NCBI GenBank assembly: GCA_013115125.1
Contig: JABANN010000314.1
Coordinates: forward strand, 1 to 40,151
Length of the DNA stretch: 40,151 bases
Reading direction: 5' to 3'
DNA from: Perkinsus olseni
Lineage: Eukaryota
Part shown: positions 1-40,151 of the stretch, piece by piece
Position numbering within the stretch: position 1 is the first letter of the stretch
Layout of the letters: the number at the start of each line of letters is the position of its first letter
Position numbers and translations under genes: made by a program
The notes under the pieces: model-generated
Databases searched by the model: none
Told to the model about the DNA's origin: nothing
The model's input: only the letters and a program-made list of their open reading frames with translations

Positions 1-9898: not shown

Positions 9899-11554
9899 CT
9901 AAAACGTTAGCATATTTGATAGGTCTGGCGTGACCACTGGGAGTTGTTGATGAAGCAAAGCTGTGCCTTGCGAACCCGGGCTGGAGCAGGTGGTGAGCAG
10001 GATATGGTCGGTCCTGAAAAAATAGTTACTCAATGTCGCCATTCTCTCCGTCCCTTATTCACTGTGCCGATCGGATGCATGATGCTAAGTCGAGCTATAC
10101 TAAGGTGACCGCCAGACGATCGACACAAAGCGCTCAACCCCCCGCTCTACCTATTAGCCCAGAGTAAACAGGCCGTCCGATAGGGTCGTCTCCCGCTGGT
10201 CCGCTTCCGTCCACCACCGCCCTCCGCTGTCGCTTTGCCCTCGCTCTCCGTAGAAGTCTCCGTGTTAGAAGCCTCCCCGCCAGCAGCATTGGTCGTCGTA
10301 GTAGCGGCGGCAGTCCGGGCAGCCATTTTACGGAGGGCTGCGTACGATGACGCGCCCTGATATTGATCACCGGGGTCCACTGTAGACATAGAAGAAGACA
10401 CTCTCGGGGCGAAGCTCGCCGTGACCTCCAGCGCCGTCGTGGAGGTATTGAAGAGCCACTGGGGATGATCAGCGTTGAGGAGCATCCTCAAAACAAGACA
10501 CCCAAAGTCTTGCTGAAATGACAACAAGAATCCTTACAACCATCCGGCCGTCGGCGTGGTGGTAGTACATGCGTGACGACGAGTAAGGTGTCCACGTCCC
10601 GGGAGGCCGCCATTTTGTAGATCCATTCCACGACTTTCCGAGCTCGTCCCAACATTTGCTGCAGAGTTTCCCGACCTTGCGCTGGATCGTACCATCCGTC
10701 CTGACCGAAAGACACGGGATCTCCTATAGGACAGAGCGAGTAAACATAATAATGCACCCGAGAATAGAACCCCAGACCATAAGGATGACAAGCTAACACT
10801 CTAACGACCAGGCTACACTTACTACCTCCATCGAGCCGGAACACTGCCACTCACTACCGAATTCTTCTTGAATCTCGCCAGCCGTCATCCCCGATAACCC
10901 AACAAACGCCGCACCAGCCAGGCCTTCCATGCTACACCCACGACCTTCCCCGTCCGAGGGGAGCTCAGGGTTCGGATTGGGGGCAAAACAGCCGCCAAAC
11001 TGACACCGATTCCGCTGCCATCAACAACACTATGATGAGCCCCTAACTACCTCGTAAAACTGAGGTTGTACAAATGCCCCCTTGAAATCAATACCATCCA
11101 CTCCTTCAGCCAAGGCGTTCAACAACGGTTGAGCCGTCTAACACAGACACTGAGTCTCACCGGGGACCGGAACACGACCAGTAGGGCTGACCACACCTCT
11201 AGGGCCCTTCTCATCGGACTGGAGGCCAGCATCACTCGGCTCGCCGCCCTCTCGCCTTCATGCAAAGCCCTGCTGACCTCGCCTGGCGCTGCATTGATCG
11301 GCGGAGCGGGTGTTAACACTATGTGACGGATCGTCCTCGCCAAGGCTTCTGCCTGCTGCTTGCCTAACAACCACCGCTTCATCATCTCCACCGGAAGCCG
11401 AGCTGCTACCAACATCGGAGATCCCCGGGTCGATCGAGCGGATTTGGTCGTAGTGTCTCTCGGCGGGCTGAGCCTTCCCTTGGTGGTTGGCCAGGACTTC
11501 TTGCCACAGCTGATTGTTGTAGCTCTGGGCGTGCCGTATGAATACAATACGCAT
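9899..11554 (-). CDS. Histidine phosphatase / phosphoglycerate mutase-family protein, multi-exon
   Basis: N-terminal MRIVFIRHAQSYNN (RH[G/A] motif), DPGISDVG, ASSPMRRALE, LLVVTH, FNTSTTALE and a C-terminal WANRTDHI across the last intron. Stop at 9899-9901. Confidence 0.85.
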
Positions 11555-12029
11555 GGCAGTGGTGGTAATTCTGGGGTTTTAGGGTTCTAACGTAGAGGGG
11601 GAGATCACAAACAAAAGGAGAAGTAGTAGCACGTCGAATCAGCACAGGGGAAAGATGATGAGAATGGAAAAATGAAACTGTTAAAGCAAGACTTGAGGAG
11701 GGCGTCCAAGAGGACGACGCGATACCGTCCGCACAACGCCACAATTCATCAAATGACCGAATAGCCGACATTCTCGCGCACGCCCGATATTCTCATCCCG
11801 ACGCATCTTGAGGTCGACCTTGCTCTCGACAGAGTCCGCTCGCTCGAGTTGTCGATCCGGCACGCGATTGGCTCGTGGGGGGCCGTATGTGAGACGGTAG
11901 GCTTATTGACTCTAAGGCCGGCAAAAGCATTTGAGTCGATAAGTGTTGACGTCTTGAACAACCCCCTCTGCAGCACCCTCTCTTCCCTAGGCCACTGCCA
12001 AATCGCTCCCACTCTCCTCAGATTTAACC

Positions 12030-13358
12030 ATGTCAATGATTCAACAGGCCAAGCGCATGGGTGTCAACACCGAGGTCTTCGGTGATGCCTCCCCCTTCGG
12101 CGACCCTAACTGGTACCAGTCCTACAACTCTCCCTACTACAACGACTCCCACAAACGCCTGAGAGCCTCCATGCGCCAGCTGGTCGAGGAGAAGCTCATG
12201 CCGCATGTCCACGAGTGGGACGAGAACCTCGAGATCCCTCGCGAGGTTCATCGCATGCTCGGCCAGACCGGCATCTACGTCCTGGCTATGGGCCACCCGT
12301 ACCCGACCCAGTACCAGTCCCCTCCCGACATCCTCAAGGGCGTGCAACTCGACACCTTCCACGAGCTAGTTCTATGCGACGAGCTGGCCCGAGCTGGCAG
12401 TGGTGGTCTCGCCTGGGGGCTGGTAGGTGGGTTGACCATTGGTCTGCCTCCTGTTCTGAGGTTCGGCCCGAGGGCTATGAGGGACCGTGTCGTGCCGGAG
12501 TGTCTGTCTGGAGAGAAGATCATCTGCCTGGCTATCACTGAGCCGACCGCTGGTTCTGATGTCGCCAGTATCCGATGCAGCGCGAAGAAGTCATCTTGCG
12601 GGAAGTATTACATCGTCAACGGCGAGAAGAAGTGGATCACCAATGGTATCTGGGCTGACTACTTTACTGTAGCTGTTCGTACTGGAGGCCCCGGTATGGA
12701 TGGTATCAGTCTACTACTCATCGAGAAGACCATGCCTGGAGTGACTACTAGGAGGATGAAGTGCTCCGGCGTCTGGTCTTCGGGTACCACCTTCATCTCC
12801 TTTGACGATGTAAAGGTGCCAGTCGAGAACCTCATTGGCAAGGAGAACAAGGGCTTCAAATGCATCATGCACAACTTCAACCATGAGCGCTTGGCCCTCT
12901 GTACCCTTACCAATAGGTTCGCCCGAGTGTGCTACGAGGAGGCCCTCAAACATGCCAACAAACGCAAGACTTTCGGCAAGACTCTGGTCCAGCACCCGGT
13001 GATCCGGTTCAAGCTCGGCGAGATGGCCCGCCAGATTGAAGCGACTCACTCGTGGATGGAGCAGGTCGCGTATCAAGTTGGAACTATGCATCCTCTGGAA
13101 GCCAACATGAAGCTCGGTGGTGTTACCGCCCTATTGAAGGTTCAATGCACTAAGGTATTCGAGTACTGTGCTCGAGAGTCGGCTCAGATCTTCGGTGGAT
13201 TGTCGTACTCTAGAGGAGGTGTTGGTGAGAAGGTCGAGAGGCTCAATCGTGAGGTCAGGGCGATGGCGGTACCTGGTGGGAGCGAGGAGATCATGCTGGA
13301 TCTCGGCGTCAAGCAGATGTCAAAGCTGGCGGAGATGGCCAAGACACTCGTCGAACAG
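12030..13358 (+). CDS. Acyl-CoA dehydrogenase unit 1 (single exon; probably spliced in frame to unit 2)
   Basis: CLAITEPTAGSDV, NGEKKWITNG, NFNHER (LCAD/IVD-position Glu), RKTFGKTL, QIFGGLSY, GGSEEIML. A GT donor follows the CAG codon 13356-13358. Confidence 0.95.
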
Positions 13359-13577
13359 GTAGGAGGAATCTTTCGACTCGAACTTAGGCTCGCCGTGAGT
13401 CCGAGAGTAACCGCCCTTGGAGTTAAAAGATCCGTATAGATTTGGATCGGTATGTAGCTTATTGAGTAGCGTGCTCGTTGAGGCGTCCCGCATTTCCCTG
13501 TGCTCGGCTGCCGCTAGCAAGCGGTCAGGCCGAGACCCGTCAAATAAGGTGCTTCTTGACACTCTCTGTTCCCTCAG

Positions 13578-15017
13578 GCGGAGCAAGAGAATGCTAGCAA
13601 CAAGAAGCAGATGGCCATGGCCCGCGCCATGGGCGTCAACACTGACGTTTTCGGTGATGCAAATGCCTTTGGAGATCCTTACTGGTATCAAGCAAGTAAC
13701 AGCCCCTTCTACAACGAGAGCCACCGGAAGCTGCGGGAGTACGTCCGAGGCCTCTTCGAAAAGGAGATCATGCCGCATGTTTTCGAGTGGGATGAAAATC
13801 TGGAAATTCCTCGCGAAGTGAGCCGTTTCGTGTCCACGGTCGGGTCTTGGTGCATCCGGCCCTCTCAGGTACATCGCAAGATGGGTTCCCTCGGTCTGAC
13901 GTCATTGGCGATGGGCCACCCCTATCCTGTCGAGTACGGTAACATTCCCGACTTCCTCAAGGGTGTGAAGATAGATGTCTTCCATGAGCTCATTGTGTCT
14001 GACGAACTGTGTCGCTGCGGAAGCGGCGGGGTAGCCTGGGGGCTGGTAGGTGGGTTGACAATTGGTCTGCCTCCTGTTCTGAGGTTCGGCCCGAGGGCTA
14101 TGAGGGACCGTGTCGTGCCGGAGTGTCTGTCTGGAGAGAAGATTATCTGCTTGGCTATCACTGAGCCGACCGCGGGTTCTGATGTCGCCAATATCCGATG
14201 CAGCGCGAAGAAGTCATCTTGCGGGAAGTATTACATCGTCAACGGCGAGAAGAAGTGGATCACCAATGGTATCTGGGCTGACTACTTTACTGTAGCTGTT
14301 CGTACTGGAGGCCCCGGTATGGATGGTATCAGTCTACTACTCATCGAGAAGACCATGCCTGGAGTGACTACTAGGAGGATGAAGTGCTCCGGCGTCTGGT
14401 CTTCGGGTACCACCTTCATCTCCTTTGACGATGTAAAGGTGCCAGTCGAGAACCTCATTGGCAAGGAGAACAAGGGCTTCAAATGCATCATGCACAACTT
14501 CAACCATGAGCGCTTCGCTCTATGCGCTCAGACGAATAGGTTCGCCCGAGTGTGCTACGAGGAGGCCCTCAAACACGCCCATCGCCGCAAGACCTTTGGT
14601 AAGCCTCTCATTCAGCATCAAGTGATTCGATGGAAGCTCGCCGAGATGTCGAGACTAGTCGAGGCGACTCATGCTTGGCTAGAGAACGTTGCCTATCAGC
14701 TCTCCACTATGCATCCTCTGGAAGCCAACATGAAGCTCGGTGGTGTTACTGCCCTATTGAAGGTTCAATGCACTAAGGTATTCGAGTACTGTGCTCGAGA
14801 GTCGGCCCAGATCTTTGGTGGATTGTCGTACTCTAGAGGAGGTGTTGGTGAGAAGGTCGAGAGGCTCAATCGTGAGGTCAGGGCGATGGCCGTACCTGGT
14901 GGAAGCGAGGAGATCATGCTGGATCTTGGCGTCAGACAGATGAGGAAGTTGGCGGAGATGGCCAAGACGCTCGTGTCTGAAGCCCACCAAGGGAATGAGG
15001 CCTCCAGTCGTCTTTGA
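13578..15017 (+). CDS. Acyl-CoA dehydrogenase unit 2 with C-terminal PTS1-like -SRL; one 51-nt intron at 13818-13868
   Basis: Same ACAD motifs as unit 1. Acceptor ...TTCCCTCAG at 13577 is in frame with ATG 13611. The in-frame GTGAG...CTCTCAG insert is absent from unit 1. Ends ...NEASSRL*. Confidence 0.95.
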   Translation, partial: AEQENASNKKQMAMARAMGVNTDVFGDANAFGDPYWYQASNSPFYNESHRKLREYVRGLFEKEIMPHVFEWDENLEIPREVSRFVSTVGSWCIRPSQVHRKMGSLGLTSLAMGHPYPVEYGNIPDFLKGVKIDVFHELIVSDELCRCGSGGVAWGLVGGLTIGLPPVLRFGPRAMRDRVVPECLSGEKIICLAITEPTAGSDVANIRCSAKKSSCGKYYIVNGEKKWITNGIWADYFTVAVRTGGPGMDGISLLLIEKTMPGVTTRRMKCSGVWSSGTTFISFDDVKVPVENLIGKENKGFKCIMHNFNHERFALCAQTNRFARVCYEEALKHAHRRKTFGKPLIQHQVIRWKLAEMSRLVEATHAWLENVAYQLSTMHPLEANMKLGGVTALLKVQCTKVFEYCARESAQIFGGLSYSRGGVGEKVERLNREVRAMAVPGGSEEIMLDLGVRQMRKLAEMAKTLVSEAHQGNEASSRL

Positions 15018-15226
15018 GAAGACTGCTTACGGAAGGTCCCAAGATTTGTTTTCAATTTTTTATATCGCTGAACAGTTGCTTTCTTTTTATGATTTGTTAT
15101 CGCCTCAACGGCGTCGAAACCCTGAGTGCAAGTCCACGGCGTGGCGAATTTTTGATGGTCGAGTCGTCTTGTCGTGTTCGTGAATTCGATCTAGTTTTCG
15201 TATGTTCAGATGTCTGGTCATACAGT

Positions 15227-18200
15227 ATGCATCTCACGCCTTACCGTCATTACTACTCCGACGCGTCACCCCAGCGAGACGGCGGCGTCGCCACGAGCAA
15301 TTCGGCGATAGACGCTTTGTTGGACAAGGCAATACGGAAGCCGTCGGGCGATGGGGAAGGCTACGAGCAAGAGGAGCTGCAGAGGGCCAAGGCTGAGGTG
15401 GGACAGGCGACGCTAAGGAGTTTAAGCAGCAGCTCAGGGCCTCTTGGTTCGACTGCTCGGTGAAGGGAACAATCAGAACATGAAAAAATATTGCAGGAAT
15501 GTGGTAGTAACGAGGACCGGCGATTCCCGCGTGGGGAGCATGCGCTTCTCAGCTGAGAGTTCGTTTCCCGAAGTTGGACGAACCGCCCACGTTCGCCGAC
15601 GGTAGAGCCATCCGGGTTATAAGCCAGGCGTGTGGGGAGTCTTCCACCTCTTCGGCTGCGTGCAATACGCCGAAGACCGTCCTTCGTACGCCGGGCCGAC
15701 CGCCCATCAGGAGCGTAGCTTCAGAGACACGGAAATCCAGGATGAAACTGTTGAAGTAGAAATACCATTTCTGTCGTATTCGAGGTGTGAGCCTTCAGGA
15801 CTTCTCTTCGAGAGTGGTCCGAAGGCGCTGCATCGGCCTCTAAGCGTCGCGATGGCACGCAGCGGCTTGCTGATGCCATGGCTGCCATGCGACTGATATC
15901 CAAGTTGAAGGCTACTGCTTTGCGGCGTCTGCGAAAACATTGTTACAGGAAAGCGCAAATTGAACGGCTACAGCTCCGCTTCGCTCGGAAGGGAGATCTC
16001 GGACCCTCGGCAATCTTGCTCTGGCAGTATCCGGGATGCGTCATTGCCGCCTTTGCCAAGTGGAAGCGTTGGACGCACTGGTCCATTAGAGATTTCCCGC
16101 GGGGAGGGAATATCCTTTATTCGGCGGTGCGGAGGTTGACGATGCGTGGTGCACTGACTAGGCTTCGACTGGTCGCTCGTGTGGCGCATCGAGCTGAGCA
16201 GAGGAGGAGGCGATTTCTGGAGAGCTGCTTCGTGGCGGTGCGGCGGTACTGGAATCTCGCCATCGCTTCGGCCAAGGTTGCACGACACAATCGCGTGAGG
16301 CGGAGGTTCAAGCTCTGGTTGACCCTGGCGCATCTCACGCGGGAGGCTCGACAGGCTCACGCAATCTCCCCGGAGATGGCATCGCTCAAACGAAGAGTGG
16401 CCGTGCAGAAGATGTCACTGGCGATAAGTCCCTTGCTTCGCGCCCGGCTATCATTCGCTTTGGGTCGATGGCGCCAGAAGGTCTGCCGGTCGAAAAGCAT
16501 ACAAGGTTGGGAGAGAGAGCGCATGGGATACGAGGACCTCAGCAGCAGAGGTCAAGGCCGGCTCGAGGCCTTGAGCGCATCACTGGAGTACGAGAAGGGC
16601 CGTTGTGGCCACATAGAAGCATACCTTAAGCACGTCATCGACGAGACCCACAGGAAGCTTCAGCAAGCGCAGGTCGAGCATGACCAATTGGCCGCCCAGC
16701 ACCAGCAGTCTGTCGAGGCCCTGTCCAATAGATGCGCAGAAGGCGAGTTGGCGATGCAGAGAGCGCGGAGTCGAGGGAGGCAAGCTGCGGTGTATGTACT
16801 CCGTAGGGGCCTCTCGTGGCCCCTTGGAGACGACATACTGCTTCGGAAAGTGATCGACAGTTGGCGTTGCACAAGCAGGGCCGGCCGCGCGGCGGTGTGT
16901 CGGCTGAGACGGTTCGCTGGAGAGCAGTGGCAACGGTACAGGTGGTCGTTGGTGAGGGGCTTGAAGGCAGTCATGAGGCTCATCCAAGAGAGGAGGAGAG
17001 CCCGCATGGAGGGAGTTGTGAGAGGGACTAGTATGCTGTGGCAGAGAGTTCTCCGTCCGAGGCAAGCCCACGCTCTGTACTGCCTTTGGGCTTCCGGACC
17101 CTCTCACGCCTCTCTTGTCATACGACATACTGAGCGAGCAGAGGGAGCTATTCTGAGCTTCATTCGACGCAAGCAGCAGAGGACGGCCCTGGCGGACTGG
17201 CGGGCCAAGGCGGTTCGCGTCACCAGAAGGCAGTTCGCCTCGGCTGCTCTGTGCCGGGCCCTCACTCGACTTGTCCGTTGCCATATGCTCTCCTCTATCG
17301 CGGAGTTGAAAGCGAGGCTTGACGAGAATTGCCGGCGTCATCAGGAGCTCTGCCGAGTTCTCGATGCTCTTATGTCTACTATGAATCGTATCTTTCTACG
17401 ACGTGCGTTGTCCTTCTGGAGGGCCCGAGCTCACCACCTTGCCCGCGGCGCCGCCTCTCTGAGGACCGCTAGGAGGCAGTGGGCGACTCGCTCGCTGGTG
17501 GCGGTGACTGGCAGGAGCCAACCACGGCAGATCTACTTCAACAGCTTCGTCGAGGCGTGTAGGCTATCTCGTAGAGATCGTGGAGACCGTGCAGCTCGAG
17601 CGCTCGAAACCTGGCAGCAGGCCGCGTACGGTACAGTCCTCCGTGCGTGGTCAGCCTTGTGCCGCCGACTACGAGCAGTGCATCACCTCCGAAGGGTTCT
17701 AACTCGCTCGAAGGTCGAGCGCCTCCAGTGGGGTCTGACGGCCTTTGCTAAGTTGAGGTGGACGTCCGAGCTGAGAAGTCGGAATCTGGTCTGCCTTGCC
17801 GGCCGCCTGCAGCTCCTCATTGATCGGCACCTGCGATCGTATTTGACGCTGTGGCGGTCTAAAATCTCCAGTCAGAAATACGACGACCTCGCCCGGAGAT
17901 CGCTAGCTGCTGCTAGAGTGACCCGAATGAAGCGAAGTGCTCTCGTGAAATTACGAGGGTCTGCGCGCTTCTCCCGAGCCCTATCCCGGCTGGCCTTGGC
18001 CGTACGAAGAGCCCTACTACGGACGGGTGTCTACTGGCTCCGAAAGCAGCTGCTGAAATGCCGAATCGCGAGGTTCCTGACCAGTACTGTCCAGCAGGTG
18101 GCGTTGAAGCACAGGCTGCAGCGCACTGCTGTTGACGTTGTCACTCAACTGAGTGAGGAATCTCGTTGCCAGCGTCTCAAGGCCTGCTTCCTGGCCTGGC

Positions 18201-19713
18201 GGCGCCGCATTGAGCTTCTGCGGTCGAAGCTGACTCTAGCGTTCAAACACGTATCTTGTAATCACCATTGCTCTACACGGAATGCTTGGAGAAGATGGAT
18301 CGAGGACGTCGGCACCCAGCTGAGGAGCCAGTCAGTGTGGGCGGCTGTGAGGCAGAAGCGAGAGTACTCCCTCTCGATGGGCTTGGTAGTGCTGGCTAAA
18401 GTGCTGCAACGGGTCAAGTAAGCTCTGCCCTCCTCTTTCTGCTGTCACATGCCTGGCCGCTCAGAGCGAAGCTGCTCGCCCTCGGCTTCGCATCACTGGC
18501 CGTCCACACTGCTCGACTCAACGGTGTTGATGGTGCGAAGTCTTTCTGGACGGGACAGCTGGAGCGATCGCAGGAGGTAGTAGTGTGCTCGGGGTTGCCT
18601 GAAGCCGCGAAAGGATCTTCTTTAGAACACACGCACGGCCGAAGAGAGAGCTCGGGAATATGCCTTGAAGCTGAAGCGGGCGCACGAGGACGTTCGGGAG
18701 GCTGAGGCGAACTCAGAAGCGCAGCTTAGATCCATCAAGGATTGGCAGCAGCGTGTAGAGCAGCAAGAAGCGAGGCATTCAGAAGAGGTTGTGGGACTGA
18801 GGCAATCCCTGGCGGCGCTACAGCACACGCTGAAAAATGAGAGAGATACCAACGTCCAGCTCCGTCTTGAGGCAGGGCAATCCGAGGCAAAAATAGAAGT
18901 GGGAAAATATCTTTTTCGAGCGGCAGTCAGGGAGGTAGTACCGTCAGGCACTCTCGCGAGACGTCGATCGGGAGAGTCGAGACAGGCTGGTCCTTGCCGG
19001 GGAGGTGGGGAGGCTGCGGTCCAGCGAGGTGGATGTGTTGTCGGCTAAGCGCGAGATAGAGTCTATCGAGGCTGCCAAGAAGGAGACAGAAGACCGCGCC
19101 CGGCAGTATGAACAGGAGATCGGAAAGTGGAAGCTGATGGTATCCTTTTTGCCGTTCGAAAATGTACTCTTCTTGCAGATTGCGGCAGAGTGTGTCGGAG
19201 TGGAAGCAGCGAGCTGAGGCCCAAGAAAAGAAGGAGGGCGACCATCTCAGGAAGCTGCAGGAGCGCCACAGCTTCTACAAGCAAAAATGCAACCTCCAGG
19301 AGCACCAAGTTCGTCCGTTTTTCCACTCAACGCTATCCATCTCTCCGTGTCAGATCGCGGGCCTTCGAAGTCAGCTCGAGAGTGTCGAGACGGACCTCCG
19401 CGAGAGTCATCGGGCACTGCTGGAGTGGCAGCAGAATTCAGTCGACATGCTCAACATCAACAGCGGAGGGCTCAACACCGCGTCCTCCCTTCCCAACTTC
19501 TCCAACAGCCCTGCTGGTGGCCTCTCGACGACCAGTGCTCTCGCAGGCCTCGCTGAGGCAATCGAGCGAGTAATAGAGCTGCCCAGCTTTATGTGCCTCG
19601 TATCACGCTCTTGTCAGATTTCTCACGGCAATGGCAGCGACATCCGGGAGTCTCCAAAAGTAGCGAAGCGTGCAGCGAAGAGCCGGCCCAACAGATTACC
19701 TCCTAGGCGGTGA
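15227..19713 (+). CDS. Large Arg/Trp-rich protein with Sfi1-like repeats and a C-terminal coiled coil, multi-exon
   Basis: The 847-aa ORF 15878..18421 has recurrent [F/L]xxW[R/K] units (FAKWKR, LGRWRQ, IDSWRC, LADWRA, LSFWRA, LTLWRS, FLAWRR). E/K/Q-rich heptad exons lie at 18630-19440. Ends PNRLPPRR* at 19713. Start at 15227 is inferred. Confidence 0.6.
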
Positions 19714-19929
19714 TTATTACTGTACAAAGCATGTACCAGTTTCCATGTTTATCTTCAAATATTTGTGTTTTGTTAAAAAAGCTATTAATTGAAATACCAT
19801 CTGTTAAATATTATACAGCGAGTGTGTTTGTGTTTGTCAATATCCTTTATTGTTTATTGACCCAACGCGGAAGCATGTACATCAGAAGATGAAAAATCAT
19901 CAGATATGAATAGTTGATGATATTTCAGC

Positions 19930-20707
19930 TCATAGATCATCTTCGTCCTCTTCTACTTCGGGCTCAACCTACACGAAATCCACAGTACAAACTTTTTCGT
20001 GAAATGCCTGAAGCATTTACCGCAGTCTTCCCTTCACCATCTTCTTCGTCATCATCAGCGGCAAACAACGGATCATTGTCATCCTCATCGTCCTCCTCCT
20101 CAACATCTTCAGGGTTGATAGAAATCAACTCTACATCAAAAACAAGGGTGGCATTGCCCGGGATCTTCTCACCGGACCCGTTCTCGCCATATCTTCGCAA
20201 AACACAGTCCGCTGACGCACACAATGCTTCCAGACTCACCCGAGGTCTGAAGGAATCGTCAAGCGTCTGATCTCTCCGGGGCACATGCCGAGGATGCCGA
20301 GCTCCCAGCCCTTAATAACCTGAGGTTGGGCGAGTGACTGATGCTTGCAATAAAGAGCACCTCACCATGCCCTGGCCGAGGGAGAGCTTGAAAGGCTCCT
20401 TTCGGTCACGGCTGCTGTCGAACTTGTCAGCGGTGGCTCTGAGCCACCCAGTGTAGTGGACGAGCACTGCATCACCGTCCTTAGCCGGCTCGTCACAAGG
20501 CGTCTTCGCTCGGCGTCTGACAGCAATCCTCTCACACGCACAGCGAAACAGACGATCTTACTTGACGCCGACACGAAGGCTGCCATTAGGAGGGAGATCA
20601 GGGCGGGGCTTCGGGGCAACATCGCCGCCCTTTTCGGCTCCCTTGTCCTCACCGAAGGCCATCAGAAGAGTAAAAGCGAAGGCAATGACGCCGCGGAAGA
20701 TGAGCAT
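19930..20707 (-). CDS. FKBP-type peptidyl-prolyl isomerase, ER-lumenal (FKBP2/FKBP13-like)
   Basis: Signal peptide [25 protein letters not shown]...[14 protein letters not shown]...[67 protein letters not shown]. Acidic tail spliced to [12 protein letters not shown] (KDEL-like). Confidence 0.92.
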
Positions 20708-21004
20708 GATGCAATGAGTGTTGAAAAAACTACTGACACTCTCGTAGAGGGTCCTCTCGCATTAACACATTCATAAAGATAATACTCAAATTTGATGAGC
20801 GCCTAGCCTCACCGGCTCGAGAATGATTCACGAGTAACTGAACCCGTAAAAGTGAACGGATACTTGTGCATGCGTGCAGATTCCGCATTTGCACGCACGC
20901 GCACGAAATGACTCGAAACTCAAAACGAAGAATCTTTTGAAACGCATTCCTAGCTTCACCGACTGAACGCCTCTTGCCGGTGCGACACACATCACTGACG
21001 GTAT

Positions 21005-40151: not shown

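What the first reader, a model, noticed from the sequence alone, without database searches (positions are those of the whole stretch)
12030..15017. Two acyl-CoA dehydrogenases appear spliced into one double-ACAD polypeptide with a single peroxisomal signal
Seen: unit 1 homology ends ...AKTLVEQ, followed by a phase-0 GT at 13359. A pyrimidine-rich CAG acceptor at 13575-13577 resumes AEQENASNKKQMAMARAMG in frame with unit 2 (13578+33=13611). The linker EQAEQENAS resembles the unit 2 tail SEAHQGNEASSRL. The predicted product is ~900 aa with two complete ACAD units and one C-terminal SRL. Established: ACADs are normally dimers or tetramers of single-unit chains, -SRL is a canonical PTS1, and peroxisomal beta-oxidation normally starts with an acyl-CoA oxidase. 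Inference: a covalent pseudo-dimer ACAD imported into peroxisomes. The same AG could alternatively act as a trans-splice acceptor giving a unit-2-only mRNA.
Basis: partly seen in the sequence, partly recalled or inferred. Interest (0 to 1): 0.75.

Follow-up and report, generated by a model that had tools for sequence, protein, structure and literature searches.

The report
Two-unit fatty-acid enzyme of Perkinsus
A clam parasite makes one long enzyme chain holding two copies of a fatty-acid-oxidising unit, whose catalytic cores are kept nearly identical while other surfaces stay different; in uncultured relatives the second copy has lost its catalytic motifs.

Summary
Confirmed. The 905-aa product ends -SRL and is identical to an annotated Perkinsus olseni protein; P. 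marinus and P. chesapeaki have orthologs. It is one internally duplicated gene, not two genes spliced together: the intron interrupts the duplicated tail. Both units keep the FAD motifs and the helix-G glutamate. Their cores are homogenised by gene conversion (10 of 220 synonymous codons differ, against 59 of 119 elsewhere); the N-terminal domain and helices G-H stay unit-specific. AlphaFold packs the units across the dimer-dimer face, like the extra domains of VLCAD and methylsuccinyl-CoA dehydrogenase, so two chains probably form a pseudo-tetramer. Thirteen related environmental doubles have a degenerate unit 2. Fused ACADs (CasC) and peroxisomal ACADs are already known, single-unit relatives also end in PTS1-like tails, and the genome has an oxidase-like gene. 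Verdict: new variant of a known kind.

The parts
12012..12021 (+). Probable spliced-leader trans-splice acceptor of the gene (pyrimidine run + AG), 8 nt before the ATG
   Evidence: Inference: X1 contig is laid from 12020 with 4 letters unlaid, X4 contig starts at 12022 (table 8); sequence. The unlaid letters were not shown.
12030..13358 (+). Exon 1, codons 1-443: ACAD unit 1
12414..12890 (+). Converted core 1 of unit 1 (codons 129-287): 5 of 477 nt differ from unit 2; holds the TEPxxGSD and KxWITNG motifs
12885..12887 (+). Glu286 in FNHER, the helix-G (IVD/LCAD-type) catalytic base position of unit 1
   Evidence: IVD-type position described in PMC5798300 passage; the assignment is inference
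12891..13085 (+). Unit-specific segment (codons 288-352, helices G-H): 18 of 65 aa differ from unit 2, but only 3 of 65 from P. marinus unit 1
13086..13310 (+). Converted core 2 of unit 1 (codons 353-427): 0 aa and 6 of 225 nt differ from unit 2
13359..13577 (+). Intron 1, 219 nt, GT..AG, phase 0, single copy in the genome; holds the read-through stop 13437-13439
13578..13817 (+). Exon 2, codons 444-523: rest of the unit-1 tail, linker helix, start of unit 2
13818..13868 (+).
13869..15017 (+). Exon 3, codons 524-905 and stop: rest of ACAD unit 2
14508..14510 (+). Glu737 in FNHER, catalytic base position of unit 2
15006..15014 (+). C-terminal Ser-Arg-Leu, PTS1-type signal, kept in P. olseni, P. 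marinus and P. chesapeaki
   Evidence: that SRL is a canonical PTS1 is recalled knowledge
15018..15160 (+). 3' untranslated region covered by RNA contigs
   Evidence: table 8 (contigs end at 15137 and 15160)

Best explanation
One gene that arose by internal tandem duplication of a peroxisome-targeted acyl-CoA dehydrogenase. SHOWN: two cis introns are removed and give a 905-aa chain with two complete units and one C-terminal SRL; the chain is conserved across Perkinsus; both units keep all six motifs checked; the cores evolve in concert while the N-terminal domain, helices G-H and the tail stay unit-specific. INFERRED from the model: the linker joins the two units across the dimer-dimer face of the classic ACAD tetramer. 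Each FAD site is then completed by a second chain, and the enzyme is a dimer of chains, a pseudo-tetramer with four active sites of two kinds. INFERRED from conservation: gene conversion keeps the FAD-binding core uniform, and selection preserves the unit-specific segments, which include helix H (the recalled dimer-dimer contact) and pocket-lining positions, so the two sites may differ in acyl chain preference. INFERRED from the signal and the paper's inventory: it is imported by Pex5 and does the first step of peroxisomal beta-oxidation as a dehydrogenase, beside three single-unit paralogs and one oxidase-like protein. The electron acceptor is unknown; a cytochrome b5 / fumarate-reductase module is the best lead. 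My odds by step: gene structure 0.97, gene conversion 0.9, peroxisomal 0.8, dimer-of-chains geometry 0.75, two different specificities 0.4.
For: Junctions in 4 of 4 runs. Identity to P0095; 905-aa P. marinus and 846-aa P. chesapeaki records. Six motifs present twice. Synonymous differences between units: 4 of 149 and 6 of 71 in the cores, 41 of 74 and 18 of 45 outside; longest identical run 324 nt. Across three species, 9 columns where both units share a species-specific residue, all in the cores; 34 unit-fixed columns, all outside (gapped columns skipped). R148/R599 against K148/K599 changes in both units between P. olseni records. RNA contigs break where the shared core begins and carry no other letters, so the near-identity is also in cDNA. 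Model: pLDDT 83.7, pTM 0.86. Methylsuccinyl-CoA dehydrogenase 8ciw_A aligns 528 of 555 residues over model 282-890 (Z 30.8, rmsd 2.9), 6es9_A 517 of 545 over 279-883 (Z 30.4, rmsd 2.8), and the 587-aa chain 3owa_C 540 residues over 29-885 (Z 30.8, rmsd 2.5); the extra domain of MCD and of VLCAD mimics the dimer-dimer interface (PMC5798300 passages). P. olseni has Pex5 and PTS-bearing multifunctional enzymes and thiolase; ACOX and catalase were scored absent from its transcriptome (PMC5755239 Tables 1-2). A Chromera relative (59% identical) is a fusion of FAD_binding_2, two b5 domains and ACAD.
Against: No localisation, activity or oligomer data. The geometry rests on one AlphaFold2 monomer model from 17 sequences, read through alignment ranges and not coordinates. 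An ACOX-like gene ending GKL is in the genome, against the idea that this enzyme fills a missing step. None of the long FRD/b5 ORFs I cut out ends in a PTS1-like tail as a raw ORF (exon structures not resolved), so no peroxisomal electron acceptor is identified. Contigs cannot show a full-length transcript from 12030 to 15017 and drop rare isoforms. The P. chesapeaki model lacks about 59 residues of unit 2, including the catalytic Glu; a gene-model error is likely but was not checked.
Confidence: 0.7

Rival explanations
1. Covalent pseudo-dimer in the first reader's sense: the two linked units form the FAD-sharing dimer inside one chain.
For: CasC has two fused ACAD domains, the N-terminal one needed for FAD binding and the C-terminal one catalytic (PMC8399759 passage). 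Both Perkinsus units keep the partner-donated RxxFG and QxxGG motifs. The linker region has lower pLDDT, about 55-67.
Against: The model matches MCD and a VLCAD-length chain across both units. In 13 environmental doubles unit 2 lacks QxxGG (13 of 13) and mostly RxxFG (11 of 13) while unit 1 keeps them (12 and 13 of 13), so unit 1 must get its FAD partner from another unit 1.
Confidence: 0.15
2. Mixed locus: besides the fused mRNA, intron retention gives a 469-aa unit 1 without PTS1, and trans-splicing at 13577 gives a unit-2-only enzyme with PTS1.
For: The read-through frame stays open 26 codons into the intron; an ATG at 13611 would start a complete unit; Perkinsus trans-splices (PMC9399869 passage). 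Contigs drop rare forms.
Against: Depth 0 at 13378-13504 and no loose end at 13578 in 4 of 4 runs, while a leader end shows at 11679 in X1. Exon 2 begins with tail-like sequence (11 of 15) and does not resemble the unit-1 leader (5 of 24).
Confidence: 0.1
3. The enzyme is a peroxisomal oxidase with an ACAD fold (like Arabidopsis ACX4) that passes electrons to oxygen.
For: ACX4 chains (2ix5, 2ix6) align to the environmental relative's unit at Z about 40, among many ACADs, so the fold allows it. A peroxisome has no known ETF (recalled).
Against: Catalase was scored absent in the P. olseni transcriptome. Close relatives are fused to cytochrome b5 and FAD_binding_2 domains, which points to a protein acceptor.
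Confidence: 0.15
4. The unit-specific segments are only where conversion tracts happen to stop; the duplication is nearly neutral and the two sites are equivalent.
For: Introns and diverged flanks can block conversion without selection (established knowledge); unit 2's N-terminal part holds an intron. P. olseni has another tandem-unit oxidoreductase ORF.
Against: Codons 288-352 lie between two converted blocks with no intron, differ at 18 of 65 aa between units, yet at only 3 and 1 of 65 between P. olseni and P. marinus.
Confidence: 0.3
5. The near-identity of the cores is an assembly or polishing artefact.
For: Short-read assemblies can homogenise repeats (established knowledge).
Against: Independently assembled RNA contigs match with no other letters and branch at the core borders; species-specific residues are shared by both units in three species.
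Confidence: 0.03

Closest known systems
Annotated Perkinsus proteins KAF4662633.1, KAF4680313.1, KAF4696285.1 (P. olseni), XP_002780315.1 (P. marinus), KAF4674911.1 (P. chesapeaki)
   Same: The same protein or its ortholog; the fused model is already in NCBI/UniRef as hypothetical protein or putative acyl-CoA dehydrogenase.
   Different: The names given do not mention two units; I found no paper on it.
CasC of Rhodococcus jostii (and, recalled, FadE34/ChsE3 of mycobacteria)
   Same: Two ACAD domains in one chain (PMC8399759 passage).
   Different: In CasC only the C-terminal domain has the catalytic Glu. Here both units are complete and near-identical in the core. Bacterial steroid enzyme, no PTS1.
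VLCAD, methylsuccinyl-CoA dehydrogenase, acyl-CoA oxidases
   Same: Dimer of chains in which a duplicated part fills the dimer-dimer face of the tetramer (PMC5798300 passages); the model superposes across both units.
   Different: They keep only a ~170-180-aa helical extra domain; here the whole unit is duplicated.
PTS1-bearing single-unit ACADs of fungi, dinoflagellates and chromerids, often fused to cytochrome b5
   Same: Same subfamily: about 70% identity in core 1 to dinoflagellate-type singles, 59% to the Chromera ACAD domain; PTS1-like ends. Peroxisomal ACADs are in print for fungi (PMC2761260 and bioRxiv 10.1101/190546 passages).
   Different: One unit per chain. The papers name ACD11-type enzymes; I did not test whether this subfamily is among them.
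Environmental double ACADs P0005-P0011, P0013-P0017, P0112 (unnamed eukaryotes)
   Same: Two units, similar linker, PTS1-like ends (11 of 13 fit the recalled consensus); group with the Perkinsus units at 85/80 support.
   Different: Unit 2 lacks TEPxxGSD, KxWITNG and QxxGG in 13 of 13; the one locus read is intronless, beside ArfGAP and SNARE genes.
Foraminiferan (P0020, P0021, P0107) and Bacteroidota / Turneriella (P0048, P0082) double ACADs
   Same: Two ACAD units in about 780-830 aa; P0020 and P0107 keep all five motifs tested in both units and end AKL and SKL.
   Different: The foraminiferan units form their own branch, so a separate duplication; the bacterial ones are 29-33% identical and were not put in the tree.

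Membership tests
Acyl-CoA dehydrogenase family | N-terminal helical, middle beta and C-terminal helical domains | tested here: met
   Pfam PF02771, PF02770, PF00441 over cut-off in both units; Z 33.5, rmsd 1.5, 376 aligned to 3r7k_A
Acyl-CoA dehydrogenase family | FAD-binding motifs and a catalytic glutamate | tested here: met
   Six motifs found twice; Glu at the helix-G position, Gly at the MCAD position. Motif roles are recalled.
Acyl-CoA dehydrogenase family | Dehydrogenates acyl-CoA and passes electrons to a protein acceptor rather than oxygen | not testable with these tools
   No activity data
Acyl-CoA dehydrogenase family | Homotetramer of ~43-kDa single-unit chains (classic members) | tested here: not met
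   One 905-aa chain with two units; it works like a tetramer only by inference
CasC/FadE34-type fused ACADs | Two ACAD domains in one chain | tested here: met
CasC/FadE34-type fused ACADs | Catalytic Glu only in the C-terminal domain; N-terminal domain serves FAD binding | tested here: not met
   Both units have the Glu and all motifs; definition from PMC8399759
VLCAD/MCD-type dimeric ACADs | A duplicated helical domain of the same chain occupies the dimer-dimer face | tested here: met
   In the predicted model only: 8ciw_A, 6es9_A, 3owa_C span both units
VLCAD/MCD-type dimeric ACADs | Extra part is a ~170-180-aa non-catalytic domain | tested here: not met
   The extra part is a full ~450-aa unit with intact motifs
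Acyl-CoA oxidase (ACOX) family | ACOX Pfam domains (PF01756, PF22924) | tested here: not met
   Not among the four families matched by either unit at E 0.001
PTS1 peroxisomal matrix proteins | C-terminal PTS1 tripeptide, conserved, in an organism with Pex5 | tested here: met
   SRL in three species; Pex5 in P. olseni per PMC5755239 Table 1; tail 896-905 has pLDDT under 50, i.e. free
PTS1 peroxisomal matrix proteins | Actually imported into peroxisomes | not testable with these tools
   No localisation data

The most novel reading that the evidence does not exclude
This clade shows living intermediates of the route proposed for VLCAD, MCD and acyl-CoA oxidases. One ancient duplication across the dimer-dimer face gave a double ACAD. 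Perkinsus keeps both units active because gene conversion keeps repairing the second core while selection protects the contact and pocket segments. A sister group of uncultured eukaryotes let the second unit decay into a scaffold. The enzyme would start a peroxide-free peroxisomal beta-oxidation, with electrons leaving through a cytochrome b5 / fumarate-reductase module, in a parasite reported to lack catalase.
Probability: 0.25. Interest if true: 0.72.

Novelty: new variant of a known kind. Interest (0 to 1): 0.5.

Why it matters
Fused ACADs and peroxisomal ACADs are each known, and this protein is already in the databases, so the fusion alone is a modest surprise. What a specialist would value: (1) a double ACAD with two intact active sites whose halves evolve as a mosaic, with sharp borders between converted and protected segments; (2) a related set of doubles with a degenerate second unit, which makes the partial-duplication account of VLCAD and MCD testable on natural intermediates; (3) a candidate first step for peroxisomal beta-oxidation in a shellfish parasite whose transcriptome was reported to lack oxidase and catalase, with a lead on the electron acceptor.

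Tried and rejected
Spacer-turned-intron origin (new donor plus the old trans-splice acceptor of gene 2): rejected, exon 2 starts with tail-like sequence (11 of 15) and not leader-like sequence (5 of 24). Single origin of the Perkinsus and environmental fusions: unresolved. On the unconverted segments (42 rows, 175 columns) the best tree joins the Perkinsus units weakly (74/45); grouping unit 2 with unit 2 (p-AU 0.32) or unit 1 with unit 1 (p-AU 0.36) is not rejected; unit-diagnostic sites are 15 concordant, 9 discordant (four environmental units left out). The 86-row tree is the quick version, the careful search did not finish; it used 24 of the 80 loci and 16 hand-picked single proteins, and left out P0111, where no linker was found. 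Inter-unit geometry of an environmental double: model pLDDT 81.7, pTM 0.83, but no MCD- or VLCAD-type chain came into the 50 rows shown, so untested. Catalase: 0 candidates in G000, weak, because the ETF family also gave no match and the search misses intron-rich genes. Effrenium doubles and triple (P0004, P0105, P0106): the P0004 and P0106 repeats read as identical by eye and the records differ in repeat number, probably mis-joined tandem genes; not counted. P0012 (Gonapodya) looks like two joined b5-ACAD genes; not counted. No solved chain with two full units among the 50 sequence matches or the rows shown. Contig depths were not used to rank parts of the gene. Paper searches returned unrelated papers; PMC5737649 has no mention of Perkinsus or ACAD; two look-ups for the ChsE3/FadE34 paper found it not held. 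Earlier scan findings: none. No complex prediction was sent: two chains exceed the size limit, and single units would pass by likeness to solved ACADs.
Full report
WHAT IS THERE. The window is contig C2370 of G000. The best protein match is Perkinsus olseni, 99% identical. Two long frames, 11991-13439 and 13560-15017, each encode a full ACAD unit.

THE SPLICE IS REAL. Twenty of 24 listed runs hold the stretch; I could lay four, from four studies (X1 on record as RNA, the other three guessed RNA). All four have a contig that skips 219 nt, GT..AG, and all four skip a second, 51-nt intron at 13818-13868. In X1, X2 and X3 one 583-nt contig runs from 13238 to 14090 across both joints without other letters. 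The bin 13378-13504 has no cover in any run, and there is no loose end at 13578. X1 does show a loose end at 11679 that is the reverse complement of the 3' part of the Perkinsus spliced leader printed in PMC9399869 (passages seen), so leader ends can be visible in these contigs. Contigs drop rare forms and none spans the whole gene. The spliced reading is 905 aa and identical to P0095. The cluster of 11 members includes three other 905-aa records (two P. olseni, one P. marinus), one 846-aa P. chesapeaki record and partial ones.

ONE DUPLICATED GENE, NOT TWO JOINED GENES. In the register fixed by the upstream alignment, the first 15 nt of exon 2 match the tail of unit 2 at 11 positions (p 1.7e-4). 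The intron start matches at 3, and exon 2 matches the unit-1 leader at 5 of 24. So the intron interrupts the duplicated tail and the true fusion point lies a few codons further on. The linker's AxxMGxN stretch is the subfamily's own N-terminal extension, also present at the start of unit 1 and of the Effrenium unit.

MOSAIC EVOLUTION OF THE UNITS. Between the units, codons 129-287 differ at 5 of 477 nt and codons 353-427 at 6 of 225, whereas codons 4-128 differ at 135 of 375 and 288-352 at 54 of 195. Synonymous differences are 4 of 149, 6 of 71, 41 of 74 and 18 of 45. Across P. olseni, P. marinus and P. chesapeaki, 9 columns have a species-specific residue in both units, all in the two cores; 34 columns are fixed by unit, all outside (columns with gaps skipped, which hides part of the P. 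chesapeaki unit 2). One such double change separates P. olseni records (148/599). This is gene conversion. RNA contigs branch at the core borders and match without other letters, so it is not only an assembly effect. The segment 288-352 sits between converted blocks and differs at 18 of 65 aa between units but at 3 and 1 of 65 between species, which suggests selection for unit-specific sequence (inference). Helix letters are my labels, from recall, on the predicted secondary structure.

HOW IT PROBABLY WORKS. Both units have TEPxxGSD, KxWITNG, FNHER, RKTFG, QIFGG and PGGSEE. The MCAD-type base position is Gly and the helix-G Glu is present, the IVD-type arrangement (PMC5798300 passages; the mapping is my inference). 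AlphaFold2 gives pLDDT 83.7 and pTM 0.86 for the whole chain. Structural alignment spans both units for methylsuccinyl-CoA dehydrogenase (8ciw_A, 528 residues, rmsd 2.9, Z 30.8, model 282-890; 6es9_A, 517, 2.8, 30.4) and for the 587-aa chain 3owa_C (540, 2.5, 30.8, model 29-885). [quoted passage not shown] So in the model the linked units face each other as across the dimer-dimer contact, and FAD sites need a second chain: a dimer of chains with four sites. This is a prediction read from alignment ranges.

PEROXISOME. SRL is kept in three species. PMC5755239 (section 11 and passages seen; supplements not opened, and Table S1 may bear on this) reports peroxins including Pex5 and PTS-bearing multifunctional enzymes and thiolase in P. 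olseni, with ACOX and catalase absent from the transcriptome. Against a simple replacement story, G000 has an ACOX-like gene on C2292 with PF22924 and PF01756 over cut-off, ending GKL. PTS1-like ends are usual here: 29 of 40 single-unit rows fit the recalled consensus (one, P0131, is probably a fragment of a double), and the three paralogs end AGKL, MSKI and DSKL. Peroxisomal ACADs are in print for fungi (PMC2761260 and bioRxiv 10.1101/190546, passages seen). For the acceptor, many relatives carry cytochrome b5, and Chromera P0030, P0022 and P0032 are FAD_binding_2 + b5 + ACAD fusions. P. olseni encodes the FRD-b5 part separately at several loci, but none of the long raw ORFs I cut out ends in a PTS1-like tail. 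This is a lead only.

RELATIVES. The search among 777-2215-aa proteins gave 92 hits. Thirteen environmental doubles could be split at a similar linker. Unit 1 keeps its motifs (TEPxxGSD 13 of 13, KxWITNG 12, helix-G Glu 13, RxxFG 13, QxxGG 12); unit 2 has lost TEPxxGSD, KxWITNG and QxxGG in 13 of 13, with RxxFG in 2 and the Glu pattern in 3 by regular expression (by eye 5 of the 12 keep HER). The one locus recovered is an intronless ORF beside ArfGAP and SNARE genes, and ArfGAP relatives come from contigs of the same lengths as nine of the double-ACAD records: one unnamed eukaryote group. They group with the Perkinsus units at 85/80, beside dinoflagellate-type singles; one or two origins of the fusion is unresolved. 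Foraminifera have their own doubles, and Bacteroidota and Turneriella have distant ones. The profile search over 1.84 billion representatives had P0009 on top and a few other two-stretch proteins of 760-800 aa among the best 150.

WHAT IS KNOWN. CasC is a two-domain ACAD with one catalytic Glu (PMC8399759, passages seen). Classic ACADs are tetramers or dimers (PMC6678751 and PMC5798300, passages seen). I found no paper on the Perkinsus protein: the search for Perkinsus + peroxisom + acyl-CoA dehydrogenase gave 2 papers, unrelated by title and abstract start; the search for tandem, fused or duplicated ACAD phrases gave 9 papers, 7 listed, none on it by listing; one search listed none on it either. 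The library lacks most subscription journals.

VERDICT. Observation confirmed; interpretation partly supported. It is a member of the ACAD family by domains and motifs, not of the CasC type (both units complete) and not of the VLCAD/MCD type (whole unit duplicated), though it probably works like the latter in quaternary layout. New variant of a known kind. Interest 0.5.

Noticed in passing
window 11679 and below, minus strand: Divergent neighbour gene with an N-terminal RHA motif like a histidine phosphatase (recalled motif, not scanned); run X1 shows the spliced-leader end joined at 11679.
   Followed up: partly
L013:1468-3444 (G000:C2292, minus strand): Acyl-CoA-oxidase-like gene ending GKL, although PMC5755239 Table 2 scores ACOX absent in P. 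olseni. Expression not checked.
   Followed up: partly
L111:746-7093 (G000:C1037, minus strand): Uninterrupted 2115-aa ORF with three tandem fumarate-reductase-like units, three cytochrome b5 domains and a hydrophobic C-terminal part: a second multi-unit oxidoreductase chain, matching the N-terminal part of the Chromera FRD-b5-ACAD fusion.
   Followed up: partly
L113, L114, L115 (G000:C114, C2359, C2728): Long ORFs with 3 to 8 HPGG (cytochrome b5) motifs each.
   Followed up: no
P0030, P0022, P0032: FAD_binding_2 + cytochrome b5 + ACAD fusions in Chromera, an unnamed protist transcriptome and Bifiguratus suggest a self-contained acyl-CoA to fumarate electron chain.
   Followed up: partly
L014:181-4197 and contigs of P0005-P0017: Unnamed eukaryote group with compact genes; ArfGAP beside the double ACAD, with a SNARE gene next to it in L014.
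   Followed up: partly
P0020, P0021, P0107, P0018, P0019: Separate family of double ACADs in foraminifera and unnamed sources, most ending AKL or SKL.
   Followed up: partly
P0043-P0062, P0078-P0090: Many ~780-800-aa proteins with ACAD domains in Bacteroidota, Turneriella and unnamed sources; P0048 has two stretches per domain.
   Followed up: no
P0100 (P. chesapeaki): The gene model lacks about 59 residues of unit 2, including the catalytic Glu; probably a false intron in the annotation.
   Followed up: no
window 15791-18421, plus strand: 876-aa stop-to-stop frame downstream with no Pfam match.
   Followed up: no
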